Origin: a virus
Lineage: Duplodnaviria > Caudoviricetes
Length of the DNA stretch: 61,766 bases
Virus record (IMG/VR): IMGVR_UViG_3300027756_001348
Location: 1 to 61,766 of that record
Direction: 5' to 3' (one strand)
The notes under the pieces were generated by a model. It searched no databases, was not told where the DNA came from, and saw only the letters and a program-made list of their open reading frames with translations. This document shows positions 1 through 61,766 of this stretch, piece by piece. Made by a program: the position numbers and the translations under genes. Position 1 is the stretch's first letter; the number at the start of each line of letters is the position of its first letter.

Positions 1-771
1 TATGTGGCAGACATGTTAAAAAATATTGAAGACGTAACCAAAAGAGGTGAGTATGCTCAACATCATTCAGCCATATTCCAACATTTCAATCCTAATTTTG
101 ATCATGAAAAATTCATGCAGGCAGCAGGAGTGTACACAGTAACCAAAGGAAAAGAAGATAATAAATCAGCTGAATCTGTTGCAGAAGCCAAACCAGATTT
201 TTTAGACATGGACAAAGATGGCAACAAAAAAGAACCCATGAAAAAAGCCATCAAAGACAAAGAAAAGAAAAAAGATATTAAAGAAGCAGCAGAAGACACT
301 GCCAAGATAGTGATGGCCGCCAACAGCATGGTGGACAAAATCACTGGTTGGTTGGAAGACACAGCCAAAATGCAGACTGAAGTCAATCTTGACCTAGGCG
401 ATGAGATTAGAAATGAGATGGGTTCTGAAAAAGCAGAAGAATTCATTGCAGCCATGAAACCAGCAATAGAACAATTATACACTCAATTAGAAACTGTAAG
501 AAAATCATTCACAGGCGGCGTAGCTGTCCTGACAGGCGAAGAAGCGCCGGCAACCTTGGGCGCGGAAGATCCCAAAGATGACATAGAAGACCTTGAAACA
601 GAAGTAGAACCCGAAGTTACACCAGACACAGCAGATGACTTCACTGCCAGCGAACCAGCCACAGGTGGTGAAGAACCTGCAGACAGAAAGAAAAGAGAAT
701 CCATCATCAGAAGAAGTCCCAAATTAGCAGAAATGCTGTCCAGACCTTTCATCGGAAAAAAAAAGGTTTAG
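1..771 (+). CDS. Acidic phage protein, probably virion-associated, 5'-truncated at the window edge; contains an EF-hand-like DMDKDGNKKE loop
   Basis: Frame open from base 1 to TAG 769-771; DxDxDG motif; ends in the slippery run A AAA AAG. Confidence 0.6.
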   Translation, partial: YVADMLKNIEDVTKRGEYAQHHSAIFQHFNPNFDHEKFMQAAGVYTVTKGKEDNKSAESVAEAKPDFLDMDKDGNKKEPMKKAIKDKEKKKDIKEAAEDTAKIVMAANSMVDKITGWLEDTAKMQTEVNLDLGDEIRNEMGSEKAEEFIAAMKPAIEQLYTQLETVRKSFTGGVAVLTGEEAPATLGAEDPKDDIEDLETEVEPEVTPDTADDFTASEPATGGEEPADRKKRESIIRRSPKLAEMLSRPFIGKKKV

Positions 772-1094
772 TCATCGAGGCTGAACACAGCCGCATCACC
801 CAAGTATTAAGAAATTTAATTGGCACTGCCAACAGTCAGCAGCAACCTGCCTACATCAACTATGTGGCATTGAATCGCATCATGCAGAATGTGCAAGGAC
901 CCCAATACAACTTTGATGCTGTCAAACAGGCCTATGACACAGATTTAGAATTCAAAAGCATAATCAAAAATTTTGACAAAGACGGCATCACCATGAAAAC
1001 TGATGTGGCCAAACCAGGTGCCACTCCCACAGCACCAAAAAAGAATTCAGTGGATCGCATGGCACAGAAGGCTCTCAAAAAACGATCCAAATAA
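756..1094 (+). CDS. Hypothetical protein, or -1 frameshift extension of the upstream ORF (GLVIEAEHSRITQVLRNLIG...KKRSK)
   Basis: The -1 frame is open from 672 to TAA 1094; its first ATG/GTG/TTG is GTG 864, which lacks an SD. Confidence 0.55.
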   Translation, partial: KKKGLVIEAEHSRITQVLRNLIGTANSQQQPAYINYVALNRIMQNVQGPQYNFDAVKQAYDTDLEFKSIIKNFDKDGITMKTDVAKPGATPTAPKKNSVDRMAQKALKKRSK

Positions 1095-1098
1095 CAGA

Positions 1099-1127
1099 TT
1101 GACAAATCCAACAACTCCACATATAAT
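1099..1127 (+). promoter_or_regulatory. Sigma70-type early promoter, leaderless transcript
   Basis: TTGACA-N17-TATAAT, ATG 6 nt downstream. Confidence 0.85.
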
Positions 1128-1133
1128 TGCACA

Positions 1134-1511
1134 ATGACCGAGCGAACCAAACAGGACATCATGTCTGATATTCAGACCGTAATCGAAAAATATGTGTTGC
1201 CTGGAGTGGGCAGTCACGGAGGTGCTGTGCAATTGATAGATTTCGAACCAGAGACAGGCACACTAAAATTACAAATGGGTGGTGCATGTTCAGGTTGTGC
1301 TGGCAGCAAAATGACATTGAAACATGGAGTAGAAAACATTGTGTTTCATTATGTGCCTGAAGTTAAAAAAATTGAAGCAGAAGATGATGAACACAGCACA
1401 GTGGATCCTTACTTTGCTCATCCCATAGATTATCCCAGTGCCAATGACATGCTGGATGAACTCAATCATCTCAGCAAGTTCACAGGTCCAGATACAGACA
1501 AGAAAGAATAA
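1134..1511 (+). CDS. nfuA: NifU/NfuA C-terminal domain Fe-S carrier protein
   Basis: HGG..V.L...G.L.L.M.GACSGC...S..TLK.GVE motif with CxxC. Confidence 0.85.
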   Translation: MTERTKQDIMSDIQTVIEKYVLPGVGSHGGAVQLIDFEPETGTLKLQMGGACSGCAGSKMTLKHGVENIVFHYVPEVKKIEAEDDEHSTVDPYFAHPIDYPSANDMLDELNHLSKFTGPDTDKKE

Positions 1512-1519
1512 AAATTTAA

Positions 1520-2212
1520 ATGACACTACTTAAACCACGATATCAGTATGAGCGCTTGAAGAGAGTGTTGGTTGATGGCCGTAGATTGTACAGCGCACCC
1601 AATGGTACAGCATTGCCTTCAGTCACTACCATATTGGACAATACCAAAGACAAAACACATCTGATGGAATGGCGTAGAAAAGTGGGTGAAGAACAAGCCA
1701 ACATTATCACCAAAGAAGCCAGTGGCATTGGCACTCGCATGCACAAATATTTGGAAGAATACATTGAACGAGGCAGCTGGGGCACACCAGGTTCCAATCC
1801 ATTTGCCAAACAGGCACATGACATGGCGCAGACAGTGGGCAAAAATGCTCTGGTGCATGTGGAAGAAGTTTGGGGTTCGGAAGTCAGTCTGTATTATCCC
1901 GAGATATATGCAGGCACCACTGACTGTGTGGGCACCTACAAAGGAGCACCCTGCATCATAGATTTTAAACAAACCAACAAACCCAAAAAGAAAGAATGGG
2001 TCACAGATTATTTCCTGCAATTAACTGCCTATGCAGAAGCACACAACAAAGTGTATGGCACTGAGATCAAACAAGCTCATGTGTTCATGTGCAGTAGAGA
2101 CATGACCTACCAGCAATTTGACATCACACCCTTGGATTATTCCAAATACGCAGATCAGTGGTGGAGCAGGGTAGAGCAATATTTTAAGAAACAAGCAGAG
2201 CACACCTCATAA
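1520..2212 (+). CDS. PD-(D/E)XK exonuclease
   Basis: PSVTTIL, GT.MH, E..L, AGTTD, IIDFK, QL.AY motifs. Confidence 0.8.
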   Translation: MTLLKPRYQYERLKRVLVDGRRLYSAPNGTALPSVTTILDNTKDKTHLMEWRRKVGEEQANIITKEASGIGTRMHKYLEEYIERGSWGTPGSNPFAKQAHDMAQTVGKNALVHVEEVWGSEVSLYYPEIYAGTTDCVGTYKGAPCIIDFKQTNKPKKKEWVTDYFLQLTAYAEAHNKVYGTEIKQAHVFMCSRDMTYQQFDITPLDYSKYADQWWSRVEQYFKKQAEHTS

Positions 2213-2269
2213 TACACATCACAGTCGATAAATACACTTGTGATAATCAGCAAGTTATAGGAGATAACA

Positions 2270-3886
2270 GTGGCAATTGTATCAATCAGCAGGATTCAAG
2301 TACGCAGAGGACAAGCGGGCGCAGGCTCTGGCATACCTCAATTGGCGGGCGGTGAGTTTGGTTGGGCAGTGGATACCCAAGCATTGTACATAGGCAATGG
2401 GTCAGTGTCTGAAGGCGCACCCACAGTGGGCAACACAAAAATTCTTACAGAGCACGACAACTTGTTTGAACTCAGCAGCACCTACATATATGGCATTGAA
2501 AGCACTGTGCAAACAGGAGCCACAGTAGGAGCCCCAGTACAGAGAACATTAAAAAATAGATTGGATGATTCAGTGAGTGTGAGAGCATTTGGAGTCACAG
2601 GTGATGGACTCACCAATGAAACAGTGAAACTACAAAGGGCCATTGATCAGTTGTTTGTGAATGCAGCAACAGTGGGCAATGCCAGCAGCCGTAGACAATT
2701 ATTGGTGCCAGCAGGCACATACATCATCAGTGCCAGTTTAAAATTACCACCATTCACCACACTGATTGGAGATGGCAGCGATAAAACCATTATCAATCAA
2801 ACAGGCAACTTTCCTGTGTTTGAAACTGTGAACGGATTAAGAACTCCAGGAGTGGCCGGCAACAGAGCCAGCACTACCACATTAAACCAAGCTCGTCACA
2901 TCAGAGTACAAGGCATGAGTCTCAATATCACAGGCAACAATGTGGCGCTGTATGTGGACAACTGTGTCAACAGTGATTTCGAAGATATTAAAATGGATGG
3001 CAATTGGAGCAACAGTGCCAACTACACCAACAACTATGCAATCAGATTGGATGCACTCAGCACCACAGTAACTTCAGCCAACAACAATTTTAAAAGTATC
3101 AAACTTAAACAATTTCAACAAGCTGTGCATTCCGACTTTGATGTTATGGATAATCATTTTGAAAACTGTGTGTTTGAACAATGTCAATATGGAGTGGTGT
3201 TTGGAGAATTGACCACTATAGGATCTCCAGGACAACTCACAGGACCCATCAACAACACAGTGAGCAAAACACAATTAAAAGACATTAATCGACAAGGAGT
3301 GTGGGTTCGCAAAGGCAAAGGCAACAGAAGCTCCACAAATTCTTTTGAGAGTGTGGGCAATGATGGAGGCACTGAACTCAATGCCCTATACAGCGTGATT
3401 AAATTTGAAACAATGGAAAACGCATCACACAACGATTTTTTTGACAGAACTAAAAAGTTAGCCACTGAATCTGCTTTTCTTTTGACAGCAGCCTATGTGC
3501 CTGAAGTGGAAGGATTCGTAGAACACACCAACAATTATTCTTTACAAGTGAATGTGGGTTACACAGTGGCATTTACCAATTCATTTAGATTGCCAGCAAA
3601 TGTAACTAAAAATTATATTGTTAATTATATTTTTAAAAGTTCTTATGTGAATGCAGTGCGTCGTGGTACTTTAGAAATTATTGTGAACAGAAACAATAAC
3701 ACCACTAGCCTCACAGACACATATGATTACGTGGGTGATAACACTTACAATACTAATTTAGATTTCAATGTAATATTGTCTGATATCAATGCTGATGGTC
3801 AAATAGATACTCTATTAGTTCAAACTAAAAACAGTACATTAAATGATACAGCCACCATACTATACCAAGTCAAGACACAATCATAA
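2270..3886 (+). CDS. Tail-associated beta-helix (pectate lyase-like) protein
   Basis: N-terminal IQVRRG...L..GE.G...DT..LYIG domain; SV..FG..GDG..N.T..LQ.AI and L.VPAGTY tailspike motifs; AGGAG SD and ATAAATA upstream. Confidence 0.7.
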   Translation: MAIVSISRIQVRRGQAGAGSGIPQLAGGEFGWAVDTQALYIGNGSVSEGAPTVGNTKILTEHDNLFELSSTYIYGIESTVQTGATVGAPVQRTLKNRLDDSVSVRAFGVTGDGLTNETVKLQRAIDQLFVNAATVGNASSRRQLLVPAGTYIISASLKLPPFTTLIGDGSDKTIINQTGNFPVFETVNGLRTPGVAGNRASTTTLNQARHIRVQGMSLNITGNNVALYVDNCVNSDFEDIKMDGNWSNSANYTNNYAIRLDALSTTVTSANNNFKSIKLKQFQQAVHSDFDVMDNHFENCVFEQCQYGVVFGELTTIGSPGQLTGPINNTVSKTQLKDINRQGVWVRKGKGNRSSTNSFESVGNDGGTELNALYSVIKFETMENASHNDFFDRTKKLATESAFLLTAAYVPEVEGFVEHTNNYSLQVNVGYTVAFTNSFRLPANVTKNYIVNYIFKSSYVNAVRRGTLEIIVNRNNNTTSLTDTYDYVGDNTYNTNLDFNVILSDINADGQIDTLLVQTKNSTLNDTATILYQVKTQS

Positions 3887-4322
3887 ACTGATCTTCCATG
3901 GGGATTACGCAGAGCGTTTGACTGCTTGGCGTGAATTTAGAATCATGCTAGAGTCTGATCATCATGCTCTAGAACAAATCCTTACACTGTACAAAGATTG
4001 CCCACTCACTCACACCAAAACAAATTTTTTTGATAAAGGCACTTGGCCACAGGCTTGGAATCTCATCGAAAAAAATGATTACAACACTGTGGATAGACTT
4101 TTGGGCATGTGGTACACGTTGCGATTGACCGATAAGTATGTGCAAACCAAGATTGACCTGCTACAGTGTGTGGATAAAAATAAAATCAGCATGGATAACA
4201 CTGTAAGTTATCACACATTGGCAGTGGACAACCAATACATAGTGCTGGAAAATTCTGCCGTTTTGTCGCAGAAAGAGTTTGACAAACAATTCTTTTCGCA
4301 ATATACTTACTTTAACTTATAA
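3843..4322 (+). CDS. Hypothetical protein (start uncertain; possibly CTG 3888)
   Basis: Fills the gap between the tail gene and nrdA. Confidence 0.6.
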   Translation: MIQPPYYTKSRHNHKLIFHGDYAERLTAWREFRIMLESDHHALEQILTLYKDCPLTHTKTNFFDKGTWPQAWNLIEKNDYNTVDRLLGMWYTLRLTDKYVQTKIDLLQCVDKNKISMDNTVSYHTLAVDNQYIVLENSAVLSQKEFDKQFFSQYTYFNL

Positions 4323-4371
4323 AATAGATAAATATATTTTTATTGCACAAATACAAACACGAATTAAATCA

Positions 4372-6717
4372 ATGAATTCTTCTAATATTAAAGTACGCAA
4401 AAGATCCGGCGGTATAGAATCTCTCGACATTAACAAAATGCACTTTGTGGTGGAAGAAGCCTGTGAAGGATTATCAGGAGTTTCTGCATCACAAATAGAA
4501 ATGAATGCCAACATACAATTTTATGATGGCATCAGTACCAGAGACATTCAGAATGTGCTGATTAAATCAGCCAACGATCTGATCACATTAGAAAGTCCCA
4601 ACTATCAATTTGCTGCGGCTAGATTGTTGCTGTATGATCTACGCAAACAGGCTCATGGTGATTATGAATATCTGCATCTGTTAAAACTCATGCTTAGAAA
4701 TGTTAGACTGGGAGTGTATGACAAAAATATCTTGGACAAATACAACAAAACAGAAATTAAAAAACTTAACACGTGGATACGCCGAGACAGAGATTTGGAT
4801 TTTACCTACGCAGGACTGAGACAGATTGTGGACAAATATCTAGTGCAGGATAGATCCTCAGGTGCGTTGTATGAAACTCCACAGGACATGTACATGATGA
4901 TTGCTGCCACATTGTTTATGAACTATCCTGAAAAGAAAAGAATGACTTATGTGAAAAGATACTATGACGCTATTTCCACTCACAAGATTAATATTCCCAC
5001 TCCAGTGATGGCAGGTGTAAGAACTCCCATACGTCAATTTGCCAGCTGTGTGTTGGTGGACTCAGATGACACACTTACTTCCATATTCAGCAGTGACATG
5101 GCCATTGGACTGTATGTGGCAAGAAGAGCAGGCATCGGCATCAATGCTGGCCGTATCAGAGGCATCAACAGCAAAATCAGAGGCGGTGAAGTACAGCACA
5201 CAGGAGTGATTCCGTTCCTTAAGAAATTTGAAAGCACAGTGAGATGTTGCACACAGAATGGCGTGAGAGGTGGCAATGCCACTGTACACTTCCCCATCTG
5301 GCACTCAGAGATAGAAGACATCCTGGTATTAAAAAACAACAAAGGCACAGAAGACAATCGTGTGCGTAGAATGGACTACAGCATACAGTTATCCAAATTG
5401 TTCTATGAAAGATTCATCAACAATGAAGAGATCACTTTGTTCTCACCACATGAAGTGCCAGGATTGTATGATGCATTTGGCACAGACGCATTTGACAACA
5501 TGTATATAAAGTACGAAACTGATAAAAAAATTCCCAAAAAAACTGTTGGAGCACAAGAACTATTCTTTGATCTGTTGAAAGAACGTGCAGAAACAGGCAG
5601 ACTGTACATAATGAACATGGATCATGTCAACAGTCATTCATCGTTCAAAGACAAAGTCAGCATGAGCAATTTGTGCCAAGAAATCACACTGCCTACCACG
5701 CCAATCAATCACATTGACGATGAAAAAGGCGAAATAGCACTGTGCATATTGAGTGCTATCAATGTGGGCGTGCTGAATGAATTGAGCGAACTTGAACCTT
5801 TGTGTGATTTGGCAGTGAGAGCATTGGAAGAAATTATAGATTATCAACAATATCCCGTGAAAGCAGCAGAAGTCAGCACCAAAGCCAGACGCAGTCTAGG
5901 CATAGGCTACATAGGACTGGCACATTATCTAGCACGCATGGAAGTAAAATATCATCATAAGGCCGCATGGGAGGCAGTGGACAAGCTCACAGAAGCATTT
6001 CAATTCTATCTGCTCAAAGCCAGCAATCAATTGGCCAAAGAAAGAGGCCCATGTACAAAATTTGACAGAACCAAATATGCAGATGGACTGTTGCCCATAG
6101 ATACCTACAAAAAAGAAGTGGATGAAATAGTATTACCCAAATTAAGAATGTCGTGGGAGTCATTGAGAAAAGACATCAAACAGTTTGGATTGAGACACAG
6201 CACATTGAGTGCCCAGATGCCCAGTGAGAGTTCATCGGTGGTTTCTAATGCAACCAATGGCATAGAACCTCCCCGAGCACTACTCAGCATTAAGAAAAGT
6301 AAAAAAGGTCCACTCAAACAAGTTATTCCAGGTTTTCCCAAATTAAAAAATTCATACACACTGCTGTGGGACATGCCCAGCAATGATGGCTACATTAAAA
6401 TAGTGGCTGTGATGCAAAAATATTTTGATCAAGCTATATCTGGCAACTGGAGTTATAACCCATTGAACTATGACAACAATGAAGTGCCACTGAGTGTGAT
6501 GGCCACAGACATGTTGAATGCATACAAATACGGATGGAAAACTAGCTACTATCAAAATACCTATGATTTCAAAGGTGAAGAAGACAGCATTCAACCAGCA
6601 GGCATAGATCCCATAGATGTCAAAGACGGATCAGAAGACTTGACATTGCCTGAACCAGATGTTAATGTAAAGCAAGGTGCTACAGAAGATACTGAGTGTG
6701 ATGCCTGTGCCATATAA
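4372..6717 (+). CDS. nrdA: Ribonucleotide reductase class Ia alpha subunit with ATP cone
   Basis: N-terminal VRKRSG ATP-cone, PTP.M, SCVL, SNLCQEI, YY pair, C-terminal CDAC; start reassigned to ATG 4372. Confidence 0.97.
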   Translation: MNSSNIKVRKRSGGIESLDINKMHFVVEEACEGLSGVSASQIEMNANIQFYDGISTRDIQNVLIKSANDLITLESPNYQFAAARLLLYDLRKQAHGDYEYLHLLKLMLRNVRLGVYDKNILDKYNKTEIKKLNTWIRRDRDLDFTYAGLRQIVDKYLVQDRSSGALYETPQDMYMMIAATLFMNYPEKKRMTYVKRYYDAISTHKINIPTPVMAGVRTPIRQFASCVLVDSDDTLTSIFSSDMAIGLYVARRAGIGINAGRIRGINSKIRGGEVQHTGVIPFLKKFESTVRCCTQNGVRGGNATVHFPIWHSEIEDILVLKNNKGTEDNRVRRMDYSIQLSKLFYERFINNEEITLFSPHEVPGLYDAFGTDAFDNMYIKYETDKKIPKKTVGAQELFFDLLKERAETGRLYIMNMDHVNSHSSFKDKVSMSNLCQEITLPTTPINHIDDEKGEIALCILSAINVGVLNELSELEPLCDLAVRALEEIIDYQQYPVKAAEVSTKARRSLGIGYIGLAHYLARMEVKYHHKAAWEAVDKLTEAFQFYLLKASNQLAKERGPCTKFDRTKYADGLLPIDTYKKEVDEIVLPKLRMSWESLRKDIKQFGLRHSTLSAQMPSESSSVVSNATNGIEPPRALLSIKKSKKGPLKQVIPGFPKLKNSYTLLWDMPSNDGYIKIVAVMQKYFDQAISGNWSYNPLNYDNNEVPLSVMATDMLNAYKYGWKTSYYQNTYDFKGEEDSIQPAGIDPIDVKDGSEDLTLPEPDVNVKQGATEDTECDACAI

Positions 6718-6733
6718 ACAATAAATACGACCT

Positions 6734-7834
6734 ATGAGTAAAGTGATATTCAACAGAAATGAAGTGGATTGGAGCAAAGAGCCCATGTTCTTTGGTGAGG
6801 ATCTTTCCATACAAAGATACGATGTGTTCAAGTATCCACAATTTGACAAACTGAATCAGACCATGTTGGGTTATTTTTGGAGACCTGAAGAAGTCAGTTT
6901 ACAAAAAGATCGTTCCGACTTTATGAATTTTCGTCCAGAACAAAAACACATATTCACATCCAATCTAAAATATCAAACACTGTTAGATTCTGTGCAAGGC
7001 AGAGGACCCAGTTTAAACTTTTTACCCTATTGCAGCAATCCTGAATTGGAAGGCTGTATTGTGAGTTGGGATTTCTTCGAAACCATACACAGCAGAGCCT
7101 ACACACACATCATGAAGAATGTTTATTCAGATCCATCCGAAGTGTTTGACACCATATTGAACGACAAAGAGATCACCAAAAGAGCAGTGTCAGTCACTGA
7201 AAACTATGACAAGTTTGGTGAACTGGCATTGCAATACACAGTGAACCGTAAAGGCTCAGTGGAAGAATTAAAAAGGCAATTGTATTTGGCCATGGTGAAT
7301 GTGAATCTATTGGAAGGTTTAAGATTCTATGTGTCATTTGCTTGTACCTTTGCGTTTGGAGAATTAAAACTGATGGAAGGATCTGCCAAGATACTTTCAT
7401 TGATAGCACGTGATGAAGCCACACATTTAAACCTAACCACTCATGTGATCAAAGCATGGCAAAAGGGTGACGACAAAGACATTCTAAAAATAATCAAACA
7501 AGAAGACAAGACTGTGATTGAGATGTTCAAAAAATGCGTGGAAGAAGAGAAGGCCTGGGCAAGACATTTGTTTAAAGATGGCAGCATTATAGGATTGAAT
7601 GAAAGATTGTTGGGTCAATATGTGGAACACATTGCCAACAAAAGATTAAAAGCATTGGGCTATGACGCAGAATTTGACACACCAGCCACACAAAATCCTC
7701 TGCCGTGGACCAGTCATTGGTTAAGCAGTCATGGCGTACAAGTGGCTCCACAAGAGACAGAAGTGGAGAGCTACATAGTGGGTGGCATCAAACAAGACAT
7801 CAAAAAAGATTCATTCTCCAAATTCAAATTATAA
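6734..7834 (+). CDS. nrdB: Ribonucleotide reductase class Ia beta subunit
   Basis: FWRPEE, LDSVQ, ETIHSRAY (radical Tyr), EG.RFY, DEATH, APQE.E..SY. Confidence 0.97.
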   Translation: MSKVIFNRNEVDWSKEPMFFGEDLSIQRYDVFKYPQFDKLNQTMLGYFWRPEEVSLQKDRSDFMNFRPEQKHIFTSNLKYQTLLDSVQGRGPSLNFLPYCSNPELEGCIVSWDFFETIHSRAYTHIMKNVYSDPSEVFDTILNDKEITKRAVSVTENYDKFGELALQYTVNRKGSVEELKRQLYLAMVNVNLLEGLRFYVSFACTFAFGELKLMEGSAKILSLIARDEATHLNLTTHVIKAWQKGDDKDILKIIKQEDKTVIEMFKKCVEEEKAWARHLFKDGSIIGLNERLLGQYVEHIANKRLKALGYDAEFDTPATQNPLPWTSHWLSSHGVQVAPQETEVESYIVGGIKQDIKKDSFSKFKL

Positions 7835-7855
7835 AATTCTGATTCAAAGACCCCA

Positions 7856-7885
7856 TTGACAACACTGTATTAAATAGTGTATAAT
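7856..7885 (+). promoter_or_regulatory. Sigma70-type promoter, leaderless transcript
   Basis: TTGACA-N18-TATAAT, ATG 6 nt downstream. Confidence 0.75.
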
Positions 7886-7891
7886 ACATTG

Positions 7892-8140
7892 ATGCCAGAA
7901 TCAAACCAAACCATTGTGTGGAGCAAACTGCAATGTCCTTTTTGTGACATGGCCAAATCTTTGTTGAAATCCAAAGAGATAGTATTTGAAGAAAGAATGA
8001 TAGGCATGGGTTGGAGTAGAGAACAACTGCTGGAATCAATACCCAATGCTAGAACAGTGCCACAGATCATACTTAAAGGAGAATTGATAGGTGGATATCA
8101 ACAACTTAAGGCTCATTTCAACAAAGGAAAAAATGAATAG
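7892..8140 (+). CDS. grx: Glutaredoxin
   Basis: CPFC, TVPQI and IGGY motifs; adjacent to nrdAB. Confidence 0.92.
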   Translation: MPESNQTIVWSKLQCPFCDMAKSLLKSKEIVFEERMIGMGWSREQLLESIPNARTVPQIILKGELIGGYQQLKAHFNKGKNE

Positions 8141-8420
8141 TTTTATGAAAGAAGTGAACAACACAGATGTGTTCACAGTGAAATTGATCAGCAAAGAAGA
8201 ACTGGTTACTAGGATCACCGAATTCAACGACACAGAAATTTGTGTGCGTAAACCCATGTGTATGATACAAACTCAATCAGGAGTGGGCATGTTGCCTTGG
8301 GCACTCACAGCAGGTGCACATGAACATTGGATCAATACACAACACATTTTGACCATATCACCCAGCAACAAAGAAGTGGGCAGCAGTTATATGCAGAGCA
8401 CCACAGGACTTACTATATGA
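8133..8420 (+). CDS. Small Sm-like fold hypothetical protein
   Basis: TVKLISKEELVTR...KP pattern typical of phage Sm-like proteins; AAGGA SD. Confidence 0.5.
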   Translation: MNSFMKEVNNTDVFTVKLISKEELVTRITEFNDTEICVRKPMCMIQTQSGVGMLPWALTAGAHEHWINTQHILTISPSNKEVGSSYMQSTTGLTI

Positions 8421-8995
8421 GCAAACGATTGATACTGTGTGATGTGGACGGAGTATTGTTGCATTGGGAACAGGGTTTTGACAATTGGATGAAACGTCAA
8501 GGCTATCAAAAAATAAAAGAAAACAGTTACAAGGTAGAAGAACACTACGGCATAAACAAAGAAGCATGTTCATTGTTGATACAAATATTCAACGAAAGTG
8601 CCAATATGAGATATTTAGATCCCATTGACGGAGCCAGTCATTATACAAAGTTGTTGTATGATGCAGGCTACACTATGAAACTAATTACCAGTCAAACTTT
8701 GGATCCAATGGCTCAAAAAGCACGCAACGACAATCTAGAAGAAAGATTTGGAAAAATATTTGACACCGTGATATTTTTAGACACTGGCAGTGACAAAGAT
8801 GCTGCATTGGCAGAACAACCTAAAGGTAGTTTTTGGATAGAAGATAAACCAGTGAATGCATTGGCAGGATTGAATGCAGGTATGATACCTATACTTTTTA
8901 CCCAGCCACACAACAAGGATTTCAAACACAAGGATGTGACCAGATGTGACACGTGGAAAGATGTGTATCAATTTATCTCCACATACCAAAATTAG
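8417..8995 (+). CDS. HAD-superfamily 5'-nucleotidase/phosphatase
   Basis: ILCDVDGVL motif I, ITS motif II, K, WIEDK motif IV. Confidence 0.8.
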   Translation: MSKRLILCDVDGVLLHWEQGFDNWMKRQGYQKIKENSYKVEEHYGINKEACSLLIQIFNESANMRYLDPIDGASHYTKLLYDAGYTMKLITSQTLDPMAQKARNDNLEERFGKIFDTVIFLDTGSDKDAALAEQPKGSFWIEDKPVNALAGLNAGMIPILFTQPHNKDFKHKDVTRCDTWKDVYQFISTYQN

Positions 8996-9014
8996 CATTT
9001 GGCAAACTATCTGA

Positions 9015-9043
9015 TTGATTTGAATCAAAACAACCGATATACT
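9015..9043 (+). promoter_or_regulatory. Sigma70-type promoter for the Hc1-like gene
   Basis: TTGATT-N17-TATACT. Confidence 0.6.
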
Positions 9044-9098
9044 AATATGGAGTTTAACAAACTCATTATGATATCATAACCAAAAAGGAGAAAAAACA

Positions 9099-9275
9099 AT
9101 GGCTACACACGATGAAATAGTTCAAGCATTTGAATCGTACAAAATAGAGTCTGAGTCTTTTGAAACAAAAGGCGTTAAGGCTGCAGCAGCCAGAGCTAGA
9201 AAAGCTCTAGGAATTCTTTCTAAAGCTTCTAAGACAAGAAGAAAAGAAATCCAAGAAAAAAAGAACGCGATGTAA
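9099..9275 (+). CDS. Histone H1-like Hc1 family small basic protein (58 aa; absent from ORF track)
   Basis: MATHDEIVQAFESYKIESESFETKGVKAAAARARKALGILSKASKTRRKEIQEKKNAM; AGGAG SD at 9086-9090. Confidence 0.8.
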   Translation: MATHDEIVQAFESYKIESESFETKGVKAAAARARKALGILSKASKTRRKEIQEKKNAM

Positions 9276-9282
9276 TTTTCGC

Positions 9283-9319
9283 TGGTATGGGGCTCCAAAA
9301 GAGCCCTGTACCACAGTTT
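9283..9319 (+). terminator. Stem-loop after the Hc1-like gene (terminator or stabiliser)
   Basis: TGGTATGGGGCTC-caaaa-GAGCCCTGTACCA, weak U-tract. Confidence 0.5.
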
Positions 9320-9392
9320 AAGGCCCATTATATTCAAAATCACATAAATAAAACACGTAAAAACTAAAAACAAAGAAACAAAGAAAAGAATA

Positions 9393-9596
9393 ATGAATCA
9401 AGGTAAAGTAAAGTGGTACAATGCCGCTAAAGGTTACGGTTTTATCACTCCAGACGATGGCAGCAAAGATGTGTTCGTGCATGCATCAGCATTAAGAAGT
9501 GCCCAGTTGGAGACAGTCACAGAAGGTCAAGCCATCAGTTATGAATTGATTGAATCTCGTGGAAGAACCGCTGCCGGCAATCTTAGACTGATATAA
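9393..9596 (+). CDS. cspA: Cold-shock protein
   Basis: GKVKWYN..KGYGFI (RNP1) and DVFVH (RNP2). Confidence 0.95.
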   Translation: MNQGKVKWYNAAKGYGFITPDDGSKDVFVHASALRSAQLETVTEGQAISYELIESRGRTAAGNLRLI

Positions 9597-9643
9597 TCCA
9601 CACAGATATCAAAAATACATCAGTGGCCCAGCACAATCATCTA

Positions 9644-9673
9644 TTGACAATCATCACATAATATGTTTAAATA
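9644..9673 (+). promoter_or_regulatory. Promoter for the tmRNA
   Basis: TTGACA at 9644; TG-n-TTAAAT/TAAATA 17-18 nt downstream. Confidence 0.6.
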
Positions 9674-9677
9674 CTGC

Positions 9678-9990
9678 TGTAGGCGATGATACGTTTGTAA
9701 TAAACAATGCGGACCAGGGGGCAGTACCCTGCACCTCCACCAAATTCACTCGCATAAAACACAATTTTTTGATTGTGTTTTGCGGGGGTGAAATAGAATC
9801 GACGATTGTGTAAAAAAACGAGGAGTCTTCCAGTGAGGCACCCTGTCAAGGTCCAAACTTACAAATGCTAACAAGCGTTTCGTATCAGAAGTAAAAATTC
9901 CTTCTAACTTTGTTGTTGGAAGAGAATTATTGGCAGCCTAATAATCTGCTACTTCGGAGCGTGATCACACTTGGCAACAGAACGTGATCA
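9678..9990 (+). ncRNA. ssrA: Circularly permuted two-piece tmRNA (alphaproteobacterial type): acceptor piece ending CCA 9742, intervening hairpin 9751-9784, coding piece from 9784
   Basis: T-arm CAGGG-GGCAGTA-CCCTG followed by CACCTCC-A-CCA precedes GGGGGTG-AAATAGAATCGAC; the 7-bp acceptor stem has G3:U70; tag ORF 9867-9941 ANKRFVSEVKIPSNFVVGRELLAA followed by TAA TAA; outer ends approximate. Confidence 0.93.
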
Positions 9991-10015
9991 GTGGTGGGAG
10001 GCAACTCCCACCATT
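9990..10015 (+). terminator. GCAA-tetraloop hairpin at the tmRNA 3' end
   Basis: TGGTGGGAG-GCAA-CTCCCACCA. Confidence 0.65.
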
Positions 10016-10048
10016 AAAAACACCGCACAAACATTGAATTATATGGCG

Positions 10049-10077
10049 TTGACAACCAAAGTAAATTACACTATAAT
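10049..10077 (+). promoter_or_regulatory. Sigma70-type promoter, leaderless transcript
   Basis: TTGACA-N17-TATAAT, ATG 7 nt downstream. Confidence 0.85.
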
Positions 10078-10084
10078 ATAGAGT

Positions 10085-10768
10085 ATGACTTTACAGATAC
10101 GTGCCAAAATTTGGGCACTGAAAACGTGGCGATTTTGCAAAGTGTACAAAAAACAATTGAGCATTGCAGGTTTGATGCTGGCAAGTTTTTACGTGGGCAC
10201 TTACTATCCCAATAACACTGTGCAGAAACAAATCACCACAGGTCCTGTGGAGCAGTTGAGAAAAACTGCCAAGAGTTTGGGATTGGCCGAACCCATCATG
10301 AGTTATCACAATCAAACTACTTTTATTAATGCAGTGAGCAAATGCATAGACTATGTGGAATTCGGTTTGCCCCGAGATCAGCACATACCCAAATCCATCA
10401 TAATTGCCATGGCCATGATGGAATCAGACAATGGCAGCAGTAGGTTTGCATTGGAAGGCAACAATCTATTTGGAATAAGAACTTGGAATCCAGCAGAACC
10501 ACAAATGAAAGCATACTATCAATTGAATGCCAAGTGGGGATTAAAAAAATACAGAACCAAATGTGCGTCGGTGCAGGACATGGTAAACATCTTGAACACC
10601 AAAGATGTACACCGAGAATTTAGATATGAAAGAAATCGTCAGATGAGTAAAAAAAATCCTAACATCAACAAAATAGTGGATAGTTTGGACAAATGGGCCA
10701 CCAACCCCAACTATCGCGAAGGCATCAAACAGATCATTGAAGATAATTTAAAAGAACTTAAAGATTAG
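10085..10768 (+). CDS. GH73/Bax-like glucosaminidase (peptidoglycan hydrolase) with N-terminal membrane anchor
   Basis: A..ES..G.SRFA.EGNNLFGI and WAT.P.Y motifs; hydrophobic segment at residues ~25-42. Confidence 0.8.
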   Translation: MTLQIRAKIWALKTWRFCKVYKKQLSIAGLMLASFYVGTYYPNNTVQKQITTGPVEQLRKTAKSLGLAEPIMSYHNQTTFINAVSKCIDYVEFGLPRDQHIPKSIIIAMAMMESDNGSSRFALEGNNLFGIRTWNPAEPQMKAYYQLNAKWGLKKYRTKCASVQDMVNILNTKDVHREFRYERNRQMSKKNPNINKIVDSLDKWATNPNYREGIKQIIEDNLKELKD

Positions 10769-10770
10769 AA

Positions 10771-10792
10771 TGTGCCAGTGATATCTGGCACA
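10771..10792. terminator. Hairpin between convergent genes
   Basis: TGTGCCAG-tgatat-CTGGCACA. Confidence 0.5.
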
Positions 10793-10829
10793 CCATTTTG
10801 CTCTCGTTGCCTTAAACCAAATGTAATTA

Positions 10830-10925
10830 TTATTTTTTAAATTTGGCTATGATAGAATTGATTTGATCTTTGCCAAAGTAGCCCAGAGCAATACCAACTG
10901 CTAATGTGATAATTATTGTGATCAT
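10830..10925 (-). CDS. 31-aa single-pass membrane microprotein (absent from ORF track)
   Basis: MITIIITLAVGIALGYFGKDQINSIIAKFKK; GGAGA SD; TAAATA motif upstream on the - strand. Confidence 0.65.
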   Translation of the reverse strand: MITIIITLAVGIALGYFGKDQINSIIAKFKK

Positions 10926-10971
10926 AATTGTCTCCATTGTTTTGTATAAGTATTTAGCCACCTATCTGCAC

Positions 10972-11000
10972 TTGACTGTGTGATTAACATGTACTATAAT
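10972..11000 (+). promoter_or_regulatory. Sigma70-type promoter, leaderless transcript
   Basis: TTGACT-N17-TATAAT, ATG 6 nt downstream. Confidence 0.85.
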
Positions 11001-11006
11001 ACTAGT

Positions 11007-11360
11007 ATGGGATTTATTATGACCAGAGTGAACAAAACTATCAAACATAGATTAGCAAAAACAAAAAGATTGGCTCGTGCAAAAGCAGAACATCATGCTT
11101 GGTTGAAGTCACAGAATCTTACTCCGGCAGAGCTGAAGAAGAGAAGCAAGGGTTCTCCTGTGCCTTTTCCAGAATACAAGACCAAGGGTGATATGCCCAA
11201 GACATCGGACAAAATGGTCAAGTTCAGCGGCCGTGCTGAACCACAGCACTATTCAGGTGAGCGTAAACTATTGGGTATTGGCATGCTACACAAGAGCAAC
11301 CTCGTGCCGGTGTTTGATCAGCAGGATGCCATAGACATCTCCAAAATGAGAAGAAATTAA
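11007..11360 (+). CDS. Basic phage hypothetical protein
   Basis: Start reassigned to ATG 11007; C-terminal YSGERKLLGIGMLHKSNLVPVF. Confidence 0.7.
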   Translation: MGFIMTRVNKTIKHRLAKTKRLARAKAEHHAWLKSQNLTPAELKKRSKGSPVPFPEYKTKGDMPKTSDKMVKFSGRAEPQHYSGERKLLGIGMLHKSNLVPVFDQQDAIDISKMRRN

Positions 11361-11362
11361 AT

Positions 11363-11614
11363 TTAGATACTTGGATTGAGCTGTTCTAAGAATTCTTGTT
11401 CTTGTTTCAATAGATCTTTGTTTATGTCTATTATTTCTTTTTCATCAAAACAATAGGTGCTGCCAGAACTGTCAGGAAAATTTTCTCTTATTTTTTCCAC
11501 CAAAGTTTCAGAATATTTACTACACTCTTCTCTGGATGTGAATTCAGGTTCTGTGGTAAGATAATTCTCACATTCTCCCCACATACAAATAACCACCACT
11601 AAGAAAAATTTCAT
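11363..11614 (-). CDS. Small exported Cys-containing hypothetical protein
   Basis: MKFFLVVVIC hydrophobic start; TTAAGTA late-like motif 5 nt upstream. Confidence 0.6.
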   Translation of the reverse strand: MKFFLVVVICMWGECENYLTTEPEFTSREECSKYSETLVEKIRENFPDSSGSTYCFDEKEIIDINKDLLKQEQEFLEQLNPSI

Positions 11615-11682
11615 AAAAATACTTAACCTTTCACCATTCACAGTTTTATAGATGTTTAATTATTGTTGCAGAGCTGTGTTGC

Positions 11683-12099
11683 TTACAGCGCAGGCTCGTC
11701 CATTCGTGCTGGTCGAGCGTTTGATGTTGGTGCAGTGACTGGTCTATTTTGCATCACAGGCATGCTAGGTCCTGCATTTACTCCTGCAATTTTTTCTTGT
11801 GTTCTTCCAAATGCAGTCAGTCCCAATACAGCACCCATGGCCACATGGTATAAACCTGCACCTTGCAGAGTCAGTGGCATCCATTGACTGGTCACTGTGC
11901 CGCCGCTATATGCCTGCAGTATGGACCATAAAATAGGAGCAATCACAAAGTCAAAAGTGCAAGTGGCCATATACACCCAACCCATCATAGGACGCCATTT
12001 TTTACTCATCCAATCTTCTTTGGAGATAGCACTAGATGTGCCCATTTGAAAATCTTGTCCAGATGCTTCTGTTTTATTAATAAATGTGTGTCCGCTCAT
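11683..12099 (-). CDS. Holin-like membrane protein (3TM, GTA-holin type)
   Basis: W...WRP..GW.Y...C.FDF...P and LG...FGRT.EK motifs; start assigned to ATG 12099. Confidence 0.7.
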   Translation of the reverse strand: MSGHTFINKTEASGQDFQMGTSSAISKEDWMSKKWRPMMGWVYMATCTFDFVIAPILWSILQAYSGGTVTSQWMPLTLQGAGLYHVAMGAVLGLTAFGRTQEKIAGVNAGPSMPVMQNRPVTAPTSNARPARMDEPAL

Positions 12100-12152
12100 G
12101 GTTGAACCTTTGTTATGTACCAATATATTTATCCTGGATGAATATGATTAAA

Positions 12153-12446
12153 CTACCACTTATTGGATTTTTTCTTGAGGTATTTTTCTATCACAGATTT
12201 GCAGGCATCGTGCCAGTACACACCGCTGTCACGCAACCGTTCGTTGGCTTTGCGTAATTTTTCCAATTTCACAGTCAATGTTTTGTTCTGTGCTGTGGTG
12301 AGTCGTTTGGTGGTGTTGCTGAGGGCATCCAATCGCTGAATCACATCATCTATGGCAGGGCAGGTGATGTCAGGCACTTTGGGTGCTTTGCGTCGCACTG
12401 ATTTCCACACTGATTCATGCTTGGGTATTCTTTTTTTTCTTGCCAT
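12153..12446 (-). CDS. Basic hypothetical protein
   Basis: 97-aa ORF; TTAAATA upstream. Confidence 0.65.
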   Translation of the reverse strand: MARKKRIPKHESVWKSVRRKAPKVPDITCPAIDDVIQRLDALSNTTKRLTTAQNKTLTVKLEKLRKANERLRDSGVYWHDACKSVIEKYLKKKSNKW

Positions 12447-12572
12447 CTGTATTATTATTTAAATTGGCGTTCACACACATAAAGTGTTGCTATTGCTAAC
12501 CAAAAATATTATTTTGATAAGATACAATCAAAAAAGTCAATATGTGTGCGGTTAATGTTTTGGCATTAGTGA

Positions 12573-12601
12573 TTGACATTGCATGAGTATTCACATATAA
12601 T
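12573..12601 (+). promoter_or_regulatory. Sigma70-type promoter
   Basis: TTGACA-N17-TATAAT; ATG 12608 6 nt downstream; a second in-frame ATG 12644 has an AGGAGG SD. Confidence 0.85.
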
Positions 12602-12643
12602 GAACACATGAGCAAAAATGCTACAACACAACAAGGAGGCAAT

Positions 12644-13240
12644 ATGATAGGCTCGAGAATAGCAATGGTAATATTGTTGGCTGGTTTACTGGGTGCCTGT
12701 GCAAACAGGATGGTAAAACTACCAACCGAAACTACTGACGCTAAAGAAGTACCCGCTTGGTACTTGCAACACGCAGACACTGGAACCCAAGGATGGTTTT
12801 GGAACAAAGAAGGTATGTTCTATGCAGTGGGATCCGATGTGTCACCAGACATGGAAATGTCACACAAGAAGGCTTTGATCAAAGCCAAAGCCAAGATAGT
12901 AGACAGAGTGGTGGGAGAAGTCAACAACAAAACCACTTACAAATTGGATGAAACAGGCAATGCAGAAAGAACTATAGGCAGAGTGGAAGCTCAAGATCTC
13001 ATAGTGAACATCATTGCTGATACATCTTTAAGAACCTATGCTGTGGAAAAGAAATTAACAGTATTCAATCCTGAAATCAACAATTACAGGAGTTTTATAT
13101 TGATTAAGATCACCAAAGCAGACGTGGATGCTATCTTAAAAAAATATGAGCAGGACAAACAGAACAAATTATTTTCAGGTCAAAACAGATCAAGTAATTT
13201 GGAAAAGTCCAGCGACAAGTTATTAAACAAAACGAACTAG
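12644..13240 (+). CDS. Lipoprotein (LPP20-like)
   Basis: Lipobox LLGAC; VPAWY motif; alternative start at 12608. Confidence 0.65.
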   Translation: MIGSRIAMVILLAGLLGACANRMVKLPTETTDAKEVPAWYLQHADTGTQGWFWNKEGMFYAVGSDVSPDMEMSHKKALIKAKAKIVDRVVGEVNNKTTYKLDETGNAERTIGRVEAQDLIVNIIADTSLRTYAVEKKLTVFNPEINNYRSFILIKITKADVDAILKKYEQDKQNKLFSGQNRSSNLEKSSDKLLNKTN

Positions 13241-13241
13241 T

Positions 13242-13583
13242 ATGATCCGTTTTGAGTACCTACTTGCAGCCACAGCCTTATTCTTAGGGCTAACGTGGGC
13301 TACATTGGCCACAGCAGGTGGACCCTGGAGCAATCAATACTGTAATCTAAAAACAGAAACAGTGATTGTGAAGGATACACAAGGCAACATTATCAAAGAA
13401 GATAGTGTGGAAAAACTGGTGTGTGATGATGGTCGCAAGGACTTCTTGCAATTCAGCGGTATCGCTAAAAGTTGCAGAGAATTCTGGTATGAAATAAATC
13501 TAAACGGGGCTTGGGTCAACAAAAGAGGTTATGTGTGTCAAAAATTCGATGGTAGCTGGGAAATCGTTAATACTGGCAATTAG
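13242..13583 (+). CDS. Secreted protein with 4 Cys
   Basis: Signal peptide ending ATA-G. Confidence 0.6.
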   Translation: MIRFEYLLAATALFLGLTWATLATAGGPWSNQYCNLKTETVIVKDTQGNIIKEDSVEKLVCDDGRKDFLQFSGIAKSCREFWYEINLNGAWVNKRGYVCQKFDGSWEIVNTGN

Positions 13584-13983
13584 CCTATTGCTGTTGAATC
13601 AGTGTGCTTCACACACTGTGGCAGTGGACAGTCAAAGTACCTACAAGAGTGTGGAGACTGCGTACAGCTCTAACATGAGCAGTGCCAACTATCTGGCTAA
13701 CTTTTTCAAATACAAATTTTACATGTTGGATGATGAGGACAAAGAACGTCAAAAAACTGCCATATATTATGCTCTCAACAATCTAGATCATGATGTGGTG
13801 ACCAGTTGGTACAACAACAAAACAGAAGCTCAAGGACACGTGAGAATAGTGAGCAGTTATCCTCGTGGATCAGGCTATTGTAGAGTAATTTTTAGTCAAC
13901 TAATAAACAAGGGCAGAGAACGCAGTTTCAGTGAGACTGCCTGTGTAGATGCCAGCCATCCTGGATGGCGTTTTAACAAATAA
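13531..13983 (+). CDS. Lipoprotein with a 17-kDa surface antigen-like C-terminal domain
   Basis: Lipobox-like LLNQC; AL......SW.N....G...YCR...AC.....W pattern. Confidence 0.55.
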   Translation: MCVKNSMVAGKSLILAISLLLLNQCASHTVAVDSQSTYKSVETAYSSNMSSANYLANFFKYKFYMLDDEDKERQKTAIYYALNNLDHDVVTSWYNNKTEAQGHVRIVSSYPRGSGYCRVIFSQLINKGRERSFSETACVDASHPGWRFNK

Positions 13984-14015
13984 ATCTGATAAATATATTC
14001 TAACAAGGATATAAA

Positions 14016-15566
14016 ATGTTATTGGGCATAGTCACATTATTGACAGCATTCGCATTGAGTTCAGCCGCAATTTATTTTTCGGTCATAGGACTTGTGGCCA
14101 TATTTTCAGGTGCTGCAGTGCCCATCATATTCATGGGAGTCACATTGGAAATTGCCAAACTGGTCACGGCCAGTTGGCTGTATAGAAATTGGTACCTAGC
14201 AGAAAGATACATGAAATACTACATGAGTATTGCTATATTCATACTCATGGTGATCACCAGCATGGGCATATTTGGATTTCTATCCAAATCGCATCTACAA
14301 CAGGGAGCCACCTCCAGCAACAACACACAACAGATTCAAATCATCAACAGTCAGATCAAATCTGAACAGGATGTGATAGAACGTCAACAAGAGATCATCA
14401 AACGTAATTCAGGAGCAGGCGGTGGAGCAGGAGAGAGAATAGCCCAACTGCGAGAAAGAATCAAACAATTGGACCGAGAAGTGGAGGCCTACACGTCACA
14501 AGGAGCCACCAGCACCATATTCAATGACAAAGTGGCCAAAGGCATAGAGTTAAAAAAACAACAGCAGTCTGAACGCGACGGCATTGACAGAGAGATCAAA
14601 CAGTTGACCACTGCCAACCAAGGCAACAACAGTGCAGCAGAATCGCAGATTGCCCGTAGCCAACAGAGAATACAGCAGTTGATCAATCAAAGAGCTCCGC
14701 TGCAAACCACACAGATCACATTGGATGCTGAAATTGGTCCTATCAAATACATCGGTGAATTGTTTGTGGATCTTGGCATGGTGGACAAAGTCAACACCGA
14801 CATGGCAGTGCGTTGGGTCATCGTGTTGATTATTATTGTGTTTGATCCACTAGCAGTGTTGTTGTTGATTGCAGGACAGCAAAGCATTACACAAGCCAGA
14901 GGCAACACAGGTGGCGGAAAAACTCCTCCCACAGCACCCATCATAGATCCAACTCCACTCTTAAAAAAAATCAGCGAAAGATTTAAGGAATTTCCTTTCA
15001 AAAAAAAAGACCCTAGTGTGAATAAACTGAGCACATTAGTGCCAGTGTTGCCCAAAGCACAAACTGTTTCTACTGGACTTAAACTCAGTGCTTTAATGCC
15101 ACCTAAACCTATGGCACTGCCACCAATCAAGGAATTGGATGGAATTGATGAATCAACACCAGCAGTGATAGACACTGAAGACGGTGATGTGCTGGAGATC
15201 AACACTGATGATTTAAAAAGTAGACTGCAGTATTTTCATGCACAAAAACAAAAAGTGAAAGAATGGAAAAGTCAACAAACCAATCCTCGCAACACTATAA
15301 AAAGATTAAGATTTAACTATGTGTCAGGTATGCTGGACAAACTGCCTTGGGAAACACAAGACACAGTGACTCCACCCATGCCTGTAGATCAATGGAATCA
15401 AATGTTAGAGGAAGCAGAAAAAGCATTGGAACAAGACAAGGAAAAGAAGAGTCAATCCTACATCATCAAAGAAGATCAGCAACAAGTTAGAAAAACGGTA
15501 GAAGAAGATTACGTGCAGAATGAAGAACAGTCGGACAAGTCAATCTGGAATCGCATCCAAAAATAA
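14016..15566 (+). CDS. Multi-pass membrane protein with long coiled coil
   Basis: 3 N-terminal TM segments, Q-rich coiled coil, GPIKY, further TM with FDPLA. Confidence 0.7.
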   Translation: MLLGIVTLLTAFALSSAAIYFSVIGLVAIFSGAAVPIIFMGVTLEIAKLVTASWLYRNWYLAERYMKYYMSIAIFILMVITSMGIFGFLSKSHLQQGATSSNNTQQIQIINSQIKSEQDVIERQQEIIKRNSGAGGGAGERIAQLRERIKQLDREVEAYTSQGATSTIFNDKVAKGIELKKQQQSERDGIDREIKQLTTANQGNNSAAESQIARSQQRIQQLINQRAPLQTTQITLDAEIGPIKYIGELFVDLGMVDKVNTDMAVRWVIVLIIIVFDPLAVLLLIAGQQSITQARGNTGGGKTPPTAPIIDPTPLLKKISERFKEFPFKKKDPSVNKLSTLVPVLPKAQTVSTGLKLSALMPPKPMALPPIKELDGIDESTPAVIDTEDGDVLEINTDDLKSRLQYFHAQKQKVKEWKSQQTNPRNTIKRLRFNYVSGMLDKLPWETQDTVTPPMPVDQWNQMLEEAEKALEQDKEKKSQSYIIKEDQQQVRKTVEEDYVQNEEQSDKSIWNRIQK

Positions 15567-15583
15567 ATCAATAACTACTATAG

Positions 15584-15958
15584 ATGAGCAGAATACATTT
15601 GATCACGCCACCCGATAGGCTGCACAACACCAATATGAGTGTGCTATTGATTATGCCCAGTGATGTTGTGAAAGCAGACTTCAATCAAGCAGTGTTGAAT
15701 CTCAACAAAGAAATCAATCTATATCTGTATGAGAACACTAAAGAACATCAGGATTGGTTAATCACTGTCAGCAACACTGTGGATCATATAGTGCTGGACA
15801 TCAGTCAAACTGGCACAGATTTTTGGTTATTAGGTTACCTATTAAGCATGCCTCACACATCATATCTAAGTGTAAAAGATCCTTCTCCTTATCATCTACT
15901 GAATGCCAACAGGATTTATGATTTTAAAACATTAGTGGAAAAAATTAACAAGGAATAA
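15584..15958 (+). CDS. Hypothetical protein
   Basis: LITPPD N-terminus; tight gene packing. Confidence 0.65.
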   Translation: MSRIHLITPPDRLHNTNMSVLLIMPSDVVKADFNQAVLNLNKEINLYLYENTKEHQDWLITVSNTVDHIVLDISQTGTDFWLLGYLLSMPHTSYLSVKDPSPYHLLNANRIYDFKTLVEKINKE

Positions 15959-15961
15959 ATT

Positions 15962-16555
15962 ATGGCCATGCGAGCTGATCTTTGGTTTCCGCAGATTGTT
16001 TGGAAAGACACATTGACCAGTCTGGACAATGCAGCCATTAAAACACACGTGTTGGAAACCAAGAATACCAGTAAAGGCAAGACTGCTACCAATCAGTTGG
16101 GTTGGCAGAGTGAAGACTACATGTTGGACTCAAGCAGACCCATACAGGTGGATCATATGATACGTATTCTAAACACTCACGTGCAAGACTGTGCTCGTCA
16201 AGGCAGTCTACCACCAATAAGAATTTGTAATTTTTGGTTCAATGTGAATCCCAAAGGATCCTACAACACCCTACACAATCATCAACACAGTATTTTGAGC
16301 GGTGTGTATTACATAGACATTCCCACAGACAACATGGGCAGTATTGAGTTTCATAGAAGTGATGAGGCATTGTATTATCTACCAGACAATTTGGACAAGT
16401 ACACTCAATTCACCAGTCACAAAGCCACCTATCATCCTGTGACAGGCATGCTGTTGATATTCCCCAGCTGGCTCAAACATTTTGTACACAGCAATCAATC
16501 TGAGCAGATGCGTATATCCATGAGCTTCAATACAGAATTGGACATTAAAATCTAA
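15962..16555 (+). CDS. 2OG-Fe(II) oxygenase (TIGR02466-like)
   Basis: W.N...G.YN..HxH...LSGVYY, L.IFPSWL.H.V, R.S.SFN. Confidence 0.85.
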   Translation: MAMRADLWFPQIVWKDTLTSLDNAAIKTHVLETKNTSKGKTATNQLGWQSEDYMLDSSRPIQVDHMIRILNTHVQDCARQGSLPPIRICNFWFNVNPKGSYNTLHNHQHSILSGVYYIDIPTDNMGSIEFHRSDEALYYLPDNLDKYTQFTSHKATYHPVTGMLLIFPSWLKHFVHSNQSEQMRISMSFNTELDIKI

Positions 16556-16634
16556 TTGCAAATATCTCTTGACTTTTGCCATAATAATCATTATATTAGT
16601 ATAGTCATAATACGCTCTAATAAATATAAAATAT

Positions 16635-16937
16635 ATGAGTAAAACCAAAACAGATATAATAATTGACGAAAAAGTTCAGCAGATAGTGTTGGAACCAGAA
16701 CCAGTCAAAGTAATCATGCTGAATGATGACATCACACCAGTAGACTTCGTGGTGGAGTTATTAATAAAAATATTCAAACACTCAGAAGAATCAGCTAAGG
16801 AGATCACACTTAAAATTCACACAGAAGGTAGCAGTGTGGTGGGAGCATACAGTTTTGAAGTGGCAGAGCAAAAAACCAAAGAAGCCATAGAAGAATCCAG
16901 AAGCAGAGGATTTCCTCTACAAGTAAGAATGGAATAA
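16635..16937 (+). CDS. clpS: N-end rule adaptor ClpS
   Basis: V.MLNDDITPVDFV..LL..IF, IH.EG...VG.Y..E.AE.K, FPL. Confidence 0.93.
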   Translation: MSKTKTDIIIDEKVQQIVLEPEPVKVIMLNDDITPVDFVVELLIKIFKHSEESAKEITLKIHTEGSSVVGAYSFEVAEQKTKEAIEESRSRGFPLQVRME

Positions 16938-16939
16938 CA

Positions 16940-17470
16940 ATGAGCCTCAAAGATCTCACTTGGGAGCATCACAAAAATGCAGAGCGTCAGAAGTTTGTAA
17001 AAGTGATGTTTTCAGGCAGCATAGATCCCAAACTCTACGCAGAGTTCTTATTCAATCAATTCAATGCATACGATCTGTTGGAGGCAATGGCCATGGCACA
17101 TGGATTATTCAATGACATGCCTGATGTGAGAAGAGCTCCCAAGATTTATGAAGATTTTAAAGAACTATGGCAGGACGACACAGTGCCAGAAATAAAAAAC
17201 AGCACCAAAGAATATCTAGCACATCTAAAAACTATAAGTGACCATCCCACGGCATTGATGGCTCACGTGTATGTGCGACACATGGGAGATTTGTCTGGTG
17301 GACAAATGATACGTAAAAAAGTGCCAGGATTAGGCAAAATGTTTGATTTTGCAGATGGAGACAAAGCCAAAGAAATTATTAGATCCAAGATCAATGATTC
17401 AATGGCAGATGAAGCAAGAAAATGTTTTGATTTTGCCACCTCTCTATTCAAAGAGATGATCAATGATTAA
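16940..17470 (+). CDS. hemO: Heme oxygenase
   Basis: LK..T...H..AE proximal His; AH.YVRHMGDLSGGQ distal helix. Confidence 0.92.
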   Translation: MSLKDLTWEHHKNAERQKFVKVMFSGSIDPKLYAEFLFNQFNAYDLLEAMAMAHGLFNDMPDVRRAPKIYEDFKELWQDDTVPEIKNSTKEYLAHLKTISDHPTALMAHVYVRHMGDLSGGQMIRKKVPGLGKMFDFADGDKAKEIIRSKINDSMADEARKCFDFATSLFKEMIND

Positions 17471-17645
17471 AAAGAAAAAATTTAAAGATTTTCCAGGCAA
17501 TCTAATTAAGGTAAAAGTATTAGAAGATGAAATTGAATATTTTAAAACACAGATTCAAGAACATGACACAGGTCACATCTATACTACAATAGACACATTG
17601 AAAGACAGAGTGAGAGAGCTCAAAGGCCTACCAGAAGAATATTAA
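17463..17645 (+). CDS. Small hypothetical protein between hemO and the bilin reductase
   Basis: HDTGHIYTTI motif; overlaps/abuts both neighbours. Confidence 0.6.
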   Translation: MIKKKKFKDFPGNLIKVKVLEDEIEYFKTQIQEHDTGHIYTTIDTLKDRVRELKGLPEEY

Positions 17646-17646
17646 C

Positions 17647-18342
17647 ATGAGTAACATTTGGAATATCCTTATAGACAGCAAAGACAAAATCATCGCAGAG
17701 TTTGATATAAGGGGTCGAGAAATTGAAGAGCCTGGCATGAGCAGATTCAATCAACCAGAGAATGGTTGGATCAACAGAGTATGGCACACAGAACATTGTC
17801 GTCGCTGTCACATAGACGTGGTGGATGCTAGACAAAGCAAAGGTTTATGGATGATGCATGTGTGTGTGTTTCCGCATTTGCACAACAACGGTCCCATATA
17901 TGGATTTGATGTCATAGCAGGAGAGCACAAGATGACCGGCGCATTTCATGACTTTTCACGCAGTTCAGGAGGTGAACAACATCCATTGATAGAATGGTAT
18001 CATCAAGCAGTGGCTGAGTTTGTGCCCACTAAGAAAAGAAAGTTACCAGAATGGGCTTTGAACATATTTTCAGGCAGCATGATTGCTGCAGGTAATGTGC
18101 AGACTGATGAAGAAGCTCAGACCATTGTGAATCTTGCACTGAACAATTTACGAGTTTATTTTGACAGCATAGGACAATATGCTCACACTGCCAAAGAAGC
18201 AGACACCATTGAGGCACAAAACTATTATTGCCACAATCAGCAACAGAATCCACACACGCCTAGAGTGATGAAAAGTTTAGGTTTGGCCGAAGCAGATGTG
18301 GAATTATTTTGCACAGACGCACTATTTCCAAAAATAAAATAA
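17647..18342 (+). CDS. pcyX: Ferredoxin-dependent bilin reductase (PcyA/PcyX-like)
   Basis: RR.H.D, MMH.C.FP, PIYGFD.I, AFHDFS, R.LPEW...IFS, YC..Q.QNPHT.R motifs. Confidence 0.82.
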   Translation: MSNIWNILIDSKDKIIAEFDIRGREIEEPGMSRFNQPENGWINRVWHTEHCRRCHIDVVDARQSKGLWMMHVCVFPHLHNNGPIYGFDVIAGEHKMTGAFHDFSRSSGGEQHPLIEWYHQAVAEFVPTKKRKLPEWALNIFSGSMIAAGNVQTDEEAQTIVNLALNNLRVYFDSIGQYAHTAKEADTIEAQNYYCHNQQQNPHTPRVMKSLGLAEADVELFCTDALFPKIK

Positions 18343-18350
18343 TCCACAGC

Positions 18351-18379
18351 AAAAAGTCGCATAAACTGTGGCTTTTTTT
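18351..18379 (+). terminator. Rho-independent terminator
   Basis: AAAAAGTCGCA-taaac-TGTGGCTTTTTTT. Confidence 0.65.
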
Positions 18380-18392
18380 GGCCCTACACTGT

Positions 18393-18421
18393 TTGACTTG
18401 TGTGAGCAATCCTGTTATATT
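18393..18421 (+). promoter_or_regulatory. Sigma70-type promoter, leaderless transcript
   Basis: TTGACT-N17-TATATT; ATG at 18425/18428. Confidence 0.7.
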
Positions 18422-18427
18422 ATAATG

Positions 18428-18613
18428 ATGCAGACAACTTACAATCTTGTGATTATAAAAGTACAAGCCATGTACGAAAAGTCTCTGGAATTAAACCGAT
18501 TGATCAATGAAACACCTTGCACAGTGTCCGAAGAGCAGTTGAGATTTTTAATCAATGATATTCAAACATTGGCCAAAGAAATTGCCAACACTTACGATTT
18601 GATAACACAATGA
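18428..18613 (+). CDS. Hypothetical protein
   Basis: Start reassigned to follow the promoter; ATGA overlap with the next gene. Confidence 0.55.
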   Translation: MQTTYNLVIIKVQAMYEKSLELNRLINETPCTVSEEQLRFLINDIQTLAKEIANTYDLITQ

Positions 18614-19092
18614 TTATATCCATCACAGGCGGCAAGCCTAGACTCAAAGATCTAGCAGAAAGTATGATTAGATATGCTGCTGATCTACTCATGGATAAAA
18701 AACTAATTAAAAAATTGACAGTGGATTTGGAATTCAGTAGAACATTGTACAAAGACGATGCCATGCTGGCTGAGATAGACTTTGATGACAGGCTTAAAAA
18801 ACCTAGAGAATTCACCATCACTGTGGACAGCACAGTGCCCATGAGACGCATTATGGAATCCATTGCTCACGAGATGATTCATCTCAAACAATATGCCACT
18901 GGAGAAATGCAAGACACAGATAGGTCTGAAGTGGTCAAATGGAAAGGGCTGGACATCAATCTACAACAATGGGAGTATTGGGATCGACCATGGGAAATAG
19001 AAGCTCATGGCAAAGAGTTGGGCATATTCATTAGATGGGCAGAACACTGTGATCTCAGCAAAGAATCTTGGACACAGGAACAATATGTCTAA
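18610..19092 (+). CDS. Zincin-type metallopeptidase
   Basis: AHEMIHLKQ (HExxH) and PWEIEA third ligand. Confidence 0.75.
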   Translation: MIISITGGKPRLKDLAESMIRYAADLLMDKKLIKKLTVDLEFSRTLYKDDAMLAEIDFDDRLKKPREFTITVDSTVPMRRIMESIAHEMIHLKQYATGEMQDTDRSEVVKWKGLDINLQQWEYWDRPWEIEAHGKELGIFIRWAEHCDLSKESWTQEQYV

Positions 19093-19192
19093 AATACAGA
19101 ATAAAACTCCCAGTTTAAACAAGTTTTTTTATTCAGTTTTAACAATAATGCTGATGTTGATGTTGCTTTGCCTATGGGGAATACTTAAATAG
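19085..19192 (+). CDS. 35-aa membrane microprotein
   Basis: Single hydrophobic helix; overlaps the upstream stop. Confidence 0.4.
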   Translation: MSKIQNKTPSLNKFFYSVLTIMLMLMLLCLWGILK

Positions 19193-19216
19193 TGATGAAA
19201 CATTTGGTGTGCTACT

Positions 19217-19678
19217 ATGAAAAAATCCAGTGCATTTGCTCATGTCAATAGGATCAAACGTGCCTGTCAACGTCACAGTCATATAAAGAATTTTCAACCC
19301 ACACTGAATCAAACCAAATACTGGTTTGGAATCATCAACAAAGAAATTTTTGATTCCAAATTGAAAAGACCACGCATCACGGTGAGCCAAAAGAAACAAG
19401 TGATGGGACAATGTGTGGCCAACTGGGACAGCAGGATTGCAGGACGCAGAGGCGAATGGGATCAAAAAAAAATACCCTATCACAATCCCACCATGCATTA
19501 TCTAATAGAAATGCATCACAGGTTTAACACTTGGAGAGATTATATCGAAACACTGGCTCACGAAATGGTACACTTGTATCAAATGACAGTGACCAAAGAT
19601 CCCACAGCCAATCACAATGACAGCTTCTATGCTTGGAAGAATCGTTTCAAAAAGTTTGGATTAAATCTAAGTAGATAA
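19217..19678 (+). CDS. SprT-like metalloprotease
   Basis: N..IF...L, TLAHEMVH.YQ, H...F. Confidence 0.75.
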   Translation: MKKSSAFAHVNRIKRACQRHSHIKNFQPTLNQTKYWFGIINKEIFDSKLKRPRITVSQKKQVMGQCVANWDSRIAGRRGEWDQKKIPYHNPTMHYLIEMHHRFNTWRDYIETLAHEMVHLYQMTVTKDPTANHNDSFYAWKNRFKKFGLNLSR

Positions 19679-19681
19679 CTC

Positions 19682-19861
19682 TTATTTATCAAGATTTGGA
19701 TTTGTCAGGTGTTCTAGGGTGATTATTTCATCTTTTGGTAAAACTTGTGTGTCTGATGCGTTCTTCACAACAGATTTACTTTTTGCCCACGATTTATAAG
19801 ACATTTCCTTGTCCGCTTTGGCTTCTATTCTTCTGATCTGTCTTAAACTCTTTTTGGACAT
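19682..19861 (-). CDS. Small basic hypothetical protein
   Basis: MSKKSLRQIRR; ATAAGTA motif 4 nt upstream. Confidence 0.55.
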   Translation of the reverse strand: MSKKSLRQIRRIEAKADKEMSYKSWAKSKSVVKNASDTQVLPKDEIITLEHLTNPNLDK

Positions 19862-19941
19862 ACAATACTTATCTCTAGGTTGACTTAGGCACCAAATAGT
19901 GCTATATTTTAGTATATTTAACACAAACTAGAAAACATCGA

Positions 19942-20139
19942 ATGAAAGTTGAAGTAAGAAACAATAACGTGGAAAAGGCAATGCGTATTCTTAAGAAGAA
20001 ACAGAAACGTGATGGTTTTTTCCAACTGCTCAAGGAAAAAGAATTTTATTCCAAGCCCAGTGAGCGAAAACGTGAAGAGCGCAAGAAGAACATTGCCAAC
20101 TGGAGACGAGCTAAGAAACTCAGAGATCAGCTGAGATAA
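19942..20139 (+). CDS. rpsU: 30S ribosomal protein bS21
   Basis: V.VRNNNVEKA.R.LKKK..R.G......EFY.KPSE.KR. Confidence 0.92.
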   Translation: MKVEVRNNNVEKAMRILKKKQKRDGFFQLLKEKEFYSKPSERKREERKKNIANWRRAKKLRDQLR

Positions 20140-20142
20140 AAG

Positions 20143-20340
20143 ATGAAATGGTTGACTTACAAGTTGCCAGAACATCTTGTGATACATTATGGCATCATGC
20201 TGATGTTGATCACTGTGATAATGCCTGTGTTTTTTTTAGATAGAGATTTGGATTCTTGGGGGTATTTTAATAATTTTATAATTTTTGATATAATTTATTA
20301 CATTTGTTTTGAAAAATTTCGCTTTACAATTGACGACTAA
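20143..20340 (+). CDS. Small membrane protein
   Basis: Two hydrophobic segments. Confidence 0.5.
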   Translation: MKWLTYKLPEHLVIHYGIMLMLITVIMPVFFLDRDLDSWGYFNNFIIFDIIYYICFEKFRFTIDD

Positions 20341-20351
20341 GATAGTATAAT
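20323..20351 (+). promoter_or_regulatory. Sigma70-type promoter, leaderless transcript
   Basis: TTTACA-N17-TATAAT, ATG 6 nt downstream. Confidence 0.75.
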
Positions 20352-20357
20352 ACAAGT

Positions 20358-20570
20358 ATGAATCAAACAAATTCTTTGGACAAAGTTTCTGTGTATTGTT
20401 CTGACACTGATAAAACAGTGCTAGCAGAAGTGTTAGAATTTAAACCTAAACAATTTTTAAATGTGTCTGTGGAACGATCCATTAGACTCACTATGCGGTA
20501 TGATGCCAAGCACAATCAATATGTGGGCAACATGGCCAATCTAGAATTTACTTCGAAAGGACCCAAATAA
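20358..20570 (+). CDS. Hypothetical protein, coupled to clpP
   Basis: 70-aa beta-rich ORF. Confidence 0.65.
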
Positions 20571-20571
20571 T

Positions 20572-21162
20572 ATGCCATCATTGGTGCCCATAGTTATAGA
20601 ACAAGAAGCCAGAGGCGAACGATCCTACGACATATACAGTCGACTGCTCAAAGATAGGTTAGTGATGTTGGACACAGATGTAAATCCAATCAGTGCCAGT
20701 CTTATAGTGAGTCAACTTTTATTTTTAGAAAGCGAAACAGTCAAACCCATACACTTCTACATCAATTCTCCTGGAGGATTGGTCACAGCAGGTTTGGGCA
20801 TCTATGACACCATGCAATATATCAAATCACCTGTGTATACCTATGTGATAGGTCAGGCTTGCTCTATGGGCAGTCTATTAGCACAATCAGGTGCACCAGG
20901 ACACAGATACATGTTGAAACATGCTAGACACATGATACATCAACCATCAGGTGGTACTCAAGGTCAAGCCACAGACATACAGATTCATGCTCAAGAGATC
21001 CTTAAACTGAAAAAGGAACTCACTCAGATCTACGTCACACACAACTCCAAAGGCAAAACCTTTGATCAATTGAGTGCTGACATGGAGCGAGACAAATTTA
21101 TGAATGCGCAAGAGTCGCTTGAGTATGGATTGATAGATAAAATTCTATCCAAAAAAGACTAA
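20572..21162 (+). CDS. clpP: ATP-dependent Clp protease proteolytic subunit
   Basis: [21 protein letters not shown] (Ser), MIHQP (His), ERD (Asp). Confidence 0.97.
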
Positions 21163-21188
21163 AACGGAGAACAAAAATGAAAAAACGA

Positions 21189-21217
21189 TTGACTAGAATC
21201 AAAAATTCTAGTAATAT
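21189..21217 (+). promoter_or_regulatory. Sigma70 promoter spanned by an 8-5-8 inverted repeat (putative operator)
   Basis: TTGACT-N17-TAATAT; ACTAGAAT-caaaa-ATTCTAGT at 21192-21212. Confidence 0.6.
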
Positions 21218-21284
21218 ATTAACAAGATTATTTAGAAGCTTTGCTTCTGATAATACAACAACAAGAAAAGAAGGAGTCGTCTCA

Positions 21285-21548
21285 ATGAGAAGATCAACTA
21301 GTATACAAGATAGAGTAGAAGCCGCTTTAGAAGCTGGCGAAGCTCTTACAGCAGCAGCCATCAAAAATAGATTTGGTGCCGCTAACCCAGGTGCAGTAAT
21401 TCAAAGCCTAAGATTCAAAGGCTTCCCAGTGTTCTTAAACACAAATAAGAGAACTGGCGCAAAAGTTTACAGAACTGGCAAAGCCCCAAGAAAAGTTATT
21501 GGTGCTGGCTATCAAGCAATCGCAAGAGGCTTGATCAACGTAGAATAA
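21285..21548 (+). CDS. Putative winged helix-turn-helix DNA-binding protein
   Basis: AGGAG SD; L.AGE.LT...I..RFG..NP.A.I..LR..G..V..N pattern; alternative start at 21177. Confidence 0.6.
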   Translation: MRRSTSIQDRVEAALEAGEALTAAAIKNRFGAANPGAVIQSLRFKGFPVFLNTNKRTGAKVYRTGKAPRKVIGAGYQAIARGLINVE

Positions 21549-21569
21549 TTTCTACTTCTGTTAGTTAGG

Positions 21570-21599
21570 AAAAGGGTGGTTCTAGTAGCCGCCCTTTTT
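21570..21599 (+). terminator. Rho-independent (possibly bidirectional) terminator
   Basis: AAAAGGGTGGTT-ctagt-AGCCGCCCTTTTT. Confidence 0.8.
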
Positions 21600-21708
21600 C
21601 GTTTGTGCAAATCCTTTGTAAGTCATTGATTTTATTGACTTTTTAAAGGTGAAACACAAGTAATATAATTTGACTTTTGAGTTCAAAGAAGTTATTATAT
21701 ATATACAT

Positions 21709-21746
21709 TAGGCAAAATACAACTTAGGCAAACAACCATAGGCAAA
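21709..21746 (+). repeat. Three direct repeats of TAGGCAAA in the 5' leader of the AAA ATPase
   Basis: Copies at 21709, 21725 and 21739. Confidence 0.8.
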
Positions 21747-21749
21747 CAT

Positions 21750-22754
21750 ATGAAAAAACAAATATACGTGCTAGAAGGCAGTTATAGAAGTAAGAAGATA
21801 GAAAATCAAGTATTCGAAATGGTCAAACCATATCATCCATATCCGCACAAACCAGGTGGCTTCGTCACAGTCAAAGTGGAAGACATCAAAGAATTTCCAG
21901 GTGCCACAGACAAAGAGATCAGAGTATCTGTGGAATCGGAATCTCAATTGAGAGACAAAGCACCAGAAGCTCCTAAAGAAGAGAGCGATACAGAAGTGGT
22001 AGAAAGATTAAGAAAAAGATTCGACATATTAACAGACATGACTAAAGCCTGCAAAAGAGGTGATGTGAGAGCAATGATTGTGTCAGGACCTCCAGGCGTG
22101 GGTAAATCCTTTGGCGTAGAGGCTGTGTTACAAAAACATGACATCCTAGCCACATTGGGAGACAGCAAACCCAAGTATGAAGTGGTCAAAGGTGCTATGA
22201 GTGCATTGGGCTTGTATTGCAAACTGTATCATTTTAAAGAGAAGGACAATGTGTTGGTGTTTGATGACTGCGACAGTATATTATTAGAGGACTTATCTTT
22301 GAACATATTGAAGGCAGCTTTGGATTCCAAAAGAACTAGAAGAATTTGTTGGAACACTGAAGCATACAGATTGAGAGAAGAAGGTGTGCCCAGCAGTTTT
22401 GAATTCAAAGGTTCGGCTATATTCATCACAAACATCAAATTTGACAATGTGAAGAGTAAAAAACTAAGAGATCATTTGGAAGCACTGGAGTCTAGAAGTC
22501 ACTATATTGATCTCACAATTGATACCATTAGAGAAAAGATATTAAGAATTAGACAGATTGTCACAGATGGCATGTTGAATGAATATGAATTGACTCCTGA
22601 AACTGAGAATCAGATAGTGGAGTTTGTGGTGGAACATCAACGTAGACTGAGAGAGATCAGTCTTAGAACTGTGTTGAAGGTGGCAGACTTGGCTAAGGCG
22701 TTTCCAAACACTTGGCAAGAAACAGCCTTTCATACCATATTAAAACCTAGATAG
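21750..22754 (+). CDS. AAA+/P-loop ATPase of unknown function
   Basis: Walker A GPPGVGKS, Walker B VLVFDD, FITN sensor, SR finger. Confidence 0.8.
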   Translation: MKKQIYVLEGSYRSKKIENQVFEMVKPYHPYPHKPGGFVTVKVEDIKEFPGATDKEIRVSVESESQLRDKAPEAPKEESDTEVVERLRKRFDILTDMTKACKRGDVRAMIVSGPPGVGKSFGVEAVLQKHDILATLGDSKPKYEVVKGAMSALGLYCKLYHFKEKDNVLVFDDCDSILLEDLSLNILKAALDSKRTRRICWNTEAYRLREEGVPSSFEFKGSAIFITNIKFDNVKSKKLRDHLEALESRSHYIDLTIDTIREKILRIRQIVTDGMLNEYELTPETENQIVEFVVEHQRRLREISLRTVLKVADLAKAFPNTWQETAFHTILKPR

Positions 22755-22759
22755 TATCC

Positions 22760-24094
22760 ATGAGAACACAACCACAAGAAGTAATTGCTAAACTAGAAGC
22801 AGACAACAGCAGATTGGCCAAAGAAGCCATTCTGTTGCTGGCTATGAAAGAAGGCCTAGATGAATTCTTTGAAGGTGTGCGTATGTGTTTGGACAAACTT
22901 TACACATTTGGGGTGAAACAGGTACCCGAAAAAGACACAGTGATCAAAGGTCAAGGCTGTGAATGGAAGATATTTAAACAGTTGGCAGAGCAACTGCATC
23001 GTAGAGAACTCACAGGACATGCCGCACGTGATGCCATTAACCTTTTGATGAGCACTGCAACAGCAGAACAGTGGAATGGTTTCTATCGTAGAATACTGAT
23101 CAAAGACTTAAGATGTGGAGTCAGCGAAAAAACAGTCAACAGTGTGGCCACCAAGAACAAATTTAAACAATATGAAGTGCCAGTGTTCACTTGCCAATTG
23201 GCACATGACAGTGCCAATCATGAAAAGAAACTGATAGGCAAAAAAATGTTGGAAGTAAAATTAGATGGAGTAAGAGTGATCACTATTGTGTATCCAGATG
23301 GCAAAGTGGACATGTTCAGCCGCAATGGCAAAGAATTTACCAACTTTGGACACATCGCAGAACAGATATCGCAAGTGGTTAAAAAAAGCCCACCACCTTA
23401 TGCCGTGGTTTTGGATGGTGAAGTAATGAGTGAAAATTTTCAAGATTTAATGAAGCAAGTACATCGCAAAGAATCCGCAGGAGCATTGGATGCTGTGTTG
23501 CACTTGTTTGATTTTTTACCATTGTCTAATTTTATGGAAGGCTATTGGGATAAGAAGCAGTCGGACAGAACTGCCATGGTCAAGGCTTGGTACGACCAGC
23601 ATAAAACCAATTTAAACGCCGTCACAGTGCTGGCACATGAAATTGTGGACCTAGACACTGTGGAAGGACAAAAGACCTACACAGACGTGAATAAGAGGGC
23701 AGTAGCAGGTGGATATGAAGGCATCATGATTAAAGATATGGATGCTCCGTATGAATGCAAAAGAAGCCATGCTTGGTTGAAACTGAAACCATTTATTGAA
23801 GTGAGCTTGACTGTGAAATCTGTGGAAGAAGGCACAGGAAGGAACGTGGGCAAACTGGGAGCCTTTATTGTGGAAGGCACTGACGATGGCAAATTTATTA
23901 AAACCAATGTGGGGTCAGGATTGACTGATGAAGAAAGAGATGAGTTTTGGAAGGATAGTAAATCCTTGATTGGGCAAGTGATTGAAGTGAGAGCCGATGC
24001 TATCACACAGAATCAAGATGCTGTGAATGAATATTCGTTGAGATTTCCTAGATTTATGAAGTTCAGAGGATTTGCCAAAGGAGAAAAACTGTGA
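22760..24094 (+). CDS. lig: ATP-dependent DNA ligase
   Basis: EVKLDGVR, LDGE, EG.M.K, W.K.K, VGSG, SLRFP.F. Confidence 0.95.
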   Translation: MRTQPQEVIAKLEADNSRLAKEAILLLAMKEGLDEFFEGVRMCLDKLYTFGVKQVPEKDTVIKGQGCEWKIFKQLAEQLHRRELTGHAARDAINLLMSTATAEQWNGFYRRILIKDLRCGVSEKTVNSVATKNKFKQYEVPVFTCQLAHDSANHEKKLIGKKMLEVKLDGVRVITIVYPDGKVDMFSRNGKEFTNFGHIAEQISQVVKKSPPPYAVVLDGEVMSENFQDLMKQVHRKESAGALDAVLHLFDFLPLSNFMEGYWDKKQSDRTAMVKAWYDQHKTNLNAVTVLAHEIVDLDTVEGQKTYTDVNKRAVAGGYEGIMIKDMDAPYECKRSHAWLKLKPFIEVSLTVKSVEEGTGRNVGKLGAFIVEGTDDGKFIKTNVGSGLTDEERDEFWKDSKSLIGQVIEVRADAITQNQDAVNEYSLRFPRFMKFRGFAKGEKL

Positions 24095-24279
24095 GTGAGC
24101 TAGAAATAATCAAAAAAGCAATGGCTGACAACAAGAAACTATTTCTAAAAGAAATGCAACAGATTAATCAAAAGATAGATGCTTTAGACGCAAGACTGAG
24201 CAAACACATCACATTCATTGAAAATGTCTATGCGCCGTTGAGCAACAGCATAGATAAATTTAAAAAATTATTCAAATGA
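24091..24279 (+). CDS. Small coiled-coil hypothetical protein
   Basis: GTGA overlap with the ligase. Confidence 0.55.
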   Translation: MSELEIIKKAMADNKKLFLKEMQQINQKIDALDARLSKHITFIENVYAPLSNSIDKFKKLFK

Positions 24280-24563
24280 AAAACATATTCAAACACATAT
24301 TGCCTGAGCTATTTGATGTGGACACCGCTTTTAATAGTTCATTGCCTAAGGTCACTAGATTTCAAATACTAATGGTGCTTGCCACCATGTGGGCTTTTAT
24401 ATTTGCACTTATTACTGCAGAATTCATACATTTCGGCATTAATGTGACCACCAGTGTGATTGCCCATGCTTTGGTGATAGGTGGCATAATCTTCACAAAG
24501 AAAAAACTAAATCAAAGGATTGATGGCTACAATGGCAGAGCACAGGGTGGAGAACACGAATGA
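24276..24563 (+). CDS. Two-TM membrane protein
   Basis: Hydrophobic helices; ATGA overlaps. Confidence 0.6.
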   Translation: MKNIFKHILPELFDVDTAFNSSLPKVTRFQILMVLATMWAFIFALITAEFIHFGINVTTSVIAHALVIGGIIFTKKKLNQRIDGYNGRAQGGEHE

Positions 24564-24772
24564 AAAAATACACAGTAGATATTTCAGTAGGTGACTATGT
24601 GGCAGTGGGCCGTTTTAGAAACGTGACCACGCAGATTAAGGATATCACAGTGGATGATCACGGTCAGCCCATCATACACACCAACAAAGGTCCTAAAAAA
24701 TTATTCAGTTGCAGACTGACCAAACTGGAACCCGGTAGTAAAACCCCTCGGGAAATAATGGACGCAAAATGA
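24560..24772 (+). CDS. Small SH3/KOW-like hypothetical protein
   Basis: I.VGD.V.VGRF.N pattern; GGAGA SD. Confidence 0.55.
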   Translation: MKKYTVDISVGDYVAVGRFRNVTTQIKDITVDDHGQPIIHTNKGPKKLFSCRLTKLEPGSKTPREIMDAK

Positions 24773-24987
24773 TGGATGAAAACATGGCTTTGTTGATGGG
24801 CATAGGCATACTGCTGATTTTGGGAGGTCTAGTGGGTTGGTATCTGTGTGAAAGATGGTATTCTAACAAACTTTTAATTGTGTTGGAAGAGTGTAAAAAA
24901 CTCAACGCAGCCACCCTAGCACTGTGGCAAGACATCACTGCATTCAAAAAAAAAAGTAAACAAGATCAAGATACTTTGCCTAAATAG
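24769..24987 (+). CDS. Small membrane-anchored protein
   Basis: N-terminal TM helix. Confidence 0.55.
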   Translation: MMDENMALLMGIGILLILGGLVGWYLCERWYSNKLLIVLEECKKLNAATLALWQDITAFKKKSKQDQDTLPK

Positions 24988-25026
24988 GTTGATTTTATGC
25001 TCAATTGGCTATATACCTGTTATAGC

Positions 25027-25866
25027 ATGAGCGACACAAAAGAAAAATATCGTCCCAGCATACAAGATAGAATTGCGGAAAGAGTCCGTGAGATCATAGC
25101 GCCTGTGGATGAATGGTTGGACCGTTTGATCACCATGCCTGATAGATTCAATCCTGAAACATACGATCTGCTAGAGCATTTTAAGAAAGAAAAAGTAGCT
25201 GGAGTACATGCTCGCAAGATCATTGAGATGTATGAAACGCACTACAAAGAGTTGAAAGACCTATTGGATCTACGCAAGAAAAATATAAAATTTGTAGAGA
25301 TCACCGAAGAAGAAGACAATGATTCTGACGAGAGACAATTGCTGGAATCATATGAGGATATTGGTGCTGATATTGTACAAAAGAACATAGACGCCTATGA
25401 TAGGATATTCAAAGCATGCGATTACATGATCGATGTGGCCAATGCCAATCGTAAACCACGCAAAAAGAAACCCATCAGCAAGGAAAAGATGGTAAGCAAA
25501 CTACAATATTGCAAAGAAGACACCAAATACAATTTAAAAAGCATTGATCCCAAAGACAGCATCACAGCAGAACAACTGTGGGTATTCAACACAAAAACTA
25601 GGAAATTAGGCATTTATGTGGCCAGTGTGTTGGATCCTAGAGGACTTAACAGAGAAGGCACTGGATTGAGTGTGAAAGGCACCTCTATGCAAGGGTTTGA
25701 CACAACCAAAAGCATGCAGAAGACCCTTAGAAAGCCTGAAGAGCAATTGACTGAATTTATGAAGTGTGGACCTGTTAAATCCAAGACTTTTTTCAGCGAT
25801 ATTAAAAGTATGGAAATAGCCCTCACAGGACGCATTAATTCGGACACCATATTATTAAAAGTTTAG
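25027..25866 (+). CDS. Conserved-looking phage hypothetical protein
   Basis: LWVFNTKTRKLG.Y and K.LRKPEEQL C-terminal domain; start reassigned to ATG 25027. Confidence 0.7.
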   Translation: MSDTKEKYRPSIQDRIAERVREIIAPVDEWLDRLITMPDRFNPETYDLLEHFKKEKVAGVHARKIIEMYETHYKELKDLLDLRKKNIKFVEITEEEDNDSDERQLLESYEDIGADIVQKNIDAYDRIFKACDYMIDVANANRKPRKKKPISKEKMVSKLQYCKEDTKYNLKSIDPKDSITAEQLWVFNTKTRKLGIYVASVLDPRGLNREGTGLSVKGTSMQGFDTTKSMQKTLRKPEEQLTEFMKCGPVKSKTFFSDIKSMEIALTGRINSDTILLKV

Positions 25867-25880
25867 ATATAAATAGTAGT

Positions 25881-26771
25881 ATGTCAAAATCCATTGAACG
25901 CAATATAGCATCAGTTAATAAAGGAGCAGACGAATTCAGCACTGGTTTAAAACAGTTGGCTGAAGCTGCGGCAGATGCAATCAACAACAAACATATTCAA
26001 GAAAAACCCATTGAATTTTTTGGCACAGCAGACAACGGAATCTACAACAAAGGATTGCAGTGGACCGGAGTGGGTCAAACCAAGTATTTTAATTTACAAG
26101 GCAATCCAGATAGAATATGGGCCAATGTTAACATAGATCTCAAACCAGAAAATTCATACATGATAGACAACACTCCTGTGTTGAGTGTGAACGAATTAGG
26201 ACGCACAGTCACAAGATCCAATCTGCGTCAAGTGGGCACACTGAGCAACTTGGTGGTGTCGGGCAATTTGAATGTGAGTCAATTTATAGTATTTGATTCA
26301 GGACTAAACAGATTAGGTGTGGGTATAGAAACTCCCAATGCCACATTCAGCGTGGCCAGCAACACAGTGGAATTCATTGTGCAGCCTGGAGTATCCTCAG
26401 CAGACATAGGCACTCATACCAATAGTGGATTAAACATCAAGACTGATGGCACAGACAGAATCACAGTGTCAGCCAATGGAAATATCACATTAGGTTTAAG
26501 AGGCAACACAGAAACTAGGATCAATATGTATGGTAGAGTGGGCATAGGTGTAACCAGTGTGGAATCAGATGTAAGTCTTAGCACTTCTGGAGCAGTGAAA
26601 TTTCAAAACAAAAAATTTGAAGTGGGCAGTGCAGCACCAGTGACAGGTTCATACACTGTGGGTGATATCATTTGGAACAGTGCACCATCTTCAGGACAAT
26701 CTGTAGGTTGGGTGTGTGTGGCCACTGGAACTCCAGGGCAGTGGAAAACATTCGGACTAATAGCAAATTAA
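25881..26771 (+). CDS. Tail fibre-like structural protein
   Basis: TATAAATA late promoter 5 nt upstream; RLGVG..TP and GDI.WN..P..G..VGW.C...G.PG.W..FG fibre motifs. Confidence 0.7.
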   Translation: MSKSIERNIASVNKGADEFSTGLKQLAEAAADAINNKHIQEKPIEFFGTADNGIYNKGLQWTGVGQTKYFNLQGNPDRIWANVNIDLKPENSYMIDNTPVLSVNELGRTVTRSNLRQVGTLSNLVVSGNLNVSQFIVFDSGLNRLGVGIETPNATFSVASNTVEFIVQPGVSSADIGTHTNSGLNIKTDGTDRITVSANGNITLGLRGNTETRINMYGRVGIGVTSVESDVSLSTSGAVKFQNKKFEVGSAAPVTGSYTVGDIIWNSAPSSGQSVGWVCVATGTPGQWKTFGLIAN

Positions 26772-26772
26772 A

Positions 26773-27219
26773 TTAAGTACTCATCACATCTTTGAGATAC
26801 TTTTTACTCCAATAATCATAATAGTTCTTAGATCTCAAAAACTTTCTAGCATTTTCCAATTTGGATCTCTTTTGACACAGTATTAGATTGAATTTACCAT
26901 TATTAGTGGACACGCTTTTTATTGAGGTTGCTGTGTTCCAGTGATCTGCCAAGAACACATATTGTTTGTGATTATCATTCAGTTGATCACACAATTCATA
27001 CATCTGAGATTTATTCATGTGTGATTCCATCAAATACAACAACACATCCACAGCGTCTAATAATTTTTTATCTTTTTCAAATTTTATAGGTTTTTTTATT
27101 CTGTTCAATATCTTATATCGGGCATGGGCAGCATAAGGACACACTGCCAGTCCACCCAAGTTGTTTTGAGCACTGCTGAGGTGTTGTATCCAAAGTTTCA
27201 CATGTGATTGTATAGACAT
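26773..27219 (-). CDS. Hypothetical protein (CPYA motif)
   Basis: Start reassigned to ATG 27219 after TTAAATA. Confidence 0.6.
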   Translation of the reverse strand: MSIQSHVKLWIQHLSSAQNNLGGLAVCPYAAHARYKILNRIKKPIKFEKDKKLLDAVDVLLYLMESHMNKSQMYELCDQLNDNHKQYVFLADHWNTATSIKSVSTNNGKFNLILCQKRSKLENARKFLRSKNYYDYWSKKYLKDVMST

Positions 27220-27244
27220 ATATGTGTATTTAATAAATATGCAC

Positions 27245-27829
27245 ATGTTAGTGATAGGCAATGGCGAAAGTCGAAAAAATATAAACCTTGACAAAATCAA
27301 TGAGATTAAAATAGGCTGCAATGCCATATTCCGCGACTGGCACATGGATCATCTGATCTGTTGTGATCGCAAAATGGTATTGGAATCCACACATGAAATA
27401 GATTGTGCCAAGACAAACATATATGTGAGACCAGAATATCTCCACATGCATGCTCATTTGAAACCTTTGCCCACACTGCCTTACACAAGTGATTTGAGGC
27501 AGGATCAAGCCATACATTGGGGCAGTGGTCCTTATGCTGTGTTGTTGGCCGCTCAATTAAACACTGAGATGACGCCCATTCAACTGTTGGGCTTTGATCT
27601 GTATGGCCAGGGAGAACACATCAACAATGTGTACAAGGATTCCTATGGCTACAACAAGAGTTCAGAGCGTGCAGTGGATCCTAGATACTGGATACATCAA
27701 TTGAGTAAGATATTTGAACTACATACCAAAATGTCTTTTGAAATCTATGTGCCAGACAACTTTGTGAAGCCCATGATGTGGAATCATGCCAATTTGGAAT
27801 ATAAGAGCTTGACAATGTTGCGGCAATAA
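27245..27829 (+). CDS. Rossmann-like transferase (DUF115/MptE/sialyltransferase-like)
   Basis: VIGNGESR, GCNA, SG..A, LLGFD motifs; ATAAATA 5 nt upstream. Confidence 0.6.
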   Translation: MLVIGNGESRKNINLDKINEIKIGCNAIFRDWHMDHLICCDRKMVLESTHEIDCAKTNIYVRPEYLHMHAHLKPLPTLPYTSDLRQDQAIHWGSGPYAVLLAAQLNTEMTPIQLLGFDLYGQGEHINNVYKDSYGYNKSSERAVDPRYWIHQLSKIFELHTKMSFEIYVPDNFVKPMMWNHANLEYKSLTMLRQ

Positions 27830-27873
27830 TGTAATAATGTATGATGTTTGTGATATATAATGATTGCACACAT

Positions 27874-27936
27874 AGAGGACTTGGTATAATCCCTCTTTAA
27901 AAATTCTTCTACCATATTGAAAGGTAAAATATGGTA
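27874..27936 (+). promoter_or_regulatory. Candidate preQ1-I-like riboswitch (H-type pseudoknot) with a start-codon-sequestering alternative hairpin
   Basis: P1 AGAGG/CCTCT, loop ACTTGGTATAATC, A-rich tail TTAAAAA, P2 TGGTA/TACCA; rival hairpin TACCATATT/AATATGGTA covers the queD ATG. Confidence 0.65.
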
Positions 27937-28455
27937 AAATATTACAGCACAAAAACATACGGCAATGACCGAGGACTGTCATGTTGTTTTAGACAATGGC
28001 AGAGCACACATTCACATTGTTCTTTATTGCATGGTTATTCTTTAGGAATTAAATTAACATTCGAATCAGAAACACTGGATGATCGCAACTGGGTGATGGA
28101 TTTTGGTGGACTCAAAGCATTCAAAGAGTGGAGTGAGTACATGTTTGATCACACACTGGTGGTGGCTGAAAATGATCCACACATGGACAAATTCAAAGCA
28201 TTGGCAGCGTTGGGATTGAATTCAGTGGGAGGTATCTGTGATCTACGCATTGTGCCAGCAGTGGGCTGCGAAAAATTCAGCGAACTGGTGTACAATGAAA
28301 TGAACAAAATATTAAAAACATTCCAAACAGGCAAAACATACAAACTGCCCAATGGCAAAGGATTTGACTGCAGATATCCTGTGGGCCAAGGTGTTCGATT
28401 AAAATCTGCAGAGGTTTTTGAACACGCTGGAAATTCTGCTATTTACGAAGCCTAA
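27931..28455 (+). CDS. queD: 6-carboxy-5,6,7,8-tetrahydropterin synthase / PTPS
   Basis: SHC.LLHGY, V.DFG.LK, FDH, C/E and V.E...N.A.Y motifs. Confidence 0.88.
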   Translation: MVKYYSTKTYGNDRGLSCCFRQWQSTHSHCSLLHGYSLGIKLTFESETLDDRNWVMDFGGLKAFKEWSEYMFDHTLVVAENDPHMDKFKALAALGLNSVGGICDLRIVPAVGCEKFSELVYNEMNKILKTFQTGKTYKLPNGKGFDCRYPVGQGVRLKSAEVFEHAGNSAIYEA

Positions 28456-28471
28456 ATAAATATCCTAGGAT

Positions 28472-29176
28472 ATGTCTAATAGATATGTGGTGTGCCTCAA
28501 ACATGGCACCAAGTATGATGCGCAATATGTGAATGTGTTGAGAAAAATGACTCAACGCAATCTTACCACACCACACGAGTTTGTGTGTTTCACAGAAGAT
28601 CCCCGAGGCATAGATGCAGGCATCACAATCATACCTTTGCCCACCATTCCACTCAAAGGATGGTGGTTCAAACCCTTGTTGTTCAATCCTAGTCTACAAA
28701 TTCAAGGCACCATGCTGTTTATTGATTTAGATGTGGTTATTTTTAAAAACATAGACAAACTTTTTGATTACAAGCCAGGTGAGTTTCTTATGTGTCGCGA
28801 TTTTAACAGATGTTTTCAACCAGAATGGAAAAAGATGAACAGCAGCGTGGTGCGCTGGAATACTGGACAACATCCACAGCTCTACAATAATTTTATATCT
28901 GATCCACACAATATTAGTAAAAGATTTCATGGAGATCAGGATTGGTTGTATGATCAGGTTAAAAATCATTACAGTTTCTGGCCTGATGCGTGGATTCAAA
29001 GTTACAAATGGGAAATGCGTGGTAATCCTAAATTAGTGCGAACTGCTCAAGGAGTTAAAAATTTTACTGCTCCAGGTGAACCCATAATCAAAGATGAAAC
29101 TGCTGTGGCTGTGTTTCACGGTGATCCCAATCCTAGAGACTGTGTAGATCCTTGGTGTCAAACCCATTGGAAATAG
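28472..29176 (+). CDS. GT-A fold glycosyltransferase
   Basis: C.K.G.KY...YV, F.CFT, GWW.K, DLD (DxD), NSSV, GDQ, FHG.P.P. Confidence 0.8.
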   Translation: MSNRYVVCLKHGTKYDAQYVNVLRKMTQRNLTTPHEFVCFTEDPRGIDAGITIIPLPTIPLKGWWFKPLLFNPSLQIQGTMLFIDLDVVIFKNIDKLFDYKPGEFLMCRDFNRCFQPEWKKMNSSVVRWNTGQHPQLYNNFISDPHNISKRFHGDQDWLYDQVKNHYSFWPDAWIQSYKWEMRGNPKLVRTAQGVKNFTAPGEPIIKDETAVAVFHGDPNPRDCVDPWCQTHWK

Positions 29177-29190
29177 TCATTTAATTCACA

Positions 29191-29219
29191 TTGACTGCAG
29201 TCAAAATATCGCATATACT
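29191..29219 (+). promoter_or_regulatory. Sigma70 promoter with a perfect 14-bp palindrome over the -35, leaderless transcript
   Basis: TTGACT-N17-TATACT; TTGACTGCAGTCAA; ATG 5 nt downstream. Confidence 0.75.
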
Positions 29220-29224
29220 ACAGT

Positions 29225-30277
29225 ATGATTAAAAGAATAGGTTTTTGTTGTGATTATTTTCATCATGACCGTACACTGACTAAAAAACAATTGGAAGAAA
29301 TTGAACGTCCACGCAACACCAGAGCTACCACCGTGCGTTGGCTGAACGAACACAAAGCACAAGCAGAAGAAAAGTTGGATTTTGTATTCAAACACAACAT
29401 AGAAGCCATTAAAAATTTAATATTAAAGGTGAGTGAATTGCCACTCAGCAGACGTATGTGCAGAATCAGTTCAGGCATATTGCCTTGTGCCACTGAAAAC
29501 ACTTGGCGCTACTATTGGGACAAGCCCGAAATTATCAATTATTGTGAAAAACATTTTGGTGAAGCAGGTGAGTTGGCTCGTAAACATGATGTGAAGATAT
29601 CATTTCATCCAGGACAATACACAGTGTTGGCTTCTGTGAGTCCTGACATAGTGGACCGCAGTATAGATGAATTTGAATATCATGTGAACATGGCCCGTTG
29701 GATGGGATTTGGCAAACAGTTTCAAGACGGTTGTAAAATCAATGTACACATATCTGGTAGGCTGGGACCAGATGGCATCATCAAGGCTTTGCTTAGATTA
29801 TCGCCCGAAGCACGCAATCTCATCACCATAGAAAATGATGAAATGGGTTGGGGACTGGATGCCACACTGCAATTGGAAAAACACTTGGCACTGGTGCTGG
29901 ATATACATCACCATCTGATTAGAGATGAAGAATACATCAGATCTAATGATGACAGAGTTAAAAGAGTGGTGGATTCTTGGCGTGGAGTAAGACCCACCAT
30001 GCATTATTCTTACTTTAGAGATGAAGCACTGCAACCTGCTTTTGATGCAGATATTCAGCACATGATGCACAAAAATATGTTGCCCATCAAAGACATGCTG
30101 ACACTGGGTTGCAAAAAAGTTAAGTTGAGAGCGCACAGTGATATGTTGCCCAATGCTGCACAGAATGAGTGGGCATTGTCATTTCTAAACATGTTTGATA
30201 TACAAGTGGAAGCCAAATCCAAGAACTTGGCAGCAGAACAACTGCACAATCAGGCATTGACTTTGGGTTTACTATAA
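29225..30277 (+). CDS. uvsE: UV damage endonuclease
   Basis: RIGF.C, R.SS, HPGQ, IEND, LDIHH, HYS, AHSD, VEAK.KNLA. Confidence 0.9.
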   Translation: MIKRIGFCCDYFHHDRTLTKKQLEEIERPRNTRATTVRWLNEHKAQAEEKLDFVFKHNIEAIKNLILKVSELPLSRRMCRISSGILPCATENTWRYYWDKPEIINYCEKHFGEAGELARKHDVKISFHPGQYTVLASVSPDIVDRSIDEFEYHVNMARWMGFGKQFQDGCKINVHISGRLGPDGIIKALLRLSPEARNLITIENDEMGWGLDATLQLEKHLALVLDIHHHLIRDEEYIRSNDDRVKRVVDSWRGVRPTMHYSYFRDEALQPAFDADIQHMMHKNMLPIKDMLTLGCKKVKLRAHSDMLPNAAQNEWALSFLNMFDIQVEAKSKNLAAEQLHNQALTLGLL

Positions 30278-30288
30278 TAAATACTGCC

Positions 30289-30858
30289 ATGCAAGACATG
30301 AAGCAGTGGATCGAATTGTTCGAAACCAAACAAAAACGTGAAAAAACTCTAGTGTTGGAAGCATTGCCTTATGGCATGGGTGAATTAGATCCTGTGTTGA
30401 GCCGTGCCAATGTGGAATATCATTACGGAGTATTGAGCAGAGGTTATGTGAACAGATACAACACAGGAGAAGGTGATCCTGATTTCAATTATGGCGGAGC
30501 AAAATTGCACAATCTATTCTGGGCTCAATTGCAGCCAGTCAAAGGCAGCAACACACCACGTGGTGCCATTATGGAATTCATCAATAAACATCACAAAAAC
30601 TTGGATGCATTTAAAGAAAAATTATTATTGGCCACAATGAAATTGCAAGGATCAGGATGGGTGTATCTCAGCAAATCAGGTGAAATTAAAACCACACCCA
30701 ATCAAACCTATCGCTTAGACATACTCATGCCCATTGATCTTTGGGAGCATTCGTTCATGGACTATGTGCCAGCCAAGGATGCTAAAAAACGCTACATCAC
30801 TAATATCTTCAAAATAATCAATTGGTCTACAATTAACGACCGTTTGAACTCAAAATAA
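30289..30858 (+). CDS. sod: Fe/Mn superoxide dismutase-like protein with N-terminal extension
   Basis: LPY...L.P, YH, LHNLFW, QGSGW, DLWEH (four ligand positions present). Confidence 0.85.
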   Translation: MQDMKQWIELFETKQKREKTLVLEALPYGMGELDPVLSRANVEYHYGVLSRGYVNRYNTGEGDPDFNYGGAKLHNLFWAQLQPVKGSNTPRGAIMEFINKHHKNLDAFKEKLLLATMKLQGSGWVYLSKSGEIKTTPNQTYRLDILMPIDLWEHSFMDYVPAKDAKKRYITNIFKIINWSTINDRLNSK

Positions 30859-31146
30859 TCACAGTTTATCTATGGGAGTGTTACTGCTGACATCCATGTC
30901 CAGTATTTTGCGCTGACGCACTCCTTGTTTCTGTGCAAAACGTTTGGGATCACACGCACTGCACACATGCTTGTAATCGTTGCTGATGCGTTTTTCTGCT
31001 ATGCTGCCTTTTTCACGCTCAAACTTTGTGTCACAACTGTCGCACACAAACCTATAGTAGGTCTTGTGTCGCACACAGGTGTGTTTAGTGCCCAGTTTAC
31101 TGGTGCGTGCAGTGAGGTGTTTTTTAACAAATTTTTCCACAAACAT
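30859..31146 (-). CDS. Zinc-ribbon protein
   Basis: CDSC...CSAC; TAAATA 7 nt upstream. Confidence 0.65.
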   Translation of the reverse strand: MFVEKFVKKHLTARTSKLGTKHTCVRHKTYYRFVCDSCDTKFEREKGSIAEKRISNDYKHVCSACDPKRFAQKQGVRQRKILDMDVSSNTPIDKL

Positions 31147-31209
31147 ACAGTTGTATTTACATTAGGATTTGTGTTTTTTTAATAAATAATTGCAACAGAA
31201 CGGAAACAC

Positions 31210-31557
31210 ATGGCTGTAATCACTGTAACCGAAAACGCAATAGCAAAGATCAGAGAGTTGTGTCACAACAACCACAAGTATGCTGTGAGACTCAGCATCA
31301 AGGGTGGTGGTTGTGCAGGTTATTCATATGATTGGGGATTTGCTGATCAGTCAGACATTGCACCCTCAGATGAGCTGTTGAATTTTGGCAATGGAGCCAA
31401 GTTCACCATAGACTCTGCCAGTGTGATGTACATCCTGGGCACTGAGTTGGACTATGTGCATGAAGTGTTTGGATCAAAGTTTGAAATCAAAAACCCCAAC
31501 ACCAAAAGCGCCTGCGGTTGCGGCGAAAGCATCAGTTTTGAAAAGGAAACAGCATAA
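31210..31557 (+). CDS. iscA: A-type Fe-S carrier (IscA/HesB)
   Basis: GGGCAGYSY, G..LDY, NPN....CGCGES. Confidence 0.93.
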   Translation: MAVITVTENAIAKIRELCHNNHKYAVRLSIKGGGCAGYSYDWGFADQSDIAPSDELLNFGNGAKFTIDSASVMYILGTELDYVHEVFGSKFEIKNPNTKSACGCGESISFEKETA

Positions 31558-31560
31558 CAC

Positions 31561-34500
31561 ATGGCATATCAAAATATCAATATTGGAGTAGAGGGCAATG
31601 ACGGCACAGGTGATAGCATACGTGATGCGTTTAGGAAAGCCAATGAAAACTTCACAGAACTGTATGCAGTATTCGGAGCCGGCGGTCAGATAGCATTCAC
31701 ATCACTCAGTGACACCCCTGATGTGTTAGGCATAAGAAATATTCCCATCAGCAACACCACAGGCACAGCATTTGAAATGCGTGAGATCACTGGTGGTCTT
31801 GGTATATCAGTCAGCTATGCCACAGCAGGTGATATCACCATCACCAACACAGGCAGTGAATTGGTGTCTGATCTTTCCCCAACTTTAGGTGGACCATTGA
31901 ATGCCAATGGATTAGCCATAGCCAATGCAGCAATTACTGCTCAAGCCGCGATAGATTTTAACAACACACATGGCACTGCAGTCACCATAGATAATTTGGT
32001 GATTACCAAAGGCTATGCAGATCAAAGATACATCAAACTGGGTGGTGGAGTGGGAGGCGCAGCAGGTCAGATCAGAGTGAGAAGTGAACCTGTAGATGCC
32101 ACAGCCTACACCAAGACCATAGCCAGCTACACTGCAGGCAATGCAGTGGTCACCGCTCACGGCTATGACAGCGGTGTGAATGGTTTAGAAGTGATCTACA
32201 ACACCACTGGCTCTGCAGCCACAGGTCTGGTGAATGGTTCTACTTACTATATTAGATTTGTCAATGCCAATCAGTTGAGTTTTCACAGCAGTTTTGCTGA
32301 AGCCACCAACAATGATGACGCTACTAGAATTAAAATTTCTGTGGCTGGTGGCACAGGTGTACAAACATTTACCGATGCTGGCTATGACAACACACTGGCA
32401 GGATTCTTCCTCAGCGATGAGGCCATGCCAAGACAATCCATTGTGAGACGTCAAGGAGACACCATGACTGGTGCTCTTTATCTGAATGATCATCCAGGAG
32501 ATTTGGCAGGATTAGGCGCACCCAATGGTGTGGACGATTTACAAGCTGCCACAAAATTCTATGTGGACAACACCAGCTACGCTTCCGACACCAATTTATT
32601 TGTCAGCACCAAAGGTGATGACTTGATGGATGGAGTACCACCAGACAAAGTGGGTAGATCATTCAGTTATGCGTACAAATCTATTAATGCTGCTTGTCGC
32701 AAAGCAGAAGAGATCATGCTGGCCACTCCGGTGGAATTGGGACCTTACACTCAGACCATCACTTTCAACAACGGAGCTGGCAATTCCTTAGTGGTCACAG
32801 AAGGTGTCACCAGCGGCAGCGGTTACAACAATGTGAAATTATTGATAGACGCCAACAGAACATTCATTATCAAACAGATGATAGGCTTTGTGAATGCTAC
32901 CTATCCCAACTTTACCTATGATGAATTGATTTGTGAAAGAGATTTAGGATATATTTTAGATGGTATTGTAATCGATGTGTTGGCATCTCTCAACTCCAAT
33001 GTGAGAAGTATTCAAGCAGGTATCAGATACTACAGCAATGTGAGTGGTGCCAAGGCCATCAATCAGCAACTGACTGAAACACTGGCAGGCATCAACTATG
33101 CCAAATCAATCACCAACACTGTGCTGCAAAACTTGGCAGTGACTCCCATCTACAACGCCGGCTTCACTCAAACATTCGATGCGCCCAGCATTGTGAACAG
33201 CACTGGCAGAGCATCAGTAGGAGCAAAATTTGACATCATTACCAACATCATCACCAATGGCATCAGTAGTGCTCCACCAGAAGTGGAAGGCAGCACATAC
33301 ACCATGACCATCAGCAATGGCGGTTTTGCCTATGTGGATCAGAACAATCCTAGCAATCAAGATTTGATACCAGGCAAGATAGTCAGAGGTAAAACCTCAG
33401 GCGCTATAGGTCGTATAGTATCTGTAACAGCAGGCGCTTCAGTAGACACTGTGCAAATGATTCTGATTGAACCATTGGAATTTATTGTGGCAGAAGGACT
33501 AGAATTTACCACACCAGTGAAACGCAACAACATCACCATACGTGTGGAAAGCGGCACTTATTTGGAAGACTTTCCTATCAGAGTGCCGGATGGAGTCAGC
33601 ATTAAAGGAGATGAATTTAGAAGATGCATAGTAAAACCTAGGAACAGAGTTTCTCAGTCCAGTTTTGCCAACACATATTTCTACAGAGACCTAGTGATAG
33701 ATGGTCTCACAGTGACCACCACAAATTTTGGACGTCATTATTTGGTGAATCCAAATGCCGTGGTCAACACTGGGGTCAATTATACTAACGTGGGTGGCTA
33801 TGATACTCAAGCATTGACCATATTAAATGCCAAACCAGCCATACAGACTGCTGTGGTGAATTATGTGAATTCATTGTTGAGTCCCAGCTCTCTCAATGCT
33901 GCCAATGAAGAACGCAATCGCCGTGAGACTGGTTCAATTGTGGATGCCATATTCTCAGATTTAAAAACTGGTGGCAATGAAAAAATATTAGAAGTACAAG
34001 GAAATTTTTATAACTCAGGTCTGAGTGCTCAAGAACAAGCAGGCATCAGCTATGTTGCTACCTACATCAATGCTTCAGTGATTGCATCTGCATCTGCCAC
34101 TATCAAAAACATTGTAACAGCACAGATGGCACGTGTGGTGTATGCATTCAACGGCTCATACAATCCTCCCAAACACAACAGACTTATGGATGTGTTCCTT
34201 ATGGGAGAAGCAACCATATTAAGAAATTTATCTATCACAGGTCAGGGTGGATTCATGTGTGTGTTGGATCCTGCTTCACAAGTGTTGAACAAATCTCCTT
34301 ATATTCAAACAGGCAGCAGTTTTTCAGCCAGTATCAACACCAAAGCATTCAGAGGTGGTATGTTTGTGGACGGATCATGCGGCAACATACCTATCAACAT
34401 CACTTCAGTGGTAAGTCCATTTATATTGAATGTGAACAGCAATGCAGCTCAAGGATTATTCGTTAGAAAACCTTTGACTCCCACTGCGTTCTATATTGAT

Positions 34501-37500
34501 GGTGCAAGATATCAAATAGATGCTGTGAAGAATTATGATGGTCCTGCAGGTACCTGCCAATTATTATTGAATGCCAGCAGCAATGGTGGATTAGGATTTG
34601 TGATCACTTCTCCAATTCCCTATGCCACAGTGTTACAAACAGCAGGCAACAGATCCATGTTGGCCAATGACTTCACACAGGTGAACGATTTGGGCTATGG
34701 CCTTTTGGTCACCAATGGTGCATTGTCAGAACAGGTCAGCACATTCACTTACTACTGTCACGCTGCCTATATGGCATTGAATGGTGGACAGATCAGAGCA
34801 TTGAACGGCAGCAATGCCAATGGTGTGTATGGTTTAGTTGCAGAAGGTTCCGATCCTTTGGAAGTACCAGATGATGTGGATCTAGTACGCAACATGGCAC
34901 AAGTGGCCAAAGTGTATGATGATGGAGCCACTTATGATCACCCATTGCTGGCACTCAGTGTGTATGTGTATGATTTAGAATACATACCTTTCAATAGATC
35001 TGAAATTGAAATTGATCATGATCCATTTGATTCGTCACTCGCTCTAGGAGTGCAGAGATATGAAGTGGCCAGTGTGGAACAATTATCACCACCAGTCACT
35101 GTAACCGGTCCTTCTGTCACACGCAGTGGCACAGTGTACAAATTAAATCTCAGCACTGCAGGCACTGATCTTGCTTCCACCACAGGATTGAAAGCAACAT
35201 TGGCCAATCTGCAGAATGTGACCATCAGAGCCAGTCAAGCTCATCAATTTGCAGGAGTGAACAACATATCACCCACACGTCCCAGCACGGCTTTGACTTT
35301 CTATGATGACACAGCCACCATAGTATATAGAACCACAGCATTTAACATCACCAACGCAGTGGGCACAGCACTGCCAGCCAACAACGTGATTGCTACTTTT
35401 GATACCACTTTTGACAATGTGAGATTACAAATCAGACCAGCATCAGCTGTGTTGAACACCTACGCACCAGCAGGCACCACTTCCATGGGAGCCACAGCAG
35501 GTGACACCACGTTGGCCATTGAAATAATCACAGAGGCCTTAGACATCACTAGACTGAACACAGGCGCTATGAGTTTTGGTTGGGCAGGCAAGACCCACAG
35601 AGTAACTTCCTATACGAACCGAGGCACTTTTGCCACAGTGACCACAGTGCAGCTCACCAACATCAACACTGCAGGACCAGCAGCAGGTATTCAAGAACCC
35701 TTGGTGAGAGGAGCCGGCCTAGAGAATATCACATTGCGTTGCGGATTGTTGGCCAATGCCAATGCAGACATCACCATTAAGATTTCCACATGTAGAGCCA
35801 CAGGACACGATTTCTTAGACATAGGCACTGGTGGTTTTAACACCAGCAACTATCCCAACAATATTTTTGGTGATCCCACCATCCAACCTGTGCAGGACAA
35901 CGAAGTGGATGAACGAGGCAAAGGACGTGTGTTCTTTGTCAGCACGGATCAAGACGGAGTATTTAGAGTAGGTAGATTCTTCACTGTGGATCAAGGCACA
36001 GGCTCTGTGACATTCTCTGCATCAATTGCATTGAGTAACTTGGATGGATTAGGATTCAAACGAGGAGTGGTGGTGGCAGAATTCAGCACAGACTCTGCCA
36101 TGACAGACAATGCTTCAGACACAGCACCTACTGAATCAGCTGTGCGTGGTTATGTGGATCGTAGATTGCACTACACACAAGGTGGATCATTGGTGGCGGA
36201 TCCAATTGGACCTGGCGCCATAGCCAGAGATGGATCAACTTCGTTCACTGGCAATATCAGTGCAGGTGGATTTAAATTGATCACATTAGGATCTCCAGTA
36301 GTGGGCACAGATGCTGCCAACAAATCCTATGTGGATAACACTTTGTACGCCAGTGATCAAGTGGAAAATTTAAGAAATGTGGACATCGCAGGCTTCGCAG
36401 CCAATCAGATATTGGTGTTCAACGGTAGACAAAGAATATTCACTGTGCCTGAGTCAGGCGGATTGTTTGCAGTGGGCAACACCATCACAGGCAGCAGCAC
36501 TGGCACAGTGGCCACCATAGTGGATTATGAATCAGTGGTATTGCCAGGATCATTAAGTGCAAGACGCATCACTTTTGCTGCAGTGTCAGGTTCTGGCTTC
36601 AGCACATTGGATTCCATCAGCACAGGTGGCGGAGTGTCTGCACAAATAATTGATGGACCCATGAACGAATTGGCCAATGGCGTAATGAGCGCAAGCACAG
36701 ACATCTCCATCACTGCTACCAGAAGCACAGCACAGACAGATTTGAATTTACAAATAGTAGCAGGCAGCATCATCAATGCAGATGTGAATGCAACTGCAGC
36801 CATACAGCAGAGCAAATTGGCCATGAATGCTGCCACCACACGTGTGAATGCCACAGGCATCAGTCAGGCAGATCTTGGTTTGGCAGCTTTTGACGTGGGT
36901 GACTTCACAGTGACCAACGGCTGGGTCACATTGGCCTCAGGAGCAGTGGATTTGGCAGATTTTCCAGTGGTGTCACAATATCAAACCTATGGTAAGAACA
37001 CTGTAGGTACAGGTGCTCCACTCATAGTCAACTATTCAGATGTGGTCAATTATGGTTTGGGATTGGAAGACGGAGATTTTGTAACAATTTTGTCAGCTGC
37101 ATCAGATCCAGGTGAGGCTTTGATCAAAACTGGCACAGGCGCATACAGCATCACCAATGTGAGCACCACAGCTGAAGTCAACAGTATTGTGAAATCAGAT
37201 GCCACAGGTATTGTGGATGTGGCACAATTGAAAGTGGATGGATTCAAATTGATTGACAGCAACACTGGTACCAACACCTCCATATTCACCACCAGAGGCA
37301 ACGTGGACTTCCTCACAGCACAAGGCAGCACTGTGGCAGGCACCACATTGGTATTCACAGGTAGAAAGTTTGAGTTTGGTGGCAGTACAGTGAGCAATTC
37401 ACCCACTGCAGACACACTGCAATCATTGAGTGCTAATCAAGGCCGAGGCCTTGCCACTCCTCACTTGTTCACAAAATTTATTGAGAGCGATGTGGTAGAG

Positions 37501-38121
37501 GCAGGCGGCACAGGTATTGCATTCGGTACTGGTGGAGGCACATTTGCAGGCGCAGGCAAGATCAGCATTGTGTTGGCAGGAGATGTACCATTCATATTCG
37601 CTGGTGATGCAGATGATTCCAGCGGTACTACTCCAGGCATGTTTCCAGACACTGACAATGCTTACACCATTGGTAACGCTTCAGCCAGATATGCCACCAT
37701 ATTTGCCACCACATTCCACGGCACAGCCACCAATGCATTGTACGCTGACTTGGCAGAGAAATATTTGGCAGACCAGCAATATGATTCGGGCACTGTGTTG
37801 CAGTTTGGTGGTGATAAAGAAGTTACCATTACAACTGAAGCCAACACCAACAAGATAGCAGGTGTAGTGACCACAGCACCAGCATTTTTAATGAATGATG
37901 CACTGAATCAAGAGAACACAGTGGCAGTGGCACTGCAAGGTCGTGTGCCATGCAAAGTGATAGGAAAGATTAACAAAGGTAACATGTTGGTGGCCAGTGC
38001 CACAGCAGGTGTGGCTTGTGCAGCAGAAGGTGAAATTAAAATGGGCACAGTGATTGGTAAATCATTAGAGAATTATGATTCAGATCAAGTGGGCGTGATT
38101 GAAATCGCGATAGGTAGATAA
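31561..38121 (+). CDS. Giant (2186 aa) baseplate/tail-fibre protein
   Basis: T4 gp10-like N-terminus (QNINIG...DGTGD..R....K.NENF.ELY); AATK.YVD repeats; C-terminal ADLAE.Y...GRVPCKV chaperone/peptidase G2-like domain. Confidence 0.8.
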   Translation: MAYQNINIGVEGNDGTGDSIRDAFRKANENFTELYAVFGAGGQIAFTSLSDTPDVLGIRNIPISNTTGTAFEMREITGGLGISVSYATAGDITITNTGSELVSDLSPTLGGPLNANGLAIANAAITAQAAIDFNNTHGTAVTIDNLVITKGYADQRYIKLGGGVGGAAGQIRVRSEPVDATAYTKTIASYTAGNAVVTAHGYDSGVNGLEVIYNTTGSAATGLVNGSTYYIRFVNANQLSFHSSFAEATNNDDATRIKISVAGGTGVQTFTDAGYDNTLAGFFLSDEAMPRQSIVRRQGDTMTGALYLNDHPGDLAGLGAPNGVDDLQAATKFYVDNTSYASDTNLFVSTKGDDLMDGVPPDKVGRSFSYAYKSINAACRKAEEIMLATPVELGPYTQTITFNNGAGNSLVVTEGVTSGSGYNNVKLLIDANRTFIIKQMIGFVNATYPNFTYDELICERDLGYILDGIVIDVLASLNSNVRSIQAGIRYYSNVSGAKAINQQLTETLAGINYAKSITNTVLQNLAVTPIYNAGFTQTFDAPSIVNSTGRASVGAKFDIITNIITNGISSAPPEVEGSTYTMTISNGGFAYVDQNNPSNQDLIPGKIVRGKTSGAIGRIVSVTAGASVDTVQMILIEPLEFIVAEGLEFTTPVKRNNITIRVESGTYLEDFPIRVPDGVSIKGDEFRRCIVKPRNRVSQSSFANTYFYRDLVIDGLTVTTTNFGRHYLVNPNAVVNTGVNYTNVGGYDTQALTILNAKPAIQTAVVNYVNSLLSPSSLNAANEERNRRETGSIVDAIFSDLKTGGNEKILEVQGNFYNSGLSAQEQAGISYVATYINASVIASASATIKNIVTAQMARVVYAFNGSYNPPKHNRLMDVFLMGEATILRNLSITGQGGFMCVLDPASQVLNKSPYIQTGSSFSASINTKAFRGGMFVDGSCGNIPINITSVVSPFILNVNSNAAQGLFVRKPLTPTAFYIDGARYQIDAVKNYDGPAGTCQLLLNASSNGGLGFVITSPIPYATVLQTAGNRSMLANDFTQVNDLGYGLLVTNGALSEQVSTFTYYCHAAYMALNGGQIRALNGSNANGVYGLVAEGSDPLEVPDDVDLVRNMAQVAKVYDDGATYDHPLLALSVYVYDLEYIPFNRSEIEIDHDPFDSSLALGVQRYEVASVEQLSPPVTVTGPSVTRSGTVYKLNLSTAGTDLASTTGLKATLANLQNVTIRASQAHQFAGVNNISPTRPSTALTFYDDTATIVYRTTAFNITNAVGTALPANNVIATFDTTFDNVRLQIRPASAVLNTYAPAGTTSMGATAGDTTLAIEIITEALDITRLNTGAMSFGWAGKTHRVTSYTNRGTFATVTTVQLTNINTAGPAAGIQEPLVRGAGLENITLRCGLLANANADITIKISTCRATGHDFLDIGTGGFNTSNYPNNIFGDPTIQPVQDNEVDERGKGRVFFVSTDQDGVFRVGRFFTVDQGTGSVTFSASIALSNLDGLGFKRGVVVAEFSTDSAMTDNASDTAPTESAVRGYVDRRLHYTQGGSLVADPIGPGAIARDGSTSFTGNISAGGFKLITLGSPVVGTDAANKSYVDNTLYASDQVENLRNVDIAGFAANQILVFNGRQRIFTVPESGGLFAVGNTITGSSTGTVATIVDYESVVLPGSLSARRITFAAVSGSGFSTLDSISTGGGVSAQIIDGPMNELANGVMSASTDISITATRSTAQTDLNLQIVAGSIINADVNATAAIQQSKLAMNAATTRVNATGISQADLGLAAFDVGDFTVTNGWVTLASGAVDLADFPVVSQYQTYGKNTVGTGAPLIVNYSDVVNYGLGLEDGDFVTILSAASDPGEALIKTGTGAYSITNVSTTAEVNSIVKSDATGIVDVAQLKVDGFKLIDSNTGTNTSIFTTRGNVDFLTAQGSTVAGTTLVFTGRKFEFGGSTVSNSPTADTLQSLSANQGRGLATPHLFTKFIESDVVEAGGTGIAFGTGGGTFAGAGKISIVLAGDVPFIFAGDADDSSGTTPGMFPDTDNAYTIGNASARYATIFATTFHGTATNALYADLAEKYLADQQYDSGTVLQFGGDKEVTITTEANTNKIAGVVTTAPAFLMNDALNQENTVAVALQGRVPCKVIGKINKGNMLVASATAGVACAAEGEIKMGTVIGKSLENYDSDQVGVIEIAIGR

Positions 38122-38123
38122 AC

Positions 38124-38375
38124 ATGGCCAAACAAACAGTGAACATAGGCACATCTGTGAACAAGGGCAATGGTGATCCATTGCGCACAGCATTCACTAA
38201 GATCAATCAAAACTTTACTGAATTGTACGTGCAAGATGTGCCAGCCACCAGTGCTGGAAAAACAGGTGATGTCAAAGGTATGTTGGCCGTTGACACATCA
38301 TATCTATACGTGTGTTTTAAAAATTATGACGGAGCAGGAGCAATTTGGAAACGTATTGCTCTAGCAAGTTTTTAA
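38124..38375 (+). CDS. Small structural protein with gp10-like N-terminal motif
   Basis: QTVNIG...GD.LR.AF.KIN.NF.ELY plus D..YLYVC...W.R. Confidence 0.7.
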   Translation: MAKQTVNIGTSVNKGNGDPLRTAFTKINQNFTELYVQDVPATSAGKTGDVKGMLAVDTSYLYVCFKNYDGAGAIWKRIALASF

Positions 38376-38388
38376 CAGAGGATAAATT

Positions 38389-40416
38389 ATGGCAAATAGA
38401 CTACCACTCATAGTGGACACCACAGACGGCAACAAGATCAAAGAATTGCCCATAGGCGATAATCTATTGATGACTGGCTCCAACATCACTGGAGTGGCTG
38501 GTATTATTGCACAGTCTATAAACATTGTCACAGGTTCAATCAATAGTTTATCCACACAAAATCTCACAGTGACCAATGCTGCCAATTTGGGCAATATAGC
38601 TGATATCACCATCACAGGTGGCACAGCAGGACAGGTGTTAAGCACTGATGGCGCAGGCAATGTGAGTTTTGCATCATTGGGTAGTTACAACCAAGGTCTC
38701 AATACCACAGACAATGTCACATTCAACACAGTGGCCACTAGAAGAATCACAGCCCCTGTCAATGTCGCTGCAGAGATTAGAACCAGCAGCACAGCATTGG
38801 GAACAAAAACTTTTGAATTTGGCAGCACAGGAGTGTTGACACTGCCTGTGAATGGTGACATACGCAACAGTGCAGGACAGAGTTTATTGAATTATGGATC
38901 AGTGTCAGCAGACATCATCAGCGATGTGGACAACACACGTGATATCGGCAGCAGTGTCAACCGCTGGGCTGAAGGACATTTCACCAACATTTACGGAGCA
39001 TTAACAGGCAACGTCACAGGCAGTGTGTCAGGCAATGCAGGCTTTGCCACCTATTCAGGTGCTGTGACTATTGCAGCAAACAACACCACCAACGCCACCA
39101 ATTTTCCATTGTTCACTGCAGCAGCCACAGGCAACCTCACACCCACCACTGACACGGGATTCACTTATAATCCATCCACAGGAGTGCTGATTGCCACAAC
39201 TTTTTCAGGCGCAGTGCTGGGCAATGTTACTGGCAATGTCACTGGAAATTTAACAGGTAATGTCACTGGTGATGTCACAGGCAATGTGGAAGGGTCTGTG
39301 TTTGCCAACGACAGCACACAGATGATCAACGCAGTGACTGGCAAAGTGGTAGGTCCCATACTGGTCAATGTGGCCAACATCAGTATTTTGGGTGGATCTG
39401 TCAATCAGGTATTGAGAACAGATGGAGCAGGCGCACTCAGCTGGGTGACTCAAACAGGTGGAGCTGGTGGTGGAGCAGTTTTATTAGATGATCTCACAGA
39501 TGTGGTTATTACCTCAGCAGCAAACGGTGAAGTTTTAAAATACAATGGTTCCAATTGGGTCAACAGTGCTGTGCCATTGAACGCATTTGGCACTGTGACT
39601 GTATCAGGGTCTGGCATCAACATCACACCAGATCAATTGAATGACACATTGACTTTTGTAGCCAGCACAGGTATCAGTATGACTGCTGATGCAGGCACTG
39701 ACAGCATCACCATCACCAACACAGCACCCAATGTGGTGCAAAACGTATTCACCACTGTGTCAGTGGCAGGTCAAACATCAGTGGCAGCAGACACCAGCAC
39801 AGACACACTCACATTGGTGGCTGGCAGCAATGTGACCATCACCACAGACAGTGGCACAGACAGCATCACCATAAACGCCAGTCAAAGCAATTCATTTGTG
39901 AGCATAGCAGTGGCAGGTCAATCACCAGTGTTGGCAGACAACACCAGCGACACATTGACTTTGGTAGGCAGTGGCATCACCATCACCACTGACTCCGTGA
40001 CTGATACCATCACATTCTCCAATGCAGGCGCAGGATTAGAAGCAAGAAGCACTGCTGCAGGCGTGACTGCTAGTTTGGGCAGTTTGGCTTCTGCAGATCT
40101 CAACATCACGGGATTCAAAGGCTATGTTCTTTTAAAAATTCAAACATCAGTGGCAGCTTGGGTAAGATTGTACACAGATGGCACCAGCAGAACAGCAGAT
40201 GCCGGCAGATTGGAAACAGTGGATCCAGATCCAGGAGCAGGAGTAATAGCAGAAGTGATCACCACAGGTGGACAGACCATACTGATGTCACCAGCTGTGA
40301 TGGGATTCAACAATGAAACTGTGCCCACCACCACCATACCTTGCAGAGTGACCAACAAGAGTGGTAGCTCGGCAGCGGTTACTGTGACTTTGACTTTGAT
40401 TAAAATAGAGGCATAA
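38389..40416 (+). CDS. Tail fibre protein
   Basis: GQVL.TDG.G..S and G(N/D)VT repeats; three ~46-aa DTLT repeats. Confidence 0.75.
   Translation: MANRLPLIVDTTDGNKIKELPIGDNLLMTGSNITGVAGIIAQSINIVTGSINSLSTQNLTVTNAANLGNIADITITGGTAGQVLSTDGAGNVSFASLGSYNQGLNTTDNVTFNTVATRRITAPVNVAAEIRTSSTALGTKTFEFGSTGVLTLPVNGDIRNSAGQSLLNYGSVSADIISDVDNTRDIGSSVNRWAEGHFTNIYGALTGNVTGSVSGNAGFATYSGAVTIAANNTTNATNFPLFTAAATGNLTPTTDTGFTYNPSTGVLIATTFSGAVLGNVTGNVTGNLTGNVTGDVTGNVEGSVFANDSTQMINAVTGKVVGPILVNVANISILGGSVNQVLRTDGAGALSWVTQTGGAGGGAVLLDDLTDVVITSAANGEVLKYNGSNWVNSAVPLNAFGTVTVSGSGINITPDQLNDTLTFVASTGISMTADAGTDSITITNTAPNVVQNVFTTVSVAGQTSVAADTSTDTLTLVAGSNVTITTDSGTDSITINASQSNSFVSIAVAGQSPVLADNTSDTLTLVGSGITITTDSVTDTITFSNAGAGLEARSTAAGVTASLGSLASADLNITGFKGYVLLKIQTSVAAWVRLYTDGTSRTADAGRLETVDPDPGAGVIAEVITTGGQTILMSPAVMGFNNETVPTTTIPCRVTNKSGSSAAVTVTLTLIKIEA
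39220..39294 (+). repeat. 12-nt coding tandem repeat (G-N/D-V/L-T)n
   Basis: GNVTGNVTGNLTGNVTGDVTGNVEG. Confidence 0.8.
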
Positions 40417-40422
40417 TACATT

Positions 40423-43083
40423 ATGTCAAATGTTCTAGACTACGTCACCACAAAGAAATACATTGTCACTGTGTATGATCACAATGATCTGGATGCTGTG
40501 TATGCAGATTTAGAAACTGCAGGCATGGCTCCTCCCAACACTGAAATTCTGCGTGATGTGCAGTGTGTGGACCGCAGGCCTTCCAGCAGAAACACAGTGT
40601 ACAAACTGTGTGATTGGGAAGCTGCAGAATTGAAAAATGATTCCAGAGTAAAATCAGTCACGTTGCATCCAAATGAATTGGGAATCCAAGCAGGTCTCAA
40701 TAATATTTCACAAACCAGTAGCAATTGGAACAAATCCAGCAGCACTGGTTCCACAATGAAAAATTTTGCTTTGTTGAGATGCACCGAAGGTGTTCAGCGT
40801 GCAGGATGGGGCAGCAATGGTACCACCACACAAACTGCCACCATACAACTGTCACAAACTGGCAAAAACGTGGATGTCGTAATTTGTGACGACGATGGAT
40901 TGGTGGTGGGTCATCCAGAATACGCAGTGAACGCTGACGGTACCGGAGGCAGTAGATATATTCAATACAATTGGTTTCAACACAATCCTGCAGTTAAAGG
41001 CACCATAGCCAGCAATTATTCCTATGGTCAAGAAGATCATTCCTCACACGTGGCTGGCACAGTGGCAGGCAACACTCAAGGTTGGGCAAGGAGTGCTAAC
41101 ATTTATAATATTTTTTATTTTGCTGGAGCCACAAACGATTTGACTTTTCCTTATGTGATAGATTATGTGAGACAGTTTCACAGCACCAAAGCAGTGAATG
41201 TTGCCACAGGCAGAAAAAATCCCACCATAGTAAACAACAGTTGGGGCATGAGTCTATTTGCTTTCGAATGGTCATTCAATGATATCACAGCAGTCACATA
41301 CAGAGGCACACGTTTTACGCCTGCAGGTTTAACCACTTTTCTAGGTACCAGTGGAGTTTGCACCACATCCACTCTGCTGGCCAATCTTCCTAATTTGGAA
41401 CTGGGTGGCAATAGAATCACCACTGTAGGCACTGTGGCTGTGGTGCAAGGCACAGTGACTTCGATACCGGTCAGCTGGTCACAGCCTTCCAATTCATCTG
41501 CTGTGATACAAGACACTGTTCAACCTGCTGCAGAATATGTGGTCACTGTGAACACCACTGCCAACAATGTCACCATGAGAGTGAGAAGTCAAGTGGCTGC
41601 TGGATCACAGTCAGGTGTGACCACGCTCAGTGTGAGAATACAGATAGTCAATGCTGTAGGTACTACGGTGTATGATGTCACGAACGGGCCTTTCACTAGT
41701 GTGGATGGTGGCAGTGTGTCAGCCACTGTGGATAACACAGTGACATTGAGCACTGCTGGCAACTACACCATCACATATTCTACCTCATTATCTCAACCAC
41801 AGAACAATCCCACAAGATCTTTTGACATGATGGCAGATATCAATATCACTCCAGGCACCACTTCAGCCACAGTGACCAGCATAGGCAGCAGTTTGTTGGG
41901 GGCTGCCAGTTTGACTGCATCCACCACTCCCACTGTGGGCAGCAACGATGATGGTTATTGGACTTTGTCTTTGCCTTTCAATATTTCATATTTAGGTGTG
42001 ACCTACAATCAAATATTTGTGGGTACCAATTGTTATGTCACTTTTAGCAATGGATCAGTGGTGTACAGTGGAGTCAGTGTAACTAATCCTGCTCTGCCCA
42101 AAATAATGTGGTGTGCTAGAGACAACAGTGTGCAAAGAATTTACTATGGTGTGGAAGGTGTTTCACCAAACAGAACATACAGAGTGAGACAGGAAGGCAC
42201 AGCCACCATATCAGGCACTGTGGGCAGCCCCACAATGATCAGTGAGTGGACGTTTTACGAAGCATTTCCTGATAGAATAGATCTGCAAACAGGCATCAAC
42301 AGTGCCAAAAGCACAGGTGGCACATTCACCACGCAACAATTGAATGATTGGGGATTTATTGCCAGCCAACGTATTCCTGTGAGAGTCACAGCATTGGATG
42401 ACGACCTGGAAGACGCCTATGCTGAAGGCATTATTATGACAGGCGCAGCAGGCAATGGCAGTTGGAAACACGAAACACCAGGAGGGTTGGATTGGAACAA
42501 TACTTTTGAAATGGGTGTGAGATATCCAGGGAGTGTGGCTCAACCTTACTATTATATGAGAGGTACCAGTCCCACTGCCAATGACAACACCACTGTGGGC
42601 ACACATAATTTGCCTGCTATCTGCGTGGGTGCTGTGGACATCACTTCTACTGAACAGAAAGTTACATTTAGTGATTGTGGTGCAGGAGTGGATATATTTG
42701 CACCAGGCACCTTAATTATCAGTGCATTACCCAGTGGTGTTGCTGATCCAAGAAATGCCAGTTTTTATATCGGAAAATTCAGTGGCACATCCATGGCCAG
42801 TCCACAGGTGTGTGGAGTGTTGGCGTGTGCGTTGGAAACCTATCCCACCATGAATCAAACTCAAGCCAAGGCATACATCACAGGCATTGCCAAAACTGCA
42901 CAGTTAACTGGCACCAATGGTGGACCCGCAGATGGACAGGATCTGCAAGGAGCACCAAATCTCTATTTGTTTTATAGAGTAGAACGCAAGATCAGTGGCA
43001 ACACATTTCCTAAAATCAACAACAAACAAAAACCCACTGCTGGATCAGTGTTTCCCAGAACTAAAATCCGCAGAACGATCTAA
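40423..43083 (+). CDS. Subtilisin-family (S8) protease with a large beta-rich insertion
   Basis: VDVVICDDDG (Asp), HSSHVAGT (His), AAGNG (oxyanion Asn), GTSMASP (Ser). Confidence 0.88.
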   Translation: MSNVLDYVTTKKYIVTVYDHNDLDAVYADLETAGMAPPNTEILRDVQCVDRRPSSRNTVYKLCDWEAAELKNDSRVKSVTLHPNELGIQAGLNNISQTSSNWNKSSSTGSTMKNFALLRCTEGVQRAGWGSNGTTTQTATIQLSQTGKNVDVVICDDDGLVVGHPEYAVNADGTGGSRYIQYNWFQHNPAVKGTIASNYSYGQEDHSSHVAGTVAGNTQGWARSANIYNIFYFAGATNDLTFPYVIDYVRQFHSTKAVNVATGRKNPTIVNNSWGMSLFAFEWSFNDITAVTYRGTRFTPAGLTTFLGTSGVCTTSTLLANLPNLELGGNRITTVGTVAVVQGTVTSIPVSWSQPSNSSAVIQDTVQPAAEYVVTVNTTANNVTMRVRSQVAAGSQSGVTTLSVRIQIVNAVGTTVYDVTNGPFTSVDGGSVSATVDNTVTLSTAGNYTITYSTSLSQPQNNPTRSFDMMADINITPGTTSATVTSIGSSLLGAASLTASTTPTVGSNDDGYWTLSLPFNISYLGVTYNQIFVGTNCYVTFSNGSVVYSGVSVTNPALPKIMWCARDNSVQRIYYGVEGVSPNRTYRVRQEGTATISGTVGSPTMISEWTFYEAFPDRIDLQTGINSAKSTGGTFTTQQLNDWGFIASQRIPVRVTALDDDLEDAYAEGIIMTGAAGNGSWKHETPGGLDWNNTFEMGVRYPGSVAQPYYYMRGTSPTANDNTTVGTHNLPAICVGAVDITSTEQKVTFSDCGAGVDIFAPGTLIISALPSGVADPRNASFYIGKFSGTSMASPQVCGVLACALETYPTMNQTQAKAYITGIAKTAQLTGTNGGPADGQDLQGAPNLYLFYRVERKISGNTFPKINNKQKPTAGSVFPRTKIRRTI

Positions 43084-43100
43084 CACAGATAAATACAGTT

Positions 43101-43814
43101 ATGCCCATAAGCACCATAAACATAGGAACAATTGCCAATGATGGCACAGGTGATGATTTACGCGAAGCGTTTATCAAAGTCAATAATAATTTTGCTGATT
43201 TAGCTGCTAGAGATCCTGAAAACACTTCTATCATTAACAGACTGGTAGACAGCAGCACTGTGAAAGGCATATTCTATCAAAAAGTTGGTGCGGAATTACA
43301 ATTAAAAAATTTAGAAGCTGGCAGCAATATCACGCTGTCCACCAACAATGATAAAATCACTATCACTGCATCAGGCATAATAAGTTTGGGCATAGTGGGC
43401 AACACAGGACCAGTGACCACATTGGTCAACGGCAACACCCTACAAGTATTGGGCACACTGGCAGGAGCTACTAGAACAGAAATGATCAACCAGGGTGGAT
43501 TTCCCACACTGAGAGTATCAACACTATTATCCAATGAATCTAATCCCACACTGGGAGCCACACTCACAGGGGCCAACAACAACATAGTGGGGATAAACAC
43601 AATACAAGCAGCCAATGTGCAATCTTTGGTATACGGCTTGAGTCTAGATGATAGAGATTCTTTCATAGGATTTGATCTAGGTGATATCAATTTAGATGGC
43701 AGTAATCAAAACAACATCACTAATCTGCTGGATTTATTCTTTGCGGTAAATCCTGTGGACTTGGGCACCATAACAGGTCCCAGTGCTGCTGTGCATGACT
43801 TTGGCGCCATCTAA
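43101..43814 (+). CDS. Structural protein with gp10-like N-terminal motif
   Basis: INIG..ANDGTGD.LREAF.KVN.NF; ATAAATA 5 nt upstream. Confidence 0.72.
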   Translation: MPISTINIGTIANDGTGDDLREAFIKVNNNFADLAARDPENTSIINRLVDSSTVKGIFYQKVGAELQLKNLEAGSNITLSTNNDKITITASGIISLGIVGNTGPVTTLVNGNTLQVLGTLAGATRTEMINQGGFPTLRVSTLLSNESNPTLGATLTGANNNIVGINTIQAANVQSLVYGLSLDDRDSFIGFDLGDINLDGSNQNNITNLLDLFFAVNPVDLGTITGPSAAVHDFGAI

Positions 43815-43834
43815 TTTTTCCATAAATACAACAT

Positions 43835-46354
43835 ATGAGCAACTTGTGGACACAACCAACTGGCTATTCTTTAGGCACTATTACTGAGAGGACTATCACA
43901 GCAATCAATCTGCCTATCACAGCAGTGGATGCAGTGACTTTGATAGCAGGCAGTTTACCCGCTGGATTAAGATTACAAAACGCTGCCATAGTGGGCACCA
44001 CACTGGAAGTGACTAGAACCACCCAATCTAGATTTGTGTTGCGAGCAAAATTAGGCACTGATATTCAAGATCGCACCTACACTATCACAGTGGCGGGTCC
44101 AGATGCTCCCACTTGGATCACCCCAGCTGGCATATTGCCCGTAGGAGTCAACGATGCTTTGTTCATATTGGACAGTGCTTATGTGGATTATCAATTGTTG
44201 GCCACAGACACAGATTTATCAGCAGGTGATGAGTTGGAATATTTCATTGCTAGAGGTGATGGCACACTGCCACCAGGCATCACACTGACCAAATCAGGCA
44301 AATTGACTGGAGTGATAGATCCTATATTAGCTTTGGATACATCGGCTGCCAGCGGAACCTATGATGCCAACACATATGGTGCTTTTCCTTTTGATTTTGG
44401 ACTGAGAAGTGCCAACGGTTTTGAAAGTTTTTTCTATGATGTGGAATTTTATGATTTTTCCATTCCCACCAGATCACCACGCAAACTGAGCAGATACTAT
44501 GAATTCACAGTGAGTGTGAGTGACGGTGACACTATCACCAAAAGAAAATTTAGAATATTTGTGGTGGGCGATGATTTTTTACGTGCAGACAACACCATGC
44601 TGCAAGTGGGTGGTGGTGTGTTCACATCTGACGGCACATACATTAGAACTCCACAGTGGCTCACTCCAAGAAACATTGGATACAAGAGAGCCAACAACTA
44701 TGTGACAATTTTCTTAGAATTGTATGATCCCAACACCATCACAGGCTATGTGGGCTACACATTGAGACCCACCAATGATGATGCCACAGTGAGCACACTG
44801 CCACCAGGTTGCACATTGGACAGCACATCAGGTGAAGTGGCAGGCAGAGTGCCATATCAACCAGCAGTGACCAAAGAATACAAATTCACTGTGAGGGCTA
44901 CTAGATTTGGCGGCAACAATGAAAGTCTAGCTATCAAAGACAAAACATTTGCGGTAAAAATTCTAGGTGAAGTGGACAGTGTGATCACTTGGCTCACAGA
45001 ATCTAACCTAGGCAGCATCAATGCAAACTTTATCAGCACACTATCAGTCAAAGCTCAAACCACAGTGCCCAATGCTGTGTTGAGGTATGTGGTCACTGCA
45101 GGCGCACTGCCCAATGGATTAGTGTTGGCTTTGGATGGAGAAATATTAGGCAAAGTGAGACAATTTCCATTGGCAGGATTATTAGGATTAACCACATTTG
45201 ACGCTAGAGATTTTACATTGGATGCTGGAGACACCAGCATAGACAGACAGTTTCTGTTCACTGTGGAAGCCCGTGACCAATTTGGTTACAGTGCAATCAC
45301 AAAAACTTTCACGCTCAATGTGACAGCCACCAGCGATCTACTTTACAGCAATCTTTATGTGAAACCTTTGCTGAAACCCACACAGAGAAACACTTATCTT
45401 ACACTAGTGGGCAATCCAGAAATATTTGTGCCTACTGCCGTTTATAGACCCAGCGATGATTTATTTGGCATACAAAAACAATTAAAAATGTTGATATACG
45501 CAGGCATTGAAACTAAAACTATAAATTATTATGTGGCAGCCACAGTAAAGAATCATCGTCGTAAAAGATATCAGTTTGGGGAAATTAAAACAGCCATAGC
45601 CAAAACTCCTGGCACCAACGACATTGTGTATGAAGTGGTGTATATACAAATGATTGATCCTCAGGATCACCCCAGTCAACAGGTGCAGAGCAAAATAAAA
45701 ATTAAAAATCCAAACAAGATCAACATCACTCAGACTGATATAGAAGTGATTGATGATGTGACCAAACTCAATGTGGGAGGCAGTTCTTACACATTGTTCA
45801 CAAATAATAATTTGCCACTGGCAGTGGGAGCCATAGGCACTAATCTGCAAATCTATGCTAGACAAGGCAGTTTGATATTGAATCTTGACACAGGTATATT
45901 ATCAGTTACACTGGCCAATGGCTCTGTGATCACCGTGGGCAATGTGGTGGCCAATGCCACAGATCCTTTTAGATTTAGACCCAATACCGGAGTGATCAAA
46001 GTTGACAGTAAAATATTAAATGTGGCCAATGCCAACGACATAGAAAGATTCATCAGCAATACCACAAACATGCGAGCAAATATTAGAGCAGTGGGCAGCA
46101 CTGAAAATGAGTTTTTACCTTTGTGGATGAGAACTGCTCAATCTGGACAGACACAGGTTTTAGGCTATGTAACTGCTGTGCCGCTGTGCTACTGCCAACC
46201 AGGCACCAGTGCTAAGATTTTGGCAGCATTAAAAAACAATGGTTTTGACTTCAAAAACATAGACTTTGAAATTGACAGATACATCATAGACAGTACCACA
46301 GACAGTGGTGTGGAGCAGTATATTATGTTTCCTAGCTATCAATATAACATTTAA
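43835..46354 (+). CDS. Ig-like repeat structural (baseplate) protein
   Basis: Repeated G.LP.G..L...G...G and F.V.A.D putative-Ig motifs; ATAAATA 6 nt upstream. Confidence 0.72.
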   Translation: MSNLWTQPTGYSLGTITERTITAINLPITAVDAVTLIAGSLPAGLRLQNAAIVGTTLEVTRTTQSRFVLRAKLGTDIQDRTYTITVAGPDAPTWITPAGILPVGVNDALFILDSAYVDYQLLATDTDLSAGDELEYFIARGDGTLPPGITLTKSGKLTGVIDPILALDTSAASGTYDANTYGAFPFDFGLRSANGFESFFYDVEFYDFSIPTRSPRKLSRYYEFTVSVSDGDTITKRKFRIFVVGDDFLRADNTMLQVGGGVFTSDGTYIRTPQWLTPRNIGYKRANNYVTIFLELYDPNTITGYVGYTLRPTNDDATVSTLPPGCTLDSTSGEVAGRVPYQPAVTKEYKFTVRATRFGGNNESLAIKDKTFAVKILGEVDSVITWLTESNLGSINANFISTLSVKAQTTVPNAVLRYVVTAGALPNGLVLALDGEILGKVRQFPLAGLLGLTTFDARDFTLDAGDTSIDRQFLFTVEARDQFGYSAITKTFTLNVTATSDLLYSNLYVKPLLKPTQRNTYLTLVGNPEIFVPTAVYRPSDDLFGIQKQLKMLIYAGIETKTINYYVAATVKNHRRKRYQFGEIKTAIAKTPGTNDIVYEVVYIQMIDPQDHPSQQVQSKIKIKNPNKINITQTDIEVIDDVTKLNVGGSSYTLFTNNNLPLAVGAIGTNLQIYARQGSLILNLDTGILSVTLANGSVITVGNVVANATDPFRFRPNTGVIKVDSKILNVANANDIERFISNTTNMRANIRAVGSTENEFLPLWMRTAQSGQTQVLGYVTAVPLCYCQPGTSAKILAALKNNGFDFKNIDFEIDRYIIDSTTDSGVEQYIMFPSYQYNI

Positions 46355-46399
46355 ACAGTGATTGGAACAGATAAATAAACACAACTATAAGGAAGCACT

Positions 46400-46963
46400 A
46401 TGCCAAGCAACATTAACACAACCAATCTAGATGAAACATATCCTGTGGCAGGACAGGACAACAACAGCCAAGGATTTAGAGATAATTTCACCACCATTAA
46501 AACAAATTTTTCCACTGCCAAAACAGAGATAGAAGCACTACAAACCAACACAGCAAAATTAAACGCCACAAATAACTTTGCCAACAATGTAATTTCAGGA
46601 GCAAAATTTACCAACAATAATTTGACTGTTTATTCAGCTGGCAACGTGTCCACTGCGCAAAACATCAGTTTGAATAACGGAAATTTTCAAACTTTCACAG
46701 TGACAGCCAACCTTACATTAACATTAACAAATTGGCCCACAGTGACCTCAGGCATGAGCAGTGTGATTGTAGAAGTGAGAAGCAACGGTGTTCAACGCAC
46801 AGTGGTATGGAGTACAGAGAACGCTGGATTAATTTACAAAGACTCTGCTTTTCCTAATCCATTCTTAGTGAACGCAGCACAAAATCCAATGTATGTGGAG
46901 TTCTGGACCTACAACCAAGGCACCACAGTGTTTGCTAAATTTTTAGGCACATTCATCAATTAA
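46400..46963 (+). CDS. Structural protein
   Basis: YPVAGQDN.SQGFRDNF; AAGGA SD. Confidence 0.65.
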   Translation: MPSNINTTNLDETYPVAGQDNNSQGFRDNFTTIKTNFSTAKTEIEALQTNTAKLNATNNFANNVISGAKFTNNNLTVYSAGNVSTAQNISLNNGNFQTFTVTANLTLTLTNWPTVTSGMSSVIVEVRSNGVQRTVVWSTENAGLIYKDSAFPNPFLVNAAQNPMYVEFWTYNQGTTVFAKFLGTFIN

Positions 46964-46979
46964 TCTAATTGGGAATACC

Positions 46980-47213
46980 ATGTTCCATCCACTCAGCGAA
47001 GATCTAAGAGAATACAGTATAGCTCAATTGGAAGCCAAATTATCTGAACTGCGCAAAAAATATTTTCAAAGCCGCAATCCTGAGTTGCGTCAACAAATTG
47101 GAGTGTTTGTGGATGTGTACAATCAAGAACTCAAACAGAGATTGGCAGCAGAACAGTTGAAAATGGCTAAAGAAACCGGAAAAGATCTTGACAATCTCAT
47201 CAATATAGACTAA
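46980..47213 (+). CDS. Small coiled-coil hypothetical protein
   Basis: 77-aa ORF. Confidence 0.65.
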   Translation: MFHPLSEDLREYSIAQLEAKLSELRKKYFQSRNPELRQQIGVFVDVYNQELKQRLAAEQLKMAKETGKDLDNLINID

Positions 47214-47233
47214 AATAAGCATAATAAATCATT

Positions 47234-47749
47234 ATGCGAACAGACAGTTTAGGACTTCCTATATTCGATCATCAAGACGCAGTGGATCTGATCTATCAAA
47301 ACAGATTGGCAGTGTTGCAGGATCTTAGATTTGACAATCACAAAGAAATAGATCATTTCAATCAATCAATAAAATTTACTGGAGTAGGTCAAACTTTGCA
47401 GAAATATCAACCCATGCTGGTGGACGTGAAAGAATTTGATCAGTTGTTGCAATCAGAATGGTTCATGCCCAAAGAGGCTGCCGATTTTGATATTGAATCC
47501 CACATCATCAGCATCACTCCTGCGGGCAGCGAACAAAGAGTTAAAGAAGAATTGGCAGCATTTAAACAGCACAATTATATCAATCTATTAAAGTTTTTAC
47601 ATTATTTGGTACAAAACATGCGATCCAGCAATATGTTGTGGGGAGTGGGCAGAGGCAGCTCAGTGGCTTCCTATGTGCTGTATTTGCTGGGTGTACACAG
47701 GATAGATTCCATCCAATATGGCTTGGACTGGAGAGAGTTCCTTAGATAA
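47234..47749 (+). CDS. Stand-alone fragment of DNA polymerase III alpha (DnaE)
   Basis: R...EL..., WGVGRGSSVASYVLYLLG.H.ID...YGL....FL; ends before the PDxD catalytic motif. Confidence 0.75.
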   Translation: MRTDSLGLPIFDHQDAVDLIYQNRLAVLQDLRFDNHKEIDHFNQSIKFTGVGQTLQKYQPMLVDVKEFDQLLQSEWFMPKEAADFDIESHIISITPAGSEQRVKEELAAFKQHNYINLLKFLHYLVQNMRSSNMLWGVGRGSSVASYVLYLLGVHRIDSIQYGLDWREFLR

Positions 47750-47776
47750 ATACATACATTATAGGAGACAACAAAT

Positions 47777-48076
47777 ATGGCTATCAAACAAAGTGGTAAC
47801 AAAGTTTATCGTACCATGCAGGGCAAACAGATTGATATTGATCTGTTGAGACAACGCAACGAACTGACTCCGGCTGTGGGCAATGCTAGAGTGAATGCTC
47901 GTGGTGATGAATTGGGACCTGGTGGAAAAATTGTTCGCAAACGTGAGGAAGTTTTGGCTGATTATTACAGAGATCATCCACAAACTGTGCCTACTAAACG
48001 ATCTAAAGCACCAGCAGAAGCTGCCAACGAAGAGTGGGTGGAAGATGCTGAAGGAAACTACACTAAGAAAAAATAA
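47777..48076 (+). CDS. Hypothetical protein
   Basis: AGGAG SD; AVGN..VNARGD.LG.GG. Confidence 0.7.
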   Translation: MAIKQSGNKVYRTMQGKQIDIDLLRQRNELTPAVGNARVNARGDELGPGGKIVRKREEVLADYYRDHPQTVPTKRSKAPAEAANEEWVEDAEGNYTKKK

Positions 48077-48079
48077 ACT

Positions 48080-48439
48080 ATGAGTTCATATCATACTCTC
48101 GAAGGAGACTTGATCCCGATTAAAGATCGTGTGATTGTGAGCGACATGAGCTTTGATTCATTCAAAACCAAAGGCGGTATCATACTCACTGCAGATGATG
48201 GCAAGGTGCATGGTATCAAACCCAGATGGGCCAAAGTGTATGCCAAAGGCCGAGACAACACAGATGAATATGTGGTGGGTGATTATATCTTGGTGGAACA
48301 CGGCAGATGGACCAGAGGTGCCAAAATCAAAACTGATGGAGTGGAACACACAGTAAGAATGGTGGAAGCCGAAAGTGTGCTGTTGTGGGCCAAACAAAAA
48401 CCAGAAGATTGGTACGTGGCCAAAGAAAGTCAGCTGTAA
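48080..48439 (+). CDS. groES: GroES-like co-chaperonin
   Basis: PI.DRVIV, KT.GGIIL mobile loop, VGD.ILV. Confidence 0.8.
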   Translation: MSSYHTLEGDLIPIKDRVIVSDMSFDSFKTKGGIILTADDGKVHGIKPRWAKVYAKGRDNTDEYVVGDYILVEHGRWTRGAKIKTDGVEHTVRMVEAESVLLWAKQKPEDWYVAKESQL

Positions 48440-48444
48440 AACAC

Positions 48445-48473
48445 TTGACATTCATCACTGTTTCGCATATACT
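48445..48473 (+). promoter_or_regulatory. Sigma70-type promoter, leaderless transcript
   Basis: TTGACA-N17-TATACT, ATG 6 nt downstream. Confidence 0.85.
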
Positions 48474-48479
48474 AACAGT

Positions 48480-48647
48480 ATGAAATTTCCTGAAACTAGA
48501 AGTCCTGGATTGAACAACACTGGTGTGGTGGGCATTGTGCTAATGACACTGCACATTTTGGGATATCTTGTGGGTTGGTGGTGGATGTTGTTATACATAC
48601 CATTCATAATGTCTGGCATAGGACAAGAATACATTAGAAGAAACTAA
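48480..48647 (+). CDS. Small membrane protein (55 aa)
   Basis: Hydrophobic; follows the promoter. Confidence 0.6.
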   Translation: MKFPETRSPGLNNTGVVGIVLMTLHILGYLVGWWWMLLYIPFIMSGIGQEYIRRN

Positions 48648-49564
48648 TGAAAGAACTTTGGACAGAAAAGTATAGACCTCGCACATTAGATCAATATGTG
48701 TTTAGAGATGAACATCAAAAGAAACAGATTCAAACTTGGGTCAAAGACAAGAGCATACCACATTTGTTGTTCAGCGGGAACGCAGGCATAGGCAAGACCA
48801 CCCTAGCTAAAATATTATTAAATGAATTGCAAGTGAATGATCTAGACGTGCTGGAAATCAATGCCAGTAGAACCAACTCAGTGGATGACGTGAGAGCAAA
48901 GATTGTTAATTTTGTGCAAATGATTCCATTTGGAGATTTCAAAGTGGTATTGCTGGATGAGGCAGATTATCTCAGTCCCAATGCACAGGCAGCTCTGCGT
49001 GGAGTAATGGAAGAATATCATACCACGTCAAGATTCATACTGACCTGCAACTATCCCAACAGAGTGATCCCAGCGCTGCACAGCAGATGTCAAGGATTCC
49101 ACATTGAGCGTGTGGATCAAACAGAATTCACAGCTAGAGTGGCAGAGATATTAATGAAAGAAGGAGTAACTCCTGATTTAGAAACCTTAGACACTTATGT
49201 CAAAGCCACATATCCTGATCTAAGAAAATGCATCAACGTGGTGCAGATGAATGCACAGAATGGCACATTGATGAAACCACAAAAGAGTGATATGAATGAA
49301 ACTGATTACAAACTAGGCATGGTTGAACTGTTCAAAGCAGGCAAAATTACAGAAGCAAGGAAGTTGGTGTGCAGTCAAGTTAGACCAGATGAAGTGGAAG
49401 ACATATTCAAATGGATGTATGACAATGTCACACTGTTTGGCAATGAATCTCGTCAAGAAAAAGCCATAATGATTATTAAACAAGGGCTGGTGGATCACAC
49501 ATTGATAGCAGATCCTGAAATAAATCTTTCTGCTACCATGATCAAACTTTCCCATATGGAATAA
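48647..49564 (+). CDS. Sliding-clamp loader subunit (RFC/T4 gp44-like)
   Basis: LWTEKYRP, GNAGIGKT, LDEAD, SRC. Confidence 0.93.
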   Translation: MKELWTEKYRPRTLDQYVFRDEHQKKQIQTWVKDKSIPHLLFSGNAGIGKTTLAKILLNELQVNDLDVLEINASRTNSVDDVRAKIVNFVQMIPFGDFKVVLLDEADYLSPNAQAALRGVMEEYHTTSRFILTCNYPNRVIPALHSRCQGFHIERVDQTEFTARVAEILMKEGVTPDLETLDTYVKATYPDLRKCINVVQMNAQNGTLMKPQKSDMNETDYKLGMVELFKAGKITEARKLVCSQVRPDEVEDIFKWMYDNVTLFGNESRQEKAIMIIKQGLVDHTLIADPEINLSATMIKLSHME

Positions 49565-49565
49565 C

Positions 49566-49877
49566 ATGTACAGAGCCAGTCACATATTAGTCAGTTATCA
49601 AGGTGCTACCAGATACACAGGTGTAAAAATCCAAGAAGAAGCATTATTTGAAGCTGTTAGAATAAGAAATGAAATTGCTCAAGGTATGATCACATTTGAA
49701 GATGCTGCTGTGAAATACAGTGATTGTCCCAGCAAAGTTAATCAAGGCAATCTAGGCACATTCAAACCCAACACCATGGATCAAGATTTCGTGGCTTTCA
49801 TAGACACATTGCAAGTGGGTGAAGTCAGTGGAGTTTGTCCCACAGTGTACGGCTATCACATCATACGCAAGAATTAA
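49566..49877 (+). CDS. Parvulin-type peptidyl-prolyl isomerase
   Basis: RASHIL, FE.AA..YSDCPS...G.LG.F, T.YGYHII. Confidence 0.9.
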   Translation: MYRASHILVSYQGATRYTGVKIQEEALFEAVRIRNEIAQGMITFEDAAVKYSDCPSKVNQGNLGTFKPNTMDQDFVAFIDTLQVGEVSGVCPTVYGYHIIRKN

Positions 49878-50593
49878 TCACCATACACATCCAACACTTC
49901 ACGCACAGCAGGATGACGTTCAATGTCTCCTTTGTGGAAAGTTACCACATCTATGCGATTGGCAACATTCTGACGATTTAATTTTTCAATAAAATCCAAC
50001 AGTCCGTTGTTGTGTTGTCTGTCTGCTTGATTAAGATCACCTGTCACTGCCATCTTGGATCCTGCACTCAGTCTGGTCAACAGCATTTTCATCTGACTTT
50101 GTGTGGTGTTTTGACACTCATCTGCCACAATAAAAGCCTTCACAAAGTTTCTGCCTCGCATGAATGCCAAAGGTGCTATTTCAACCACACCTTCATACAG
50201 CATGTTGCGCAGATCCTGTGTTCTAAAATATTCCTGAAACACATCAAATATAGGACGTGTCCAAGGAGCCATTTTTTCCTCCAGTGTGCCTGGTAAAAAA
50301 CCTATGTCCTCATCCACGCTCACAGCTGGTCTGGTGATTATGATACGATCCACCTTGCGTTCTTTGAACATTTTGATGGCCACCTGCACCGCTAGCAAGG
50401 TCTTACCAGTGCCTGCAGGACCCACACCGAATACTATGTCTTTGGCAGGGTCTAACAGTTTGATTAGATAGGACTCTTGATTCTTGTTGCGGGGAATTAT
50501 TTGGACATCTTTTTGTTTTTCTATTTGATATTGATTGATTTGCAGTACATTATTGTGTTTAGAGCGCTTTTTGAAAGCATTTTTTGAACCCAT
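49874..50593 (-). CDS. phoH: PhoH-like ATPase
   Basis: GPAGTGKT, RPAV, GFLPG, MRGR, DE.QN, GD..Q.D, RHP; AGGAG SD before ATG 50593. Confidence 0.95.
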   Translation of the reverse strand: MGSKNAFKKRSKHNNVLQINQYQIEKQKDVQIIPRNKNQESYLIKLLDPAKDIVFGVGPAGTGKTLLAVQVAIKMFKERKVDRIIITRPAVSVDEDIGFLPGTLEEKMAPWTRPIFDVFQEYFRTQDLRNMLYEGVVEIAPLAFMRGRNFVKAFIVADECQNTTQSQMKMLLTRLSAGSKMAVTGDLNQADRQHNNGLLDFIEKLNRQNVANRIDVVTFHKGDIERHPAVREVLDVYGD

Positions 50594-50703
50594 CGACTCT
50601 CCTTTGTTGAAGATAATGTACAAATATTTATCGGTATTAACACATAATAAAACTAGTATGTTATAAGCCACTGTGTGGCTAAATACACTGGATAGGTACA
50701 ATT

Positions 50704-51213
50704 ATGCATGACACAGCAGATATTTTAAAAAACATAGAGACCATATACAGCAATGACAATGCCTTTGCCATTATCAAAGACTTTGAAAGAGTGCTGGATG
50801 AGTTGGATTTGTATGTGTATGACAACTGGAAAGATGGTGAACTGATTGAAGGACCCATCATGACCAAGCATTATGTATCATGCAAATTCATGTGGCCCAT
50901 GAAGCAGATGCCAGACCCTATGGGTGGCAAAAGATTATTGGATTATGACTGCAAGGTCACATACAAAAAAGATCAATTGATTGCTCCTCGAAAAATTGTG
51001 GAACCAGATGATGTGAGACCAGGCACCAAAAAAGGCAAGTTGGACACCATGCCCATTTGGATAGTGGAAATCACCATGCCCATTAATCTTATGAAAAATA
51101 TCTATGACGGCATGCAGAATCAGCTGCAATACAGCAATGAACCAGTCAAAGATGCTGTGGTGCCAGACATTCAACCTGCGGAGCAAATTCAACCCATAAC
51201 TGCAGAGACATAA
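50704..51213 (+). CDS. Hypothetical protein
   Basis: DFERVLD, MPDP.GG.RL; CTAAATA upstream. Confidence 0.7.
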   Translation: MHDTADILKNIETIYSNDNAFAIIKDFERVLDELDLYVYDNWKDGELIEGPIMTKHYVSCKFMWPMKQMPDPMGGKRLLDYDCKVTYKKDQLIAPRKIVEPDDVRPGTKKGKLDTMPIWIVEITMPINLMKNIYDGMQNQLQYSNEPVKDAVVPDIQPAEQIQPITAET

Positions 51214-51214
51214 A

Positions 51215-51925
51215 ATGGCATTGAACAAACACGATCTCAAATACTGTGTGGACCATATCTTTGAAGTGGATTCATATCAATCCAAAATGGGCACTGATGA
51301 AAAGATAGTGGTGTTGAGTTTCAGAGTCAAACCCATGCAGGCTGCAGAAGATCTTGTTAATTTTATTGAAAAAGGCTATGAATTTGTGTTGGACGCAGAC
51401 AAGACCAGCGGTGAACAGTCAGATGGTTACTACAGAGTGTTTGTGGAAATGGAACGCAACAGACACGCGGGCAAACAGATCACTGAAATTTTAGATGGCA
51501 TTAAGAAAGTGGCTGACATTAAAGAATTCAAATTTAGATACTACAAAAATTTTAGAAGTCAATCAGCAGATCAAAACACACTGGAAACCATTATACCCAA
51601 AGATGGCAATGAGTACAGCATACGCAAAAACGAAACTGCTATGGAGAATTACAAAAATTTCTTTGCCAACAGTTATGTGGATGAAGTGATTATGGAAGAC
51701 AACATAATTACATTCAGCAAAAAATATGCTGAGCCTTTGCATTTTAAATTTGTGGATCACGGTGTTACTGTGGATAAATTAAAACAGATCACAGAATCCT
51801 ACAGTGCCAACAGCTTTCCTGAAGTGCTCTATCTTACCAAGTATCTAGGCGATTATAATATAAGTATCTACGGCACAAAATATGTGCTGGAAAACAATCG
51901 TCACTGCGTAATACTAGAAAAATAA
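51215..51925 (+). CDS. Hypothetical protein
   Basis: 236-aa ORF, tightly packed. Confidence 0.7.
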   Translation: MALNKHDLKYCVDHIFEVDSYQSKMGTDEKIVVLSFRVKPMQAAEDLVNFIEKGYEFVLDADKTSGEQSDGYYRVFVEMERNRHAGKQITEILDGIKKVADIKEFKFRYYKNFRSQSADQNTLETIIPKDGNEYSIRKNETAMENYKNFFANSYVDEVIMEDNIITFSKKYAEPLHFKFVDHGVTVDKLKQITESYSANSFPEVLYLTKYLGDYNISIYGTKYVLENNRHCVILEK

Positions 51926-51926
51926 T

Positions 51927-52412
51927 ATGTTTGGACTATTTGGACAGGTAAAAATGGTATTCACCATCATAATGCTGCTGGGCGTGGCAGGTGCTGGTGC
52001 TTATGTGTTAAAACTGAGAGGCGACAATGCCATACTCAAAGGCAATCAAATCAAAATGGAACAGGCTTTGGAAACACAGACCAAATTTATTGAGGATCAA
52101 AAGAGAGACTTCGAAGCCATACTCAAAGCCAATCAAGAAGTGAACAAGTTGGTGGGCACACTGAAAAAAGACATAGATGATTTGGATAAAAGATTCAACA
52201 AGGGCACACGTGACCTAGGCAAGACAGCAATTGAAAGACCCGATGCCATGGAAAGAATTGTCAACAAAGCATCAGACAAAGCGCTGAGATGTGTGGAGAT
52301 CGCAGGTGGATCACCATTAACTGAAGCAGAAAAAACAGCCACTAAGAAATCAGAGATCAATTCTGAGTGTCCAGCCATTGCAAATCCTCGTTATAAAGAA
52401 TACAACAATTAA
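51927..52412 (+). CDS. Putative i-spanin (TM plus coiled coil)
   Basis: N-terminal TM, periplasmic coiled coil, 2 Cys. Confidence 0.5.
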   Translation: MFGLFGQVKMVFTIIMLLGVAGAGAYVLKLRGDNAILKGNQIKMEQALETQTKFIEDQKRDFEAILKANQEVNKLVGTLKKDIDDLDKRFNKGTRDLGKTAIERPDAMERIVNKASDKALRCVEIAGGSPLTEAEKTATKKSEINSECPAIANPRYKEYNN

Positions 52413-52413
52413 C

Positions 52414-52818
52414 ATGATTAAAATAATCACCATCATCACACTGAGCTTGTTTCTTACTAACTGCAGTTTATTGGGAGAAAAAGTGATCAAAGTGCTTACA
52501 CAAGAACAAAGCAGAGAGAAATTGAACCTCAAGACTCCCACGTTGGAAGAGATGGAGAAGCTGAGATGGATCGTGATCACCAGCAACAATGCCCAAGAAG
52601 TATTTGCCAAAATGAAAGCAGAAGGATTGGATCCTGTGCTGTTTGGATTGAGTGATGAAGACTATGAGCTATTGGCCAAAAATTTTGCACAGATTCGCAG
52701 CACTCTAAAACAAACACAAGACATATTGGATCGTTATAAAGAATATTATGAAGGAACAACTAAAAAAGATAACAGCACAAACGACTCAGTGGCTCCAAAC
52801 AGCAGCGATAAAAAGTAA
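52414..52818 (+). CDS. Putative o-spanin lipoprotein
   Basis: Lipobox LTNC; directly follows the i-spanin candidate. Confidence 0.5.
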   Translation: MIKIITIITLSLFLTNCSLLGEKVIKVLTQEQSREKLNLKTPTLEEMEKLRWIVITSNNAQEVFAKMKAEGLDPVLFGLSDEDYELLAKNFAQIRSTLKQTQDILDRYKEYYEGTTKKDNSTNDSVAPNSSDKK

Positions 52819-53164
52819 AACTTTTTTTTCCCACGCTGTTCAACATTCAGCCATGGTGTTTGCCAAGATTACTCACGCAGTGAAGTTAATAATCACAGCC
52901 ATCAAATATGGGTATCAGATAGCAAAGAAGATTGTGTTAATCACAGGTAAATTCATCTATTGGCTGTATGACAGTATTGCTGCCATATTTAGAAAAGTTC
53001 CGGCAGAGTTGACCTACTGGCACGATGGAGTGCAGAATGTGGTACAGGTGGATGATTTTGTGGAATTGGCACCCAATATGATACAGTATGAGGACAGCGA
53101 CAGCAAAAAAAGAGTCAAAGTCAAAGCCGAATATCCCATCAAATACATTCTAAAAGAAAAATAA
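52748..53164 (+). CDS. Hypothetical protein
   Basis: Fills the gap to dnaJ; start uncertain. Confidence 0.5.
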   Translation: MKEQLKKITAQTTQWLQTAAIKSKTFFSHAVQHSAMVFAKITHAVKLIITAIKYGYQIAKKIVLITGKFIYWLYDSIAAIFRKVPAELTYWHDGVQNVVQVDDFVELAPNMIQYEDSDSKKRVKVKAEYPIKYILKEK

Positions 53165-53210
53165 ATTTCTATCACTTGACTTTTGACAGAAAACCACTAT
53201 ATTATAACAT

Positions 53211-54062
53211 ATGGATCCTTACAAAGTTTTAGGTGTTGATCGTAATACCAATGAAAATGACTTGAAAAAAGCCTACAAGAGCAAGGCCATGAAACACCAT
53301 CCGGACAAAGGTGGTGATGAAAACAAATTCAAAGAATTAAACGAAGCCTACGACATACTGAAAGACCCTCAAAAAAAGGCTGCCTATGATAGATATGGCA
53401 CCACCAATGTGCATCAGCAGGGTGGTGATAATTTTCATTATAATTTCAATGGTGACATCAATGATATATTCAACAATTTCTTTGGAGGCGGAGGAGGACC
53501 ATTTCAAAGAGCCAGCACATTCAGATCCAATCCTCGCAATGCAGACATCAACATAGAAGCCACTTTGGATCTTGAAGATGTGATGAACGGTAAAGCATTG
53601 ATTGCCAGTTATAGATTGCCCAATGGACGTCAAGAGAGTGTGAACATAGACATTCCTCCTGGAGCAGAACACAACAACATGATTAAATTTTCTGGACTAG
53701 GATCTGATTCTGTATCCAATGCTCCACGTGGTGATCTCATAGTGAGAATTAAAATATTAAGGCACAAAACTTGGGAACGAGACGGCATAAATTTGCACAC
53801 AAAATTGAAGGTCAATATGTTTGATCTCATATTGGGCACAAGAAAAGAAATTCGCACATTGTCCAAAAAGAACCTGTCAGTCAGCATACCCAAAGGCACA
53901 CAGATAGGCACTGTGTTCAATATCACAGGTGAAGGCCTGCCCAACATACACAACAATCGTCAGCGCGGTAATCTTTATATCACCATTGTGGCAGAAACTC
54001 CCACAGTGGAAAATGCAGAATTGTTGCAGAGGATAAAAAACATACGTGATGAACTTAATTAA
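53211..54062 (+). CDS. dnaJ: DnaJ/CbpA-type co-chaperone (no Zn finger)
   Basis: J domain with HPD, G/F linker, GDL and G.GLP C-terminal domain; TTGACT promoter at 53176 with near-zero leader. Confidence 0.92.
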   Translation: MDPYKVLGVDRNTNENDLKKAYKSKAMKHHPDKGGDENKFKELNEAYDILKDPQKKAAYDRYGTTNVHQQGGDNFHYNFNGDINDIFNNFFGGGGGPFQRASTFRSNPRNADINIEATLDLEDVMNGKALIASYRLPNGRQESVNIDIPPGAEHNNMIKFSGLGSDSVSNAPRGDLIVRIKILRHKTWERDGINLHTKLKVNMFDLILGTRKEIRTLSKKNLSVSIPKGTQIGTVFNITGEGLPNIHNNRQRGNLYITIVAETPTVENAELLQRIKNIRDELN

Positions 54063-54543
54063 ACACCCCAACGATTGGTTGACTCGCACAGTAAAAGATT
54101 TCGATTTTAACAGTTTAGATGCAGAAAAAATTGAAAAAGATATGATACAAACCATGGTGAGTGAAAAAGGCATAGGACTGGCTGCCAACCAAGTGCAGTT
54201 GGATGCCAAAATATTTGTGATGCAACCACACAACCTGCCTAAAATTAACGCACCATTTGCAGTGATTAATCCTGTGATTGAACAAGCCACTACTGAGCTG
54301 GTATTGATGGAGGAAGGCTGTTTAAGTTTTCCAAAATTGCATCTTAAAATAAGTAGGCCTCACACCATAACGGTTAAATATATTGACAGCAGACAAAAAG
54401 AATGTATAATGATATTAAGTGAAATAAATGCAAGAATTTTTTTACATGAATTTGATCATTTGTATGGAATTAACTTTATCGACAGAGTCAGCAAACTGAA
54501 ACTGGAGATGGCCTTTAAGAAACAACAAAAATTACTCAATTAA
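54046..54543 (+). CDS. def: Peptide deformylase
   Basis: GIGLAANQ, EGCLS, HEFDH. Confidence 0.95.
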   Translation: MMNLIKHPNDWLTRTVKDFDFNSLDAEKIEKDMIQTMVSEKGIGLAANQVQLDAKIFVMQPHNLPKINAPFAVINPVIEQATTELVLMEEGCLSFPKLHLKISRPHTITVKYIDSRQKECIMILSEINARIFLHEFDHLYGINFIDRVSKLKLEMAFKKQQKLLN

Positions 54544-54544
54544 T

Positions 54545-56791
54545 ATGGTAGAACCCAGCGACGAACTACAACGCATATTTGACAAAGCAGTGGAAGATGC
54601 TGCCAAGCTCAAACACGAATATGTCACAGTGGAACACCTGCTGTTTGCCATGCTGTGCTATGACAAATTTATGAAGGCTCTAACAGATTTTGGAGCTGAT
54701 GCAGAATCATTAAAGAAAAATCTTGAAACATATCTCAAAGAAAGATTAAAAGAGATAGAACTGATTAGCCCTCCTGCCAAATACAAACCCAAAAAGACTG
54801 TGAGTGTGGAAAGAGTACTCAACAGAGCATTCACACAAACATTATTCAGTGGTAGGCAACGAATAGAACTTACAGATGTATTTCTCAGCATGATGAGCGA
54901 GAAAAAGAGTCACAGTTATTTTTATATTGTTAAAGCCAATATTGACAAAGAAAAATTTGCTGATTTTTTAAACTCTGAGGTAGAGACAGAATTTGGAGTG
55001 GAAGAAAACGCATCGGTCACACAGAGAGCATTGAATCTTTACACCACTAATTTAAATGCTGAAGCTAAAAAAGACAAGATAGATCCAGTGATAGGTCGTC
55101 ACGCTGAGTTGGATCAAATAGCATTGGCTTTGGGCAGAAGAATGAAGAACAATGTGATCCTAGTGGGTGACCCAGGAGTGGGTAAAACTGCCATAGCAGA
55201 AGGATTGGCATTGAACATTGTGACCAATAAGGTGCCAGAATTTTTAAAAGAATATCAAGTGTACAACTTGGACATAGGTGCCATGTTAGCGGGCAGCAAA
55301 TACAGAGGAGATTTTGAAGAAAGATTCAAAATGGTGTTGCAAGCATTGAAGAAAAAAGGCAAGACCATTGTGTTCATAGACGAAGCACACAACATCAGCG
55401 GAGCAGGATCAGGCGGTGGAGACAAAGGATCCAATGACTTGGCCAATCTATTAAAACCTGTGTTGACCAAAGGCACACTTAAAGTTGTGGCCAGTACCAC
55501 TTGGGAAGAATACAGAAAATATTTTGAAAAGGATCGTGCTCTCATGCGCAGATTCCAAAGGATCACTGTGGATGAACCCACACAAGCAGTGACCATAGAC
55601 ATCCTTAAAGGTCTGAAGAAATACTATGAAAATTATCACAAGGCACAGATCACTGATGCTGCCATTGAAACAGCAGTCAAATTGAGTTGTAAGTATCAAA
55701 CAGATAAAAAGTTGCCTGACAAGGCCATTGATCTAATAGATTTAGCGGGCAGCAGATTCAATATTGCTCCCAAAGACACACGCATCATAGACTCTGCGGA
55801 GATAGAGTTTGAATTAAGCAAAGTGATCACTATACCGGTGGAGACCATACAGCAGAGAGAATCCAACAACCTAGCCAATCTTGAGAAGAACATGAAAGCA
55901 GAAGTGTATGATCAGGATGAAGCTATCACCAATATTGTGGACAAAGTATTAATCTCTCAAGCAGGGTTGAAACGTGAGAACAAGCCCATAGGATCTTTCA
56001 TATTCATGGGACCAACTGGTTGTGGAAAAACTGAAACTGCCAAACAGTTGAGCAAACATCTTGGTGTGAAAATGGTGAGATTTGACATGAGTGAATATCA
56101 AGAAAAACACAGCATCAGCAAATTGATAGGATCACCTCCAGGCTATGTGGGCTATGAAGAAAATGCTGGACTGTTGATCACCAAAATACAAGAGTCTCCC
56201 AACTGTGTGTTGCTGTTGGATGAGATTGAAAAAGCCCATCCTGATGTGAGTCAAATACTGTTGCAGATCATGGATGAAGGCACAGTGAGCGGCAGCAACG
56301 GCAAAGTGGCAGATTGTAAAAATTTAACACTGATATTGACCACCAACTTGGGAGCAGAACAGTCAGAAAAAGGCAGCATAGGTTTTGGCGATACTATGGA
56401 TGAGGGATATTCCGACACAGCATTTAGAAAGTTCTTTACTCCAGAATTTAGAAACAGATTGGATGGCATAATCACATTTAAAAAATTAAGTAAACCTACC
56501 ATGATCAAAGTGGTGGGCAAATTCTTAACAGATCTTAAAACATATCTAGTGGAGAAAAAAATACAGGTCACTGTGACTGATGAAGCCATAGATTATCTAG
56601 TGGACAAAGGCTTTGATCCCAAGATGGGAGCAAGACCCATGCAGAGATTGATAGATCAGGAGATTAAAACTCCTATGGCTAAGGAATTATTGTTTGGCAA
56701 ACTTAAGAATGGTGGTAAAGTGACCATCAACGCTGTGGACAATAAGATAGTGCTGGAAACCATAGAGTCTATGACCTCACACACAGCCTAG
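54545..56791 (+). CDS. clpA: ATP-dependent Clp protease ATP-binding subunit ClpA
   Basis: Clp N-domain, two AAA modules ([16 protein letters not shown]), IGF ClpP-docking loop, no ClpB middle domain. Confidence 0.93.
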
Positions 56792-56811
56792 CAATAGGAC
56801 TAAATATACAC

Positions 56812-57174
56812 ATGCCAGCATACAGCGAAACAATACTGCCAGCCACGGATCATCCCAATGACAGCACCACGGAAACGGTGTTGGGACAGCAATTCAAAGG
56901 TGATGGATACTATGGTCGCAGCGATGGTTTTCATACCATACAGATCACAGTGACAGGTTTTGAAGGCAACATTCGCATGCAAGCATCATTGGCCACTGCA
57001 CCCACTGCCACAGATTGGTTTGATGTGACTGGTACCACGCACACTGCTCCCACAGCGGTTCATGCCAACAGCACAGGTAGTTTTTTTTACAATTTTACTG
57101 GTAATTTTGTGTGGGTAAGAGCCAAAGTGATCTACACAGAAGGCAACATAAACTCAATTAAATTGAATCATTAA
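56812..57174 (+). CDS. Beta-rich virion-type hypothetical protein
   Basis: GDGYYG.SDG.HT, NFTGNFVWVRA; CTAAATA 5 nt upstream. Confidence 0.65.
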   Translation: MPAYSETILPATDHPNDSTTETVLGQQFKGDGYYGRSDGFHTIQITVTGFEGNIRMQASLATAPTATDWFDVTGTTHTAPTAVHANSTGSFFYNFTGNFVWVRAKVIYTEGNINSIKLNH

Positions 57175-57175
57175 T

Positions 57176-57763
57176 ATGCAACATTTTTTTAGTATTATAG
57201 GTAAAAATATCAATGCAGAATCCTTGGTGGATGTGGCGTTGAGTGAAAGTGCCATAGGACTGTTTGAAGATCAAACCAATTATCAAATATTTGAAGACGA
57301 ACAAGGCAATCAAGTGCTGCGTGTGGAACTGCACAGAGCACTGGATGAAATAGAATCTGATGAATTGGCCGAAAGCCTCAATGAACAGTTGAAAGAAATG
57401 GGTTTGGAAGAATTTGACATAGAAGTCAGCACCAACGAACAATTGGATGAAGAGACCTATGAAGGTGATGATTTCCACAGTGCATATGATGTGATGTGGT
57501 TCAACGAAGATGATGCATTGGATGAAGCAGAATACAGAGGACGCAAAGTGCCTTTGGGCAAACCCATGAGAGGTGATGTGAAAAAATTCAAAGTGTATGT
57601 GCGTAAACCCACTGGCAACATAGTGAAAGTGAATTTTGGTGATCCCAACATGAGGATTAAAAAATCCAATCCAGCTAGACGCAGAAGTTTTAGAGCCAGA
57701 CACAATTGTGCTAATCCAGGTCCAAGAACCAAAGCAAGATATTGGAGTTGTCGCAAATGGTAA
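57176..57763 (+). CDS. Two-part protein: acidic N-half plus a basic C-terminal module starting at LDE-AEYRGRKV
   Basis: Sharp acidic-to-basic switch; module ends ARYWSCRKW. Confidence 0.7.
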   Translation: MQHFFSIIGKNINAESLVDVALSESAIGLFEDQTNYQIFEDEQGNQVLRVELHRALDEIESDELAESLNEQLKEMGLEEFDIEVSTNEQLDEETYEGDDFHSAYDVMWFNEDDALDEAEYRGRKVPLGKPMRGDVKKFKVYVRKPTGNIVKVNFGDPNMRIKKSNPARRRSFRARHNCANPGPRTKARYWSCRKW

Positions 57764-57954
57764 AAGCCACAGATTATAAAACACACAGAAAAACTGTTTC
57801 CAAAGAAGATCAAGAAGTTTTCGATTGGATAGGACAAAAATTACAGGACATCTATGATGGCAAAGATCCATATATTTCCGAAGAAGAAGCAGAAAAAGAT
57901 CGTCAAGCATGGTTAAAGACTCAACCAACAATTGAACCAGCACAGGAAAGATAG
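57757..57954 (+). CDS. Hypothetical protein
   Basis: ATG overlaps the upstream gene end. Confidence 0.5.
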   Translation: MVKATDYKTHRKTVSKEDQEVFDWIGQKLQDIYDGKDPYISEEEAEKDRQAWLKTQPTIEPAQER

Positions 57955-57956
57955 CA

Positions 57957-58289
57957 ATGAAAGCTAATGAATTCACAGCCATAACCAGAGACAATATTGG
58001 ATATGATATTTTAGAAGATATCTATCAATACATGCTGAACGACAGTGAGTTTTTTAGAAAAAATTTCTTTCCAGTGGCCAAAAGATACAGTGACAATCAA
58101 AAAGAAATGATGGAAAAGAATCCAATGGAAACTTGGGGTGGATGTGTGGATAAAGCAATCAATGAATATTTTGAAAAATTTAAAATCAACGGCAAGCAAG
58201 AAAAGATTATCAGTGCAGATGATAAAGTGGCACTCAGCAACAAGATTGTACAAGGCTTGTCCAAACATCCAGTCAAGAATGCACAATGA
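57957..58289 (+). CDS. Hypothetical protein with MKANEF leader
   Basis: 110-aa ORF. Confidence 0.65.
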   Translation: MKANEFTAITRDNIGYDILEDIYQYMLNDSEFFRKNFFPVAKRYSDNQKEMMEKNPMETWGGCVDKAINEYFEKFKINGKQEKIISADDKVALSNKIVQGLSKHPVKNAQ

Positions 58290-58852
58290 GACTGATAGAA
58301 ATCAATCAACCAGCGCCTAAAATTGCCGCGTTTGCCTACGGCAGAATGAATCCACCCACCACTGGTCATAAAAAATTAATAGATACCATCTCTACTCAAC
58401 CAGGAGATCATTTTTTATTTTTAACACACACGCAAGATACCAAATCAAATCCTCTCAGTTTTGCGGACAAATTAGATTATGCACAGAAGATATTTCCCAA
58501 CATCAAAGTGGGTGATGCTGGTGTGAAAACCATCATTGATGCCATGAAGAAATTGCAAAGCATGGGCTACAAAGACATCATATATGTGGCAGGCTCTGAC
58601 AGGGTGCAACAGTTTGATGAATTGTTGAACAAATACAATGGCAAAGACTATCAATTCAACAGCATAAAGACCATAAACGCTGGTATGAGAGATCCTGATG
58701 CAGAAGGTGCTGCAGGTGTGAGTGCCAGCAGAGCTAGAGAGTATGCTGTGCAAGGTGCTAGACGCAGTTTCTTAAACACTATACCTGCAGACGAAAAAAC
58801 AGCCACTGAGATATACCAAAAAATACGACAAAATTTAAAACAACCAGCATAA
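58286..58852 (+). CDS. Cytidylyltransferase-like (HIGH family) nucleotidyltransferase with MRLIEI leader
   Basis: GRMNPPTTGH, NPL, VAGSDR, RDPDA, SAS..R. Confidence 0.8.
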   Translation: MRLIEINQPAPKIAAFAYGRMNPPTTGHKKLIDTISTQPGDHFLFLTHTQDTKSNPLSFADKLDYAQKIFPNIKVGDAGVKTIIDAMKKLQSMGYKDIIYVAGSDRVQQFDELLNKYNGKDYQFNSIKTINAGMRDPDAEGAAGVSASRAREYAVQGARRSFLNTIPADEKTATEIYQKIRQNLKQPA

Positions 58853-58859
58853 ATATTGT

Positions 58860-59078
58860 ATGGACGAGATTGATAAATTAAAAAAACTGGCAGGCATAGA
58901 CACTTACAGCAATACTATGCCGTCTGTGGAAAATATCAGTTACACAGCACAGGCATTGAAAGACAAAGAAAAAGAATTAGGCCTAAAACCAGGCGATCCA
59001 GATTGGTTCAAACTGTGGTTCAGTTTGCCACACATGACTGGTTCAGTACAGAGCAAATTCAGAGGTAGAAAAAAATGA
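58860..59078 (+). CDS. Hypothetical protein
   Basis: LKKLAGI; KPG..DWFKLWF; ATAAATA 4 nt upstream. Confidence 0.65.
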   Translation: MDEIDKLKKLAGIDTYSNTMPSVENISYTAQALKDKEKELGLKPGDPDWFKLWFSLPHMTGSVQSKFRGRKK

Positions 59079-60022
59079 AGCTAAGAGATATTATATCAGA
59101 AGGTTCGCAGATGTCCGGCAGCATGGCGGCCAGGAAGAAAAAACTGGACATGATGACTCCTGACGAAATAAGAGCAGTGTTCAAAAACAGAGAAGATGTG
59201 GCCAAGCAGGCCCGTGGTGGACAGATAGCACCAGGATTTTCAGCCAAAGAACTGGCACAGAGACAGGAGTTCAGCTATGGCAGAGAATTTGCCAAAGGTA
59301 GACCATACTCCAAACATTTTGAAAGCACTCAAAAACCTTATGTGAGTCAAGCTGCAGACGGCCAATGGAATGTGCTGGACAAAGATGGCAAAACAGTGTT
59401 CTCATCCGGCAATTATAATGTGGCCCAAGATTACTTCAAAAAAAATTACGATAATCTAAAAGAAATAGAATTAGATGAAGGATTAAAAGACTGGTTGCAA
59501 AGAATGGCCGTGGCAGGAATCATTGTGGGCAGTGTGGCAGGCATAGGTTCCATCAACAATGCCATCAACAACAATGTGCCAGTGATACAGGCCATGAACA
59601 AAGCGTTGGATGTAGCCAATCAAAAAGGCGATACTCAATTGATACAGAATATCAAACAAGATATTGAAGTGGCCAGATTGAGTTTGGATTCAGGCAGAGA
59701 TTTAAACACAGTGAAAAACATGCAGGACAGATATGCCAAGTTCATGCCCGCAGATTACAAAAAAGAGAATTTAAGTTTCAAAGATAAAATTGCAAAAAAA
59801 ATTGTTCAACCTGTTAAAGATTACAACAGTGATAATGAATTGATCATGGTGATTAATCCTAACGACAAACAAGGAATAATTAAGATTCCACAAAAGTCTT
59901 GGCCGGACTATGAAAAAAAAGGATATGTGCAGGCTGAATCCAATGAAAGCTATGGTAGATATTGGTGTTCCACTGATAAAAAATTCAAACAAAGACAAAG
60001 CCCCAAACAAGACAGATCTTAA
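59075..60022 (+). CDS. Modular hypothetical protein with MKLRDIISE leader
   Basis: Short modules separated by xxE sites. Confidence 0.65.
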   Translation: MKLRDIISEGSQMSGSMAARKKKLDMMTPDEIRAVFKNREDVAKQARGGQIAPGFSAKELAQRQEFSYGREFAKGRPYSKHFESTQKPYVSQAADGQWNVLDKDGKTVFSSGNYNVAQDYFKKNYDNLKEIELDEGLKDWLQRMAVAGIIVGSVAGIGSINNAINNNVPVIQAMNKALDVANQKGDTQLIQNIKQDIEVARLSLDSGRDLNTVKNMQDRYAKFMPADYKKENLSFKDKIAKKIVQPVKDYNSDNELIMVINPNDKQGIIKIPQKSWPDYEKKGYVQAESNESYGRYWCSTDKKFKQRQSPKQDRS

Positions 60023-60029
60023 AAAATTT

Positions 60030-60191
60030 ATGGCTAAGGAAAAACCCTATTGCATCAATTGTGGCAATGATAGCCATTGCAAAAAAACTTTGAAAAGAAA
60101 AGAGAGCGAACATATTGGCGACAAAAAAACACGAGAATGGGTGATTGAAGTGTGCAGACGCTGTCACTGTGCCAATTGTGAAAAAGACTAA
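60030..60191 (+). CDS. Small Cys-rich zinc-binding protein
   Basis: CINC...HC...C..C.C..C. Confidence 0.6.
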   Translation: MAKEKPYCINCGNDSHCKKTLKRKESEHIGDKKTREWVIEVCRRCHCANCEKD

Positions 60192-60922
60192 TGAAGATTA
60201 CCGAAATACTATCTAACCAAAAAATATCTGTTGATTTATACAACAAACAGTTGTATAATAAACACATGACAGAACAATCTAATGTCAAACCCATTGTGTA
60301 TTTGGACATGGATGGCGTGATTGCAGATTTCTTTGGTGGAGTAGAACGTTTGTACGGTGTGGATCACTGGAAACAGCTGACATCTGACAAGACCAAAGAC
60401 CTACGCCAAGATGTGATTGACAGAATAGCAGGCACAGATTTTTTTGCACATCTTCCCAAGTTCAGCAGTGCAGATGCACTGATCGAGATGATCAAGAAAT
60501 TCACAGGTGGTCAATACAGCATACTGACTTCACCATTGAGAGGTGACACTGAAAACAGTGGCTATTACAAGAAAGTATGGATTGGCAAGCACATAGTCAA
60601 ACCAGATGACATCATTGTGACAGGACGCAAAGAATCCTATGCTGTCAAAAACGGTGTATCAAATATTTTAATAGATGATCGTCCCATCAACATAGACAAA
60701 TGGCAGAGCAAAGGTGGCTATGGCATACTGTATCAGGCCAACAAGCATCCACTCAGCAAGATCACTCAAGCACTAGAGCAATACAGTCAAAAAACAAAAT
60801 CCAAAGAAAAAGTGCCTGTGGAAGATGCAGCAGGTGTAGGAATTATTACCAAACAGAACACCACTCGAGATGTTAAACCAGGTGAGATCCGCAGACAAGC
60901 AAAAAAATTAAAACTGGTTTAA
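60191..60922 (+). CDS. HAD 5'(3')-deoxyribonucleotidase-like protein with MKITEI leader and appended C-terminal module
   Basis: YLDMDGVIADF, ILTSP, K..W, LIDDR. Confidence 0.8.
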   Translation: MKITEILSNQKISVDLYNKQLYNKHMTEQSNVKPIVYLDMDGVIADFFGGVERLYGVDHWKQLTSDKTKDLRQDVIDRIAGTDFFAHLPKFSSADALIEMIKKFTGGQYSILTSPLRGDTENSGYYKKVWIGKHIVKPDDIIVTGRKESYAVKNGVSNILIDDRPINIDKWQSKGGYGILYQANKHPLSKITQALEQYSQKTKSKEKVPVEDAAGVGIITKQNTTRDVKPGEIRRQAKKLKLV

Positions 60923-60926
60923 TACC

Positions 60927-61382
60927 ATGAAGATTCGTGAAATAGTGTTTAAGCATAAACTTAAACAATCTGACATAGACAATCTACGAGCTCAATATAC
61001 ACCATTCAAAGACAAGGCTTTGCCAGCTGTGAAAGGTCAGGCATTGCGACAACATTTGAAATCTTTGTCAGACGAAAATTTAAAACTGCTGATCAAAACA
61101 GACATACCACATGTGAGTCACAAAGCCCAAATTGTACTGGACATGAACAGATATGCTCAAATGCGTGATCCCATTATCAGTCCACTGGGCAACGTGGATG
61201 AGAACTTTGCGGATGGCCGAGGACCAGGCAAACCAGGTGACAGCAAGCGAGCAGGCATACCCAAAGGTGCCACCATCACACAATTAAAGAAGATACGCAG
61301 TTCTAACACAGCATCCGCACGCAAGAAACAACTGGCACACTGGCAGATAAACATGCGTCAAGGACGCAAACGCAATAAATAA
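60927..61382 (+). CDS. Modular basic protein with MKIREI leader
   Basis: C-terminal module VDE-NFADG...HW..NM..G. Confidence 0.65.
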   Translation: MKIREIVFKHKLKQSDIDNLRAQYTPFKDKALPAVKGQALRQHLKSLSDENLKLLIKTDIPHVSHKAQIVLDMNRYAQMRDPIISPLGNVDENFADGRGPGKPGDSKRAGIPKGATITQLKKIRSSNTASARKKQLAHWQINMRQGRKRNK

Positions 61383-61403
61383 TAGTATTAAACAAATACT
61401 GTT

Positions 61404-61565
61404 ATGAAACTCAAAGAAATCACACAAGGACTGCAAGAAAAACAGGACGCCTGCTATCGCAAGGTCAAATCCAGATACAAAGTTTGGCCTAGTGCCTATG
61501 CATCAGGTGCATTGGTTCAGTGTCGTAAAAAAGGCGCAGCCAATTGGGGCAACAAGAGCAAATAG
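61404..61565 (+). CDS. 53-aa protein with MKLKEI leader (absent from ORF track)
   Basis: MKLKEITQGLQE-KQDACYRKVKSRYKVWPSAYASGALVQCRKKGAANWGNKSK. Confidence 0.7.
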   Translation: MKLKEITQGLQEKQDACYRKVKSRYKVWPSAYASGALVQCRKKGAANWGNKSK

Positions 61566-61566
61566 T

Positions 61567-61766
61567 ATGAAATATCGAGAGATTTTAGAGAAGTGCTGGC
61601 AAGGTTATGTGCAGCGCGGCATGAAACCCAAAGGCAACAGAATGGTGCCCAACTGTGTGCCCGTGAAGGAGATGGAAGAAGATCTCAAACAATGGTTTAA
61701 ACAGAAGTGGGTGAGATTTGGTCCAGACGGCAAGATCAAAGGTGACTGTGCCAGAGGCAGCAGCAA
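61567..61766 (+). CDS. Modular protein with MKYREILE leader, 3'-truncated
   Basis: MKYREILE-KCWQGY...PNCVPVKEMEE-DLKQWFKQKWVRFGPDG; open to the window end. Confidence 0.7.
   Translation, partial: MKYREILEKCWQGYVQRGMKPKGNRMVPNCVPVKEMEEDLKQWFKQKWVRFGPDGKIKGDCARGSS

What the first reader, a model, noticed from the sequence alone, without database searches (positions are those of the whole stretch)
27874..27936. preQ1-I-like riboswitch variant apparently wired as a translational ON switch for phage queD
Seen: downstream of sigma70-like promoter elements, stem P1 AGAGG(27874-78)/CCTCT(27892-96) closes a 13-nt loop ending in C and is followed by an A-rich tail TTAAAAA. Loop bases TGGTA (27882-86) can pair with TACCA (27910-14) to form an H-type pseudoknot. 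The same TACCA is part of a perfect 9-bp rival hairpin, TACCATATT (27910-18)/AATATGGTA (27928-36), which buries the queD ATG and loops out the AAGG SD. Known: class I preQ1 aptamers have this layout (5-bp P1, a ligand-pairing C at the loop end, A-rich L3) and normally switch que genes OFF. Differences here: the first loop base is A rather than U, L3 is longer and P2 has 5 bp. Inference: pseudoknot formation would free the start codon, so ligand would turn QueD ON. That fits feed-forward sensing of a guanine-faced precursor (GTP or dihydroneopterin triphosphate, the QueD substrate) rather than preQ1 feedback. It may be an undescribed, phage-borne riboswitch variant with altered specificity.
Basis: partly seen in the sequence, partly recalled or inferred. 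Interest (0 to 1): 0.87.

Follow-up and report, generated by a model that had tools for sequence, protein, structure and literature searches.

The report
Phage QueD-leader pseudoknot ON-riboswitch candidate
The short leader in front of this uncultured giant phage's QueD-like gene folds into a small RNA pseudoknot that hundreds of related phages keep through compensating mutations; it matches no catalogued RNA family and looks like a relative of the class I preQ1 riboswitch, wired to switch translation on rather than off.

Summary
On its own the window's fold is unremarkable (z -1.31). The support comes from comparison. Leaders of two protein-anchored sets of uncultured phage contigs carry the same motif: 73 of 80 QueD-like 174-aa loci and 76 of 80 loci of a second 168-aa PTPS-family paralog.

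P1 is 99.5-100% paired and covaries at 2-3 of 5 pairs. The pseudoknot helix P2 is 87-94% paired, with double changes at 6-7 of 7 pairs.

In at least four different expression-platform designs, the 3' strand of P2 also pairs with the start codon or the Shine-Dalgarno sequence. A stabilised pseudoknot should therefore free the ribosome site, giving an ON switch.

Rfam 15 has no match at gathering score. The PreQ1 model reaches only 11 bits on one relative.

The carrier phages encode FolE, a QueD-like and a QueE-like enzyme, but no detectable QueC or DpdA/TGT. The ligand is unknown.

Earlier notes of this scan reached the same reading on many other genomes. Verdict: a real, apparently undescribed, phage-specific preQ1-I-like riboswitch candidate. 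Ligand binding and switching are untested.

The parts
27809..27838 (+). sigma70-like promoter, TTGACA / 18 nt / AATAAT with TG upstream
   Evidence: 11 of 12 matches. The same elements are kept in the window's clade, L001-L010. It is a consensus match only, and no transcription start was mapped.
27849..27868 (+). small upstream hairpin (P0-like), TGTGAT 27849-54 / ATTGCA 27863-68
   Evidence: Read. The stem is TGCGAT/ATTGCA in L001 and TGTAATT/AATTACA in L003, so it covaries within the clade. It is seen only in this clade and its function is unknown.
27874..27878 (+). P1 5' strand, AGAGG
   Evidence: Pairs with 27892-96. P1 is 99.5% paired on 43 sequences and 100% on 52 rows, with double changes at 2 and 3 of 5 pairs.
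27879..27881 (+). L1 (A-C-U). The first base varies in the family; C and U are conserved.
   Evidence: 83 distinct aptamers. Position 1 is A 29, C 25, U 29. Position 2 is C in 83 of 83. Position 3 is U in 82 of 83. L1 length is 3-9 nt.
27882..27889 (+). P2 5' strand: UGGUA (variable part), U27887 (mismatch partner), A27888-A27889 (junction pairs)
   Evidence: The junction triplet is UCA/UGC in 76 of 83 aptamers. It is UAA/UUC here, and UUA/UAC or UCG/CGC elsewhere, which are compensatory changes.
27890..27891 (+). L2 (U-C). C27891 occupies the position of the preQ1-I specificity cytosine.
   Evidence: The last L2 base is C in 83 of 83 aptamers. The positional analogy follows PMC10622847. Its function was not tested.
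27892..27896 (+). P1 3' strand, CCTCT
27897..27906 (+). L3, UUAAAAAUUC (family consensus W-U-A-N-A-N-A-Y-U-C)
   Evidence: A at L3 positions 3, 5 and 7, U at 9 and C at 10 are each present in 83 of 83 aptamers.
27907..27914 (+). P2 3' strand: UU (junction pairs), C27909 (mismatch), UACCA
27910..27936 (+). rival hairpin, TACCATATT / AATATGGTA (9 bp). It shares 27910-14 with P2 and covers the start codon.
   Evidence: -8.9 kcal/mol for the platform alone. The duplex beats all 300 shuffles for the window.
27921..27924 (+). Shine-Dalgarno AAGG, in the loop of the rival hairpin
   Evidence: Close relatives carry the stronger AAGGAG here.
27931..28455 (+). 174-aa QueD-like PTPS-family gene
   Evidence: Pfam PF01242, 9.7e-13. 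phrog_2389, 9.8e-36. NCBIfam QueD 37 bits, below the 89.25 cut-off. It is 45-50% identical to QueD-like genes of cultured phages.

Best explanation
The leader at 27874-27936 is a phage-specific riboswitch candidate. Its aptamer (27874-27914) is an H-type pseudoknot related in layout to class I preQ1 riboswitches:
- a 5-bp P1;
- L1 beginning N-C-U;
- an 8-layer P2, made of 5 variable pairs, a U.C mismatch and two conserved pairs;
- a 2-nt L2 ending in an invariant C directly before the P1 3' strand;
- a 10-nt A-rich L3.

The 3' strand of P2 is also the 5' arm of a helix that buries the start codon (here) or the SD (in other clades).

Inferred mechanism. Without ligand the more stable sequestering helix forms and translation of the QueD-like gene is off. 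A small ligand stabilises the pseudoknot, pulls the shared strand out of the sequestering helix and frees the ribosome site, so translation is on. The ligand probably has a guanine-like face read by the invariant C.

Shown here: the conserved structure, the covariation, the mutually exclusive alternative pairing, and the strict association with PTPS/QueD-type genes.

Inferred only: that a ligand binds, which ligand it is, and the direction of switching in vivo.

My rough guesses for the ligand:
- a pterin substrate such as 7,8-dihydroneopterin triphosphate or a derivative, about 30%;
- a 7-deazaguanine (preQ0, preQ1, CDG), about 25%;
- guanine or another purine, about 15%;
- something else or nothing, about 30%.
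For: Structure:
- P1 is 99.5% paired over 215 cells with 2 of 5 pairs covarying, and 100% over 252 cells with 3 of 5 covarying.
- P2 is 93.6% paired over 266 cells with 6 of 7 pairs showing double changes. In the independent paralog set it is 87.1% paired over 264 cells with 7 of 7.
- With partners slid by 1-3 columns, pairing falls to 19-45%. None of 500 shuffles reaches the covariation score.
- Junction pairs change compensatorily. C-G becomes A-U in the window clade and U-A in L264. A-U becomes G-C in L252, L261, L262 and L272.
- Unpaired positions are invariant in 83 distinct aptamers taken from protein-anchored loci.

Distribution:
- 73 of 80 loci of the 174-aa type carry the motif.
- 76 of 80 loci of the 168-aa paralog carry it.
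- Of 201 instances, 193 sit directly before a PTPS-family gene.
- Each of 5 near-complete giant-phage genomes has exactly one strong copy.

ON wiring:
- The P2 3' strand region pairs with the SD or start region better than 95% of shuffles in 46 of 51 and 32 of 45 distinct leaders.
- This is achieved by at least four designs: TACCATATT/AATATGGTA, GTCATTGTT/AACAATGGC, GTCATC/GATGGC and CCTATG/CATAGG.
- The platform helix is predicted to be more stable than P2 alone (mean -9.1 against -6.2 kcal/mol over 51 leaders).

Transcription: contigs from RNA libraries of two studies bridge the leader and the ORF. This is weak evidence.
Against: - No ligand binding or switching was tested, and no tool here can test it.
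- The window's own fold is not thermodynamically exceptional (z -1.31).
- The sequences are related, so counts of cells overstate the number of independent events.
- In the second set, 13 of 45 leaders miss p<=0.05 in the platform test, although all have p<=0.13.
- The energy comparison sets a bimolecular duplex against a hairpin and ignores tertiary contacts.
- Positive regulation of the first committed enzyme of a pathway is unusual. Known preQ1 riboswitches all repress (PMC10622847 and PMC11625349, passages read).
- RNA-library contigs cannot show strand, start or level, and may contain DNA.
- In some genomes (G006) only 11 nt separate the upstream gene's stop from P1. The element can therefore lie inside a polycistronic message. 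That fits translational control but leaves the promoter unknown.
Confidence: 0.6

Rival explanations
1. It is a ligand-independent RNA device. The conserved pseudoknot and its competing helix would set translation of the QueD-like gene by binding a phage or host protein (for example autoregulation by the enzyme), by temperature, or by folding kinetics and coupling to translation of the upstream gene. No small molecule would be involved.
For: The structure and the alternative pairing are all that is shown. In G006 the aptamer starts 11 nt after the stop codon of the upstream HIT gene, so upstream translation could influence folding. No ligand is known.
Against: Eight unpaired positions are invariant in 83 distinct aptamers: L1 C and U, the L2 C, and L3 A3, A5, A7, U9 and C10. 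A small, compact, single-copy element tied to one enzyme family is the usual signature of a metabolite-binding pocket. The layout also mirrors a known ligand-binding fold. In the window and many relatives the element follows its own promoter-like site rather than an upstream gene.
Confidence: 0.22
2. It is an ordinary member of the preQ1-I class that senses preQ1 or preQ0 and represses queD, as bacterial preQ1 riboswitches do.
For: It has the same general fold, a P1 of 5 bp, a C before the P1 3' strand and an A-rich L3. There is a weak PreQ1 model hit on L062 (11.0 bits, E 4.5). The downstream gene is QueD-like.
Against: Rfam gathering score is not reached in the window or in 20 of 80 related loci scanned, and there is no PreQ1 hit at E<=10 on the window or the L027 leader. 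The SD is not part of P2. Instead the P2 3' strand is an anti-start or anti-SD sequence, which predicts activation. The L1 first base and the last L3 bases differ from the ligand-contacting U and A described for preQ1-I.
Confidence: 0.05
3. It is a coincidence or a DNA signal. TGGTATAAT (27882-27890) inside the 'loop' would be an extended -10 promoter, transcription would start downstream of it, and the aptamer would never be made as RNA.
For: The loop contains a perfect extended -10 consensus. Two RNA-library contigs begin at 27880 and 27889, although contig ends show nothing about transcript starts.
Against: TATAAT in the loop is confined to the window's clade. Other clades have GACGC, GGCAT and similar there, yet keep the fold through compensating changes on both strands of P1 and P2. 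Covariation of that kind is a property of RNA pairing, not of a promoter. Conserved promoter-like elements lie upstream of P1. Two RNA-library contigs run through the whole leader into the ORF.
Confidence: 0.02

Closest known systems
preQ1-I riboswitch (Rfam RF00522; types I-III)
   Same: It is an H-type pseudoknot with a 5-bp P1 whose consensus (A-G-N-G-G / C-C-N-C-U) matches the Rfam consensus line printed. A cytosine sits directly 5' of the P1 3' strand, at the place of the specificity C. L3 is A-rich. The element is associated with a 7-deazaguanine-pathway gene. The family features are taken from passages of PMC10622847 and the abstract of PMC11625349.
   Different: It scores far below the family threshold (11 against 39 bits at best). 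P2 has 7 pairs plus a U.C mismatch instead of a few pairs. L2 is 2-3 nt. L1 is 3-9 nt with a variable first base. L3 has 10 nt and ends in invariant U-C rather than A. The SD is not in P2, and the P2 3' strand instead masks the start codon or SD, so the predicted logic is ON. It was found only in uncultured phage DNA.
Translational ON riboswitches such as the adenine (add) riboswitch
   Same: The logic is the same. Ligand-stabilised aptamer folding withdraws a strand from a helix that masks the ribosome-binding site.
   Different: The aptamer fold is unrelated (a three-way junction rather than a pseudoknot), the ligand is different, and it occurs in bacteria rather than phages.
Specificity variants of purine riboswitches (2'-dG, 8-oxoguanine, xanthine). 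PMC10556655 was seen in the search listing only.
   Same: They are a precedent for a known fold re-tuned to a related ligand, which is the most novel reading here.
   Different: Those variants keep the parent family's architecture and score with its model. This motif does not reach the PreQ1 model's threshold.
Other H-type pseudoknot riboswitches (preQ1-II, SAM-II/V, guanidine-III; recalled)
   Same: They are compact two-helix pseudoknots with the ligand at or near the helix junction.
   Different: No Rfam model of these classes matched at E<=10 on the window, L027 or L062 leaders. The conserved loop sequences are different.

Membership tests
preQ1-I riboswitch (RF00522) | Score at or above the Rfam gathering threshold (39 bits) | tested here: not met
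   There is no PreQ1 hit in the window at gathering score or at E<=10 on 27780-27990. There are 0 hits in 20 of 80 related loci and none on the L027 leader. The L062 leader scores 11.0 bits, E 4.5.
preQ1-I riboswitch (RF00522) | H-type pseudoknot with a 5-6 bp P1 and a P2 formed between the hairpin loop and the 3' tail | tested here: met
   P1 is 99.5-100% paired and covaries. P2 is 87-94% paired and covaries. However, P2 is much longer (7 pairs plus a mismatch) than described for the class.
preQ1-I riboswitch (RF00522) | Specificity cytosine at the end of the loop, directly before the P1 3' strand, that pairs with the ligand | tested here: inconclusive
   A C occupies that position in 83 of 83 distinct aptamers, and in the window it is C27891. 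Whether it pairs with a ligand cannot be tested here.
preQ1-I riboswitch (RF00522) | Conserved U at the first L1 position and an A at the 3' end of L3 that read the ligand's other edge (PMC10622847) | tested here: not met
   The first L1 base is A 29, C 25, U 29 of 83. L3 ends in U-C in 83 of 83 aptamers, followed by the paired U-G-C.
preQ1-I riboswitch (RF00522) | A-rich L3 lining the minor groove of P1 | tested here: inconclusive
   A at L3 positions 3, 5 and 7 is invariant. The tertiary role is not testable with these tools.
preQ1-I riboswitch (RF00522) | The SD sequence is sequestered in or next to P2, so the ligand represses (OFF) | tested here: not met
   P2 3' strands (UACCA, GUGUC, AUGUC, CGCCU and others) are not SD-like. 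They pair with the start codon or SD in the alternative fold.
preQ1-I riboswitch (RF00522) | Binds preQ1 (or preQ0) | not testable with these tools
   This needs in-line probing, ITC or SPR.
Riboswitch in general | A conserved structured aptamer in a leader, with covariation and conserved unpaired positions, plus an expression platform sharing nucleotides with the aptamer | tested here: met
Riboswitch in general | Direct, specific binding of a metabolite that changes gene expression | not testable with these tools
QueD (6-carboxytetrahydropterin synthase) for the downstream gene | NCBIfam equivalog cut-off, and pathway partners in the same genome | tested here: inconclusive
   TIGR03367 scores 37 bits against a cut-off of 89.25. 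The protein is 45-50% identical to QueD-like genes that sit in QueE-QueC-QueD-FolE-DpdA clusters of cultured phages. In 10 related giant-phage records: FolE 10 of 10; QueE-like 10 of 10, of which only 2 are strong (family check); QueC 0 of 10 convincing; TGT/DpdA 0 of 10.

The most novel reading that the evidence does not exclude
This is a new, phage-only riboswitch class that descends from (or converges on) the preQ1-I fold but has a remodelled pocket and a different ligand. The ligand would be an early intermediate of the pathway, such as dihydroneopterin triphosphate, CPH4 or CDG. The switch would work as a feed-forward ON switch for the first committed enzyme of a QueC- and DpdA-independent 7-deazapurine pathway in freshwater giant phages.
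Probability: 0.3. Interest if true: 0.9.

Novelty: new variant of a known kind. Interest (0 to 1): 0.8.

Why it matters
Riboswitches are reported to be very rare in phages. McCown et al. 2017 (PMC5473149, passages read) found almost none and suggested that phages may use classes not yet discovered.

This motif is a compact RNA of about 45 nt with hundreds of natural variants. Its pseudoknot is well supported. It has an activating design that no described preQ1 riboswitch uses, and it gates a modified-base pathway in giant phages.

If a ligand is found, three things would follow:
- a new specificity or logic variant of one of the best-studied small aptamers;
- a ready-made small ON switch for synthetic biology;
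- a handle on what these phages make from GTP without QueC or DpdA.

Tried and rejected
Rfam:
- Gathering-score scans of the window and of 20 of 80 related loci gave nothing for this region.
- Permissive scans of three leaders gave only chance-level hits (STnc240, SAM-VI, cow-rumen-4, MIR5643, ROSE_3), plus the 11-bit PreQ1 hit.

Pterin and folate idea:
- I first suspected the gene was a pterin or folate enzyme rather than QueD, because QueC and TGT were absent.
- DHPS and HPPK are also absent, in 0 of 5 genomes each.
- Homology to QueD-like genes of cultured phages and nearby QueE-like radical-SAM genes point back to a 7-deazapurine route. I dropped the folate reading.

Downstream gene: the window's gene at 28472-29176 (PHROG 'glycosyltransferase') is not homologous to the weak GT2-like genes that follow the switch-controlled gene in G001 and G006. 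No conserved partner gene could be claimed.

Pairing ideas:
- A base-triple idea, with L1 C-U docking on the junction pairs, found no covariation and was not pursued.
- Pairing of the conserved UCUGC with P1 or with downstream sequence was considered. It was rejected because UCUGC is invariant while P1 varies. Its U-G instead pairs with the C-A of the loop.

Alignments: MAFFT alignment A4 mis-registered P2, so I did not count on it. I used a model-guided alignment instead, which leans towards the modelled structure.

Distribution:
- Bacterial genomes: 14 pattern matches. Seven look like chance (P1 with 3 or fewer pairs). Seven look real, but all lie on MAG contigs.
- Cultured phages: BLAST with two leaders found nothing in 50,697 records. 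This search is insensitive for such short RNA.

RNA libraries: parts of the stretch without contig cover, and contigs beginning at 27880 and 27889, say nothing about transcript ends.

Literature: seven searches found no description of this element. Subscription journals and supplementary files were not visible. The original type 1-3 definition paper (McCown 2014) was not read.
Full report
**What is in the window.**
- P1, AGAGG 27874-78 with CCTCT 27892-96;
- a 13-nt loop ending in C27891;
- an A-rich tail;
- TGGTA 27882-86 complementary to TACCA 27910-14;
- a perfect 9-bp hairpin, TACCATATT 27910-18 with AATATGGTA 27928-36, that covers ATG 27931-33 and leaves AAGG 27921-24 in its loop.

The predicted minimum-energy fold of 27870-27945 is P1 plus that hairpin (-13.5 kcal/mol). 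This is not unusual for the composition: z -1.31, and 21 of 200 shuffles fold at least as well. A promoter-like site (TTGACA, 18 nt, AATAAT, with TG) lies at 27809-27838. Such sites are as frequent in shuffles, with 7 found against 8.0 expected.

The downstream ORF 27931-28455 is a PTPS-family protein:
- Pfam PF01242, 9.7e-13;
- PHROG 'QueD-like', 9.8e-36;
- NCBIfam QueD, 37 bits, below the 89.25 cut-off.

The window is a 61.8-kb fragment of an IMG/VR virus record estimated 17% complete.

**Known RNA families.** Rfam 15 finds only a permuted tmRNA in the window at gathering score. On 27780-27990 at E<=10 it returns three chance-level hits and no preQ1 family. Twenty of the 80 related loci gave no hit at gathering score. 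Two further leaders were scanned permissively:
- L027 gave no PreQ1 hit.
- L062 gave RF00522 at 11.0 bits, E 4.5, against a gathering score of 39. That alignment places P1 and the UCCC-P1'-UAAA segment in the same register as the family consensus.

The resemblance to preQ1-I is therefore visible but far below membership.

**Relatives, first set.** A protein-anchored search of IMG/VR with the 174-aa protein matched 426 stretches, 425 of them relatives, and the best 80 were kept (72-99% identity). Printing the 130 nt upstream and parsing them showed the same motif in 73 of 80 loci. The seven without it are L013, L024, L026, L039, L044, L052, and L038, which has no upstream sequence.

On 43 distinct sequences (A1), P1 is paired in 99.5% of 215 cells. 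Double changes occur at 2 of 5 pairs (C-G 19, A-U 18, U-A 6; and A-U 37, U-A 5). None of 500 shuffles reaches the covariation score, and slid controls give 39-69%.

P2 has a fixed register. It uses the five bases immediately 5' of the last five loop bases and the five bases immediately 3' of the conserved UCUKC. On 38 gapless sequences (A2), the five core pairs are formed in 173 of 190 cells, each with double changes.

**Relatives, second and independent set.** In L021, L082, L092 and L095 the motif precedes a different gene. This is a 168-aa protein that is also PTPS-family (PF01242, 1e-12 and 6e-15). A second protein-anchored search with it kept 80 loci out of at least 590 relatives.

A covariance model built only from the first set (R1) hits 76 of these 80 loci just upstream of the gene, at 23-67 bits and E<=8e-5. 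Three of the four misses (L239, L247, L270) have no room upstream. L253 has room but no hit. P1 is 100% paired over 252 cells there, with three covarying pairs, including G-C to C-G and to U-A at the second pair.

**A longer P2.** The loop bases U-C-A that follow the variable part of P2 face the U-G-C that precedes the P2 3' strand. C-G and A-U pair across a conserved U.C mismatch. Compensatory changes are:
- A-U instead of C-G in the window's clade (TAATC with TCTTC);
- U-A in L264 (TTATC with TCTAC);
- G-C instead of A-U in L252, L261, L262 and L272 (TCG with CGC);
- U-A instead of U.C in L274.

Counted with the tool:

| Alignment | Cells paired | Pairs with double changes | Slid controls |
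|---|---|---|---|
| A2 (set 1) | 93.6% of 266 | 6 of 7 | 19-43% |
| A5 (set 2, model-guided, so leaning towards the structure) | 87.1% of 264 | 7 of 7 | 19-45% |

In window coordinates, P2 is 27882-27889 with 27907-27914, L2 is U27890-C27891, and L3 is 27897-27906.

**Consensus from 83 distinct aptamers of the two protein-anchored sets.**
- P1 has seven sequence types, and only the two G-C pairs next to the loop are invariant.
- L1 is 3-9 nt. Its first base is free (A 29, C 25, U 29), followed by C in 83 of 83 and U in 82 of 83.
- The variable part of P2 has 38 types.
- The junction is UCA/UGC in 76 of 83.
- L2 is UC 63, CC 9, AC 5, UUC 4, CUC 2, with the last C invariant.
- L3 is W-U-A-N-A-N-A-Y-U-C, with A3, A5, A7, U9 and C10 invariant.

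**Gene association and copy number.** Among 201 motif instances held:

| Gene directly downstream | Instances |
|---|---|
| 174-aa PTPS type | 126 |
| 168-aa PTPS type | 67 |
| Methyltransferase followed by the 174-aa gene | 2 |
| Other ORFs | 3 |
| Cut by contig ends | 3 |

Five near-complete giant-phage genomes (332-519 kb, 95-100% complete) each hold exactly one strong copy, always this leader. The window has one (50.2 bits; next best 11.2).

An exact-pattern scan of one genome per prokaryotic species gave 14 matches. Seven look real, and all seven are on MAG contigs. BLAST of two leaders against 50,697 GenBank phage records found nothing.

**Expression platform.** In every clade the P2 3' strand continues into a helix with the ribosome site. 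At least four designs exist:
- TACCATATT/AATATGGTA, in the window's clade;
- GTCATTGTT/AACAATGGC;
- GTCATC/GATGGC, with an inner anti-SD segment;
- CCTATG/CATAGG, over the SD.

Sequence changes are matched across the two strands. TACCAT pairs with ATGGTA here and TGTCAT or TGCCAT pairs with ATGGCA elsewhere. GTCGTC pairs with GATGAC in L295.

The duplex between this strand and the SD or start region beats 95% of shuffles in 46 of 51 distinct leaders of set 1 and in 32 of 45 of set 2, with all 45 at p<=0.13. The platform fold is predicted to be more stable than P2 alone (means -9.1 and -6.2 kcal/mol over 51 leaders; a rough comparison). Because the two structures share nucleotides, whatever stabilises the pseudoknot should expose the start site. 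This is the basis for the ON reading. It is an inference.

**Pathway context.** The closest cultured-phage homologues (107 records, all below 60% identity, best 45-50%) are annotated QueD-like. In Pseudomonas phage Iggy the gene lies in a QueE-QueC-QueD-FolE-DpdA cluster without a leader.

In ten related giant-phage records:

| Enzyme | Result |
|---|---|
| GTP cyclohydrolase I (FolE) | 10 of 10 |
| QueE-like radical-SAM gene near FolE or the switch-controlled gene | 10 of 10; 65-75 bits in two, only 22-29 bits over the N-terminal motif in eight |
| QueC | No convincing match; Pfam gives one partial 26-bit hit; Iggy's QueC-like protein gives 0 of 10 |
| TGT/DpdA | 0 of 10 by Pfam and by Iggy's DpdA |
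| DHPS, HPPK | 0 of 5 each |

For two of the QueE-like genes, the best NCBIfam families are the five QueE models, all below their cut-offs.

Two gene orders were read:
- G006: FolE - HIT - aptamer - PTPS168 - weak GT2-like - methyltransferase - unknown - QueE-like, continuing downstream.
- G001: the controlled gene is followed by methyltransferases, a xanthine-PRT-like phosphoribosyltransferase and the QueE-like gene.

This suggests a 7-deazapurine route that stops at or branches from CDG and may use a phosphoribosyltransferase. I recall such a route from tubercidin and toyocamycin biosynthesis but did not check it here. FolE lies outside the switch and the first committed enzyme lies under it.

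**Transcription.** Twenty-four metatranscriptome runs hold the stretch. In two runs from two studies, a single contig spans 27489-28086 and 27455-28371 respectively. These run from the upstream gene through the whole leader into the ORF. These are contigs. They cannot show strand, ends or level, and DNA may be present in RNA libraries.

**Comparison with what is known.** According to passages of PMC10622847 and the abstract and term search of the 2024 family review PMC11625349, all preQ1-I types:
- are H-type pseudoknots with a 5-6 bp P1;
- have an A-rich L3 in the P1 minor groove;
- have a specificity C, plus a U (L1) and an A (end of L3) that read the ligand;
- repress by sequestering the SD.

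The review has no occurrence of 'phage', 'queD' or 'on-switch'. This motif shares the fold, P1, the C and the A-rich L3. It fails on the model score, the L1 U, the L3 A and the SD-in-P2 design.

McCown et al. 2017 (PMC5473149, passages read) state that riboswitches are rarely found in phages and may belong to undiscovered classes. Seven full-text searches found no description of this element. The one phage paper holding all four terms only cites a preQ1 review.

**Earlier notes of this scan.** The same motif has been noted and followed up many times on other genomes, with the same reading (336 notes in at least 258 genomes). I treat this as agreement, not as independent evidence.
- the extended P2 with its compensatory junction pairs;
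- the quantified second paralog set;
- the finding that carrier genomes have FolE plus QueD-like plus QueE-like genes but no detectable QueC or DpdA.

**Verdict.** The structure is real and under selection as RNA. ON wiring is the best-supported mechanism, at about 0.6 including the assumption that a small ligand exists. Membership in preQ1-I is not supported, but 'works like a preQ1-I-type pseudoknot with inverted logic' is. The ligand is open.

Noticed in passing
window 9640-9992 (+): A permuted (two-piece) tmRNA gene is encoded by the phage. Rfam alpha_tmRNA scores 116.5 bits and tmRNA_permuted 98 bits.
   Followed up: no
window 27849-27868 (+): A small hairpin lies upstream of P1 and covaries within the window's clade (TGTGAT/ATTGCA here, TGCGAT/ATTGCA in L001, TGTAATT/AATTACA in L003). 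It recalls the optional P0 stems of some riboswitch leaders.
   Followed up: partly
window 27882-27890 (+): The aptamer loop of this clade spells TGGTATAAT, a perfect extended -10 box. Other clades lack it, so it is probably a by-product of P2 (TGGTA) plus the A-U variant of the junction pair.
   Followed up: partly
L013:2870-3012: This is a natural variant without the aptamer. A promoter-like site is followed directly by the platform remnant (CAAACTTACTC...GGAGGCAAGAGATGG). The anti-start strand is gone, so expression is probably constitutive.
   Followed up: no
L084 and L089 (marine MAG contigs), motif near L084:2027-2065 and L089:4931-4969: A marine variant in front of another QueD-like gene has a very short platform. 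There the P1 3' strand (CCCUCUCU) rather than the P2 3' strand can pair with the SD region (GGAGAGAUGGG). This is a fifth way to reach the same logic.
   Followed up: no
L299 (G006:203500-212000) and L298 (G001:157500-171500): These giant phages carry FolE, a QueD-like gene, methyltransferases, a QueE-like radical-SAM gene, a xanthine-PRT-like phosphoribosyltransferase, and HIT and cytidylyltransferase-like genes. No QueC or DpdA/TGT is detectable. This may be a DpdA-independent 7-deazapurine nucleotide pathway.
   Followed up: partly
L299:2171-2185: In G006 the aptamer's P1 begins 11 nt after the stop codon of the upstream HIT gene. The switch can therefore sit inside a polycistronic FolE-HIT-QueD message.
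   Followed up: no
60 nt upstream of P1 in 165 distinct flanks (loci): ATAAATA, which resembles the T4 late-promoter box (recalled), occurs in 49 of 165 flanks against 6.3 expected from shuffles. TTGAC occurs in 54 of 165.
   Followed up: partly
window 27931-28455 and L021:2495-3001: Both PTPS paralogs share C-x-[FY]-R-Q-W and S-H-C-x-x-[LI]-H-G-Y motifs. Against E. coli QueD (PDB 4ntm) the last His of the H-G-H zinc motif is Tyr. The metal site may therefore differ from canonical QueD.
   Followed up: partly
window 28472-30858 (+): The genes after the QueD-like gene are a PHROG 'glycosyltransferase' with no Pfam hit, a UvdE UV-damage endonuclease and an Fe/Mn superoxide dismutase. This is a stress-protection neighbourhood that varies between relatives.
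   Followed up: no
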